From: Candidatus Jordarchaeia archaeon
GTDB taxonomy: Archaea; Asgardarchaeota; Jordiarchaeia; Jordiarchaeales; Jordiarchaeaceae
Assembly: GCA_029856435.1 (NCBI GenBank)
Contig: JAHQXB010000068.1
Coordinates: 1 to 10,535 of the forward strand
Direction: 5' to 3'
Length of the DNA stretch: 10,535 bases
Of the stretch, positions 1-10,535 are shown piece after piece. The notes below the pieces were generated by a model. The model was given only the letters and a program-made list of their open reading frames with translations. It ran no database searches and was not told the origin of the DNA. Position 1 is the first letter of the stretch. Every line of letters begins with the position of its first letter. The position numbers were made by a program, and so were the translations under genes.

Positions 1-22
1 TGTATTTTTGGTTTGGCTCTTT

Positions 23-3000
23 TTAGTGGTCTGCTGTTTCTGTGGGTTTATTTTTTTGGGTTTCTTTTTTCTTTTGTTCTTGTGGGCTTTTTTCTGTTTC
101 TTCTTGTGGTTCTTGTGTTGTTTCTGTTTCTTTGGTTTTTTTGATTTCGATTTTTGTTTTGGCTTTTTTTTCCTCTTCTTCTTCGATGGTTTGTATGATT
201 GTGGTGCTGGTTTCGCTTGGTACGCCTAGGGATTCTAGGAGTTTTTCTCGTTGGGCTGGGGATGCTTTTTGCAATTCCTTTATTAGTGTGAGTGCTTCGT
301 TTTCTGTCATTCCTAATTCTACCAGTAGTGGCACTAGGCGGTCTGCAAGGGTAACGGGCATGTATGTTTTAACTTTGGGCTCTACGTCCACGACGCTTGT
401 TTCAATGAATAGAACTTTGGATATTACGCTGTCTCGTTGGATGGGTTTTACGTTGATTTTTTGTCCCCGGTTTATGGCTAGGATGAGTTCGTCGATTCTC
501 TTTATGATGGCGGGTATCCTTGCCCTCTTTACATAGGAGTACCCAGTCATTGCGCAGACGGGTATGGCTACTGCTAATACTATTACTAGGAATATGGTGA
601 AGGGTATGCGAATATTTATGAGGGGAATTAGCACGGTTCTCTCTTTGACCTGCAGGAGGAAGAATGACTGCTGCGACTCGTAGAGATTTGCACTTGCACT
701 TATCACTATGGGATAAGCTGAGGGAGCAAGGCCATATGTGGGAATAATTACTGCATAGTTACCGTTTCCCAGTGAAATTAGGGGCCATCCACCAGCGGAC
801 ACTGTGGCGTTAGGGATTGGTGACCCTCCACTGTCCACAAACTTGAAGAGGAATATGGCGGGAAAAACTATGCCGTTTTCGGTCTGCCCATAATTGCCCA
901 GGAAAAATACTGCGGGGTTATTTAAAGACGAGAGATACGAGGTGGAAGGGGACAAAACGGTGGGGATACCCTGAATAACTAGTTGAATCACCTTCGATGA
1001 ACTCGAGTAATTCTCCTTTGTGGAGGAAACTTCTATAATATAGTTTCCTGGCGGCATAGTCTGTGATGAGAGATATAGCTGGGTATAGTATGTGCCATTG
1101 CTTGCATCAGTGAGAAAACCACTAACTATTTGGGTGCCGGCGCTGGTCCAAACTGAGTAACTGACGGTTGCTCCAGTTACAAGTTCGTTGTTGTGGGTGT
1201 CGTTTAGTTGAACGCTGACTAGTAGGTACTCATTTACCGGGCTGGAAAGGAGGTTTTCGCCCTTTACCTCGACGGGGATTTCCATGATGTGAAGAGGAAT
1301 AAAGTCGACCAGTATTTCATAGTTGGGACTTTGGGCGGCTACCCTAAAAACATAAATTCCAGGTCTAAGCAATGTAGAGTCAAAACTTCCAGTCCAATTG
1401 CCGCTTCCAGAGGATATTAGGCTGCCGGAAACATCTTGCCGCCAAACGAAGTAGCTAACCGTTCCGGTGTAAATGGGAGTTCCATCAACTCTGTCTCTAT
1501 ATAGTACTGAGACTGGCAAAACGTCTCCATAGTAGCCCTCCACTATGGAGGAAATTAGCAATTCAGCTTGTGCCGGAGTAATCATCAACTGAGTATCAAC
1601 TGTATAAGTTGTATAGTTAGTGCTTGAAACAGTGATTCTCAAACCATAAGTAGCAGCCAGCAAATAAGCTTCAACGTCACCCGCAGGAATAGTGTAAGTG
1701 TAATTTCCGGGGGGAGAAGAATGAAGCAACTGTCCCGAAACAGATGTGCCAGTTATGGAAAAACTCACATTTGCATTAGTAACTGGAACACCAGACTCCG
1801 TATTAGTAACGTTGACCCACAGGGGAATGTCTGAGTGTTTCCAGTAATAGGTGCCAGAAAGCGAAGTGGCAGTTACACTAAAGGTCGCTGGCTGGACGAA
1901 CACAACTGTCTGGTTAGCCGCAGGTAAATAGTTGGTGGAGGGAGCTGAAGCATTAACGTAAATCTGGTACGTCACACCTCCGTAAAGTAGTGATGAAGGA
2001 ATATTTGCAATGTAGTGTATATTTGAGCTTGAAACCTGCGGTTCTAGGGTTTCAGGACCATACGCTAGTGTTCCGTTAATGTAGTACAGTGTCCAGTTCA
2101 GTGAACCTCCAACTACAGTTGTACTGAGGTTATTTTCACTTTGGTCTCGCCACCAGAGTGTAAGACTAACATTTGTTCCCCAAGTAACATTAAAGGAAGT
2201 TGTCGTGTTAAAAATTATATATGTGAATATATTGCTGCCGATGGGCTCCTCAAAGTACAATGGGGAATCTGACCGGCTATCGATGGAGATATTTAGGTAG
2301 GATGTTTCAAACTGTGTACCGTCATAGTAGAAAGCCTTGATACTGTAGTTTCCGATAACGCTTGACCTTTTTATGTGAAACTCGGCCCAGCCTGTTAAGT
2401 TAACAGGGCTTGAGTCAACCAACGCGCCTGTGGAGTTTAAAGTCAAATTAATGTACGCGTTTTGTATCGGCCGATCACCCGTATACTTTGTTTGGCACCA
2501 TAACGTGGTAATCTCACTAAATACTAAATTAATTATATCATTTGAAGTAATCGTACTAATGGTAGAGTTAGTGTAAAATTCGTAGCTTGTATTTCCGCTC
2601 CAAGTAGCATTGAAACTGTATTCTCTAGGCTCAAGATAGAATCTTGCGTAACCAGTGGAATTAGTAACTTTGCTATCCACATAAGTTGAACCACTATATA
2701 CTGTCACATTCGCATTTGCTAATTCGGCTCCGTCGTAGTCTGTTACATAAACATACACTGTGTAGTGGATGTATTCCTCGTCCACAATTGTAATGATTAG
2801 GGGTGCGCCTTCCCTGCCTAGGAAACTTATGCCGTCAGCAAAGGATTCAAAAGAGGAAAGGTTTCCCCCAACGTAAAAAGCGTATTTCTCATTTATATAG
2901 TGGCCAATTGTCAAGTTGACCGCCCAAGCCCTCTTCCACTCTTCTGGCGTGTAGCTTGTACCTCTCGTTATATAGTCCCAGCTTCTGCTATCAACACCAT

Positions 3001-4213
3001 TAATAGTGGGTAACATTAGATCCACAACACCAGCCAATTGACCATTGCTGGTAGAGTACAAAGCAAACCAGGAAGGTTCTCCCAAAAACTCCTCGCTAAT
3101 GAAGGGATCAAAGGTAGTTTTTGTAACTCCATACTTATAGGTCAAAGTAGTCAGCTGAGGATCAAATCTATAATTGTTGCCAACATAGTGTCCCAACTCC
3201 AGTATGCGTTTCCATCCACCTGGAAGATCGTATTCTACCCCAAAAACGAAATTGTAGGTAATGTTTATTTTAGTTTCAGTTATCCATCCCCAATTAAAGA
3301 ATCTGTAGGTGACATTGGCATAACCTGCTTCGTTTGGAGCGCCATTCCCTCCACTGGTTAGGGTTAGTTTGGTCAGTGTAGAGAACATTATGAAAAGGGG
3401 CCCTGCTTCTAATATTGAGGTGCTTTCAGCAGAGTGTCCTAAACCGGAACTATCGTATATCCATGTATCATACTTAACCTTGTTGCCCTTCTTTACAATG
3501 ACATCAATGTAGTATTGTGGACTCCAATGGAACTCATTGTCATAAGCCCAAGAGTTCCATGAACCTGTAGCATTGTTATATGAAAGGCATATTTTGCCTC
3601 CATTAGTTGAACTGTTAACTATTGCATAATAATTCTGTCCGGAGAAGTTCCAAACTCCACCACTCGGATTAGTATAACTTACTTCTGGAGTAAAATTGGG
3701 TGCAGAACCCGAATCATTATCATAGTATATGAAGTATGAAGCTACACTATTGGCAGACACGTTAACGTAAAAGGTAATTGTAAAACTGCTATAATGGTTT
3801 GCATCATAATCCGTGACATTCCAAATTTGGTACGGGATTCCGTCAGAAGTGCCTGGAAACCAAGTTCTACTGGTGCTGTTCCAGTACTGTACCCTCACTG
3901 TACCGTGGTGACAATGATCACCGGGGAATGTTATGAAAATGTCTACTGGTCGATTGACAATGGGAAATGGGCTAGCGGTGTTGTTGAAGATGACTTCCTG
4001 TCTGTACCTGTAACTGGTGTCCCACCACGAGGGGTAGTCTTCGCCTGTGGGATCGGCTTTGATTCCTATCGTTGGATGACTGTTGGAAGAGGCAGGTGTT
4101 GCGGGTACGAATGAGACGGGAGGGATGACTGTTACCATTAGGAATATTGAAATTAGGAAGATGGTTGATAGTATGAGGATTTTTTTTCTTCTATCCATGA
4201 AGTTTTTCCTCAC
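23..4213 (-). CDS. Large membrane-anchored cell-surface glycoprotein: N-terminal signal/anchor, DUF2341-like domain, multiple Ig-like beta-sandwich repeats, C-terminal TM helix and ~168-aa cytoplasmic tail
   Basis: 1396-aa open frame. Basic then hydrophobic N-terminus (RRKK-ILILSTIFLISIFLMVTV). DUF2341-like segment WWDTSYRYRQEVIF...ITFYVNVSANSVASYFIYYDN (~3715-4027). Recurrent units such as VTDYDGAELANANVTV, VTNTESGVPVTNANVSF, LNDTHNNELVTGATVSY, FVDSGGSPIPNATVS. Many N-x-S/T sequons. TM helix IPFTIFLVIVLAVAIPVCAMTGYSYV (aa ~1203-1228, nt 530-607), then KRAR and an E/K/T/Q-rich end. The track start at 4213 is GTG; ATG at 4198, preceded by GTGAGG, is at least as likely. Confidence 0.85.
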   Translation of the reverse strand: MRKNFMDRRKKILILSTIFLISIFLMVTVIPPVSFVPATPASSNSHPTIGIKADPTGEDYPSWWDTSYRYRQEVIFNNTASPFPIVNRPVDIFITFPGDHCHHGTVRVQYWNSTSRTWFPGTSDGIPYQIWNVTDYDANHYSSFTITFYVNVSANSVASYFIYYDNDSGSAPNFTPEVSYTNPSGGVWNFSGQNYYAIVNSSTNGGKICLSYNNATGSWNSWAYDNEFHWSPQYYIDVIVKKGNKVKYDTWIYDSSGLGHSAESTSILEAGPLFIMFSTLTKLTLTSGGNGAPNEAGYANVTYRFFNWGWITETKINITYNFVFGVEYDLPGGWKRILELGHYVGNNYRFDPQLTTLTYKYGVTKTTFDPFISEEFLGEPSWFALYSTSNGQLAGVVDLMLPTINGVDSRSWDYITRGTSYTPEEWKRAWAVNLTIGHYINEKYAFYVGGNLSSFESFADGISFLGREGAPLIITIVDEEYIHYTVYVYVTDYDGAELANANVTVYSGSTYVDSKVTNSTGYARFYLEPREYSFNATWSGNTSYEFYTNSTISTITSNDIINLVFSEITTLWCQTKYTGDRPIQNAYINLTLNSTGALVDSSPVNLTGWAEFHIKRSSVIGNYSIKAFYYDGTQFETSYLNISIDSRSDSPLYFEEPIGSNIFTYIIFNTTTSFNVTWGTNVSLTLWWRDQSENNLSTTVVGGSLNWTLYYINGTLAYGPETLEPQVSSSNIHYIANIPSSLLYGGVTYQIYVNASAPSTNYLPAANQTVVFVQPATFSVTATSLSGTYYWKHSDIPLWVNVTNTESGVPVTNANVSFSITGTSVSGQLLHSSPPGNYTYTIPAGDVEAYLLAATYGLRITVSSTNYTTYTVDTQLMITPAQAELLISSIVEGYYGDVLPVSVLYRDRVDGTPIYTGTVSYFVWRQDVSGSLISSGSGNWTGSFDSTLLRPGIYVFRVAAQSPNYEILVDFIPLHIMEIPVEVKGENLLSSPVNEYLLVSVQLNDTHNNELVTGATVSYSVWTSAGTQIVSGFLTDASNGTYYTQLYLSSQTMPPGNYIIEVSSTKENYSSSSKVIQLVIQGIPTVLSPSTSYLSSLNNPAVFFLGNYGQTENGIVFPAIFLFKFVDSGGSPIPNATVSAGGWPLISLGNGNYAVIIPTYGLAPSAYPIVISASANLYESQQSFFLLQVKERTVLIPLINIRIPFTIFLVIVLAVAIPVCAMTGYSYVKRARIPAIIKRIDELILAINRGQKINVKPIQRDSVISKVLFIETSVVDVEPKVKTYMPVTLADRLVPLLVELGMTENEALTLIKELQKASPAQREKLLESLGVPSETSTTIIQTIEEEEEKKAKTKIEIKKTKETETTQEPQEETEKSPQEQKKKETQKNKPTETADH

Positions 4214-4342
4214 TTATAGAAATTTTTTAAAGATTTGTTGAATTTTCTACGCTTTCCCTTGTTTCTCGTTGAGGATTTCTCAAATTTTTCGTAATTTTTT
4301 GAATTATTGACATTCTTATATATTTATTAGTGATGAGCTTCA

Positions 4343-4357
4343 TATTTATACCTTTTC
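4343..4357 (-). promoter_or_regulatory. Putative archaeal BRE + TATA box for the surface protein gene
   Basis: Minus strand reads GAAAAGG-TATAAATA, a purine-rich BRE directly followed by a near-consensus TATA box, 130-145 nt upstream of the start. A second TATA-like TATATAAG lies at 4315-4322. Confidence 0.55.
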
Positions 4358-4651
4358 AGTTATGAGAGGAGGATTTTCTGAATAAGTAATTTTTCAAAAT
4401 TTTGGGGTGAAACCAATTTTTATTCATTTCTTAAGTTTGAAGGATTAAAAACCAATTCAGCTGATAAAAACGGTTCCTCCCATTACTCCTTTTGGTACTA
4501 GTTTCTCCAGCTGTTTCTGCATGGATCTTTATAAGTTTGAATACCTTTTTTCAGGAGTGAATATGTTATTTAAATGTGACTCATTTTTGCGCGGCAACGT
4601 AAGATGTAAGGTTTTTAACTTGAGACGGCTTTTTCATTTTTGTGGTATAGT

Positions 4652-4923
4652 TTGGTATATAAGGCGAAAATTTCAAGCAAGGGTAAAATAGTGATTCCCA
4701 AAGAGATTAGGGAAAAGTATGGATATCGGAAAGACGTGGAAGTCCCCCTCAAACCTATAGATGAAACTAAATTATTGATCGAAAGGTCTCCCAGACTTGA
4801 ACTCTTCGGCTCTCTTGGGGAGGCTAAAGGTGCTGAAACTCTGTTCTAGGAACGGGAAAAGAGTTAAATTCGGAGGTTGAAAAGGAGGGGGCGCAAGAAC
4901 TCTCACGGCGGGAAGCAGGGTGA
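4652..4923 (+). pseudogene. AbrB/MazE/SpoVT-family antitoxin, probably disrupted at its C-terminus
   Basis: VYKAKISSKGKIVIPKEIREKYG matches the AbrB N-terminal signature (S-x-K-G-[Q]-I-x-I-P-x-x-x-R). Likely start is TTG 4652 (track uses 4640). The frame stops at TAG 4847-4849. Reading through it and adding one A to the run at 4857-4860 gives EREKELNSEVEKEGAQELSRREAG*, whose TGA (4921-4923) overlaps the next GTG start (GTGA coupling). Confidence 0.7.
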
Positions 4924-5101
4924 AGCGCCTCATATTTGATGATGGTCCTTTTCTGGTGATATTCACTGATGAAAAAGCAACGGAAGCTAGAGAAGCCATA
5001 TTAAAGCATGAGGGGGCGAATTAGAAATTTTCATACATCCCTACAATCTCGCTGAAGCCTACAAGTTGACATTCTTCACGACTGAAGTTCAATGTCATTA
5101 A
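4920..5101 (+). pseudogene. vapC: PIN-domain (VapC-type) toxin remnant, frameshifted and truncated; not in the ORF track
   Basis: GTG 4920 opens MKRLIFDDGPFLVIFTDEKATEAREAILKHEG, with the first PIN Asp after a hydrophobic strand. One extra G in the G5 run (5012-5016) continues GELEIFIHPYNLAEAYK, resembling the PIN N-L-A-E motif with the second acidic residue. PIN similarity ends near 5065 and this frame stops at 5099-5101, so the C-terminal half is missing. Confidence 0.7.
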
Positions 5102-5262
5102 GTTAAGGAGGGGGGTTATGTGGTATTGATCGATTCCGTCCAAAAAAGGGCCTTTCAATGGGGCGTTTTACTCCAGTTAGAACCCGGAAATGGTGGAAGA
5201 ATCAGGCGAAGCCGCACAACTACAGGAAGACAATAAAAGAATCCGGGCTTAATGACATTGGA

Positions 5263-6195
5263 CTAAAAGTCGTTGGCTTTCTCGCCAACAGCTTTGTAAC
5301 CTCTGGAGGTCTCTTCCACGATGCCTTTTGCTACTAGTCTTTCTAGTTGTTTTTGCATAGATATTCTTTCCATGAGTTTGAATGCTTCAACTGGTTCTGG
5401 AAATTTTCTGTATATGATTGCTTGGTTGACGATTTCTTCGAGTGTGTGCTCTTCTTTAAGGAAGTTTAACAATTTTTCCTCTCTCTGATAGATTATGTTT
5501 TGGTACCAGTTGAGTTTGCTTTTTATCAGGTCTTCTCCTCTGAAAATTTCTCCTTTATGGCTTGTGACTGCTATTTCAAGCTTTAATTTTTTTAGTTTCT
5601 CTATGGATGTGATGAAGTCGTCCACGTTGCAGTCTAATGCCCCGTACCATGGTCCGAAGGAGGTTAAATCTATGTCTGCCAGGAAGATGAGTTTCTCTTC
5701 GGGTATTAGGAAGCAGCAGTGGCCGTAGGAATGTCCCGGGGTGTGAATGACCTGCAACCTGTTTTTTCCTAGGTCGAAGACGTATCCGTCCTCGAATTCC
5801 AAGTCTACTCTCCCGTCTCGAAGATGCAGAACATCGTTTAGGATGTAGTCCATGAATGCCTCTGCGCCTGAACCCTTAAGACCGTATATTTCTTTCAACC
5901 GGTTAAGGTCTCTTATGGCTGGGGCGTCCAGTTTGTGGGCGCAAATCTTTCCCTCCTCAAAGTAACGGTTGCAGGCCACGTGGTCCTCGTGGCCGTGGGA
6001 ATTGATGACCAGGTCTACACTGTAGGTTTTGGCGGTTTTTTCGGCTAAGCTGGGTTCGAAGCCAGCATCTATTAGTGCAGTTAATTCGTCTTTTATGAGG
6101 AGGGAGTTAGCGTAGGGGTACTTTCCCTTGTTTTCTGCCTGAATGAAAATAATATTTTCGGTTAGGGGAACGTAGGGCAAGTCCATCGCCTTCAT
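5263..6195 (-). CDS. Metallo-beta-lactamase-fold hydrolase with a probable C-terminal winged-helix domain
   Basis: Motifs LIDAG, SHGHEDH (HxHxDH), HTPGHSYGH, FLADID and VTSH. The C-terminal TLEEIVN...MQKQLERLVAKGIVEETSRGY looks like a wHTH. Substrate cannot be determined. Confidence 0.88.
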   Translation of the reverse strand: MKAMDLPYVPLTENIIFIQAENKGKYPYANSLLIKDELTALIDAGFEPSLAEKTAKTYSVDLVINSHGHEDHVACNRYFEEGKICAHKLDAPAIRDLNRLKEIYGLKGSGAEAFMDYILNDVLHLRDGRVDLEFEDGYVFDLGKNRLQVIHTPGHSYGHCCFLIPEEKLIFLADIDLTSFGPWYGALDCNVDDFITSIEKLKKLKLEIAVTSHKGEIFRGEDLIKSKLNWYQNIIYQREEKLLNFLKEEHTLEEIVNQAIIYRKFPEPVEAFKLMERISMQKQLERLVAKGIVEETSRGYKAVGEKANDF

Positions 6196-6225
6196 TTATA
6201 GAGGCTTTGGTTTTCTGGAATTAGG

Positions 6226-6240
6226 TATTAAAACTTAATA
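6226..6240 (-). promoter_or_regulatory. TATA-like element within a small inverted repeat upstream of the MBL gene
   Basis: Minus strand TTTTAATA at 6233-6226, ~30 nt before ATG 6195 with no SD, which fits a near-leaderless transcript. It is embedded in TATTAA-aac-TTAATA. The arms are AT-only, so support is weak. Confidence 0.3.
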
Positions 6241-6406
6241 AATGATACGCTCACAAGGATGACGGTTTTCAATTAGTTTGATGCGAAAAACATTTCTATG
6301 ATTTGTATTGGGAAGTCAGTTTATGTATTTTTTAAGGGGGTTTTTATGAAATAGTTCTAAACGGGTCATGTTGAGAGGCGTGTTGAACCCAGAAATGGTT
6401 TGAGGC

Positions 6407-7315
6407 TTAGGTGTAGTCCACAACTGATCTTTGATTTTTCACTTTTTCTTGGAGGTGGGTTCGTAGTCTTTTTGCGTCTGGGCGCTCAATTATTTCTACT
6501 TTACCTGTTGAGTTGGTCAATGTGGCTTGGTTGTAATTTATCTTTTTTAATATGACATCTTTTAGTTCGAGGTCTATTTCGTAGCCCACGCTGTTTCTTT
6601 CCAATTCTTTTGCTACTTTTGTTGTGGTTCCTGAGCCTAAAAATGGGTCTAGAACTGTTTCTTCCACAAATGTGAACAGTTTTATCAGGCGTCTGGGTAT
6701 TTCTTCGGGGAAGGCGGCTATGCCCTTTTCCAGCCTATTTTCGAGGGGGAGAACGTTTGTGATTCTCCAGATTGCGAGATACCATTTTTCTGAGCTATAT
6801 TTCTTCAAGTCTATTTTTGAAGCTTCTAAGATTTTTGGGTCAAGGGTTTTAATGTAGGCGTAATCAAATTTGCCTTTTTGGAAAATTATGATGCTTTCTT
6901 GTATGTTGTCTGGATAGAAGTACATGGGGTATGGATGTTGCAGTACTACTCCGCTGCGTCTGCTAATTCTAATGTATCCTTCAGGCTTTTCCCAAACAAT
7001 TCGGTCTCTATACCGAAAGCCGGTTTCAATCATAATTCTGGTAATGTCTGAAACAACAGGGTATTTTTCACCCTTAACAAGCATGTCATCTGTAACGAAG
7101 GCTGCAATCCTTCCTGGTGCCAAGACTCTGTAAAGCTCTTTTGCAAAGGCTCTAATCAACTCGAGAAACTCTTCGTAGCTCTTGTAAAGGTCGGGATAGT
7201 CAAAGGGGGCATTGTAGTAGGGCGGAGACGTAACAACCAGGTGAATGGATTCATCTGGAATTTCATACATGTCTCTGCAATTTCCAAAGATAATTTTGTG
7301 CCATGTGGACATCAT
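6407..7315 (-). CDS. Site-specific DNA amino-methyltransferase, beta class (N6_N4_Mtase family), most likely m4C
   Basis: Motif IV VVTSPPY near the N-terminus and motif I VLDPFLGSGTT near the C-terminus (beta order). Also GYEID, WxIxNV and AAFPEEIPRRLIKLFT. SPPY is typical of N4-cytosine MTases but does not exclude m6A. Frame intact, 302 aa. Confidence 0.93.
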   Translation of the reverse strand: MMSTWHKIIFGNCRDMYEIPDESIHLVVTSPPYYNAPFDYPDLYKSYEEFLELIRAFAKELYRVLAPGRIAAFVTDDMLVKGEKYPVVSDITRIMIETGFRYRDRIVWEKPEGYIRISRRSGVVLQHPYPMYFYPDNIQESIIIFQKGKFDYAYIKTLDPKILEASKIDLKKYSSEKWYLAIWRITNVLPLENRLEKGIAAFPEEIPRRLIKLFTFVEETVLDPFLGSGTTTKVAKELERNSVGYEIDLELKDVILKKINYNQATLTNSTGKVEIIERPDAKRLRTHLQEKVKNQRSVVDYT

Positions 7316-7470
7316 TCTTTTACACCCAATTTTTTAGCGTATTCTTCAATCGCAGCATGAATAGCGTCAGTCTTCAGCACCCTAGCAGGAGTATTTGTAT
7401 TCTTGCGTAAGGCTTCAACTATTTTGTCAAGCAAATCCTTGGTTTTTTCTGAAACATATATCATGGGCAT
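7312..7470 (-). CDS. Small ribbon-helix-helix-like DNA-binding protein (52 aa), not in the ORF track
   Basis: MPMIYVSEKTKDLLDKIVEALRKNTNTPARVLKTDAIHAAIEEYAKKLGVKE*. A short N-terminal strand (MIYVS) is followed by two amphipathic helices. SD-like GAGGGATGA lies at 7482-7474. The stop TGA (7314-7312) overlaps both MTase ATGs (ATGATG). It fills the gap between two same-strand genes. Confidence 0.75.
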   Translation of the reverse strand: MPMIYVSEKTKDLLDKIVEALRKNTNTPARVLKTDAIHAAIEEYAKKLGVKE

Positions 7471-7483
7471 AGTTCATCCCTCT

Positions 7484-7513
7484 ACATATAATATGTGGTA
7501 ATAGTATTTAATA
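7484..7513 (-). promoter_or_regulatory. Putative internal promoter (TATA-like) plus palindromic operator upstream of the RHH-MTase pair
   Basis: Minus-strand TATTAAATA at 7513-7505. Inverted repeat ACATAT-A-ATATGT with perfect 6-bp arms at 7484-7496, between that box and the SD. Confidence 0.4.
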
Positions 7514-7523
7514 TTATCTAATA

Positions 7524-8321
7524 TCAGTATGCCCGCCAAGTCAAATTCCTTTCACAAAAATCTTGAAGCATACAGTAACCTTTACAGCCAATTTTGGACT
7601 TAATCTGACAAACAGGAGACCTAGGGCAGGAATCACATGCTATACCTTCCAGATTGTCGGAGCAACAATTGATACCTAACTGAAACGCACCATGATCAAC
7701 CATAATGCAGTCATCACTATAATTATTTGTCACCTCTTGAATTGTTGGTCTCATTTTGGAGGCTACTATAACGTTCCATCGACCTCCACTTCCCTTCTTG
7801 GCCTCATGAATTACTTCAGAAACAAGACCCGTCCTGGAAAAAATCTTGCCCACATGACCATCAACAGGCATTTCGAAAAGCGCCTTATCCCACCTGCCGT
7901 AAGACACATCTATTCCTAAATCGGGGTGGCCTATCCAAGAAACGTACATCCTCACCGCCTTTTCTCTAAGAATTGATTCAACGAGGGGGTTCCCCTGCAA
8001 AAATGAGGCCGCTTCTTTGGGAGTCCTAAACTGTGCCAACCTATCAGAAAGTTTATCCCTGTTTAGCATCATCTCATAGATTAAAAAACCTCCAACCCTA
8101 AGAACAAACCAGCCGAAGCGAGGCAAAACTCTACCTATCGCGGGAGAAATTTTATAATCATCCTTTAATGCCACTAATTTATTTATATTTATGAGACATT
8201 GTTGAGGCTTATAGAACAAGGCGTCCCCAAACAGGTTATAGATTCGTATTGCGGTTTTTCTTGCGGAAGGGGATTCAGCCTGTTGATCGAGAAAAGCCAC
8301 CAACAACAAAAATCTCGTCAA
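7524..8321 (-). CDS. Divergent endonuclease III / HhH-GPD superfamily DNA glycosylase-like protein with Cys-rich (Fe-S-like) C-terminus; main body of a probably frameshifted gene
   Basis: By-eye match to Nth. FLLLVAFLDQQAESPSARKTAIRIYNLF resembles FELLVAVILSAQxTDxxVNKAxxxLF. SILREKAVRMY has K121 at the HhH Lys position. MPVDGHVGKIFSRTG (D154) resembles VDTHVxRVxxRLG. LGINCCSDNLEGIACDSCPRSPVC resembles the Fe-S loop (C-x8-C-x2-C-x5-C versus canonical C-x6-C-x2-C-x5-C). The TTG start at 8321 is probably internal. Confidence 0.7.
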   Translation of the reverse strand: MTRFLLLVAFLDQQAESPSARKTAIRIYNLFGDALFYKPQQCLININKLVALKDDYKISPAIGRVLPRFGWFVLRVGGFLIYEMMLNRDKLSDRLAQFRTPKEAASFLQGNPLVESILREKAVRMYVSWIGHPDLGIDVSYGRWDKALFEMPVDGHVGKIFSRTGLVSEVIHEAKKGSGGRWNVIVASKMRPTIQEVTNNYSDDCIMVDHGAFQLGINCCSDNLEGIACDSCPRSPVCQIKSKIGCKGYCMLQDFCERNLTWRAY

Positions 8322-8485
8322 TTCTTCCTTATATCTAAAACCATCTCCTTTGGCAACTCGTTAATTATCTGAGCAAGCTCTAGGGGCTGGAGAATGCCTC
8401 CGACACGCCCAAGGATGCTGACAATCTGCTCTTTCTTAGAAGGCTCAGCCTCTCTTCCCACATGCGATTTAACCAAATTAATCAC
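8318..8485 (-). CDS. 55-aa ORF, probably the N-terminal part of the glycosylase-like gene (or a translationally coupled small protein); not in the ORF track
   Basis: GTG 8485: MINLVKSHVGREAEPSKKEQIVSILGRVGGILQPLELAQIINELPKEMVLDIRKN*. The glycosylase frame is open upstream of its TTG back to TAA 8363-8361 (RVAKGDGFRYKEEL). One added A in CCAAAG (~8349-8351) would fuse the two into ~320 aa (...NELPKGDGFRYKEELTRFLLL...). Confidence 0.55.
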   Translation of the reverse strand: MINLVKSHVGREAEPSKKEQIVSILGRVGGILQPLELAQIINELPKEMVLDIRKN

Positions 8486-8763
8486 ACTACACTCTACTAT
8501 TCCTGTAAAAATCCTAATTATTATTTTTCAGTTAATCAATTTTCTAAATAAACAAGGAATGAGTTCCTTAGAAATTTTGCTCTTCCAATTAATAAAAAAA
8601 TATGCAGATTCATTTTAAAATACTATGGGCATTGTTAAATTTCTGAACCATAGTCTGCTTTTACCTGTGACTCCACCCACTCAGTAAAGAAGCCTTACTC
8701 CGCAACCAGAATGAAACTATAAAAATATAGTTACTGTTGGTCTACTTTCTTGAGTAGATTAGA

Positions 8764-8770
8764 TTTATAA
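8764..8770 (+). promoter_or_regulatory. TATA-like box upstream of the SAM methyltransferase gene
   Basis: TTTATAA ~55 nt before ATG 8824, with SD-like GAGGAAGA at 8813-8820. Confidence 0.35.
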
Positions 8771-8823
8771 GATTGTTAAAGTTTTTATGTGATTCAGTTA
8801 GGCCCCATCTTTGAGGAAGACAT

Positions 8824-9612
8824 ATGTTTGAAAAACTACCTGATAAAAAACAGGTCATAGAATATGACGATGCAGGTGTTATTCCCCTCTACTATTATCC
8901 TGATACGGATTACCTTTTTAAGATGATGGGGGTTAGAACCATCGAGATGGCTCTCTTGGAAAAAAAGGATTTGGCAATGGATGTGGGGTGTGGAATAGGC
9001 AAAGAAGCAGTTATGATGGCGGAAAGAGGGGCAAGAGTGGTAGGACTTGACCCCTCCAAGATTATGGTTAAGAAGGCGAGGGACTGGGTGAATTCCTGCA
9101 AGCAGGAGGTGAGCATAGTGAGGGGGGCTGGTGAATGTCTACCTTTCAGAGACAATGCATTTGACGTCGTTACCTGTAAGGGCGCAATGGACCACTTTGC
9201 AAGCCCCCGAGCAACATTAAGAGATTTTTCAAGAGTCCTCAAACCAGAGGGGAGGGCGGTGGTTTCTCTGGCAAATTTTGAGAGTTTAGGCTTCAAAATG
9301 GCGCGAAGGATACATGCCATAAGAAGAAAACTTAAGCTTGTGGGCGATGGACCAACTCCCTGGGATGTTCCAAAGGACCACACGGTGAGGTTTGACTACC
9401 TCGTTTTAAAAGCATATATGGACGGAGTCCTGAAGAGAAGCGGAATGATAGGACACTCCATGTTTTGGAACTTGCATCGTTGGGGAAGGATCCTAAACGC
9501 TCTCCCCAAAAGGGTCTCCTGGACCATAATGCAGTTCTTGGACGAAATCGCAAAACTTTTCCCGATGCTGGGAGACATAATAATTGCTCGAGGAACACCC
9601 ATAAAAACATGA
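8824..9612 (+). CDS. Class I SAM-dependent methyltransferase (Methyltransf_11/UbiE-like fold), small-molecule substrate unknown
   Basis: Motif I MDVGCGIG, motif II VVGLDPS, GAGECLPFRDNAFDVV and post-II RVLKPEGRAVVS. No DNA-MTase [DNS]PP[YF] motif. Confidence 0.9.
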   Translation: MFEKLPDKKQVIEYDDAGVIPLYYYPDTDYLFKMMGVRTIEMALLEKKDLAMDVGCGIGKEAVMMAERGARVVGLDPSKIMVKKARDWVNSCKQEVSIVRGAGECLPFRDNAFDVVTCKGAMDHFASPRATLRDFSRVLKPEGRAVVSLANFESLGFKMARRIHAIRRKLKLVGDGPTPWDVPKDHTVRFDYLVLKAYMDGVLKRSGMIGHSMFWNLHRWGRILNALPKRVSWTIMQFLDEIAKLFPMLGDIIIARGTPIKT

Positions 9613-9834
9613 GCAAAAAAGGGGAATCAGCCTAAAAAAGGTAATCCTCCCGTCAAAATAATTTTTCTAAAATTTGGCCGATTAAAGTTTAACAGCGCAT
9701 TTTTATCAGTTTTTGAGAAAAGGGGAACATTTTTAATTTTTAAATCATAAAAGGAATGAAAAGATCGTTTTAGAGACAACTTTCCTGTAGTTACTGGTTT
9801 TAAGCCTTTCATGCAAAGAAGTGGAGGAGACTGT

Positions 9835-10174
9835 TTGCCTTTCAAGGTGGGTTTAGCGCAGAAGCGCAAGCAGTTAATAGAGGAGGAATTAAAAAGAGTT
9901 ATACCCAAGATTGTTGAGTTAGACGTTGAGAAAATCATAGTTTTTGGTTCTTTAGCAACTAATAAGGTTCACAGGTCAAGCGACTTAGACATCCTCATCA
10001 TAAAGAGGGCCGGCAAAAAATTTCTCGATAGGCTGGAAGAATTCTACCAGCCTTTAAAACCCAGCTTGGCAATGAATATATTTGTACACGCCTGAAGAAT
10101 TTGAGGATATGAAGCTGACCAATCAATTTATAAAATCCGCCCTGAAAAATGGAGAGGTTATATATGAAAAATAG
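9835..10174 (+). pseudogene. Minimal nucleotidyltransferase (MNT) antitoxin, frameshifted
   Basis: IIVFGSLATNKVHRSSDLDILII is the GS-x10-DxD signature. Likely start is TTG 9835 after GGAGG 9823-9827. The frame stops at 10093-10095, but the frame shifted at ~10084-10087 (2 nt missing) continues YTPEEFEDMKLTNQFIKSALKNGEVIYEK* to TAG 10172-10174, the typical MNT C-terminus. Confidence 0.85.
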
Positions 10175-10451
10175 AACATTGGAAGCGAAGAGGTGGTTTT
10201 CATAGGCAATCCAAGATTTGGGCGACGCAAGGTTCAACCATTCAGGGAAAAGGTATAATGTGGCCTGTTTTCTAGCACAGCAATCTGAAGAAAAAGCTTT
10301 AAAGGCATACCTTTTTATGAAGGACGCTGAAGAGGTGTGGGGACGCTACGCTGCAGAACTATGCAAAGATGCGAAAAATTTCGACCCAAAATTTAGCACA
10401 ATAAAATCAAACGCCGTAATCAACAGTTCCAAAATATATAGGCTTATATAG
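10164..10451 (+). pseudogene. HEPN-domain protein (MNT partner) with premature stop and lost C-terminus
   Basis: ATG 10164 overlaps the MNT end: MKNRTLEAKRWFS*AIQDLGDARF...YNVACFLAQQSEEKALKAYL...VWGRYAAELC. The in-frame TAG 10203-10205 sits where Gln is usual (W-x-x-Q-A-x-x-D-L). The usual WGH reads WGR, and no C-terminal YIPTRY-like motif appears before the stop at 10451. Confidence 0.85.
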
Positions 10452-10535
10452 GCGTTAGTTTATTGTTTATGTGTACCTGAAGATGGAGGGAGTTCCCCAC
10501 GAGAGAGGATTGTGGGACAAAAACATCCTCCCGAC

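Follow-up and report, generated by a model that had tools for sequence, protein, structure and literature searches.

Analysis of a 10,535-nucleotide stretch of DNA (hereafter, the window) from Candidatus Jordarchaeia archaeon (GCA_029856435.1, contig JAHQXB010000068.1) revealed a small mobile gene cassette in which a DNA methyltransferase (MTase) is paired with a divergent relative of the repair enzyme endonuclease III that sits where a restriction enzyme normally sits. The latter therefore probably restricts foreign DNA by cutting out a base, a role not yet reported for this protein fold in the papers searched, which name only the unrelated PabI fold as a restriction glycosylase. The copy in this genome, however, is broken by a 2-bp duplication.

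Organization of the cassette and a frameshift in the glycosylase-like gene

The cassette lies on the minus strand and consists of a glycosylase-like gene (7524-8485), a gene for a 52-aa ribbon-helix-helix (RHH)-like protein (7312-7470) and a beta-class SPPY amino-MTase gene (6407-7315, 302 aa). A gap of 53 bp (7471-7523) separates the glycosylase-like stop from the RHH start, while the RHH and MTase genes overlap by 4 bp (ATGA) and are translationally coupled. The MTase gene is intact, and its product carries VTSPPYY near its N-terminus and DPFLGSGTT near its C-terminus. It matched PF01555 at 1.5e-42 and the PADLOC MTase_II model PDLC03353 at 8.3e-73, and its best solved relative was 2zie. The enzyme probably produces N4-methylcytosine, although comparison with solved or plasmid MTases, to which it is only 30-35% identical, did not reveal its specificity. 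None of the three proteins matched a nuclease family in Pfam, NCBIfam or PADLOC.

The glycosylase-like gene appears as two open reading frames, 8485..8318 (55 aa) and 8321..7524 (265 aa), which are two pieces of one gene, as full-length homologs are 316-319 aa and read straight through. The 5' piece (8318..8485) encodes the N-terminal ~50 residues and gave a profile match to positions 1-51; its likely true start is the TTG at 8476, which matches MVKSHVG of intact homologs. The 3' piece (7524..8330) holds the HhH-GPD core with the Lys (EKA), the Asp (PVDGH) and the Cys-rich cluster loop. DNA alignment with three intact relatives (loci L001, L002 and L008) showed that the break is not a one-base change but a 2-bp AT duplication at 8331-8334, reading GATATAAGG here against GATAAGG in the intact relatives. 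An independent Logan contig of the probable source sample was identical over 7837-8700 at depth 59, indicating that the duplication is real, although minority intact alleles cannot be excluded from contigs alone. Programmed frameshifting was rejected, since broken copies elsewhere are broken at different places and intact relatives read through. Therefore, only the repressor-methyltransferase half is probably active in this genome.

We next compared the noncoding regions across loci. Upstream of the glycosylase-like gene is an AT-rich, TATA-like motif (8505..8530, minus strand), inferred to be a promoter. In relatives it is the conserved near-palindrome CAAACCATAATTATGGTTT, and sequence conservation between loci stops just upstream of it, marking the left edge of the cassette. 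The 53-bp spacer (7471..7523, minus strand) contains a conserved TATA-like box and repeat (GATA.TATTAAATACTATTAC AACATA) and is probably, by inference, the promoter/operator of the RHH-MTase operon. The exact palindrome ACATATAATATGT (7484-7496) is specific to this window; it is not conserved in relatives and is not above chance in the window. The 52-aa protein is a probable repressor of the RHH-MTase operon, but its assignment is weak: it matched RHH_1 only at E 0.014, below the cut-off, one relative matched 56B_RHH at 0.006, and the monomer model showed an extended N-terminus plus two helices at a pLDDT of only 64.

Predicted fold and conserved residues of the glycosylase-like protein

Sequence searches against solved structures gave nothing meaningful with either the single protein or the family profile. 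An AF2 model of the intact homolog P0002, which is 89% identical, had a pLDDT of 89. Plain Foldseek E-values for the model were weak (0.014 or worse), and the fold assignment rests instead on VIA-align and hhalign. VIA-align gave Z 15.2 with an rmsd of 3.2 A over 220 residues to D. radiodurans EndoIII-3 (4uob), and Z 14.2 over 208 of 211 residues of E. coli EndoIII (2abk). In all, 128 chains scored Z>=8, with ROS1 among the matches (Z 13.1). The window protein and P0002 had no PF00730 match, but three of 21 family members matched this model at E<=1 (best 9.1e-8), of which only P0117 exceeded the curated cut-off (32.9 bits against 26.2). An hhalign comparison of the family alignment with the canonical Nth (L013) was not significant. 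However, a wider alignment compared with a canonical HhH-GPD protein of the same genome (L014) was significant (Prob 86%, E 5e-6), and placed the family's Lys on the HhH Lys, its Asp on the VDTH Asp and its Cys on the cluster loop.

Specifically, K172 of P0002 aligns with the Lys of GVGPKTA and is invariant in 18 sequences down to 20% identity. The Asp of MPVDGH aligns with that of LPVDTH and is kept in most members, although a few have Asn in its place. The four-Cys cluster loop reads C-x8-C-x2-C-x5-C in short forms, while long forms have an 18-residue Cys-rich insert before the last Cys. In contrast, the HhH hairpin is degenerate, reading ESILREK without the usual Gly residues, even though the two helices are still predicted (H163-168 and H171-182). 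The protein is not the housekeeping enzyme, as it had no NCBIfam match, the genome has two canonical HhH-GPD genes elsewhere, and the gene is present in only 5 of 400 Asgard genomes.

We also investigated the likely oligomeric state. A symmetric homodimer was predicted with a score of 0.76 against a best control of 0.01, a mark that was reached by 20 of 30 proteins solved as pairs of one chain and by 1 of 23 solved as single chains. These calibration counts hold only roughly, since our own alignment was used. The three runs agreed in at least 92% of contacts, and the partner's pLDDT was at least 90. Solved HhH-GPD glycosylases appear to be monomers, so it is unlikely that the prediction merely reflects known structures.

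Linkage to the methyltransferase and mobility of the cassette

To determine whether the gene arrangement is meaningful, we examined homologous loci. The MTase is adjacent in 73 of 73 loci with enough flank to be informative, so that the arrangement is not due to chance. With G denoting the glycosylase-like gene and M the MTase gene, the arrangements were G>RHH>M (49), G>M (17), convergent (5), and M upstream or divergent (2, plus three partial-match loci). The RHH gene is thus optional, being undetected in 17 collinear loci. A distant subfamily member, about 31% identical, is also next to this MTase, although only one distant member (L100/L121) could be placed in context. No separate restriction gene accompanies the pair in any locus.

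Several features show that the cassette is mobile. Flanks are unrelated between loci, the gene is present in 3 of 6 genomes of the genus, and a complete sister genome has two permease genes between the same flanking genes. Copies 60-89% identical occur in Jordarchaeia, Bathyarchaeia, Nitrososphaeria and a Dehalococcoides MAG, and about 30% identical ones in Thermofilaceae. Nevertheless, no relatives were found in the collections of viral contigs, plasmids or phages searched, and the cassette does not sit in recognisable defence islands. An unknown 343-aa neighbour in one genome (G117) is not related to the family.

In other Asgard genomes, MTases 60-67% identical pair instead with ordinary Type II restriction enzymes: they are followed by PADLOC REase_II PDLC03572 (4e-81, 3e-93) in two genomes, with a partial third, and by a weak PDLC03542 match in another. 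Moreover, the glycosylase-like protein diverges faster than the MTase in 81% of 1176 locus pairs, as restriction genes usually do. Glycosylase and MTase lineages are, however, partly shuffled; if the enzyme is sequence-specific, the MTase variants must then share one specificity. Six loci have a broken glycosylase-like gene and an intact MTase against two of the reverse, a difference too small to be significant. The two lineages with a broken MTase beside an open glycosylase-like frame (L039=L090, and L094) count against a restriction role, since a toxic restriction enzyme should not tolerate this, although the L039 protein carries the most changes at otherwise conserved positions (6 of 125).

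Discussion

We consider it more likely than not, though far from certain, that this is a mobile Type II-like restriction-modification (R-M) cassette whose restriction component is a [4Fe-4S] HhH-GPD (endonuclease III-fold) enzyme rather than a phosphodiesterase. In the mechanism that we infer, the ~316-aa protein would bind a specific, probably palindromic, site as a symmetric homodimer, flip out an unmethylated base and excise it using the conserved Asp; through the invariant Lys it would form a Schiff base and nick the strand by beta-elimination, as bifunctional Nth, OGG and ROS1 enzymes do. The linked MTase (probably m4C) would methylate the same site and block excision on host DNA, and the RHH-like protein, where present, would repress the RHH-MTase operon from the conserved spacer. 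No recognition sequence could be inferred. In this genome, the duplication cuts off the N-terminal helix, and what remains is most likely an orphan MTase with its regulator. The first-pass annotation, which had placed an Nth-like glycosylase in the restriction slot, is supported: both computational tests that it proposed, of fold and of linkage, came out in its favour, and the pairing of close MTase relatives with ordinary restriction enzymes adds evidence that it could not have known. Its rejection of a role like that of MIG also holds. It requires correction in that the frameshift is a +2 AT duplication, the RHH gene is optional, and the restriction half is probably dead in this copy.

We weighed other roles for the protein, each of which appears unlikely. 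The least improbable is that of a methylation-coupled repair partner, in the manner of Vsr or Mig, that removes a lesion created at the target site by the MTase or its product, such as a deaminated or wrongly alkylated base. Strict linkage alone fits this as well as it fits R-M, Mig.MthI is an HhH-GPD enzyme tied to an MTase, and a harmless repair enzyme would be allowed to persist beside a broken MTase. However, no T:G product is expected from a PF01555 amino-MTase, the invariant Lys is typical of bifunctional enzymes and not of Mig or MutY, and Vsr and Mig ride with complete systems or conserved chromosomal Dcm, whereas no separate restriction gene is found here. Sporadic cross-phylum spread is hard to explain for an MTase-plus-repair pair with no selfish or defensive benefit, the same MTase clade pairs with real restriction enzymes elsewhere, and the predicted homodimer has no counterpart in repair glycosylases.

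Still less likely is a modification-directed glycosylase, acting either as a prokaryotic ROS1-like eraser of the mark written by the linked MTase or in a Type IV-like attack on modified viral DNA. ROS1 and DME are bifunctional Fe-S HhH-GPD enzymes with Lys and Asp that remove a methylated base, and Brig1 and END nucleases show that base-recognising glycosylase folds are used against modified phage DNA (PMC12191111). Modification-dependent systems, though, characteristically lack a linked MTase, and END nucleases have none (PMC12191111), while writing and erasing the same mark from one mobile cassette would be futile or self-destructive, and sister MTases have ordinary methyl-inhibited restriction enzymes in this slot. 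It is similarly doubtful that the protein is a non-catalytic specificity, targeting or regulatory subunit for the MTase, or has a role unrelated to DNA restriction. Inactive EndoIII domains do serve as DNA sensors in END nucleases (PMC12191111), and the degenerate hairpin and occasional Asn would be compatible with this. Yet the Lys is invariant, the Asp is kept in most members and the cluster Cys are kept, no effector nuclease is fused or linked, and MTases of this clade work with separate restriction enzymes and need no extra subunit. In addition, the gene is repeatedly broken while the MTase stays intact, so the MTase does not depend on it.

All restriction enzymes characterised so far are phosphodiesterases, apart from the PabI family. 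We regard it as slightly more probable than not that a second, independently evolved class of restriction glycosylases exists, built on the iron-sulfur endonuclease III fold, acting as a homodimer on unmethylated sites protected by an m4C MTase, and moving horizontally between archaeal phyla and into bacteria. If the family works as proposed, base-excision restriction has arisen at least twice, this time from the most widespread DNA-repair glycosylase fold, and the family would show how a lesion-specific enzyme can be converted to read normal sequence and methylation state. It would also add a thermophile-derived, possibly metal-ion-independent, sequence-specific glycosylase/nickase to the enzyme toolbox, and give a prokaryotic counterpart to the plant ROS1/DME enzymes for studying how HhH-GPD proteins sense methyl groups.

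The proposed logic is that of the R.PabI-family restriction glycosylases (R.PabI, R.HpyAXII, R.CcoLI) and their MTases, in which a mobile two-gene unit restricts by excising an unmethylated base and breaks the strand through AP-lyase chemistry. R.PabI-family enzymes are homodimers, as predicted here, and their genes are often found decayed (PMC10273834). The fold, however, is unrelated, being a HALFPIPE beta-sheet in PabI against an all-helical Fe-S HhH-GPD fold here; no Pfam match to a PabI-type family was found, and the partner is an SPPY, probably m4C, MTase rather than the m6A MTase of PabI. With endonuclease III and other bifunctional HhH-GPD glycosylases (OGG, ROS1/DME) the protein shares the fold, the Lys/Asp pair and the four-Cys cluster loop, but it is about 100 residues longer, with an N-terminal extension, a 15-residue insert between Lys and Asp and, in most members, the Cys-rich insert in the cluster loop. 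The window protein matches no Nth model, and the gene is accessory, patchy and MTase-linked rather than housekeeping. Mig.MthI, the thymine mismatch glycosylase of the MthTI R-M plasmid, is likewise an HhH-GPD protein (Vsr is not) encoded next to a DNA MTase on a mobile unit, but Mig and Vsr serve m5C MTases and accompany a separate restriction enzyme, and Mig has Tyr rather than Lys at the HhH position. Finally, END nucleases, in which an inactive EndoIII sensor is fused to a PLD or PD-(D/E)xK nuclease, also represent recruitment of an EndoIII-fold module to defence against foreign DNA (PMC12191111), but they have lost the catalytic residues, have no MTase and target hypermodified DNA, whereas the present family keeps the Lys and, in most members, the Asp, has no nuclease domain and is next to an MTase in every informative locus.

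Organization of the gene cassette

The region 6407-8485, which the first-pass annotation had proposed to be a candidate glycosylase-based restriction-modification (R-M) system, holds four ORFs, all on the minus strand: 8485..8318 (55 aa), 8321..7524 (265 aa), 7470..7312 (52 aa) and 7315..6407 (302 aa). The second and third ORFs are 53 bp apart, while the third and fourth overlap by ATGA. The 302-aa protein (7315..6407) is a beta-class exocyclic-amino DNA methyltransferase (MTase), which matches PF01555 at 1.5e-42, with VTSPPYY near the N-terminus and DPFLGSGTT near the C-terminus, and also matches the PADLOC Type II MTase model PDLC03353 at 8.3e-73. The 52-aa protein (7470..7312) resembles a ribbon-helix-helix (RHH) repressor only weakly: RHH_1 gives E 0.014, and the monomer model shows an extended N-terminus plus two helices at pLDDT 64. 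No protein of the cassette matched a nuclease family in Pfam, NCBIfam or PADLOC. Outside the cassette, a 1396-aa ORF at 23-4213 on the minus strand has only weak CarboxypepD_reg / Ig-like matches and is probably a large surface or secreted protein.

The glycosylase-like gene is interrupted by a frameshift

Homologs of the 265-aa ORF are 316-319 aa long and cover both upstream ORFs in one frame. Alignment with three intact relatives revealed that the window reads GATATAAGG where they read GATAAGG, which is a 2-bp AT duplication at 8331-8334. An independent Logan contig of the probable source sample is identical across 7837-8700 at depth 59. The frameshift is therefore in the DNA and is not an artefact of this assembly, although contigs cannot exclude a minority intact allele. 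The same run also holds short contigs 90-95% alike to 7487-7562 and 7786-7865, at 4 to 6 times the depth of this genome's contig, and more abundant relatives of the cassette therefore live in the same sediment. The break removes the first ~50 residues, which in the model form the long N-terminal helix, and we infer that the remaining 265-aa product is probably not functional. In this window, the restriction half is thus most likely dead, while the intact RHH-MTase operon, with its conserved and probable promoter spacer, probably persists as an orphan methyltransferase.

Predicted fold and conserved residues of the glycosylase-like protein

The window protein has no significant Pfam or NCBIfam match. 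The AF2 model of an intact homolog, P0002 (89% identical, pLDDT 89), aligns to D. radiodurans EndoIII-3 at Z 15.2 (220 residues, rmsd 3.2 A) and to E. coli endonuclease III at Z 14.2 over 208 of its 211 residues, including the C-terminal cluster loop. In all, 128 chains score Z>=8. A few family members match PF00730 directly (best 9.1e-8), but only P0117 exceeds the curated cut-off. Profile alignment to a canonical HhH-GPD protein of the same genome (Prob 86%, E 5e-6) placed the family's Lys (EKA) on the Lys of GVGPKTA, its Asp (MPVDGH) on the Asp of LPVDTH, and its Cys on the C-x6-C-x2-C-x5-C loop. The Lys is invariant down to 20% identity, while the Asp is kept in most members and is Asn in a few.

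The family nevertheless departs from Nth in several ways. It is about 100 residues longer, the HhH hairpin lacks its glycines, and 33 rather than 18 residues separate Lys and Asp. Moreover, most members carry eight Cys, because an 18-residue insert containing three extra Cys sits inside the four-Cys cluster loop (P0002 residues 270-307, window about 7554-7680); the short members P0098, P0099 and P0117 lack this insert, which could bind a second metal site. The genome has two ordinary HhH-GPD genes elsewhere, so this is an extra, divergent copy. The family is rare, in that only 95 cluster representatives reach E<=0.001 among 1.84 billion, and none is named beyond 'hypothetical' or 'endonuclease III'.

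Linkage to the methyltransferase and mobility

We next investigated the genomic context of the family, for which 12 genome loci and 80 metagenome loci were retrieved. Of 78 loci with a near-full-length gene, 73 have the MTase adjacent, and the other five end within 260 bp of the gene and are uninformative. The order glycosylase-like gene, RHH, MTase was found in 49 loci, and the glycosylase-like gene followed by the MTase with no detectable RHH in 17. The genes are convergent in 5 loci, and the MTase is upstream or divergent in 2, plus three loci with partial matches (L091, L094 and L095). A distant subfamily member, about 31% identical, also sits beside this MTase. Locus L060 holds a rearranged cassette (4573-10493), in which an intact glycosylase-like gene is separated by about 2.7 kb from RHH-MTase and a second, degraded copy of the glycosylase-like gene lies convergent on the far side of the MTase.

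Nothing else is shared between loci, and the flanks are housekeeping genes of many kinds. Sequence conservation between loci starts about 65 bp upstream of the start codon, at a conserved AT-rich near-palindrome. Hosts include Jordarchaeia, Bathyarchaeia, Nitrososphaeria, Thermofilaceae and a Dehalococcoides MAG. However, the gene is found in only 5 of 400 Asgard genomes and 3 of 6 genomes of the genus, and in 401 sampled Bathyarchaeia there is one full copy plus two remnants. A complete sister genome has two amino-acid permease genes between the same two flanking genes; specifically, between the MBL-fold and SAM-methyltransferase genes that flank the cassette here, locus L111 of sister genome G117 holds the two permease genes and a 189-aa ORF, making this a variable spot in the genus. 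Together, this is the behaviour of a horizontally moving accessory cassette. A short repeat also lies just at and beyond the 3' end of the MBL-fold gene (5060-5305). A 39-bp core (5261-5299) recurs at 13 other places in this genome, and the wider ~230-bp stretch, bounded by 17-nt inverted repeats (5086-5102 / 5248-5264), is multi-copy in sister genomes and looks like a MITE-like element.

Related methyltransferases have interchangeable partners

In the same phylum, MTases 60-67% identical to this one are followed by proteins that match the PADLOC Type II restriction-enzyme model PDLC03572 (4e-81 and 3e-93). This occurs in two genomes, with a partial third. In another genome the MTase is preceded by a weak PDLC03542 match, and in a further genome the MTase stands alone. 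One MTase clade thus has interchangeable partners, and the glycosylase-like protein is one of them. Two back-to-back R-M-like pairs were seen in locus L112 of G117 (568-4773): one is a 276-aa MTase (61% identical to that of the window) with a PADLOC REase_II, while the other is a 285-aa PF01555 MTase overlapping an unassigned 343-aa protein with no family match, possibly another unknown restriction enzyme. In genome G296, two copies of an MTase 73-74% identical to that of the window (loci L120 and L137) have no glycosylase-like or REase gene beside them and appear to be orphan MTases; in L120 the MTase gene is the only ORF of 80 aa or more within about 3 kb. The glycosylase-like protein also evolves faster than the MTase in 81% of 1176 locus pairs, as restriction genes usually do.

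The glycosylase-like protein is predicted to form a homodimer

Structure prediction with two copies of the protein gave a score of 0.76 against a best control of 0.01, a mark that was reached by 20 of 30 proteins solved as pairs of one chain and by 1 of 23 solved as single chains. Because our own alignment was used, these calibration counts hold only roughly. The three runs agreed in at least 92% of contacts, and the pLDDT of the partner was at least 90. The symmetric interface uses residues 91-136 and 162-168, which include the family's most conserved, family-specific segment. Since solved HhH-GPD glycosylases generally appear to be monomers, the result is unlikely to reflect memory of known structures, and a dimer would suit a palindromic site. 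The model supports binding but does not show it.

Possible functions of the cassette

We consider the best explanation, held with moderate confidence, to be a Type II-like R-M cassette whose R component is a methyl-inhibited, sequence-specific glycosylase/lyase. This remains a hypothesis, as no activity has been measured and no target site is known. The degenerate hairpin and the partial shuffling of glycosylase and MTase lineages also count against it. In addition, two lineages (loci L039=L090, and L094) have a broken MTase beside an open glycosylase-like frame, although the L039 protein carries the most changes at conserved positions. Broken glycosylase-like genes beside intact MTases are more frequent, occurring in the window, in loci L009, L075 and L077, in the second copy in L060, and in L100; however, six against two is not significant.

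The alternatives appeared less likely. A role as a repair partner of the MTase fits the linkage, but it does not fit the amino-MTase partner, the invariant Lys, the absence of any separate R gene, the selfish-looking spread or the partner exchange, and we regard it as unlikely. A modification-directed glycosylase is more doubtful still, since it conflicts with the obligatory MTase. A non-catalytic partner, which we rate at a similarly low level, conflicts with the kept catalytic residues and with the MTase surviving without the protein.

Comparison with known systems

END nucleases use an inactive EndoIII domain as a sensor fused to a nuclease and have no MTase (PMC12191111). Full-text literature searches found no MTase-linked HhH-GPD restriction enzyme, and reviews of 2023 and 2025 name only the PabI family, with its HALFPIPE fold, as restriction glycosylases (PMC10273834; PMC12707154). 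The concept of base-excision restriction already exists, and what would be new here is the use of this fold in that role.
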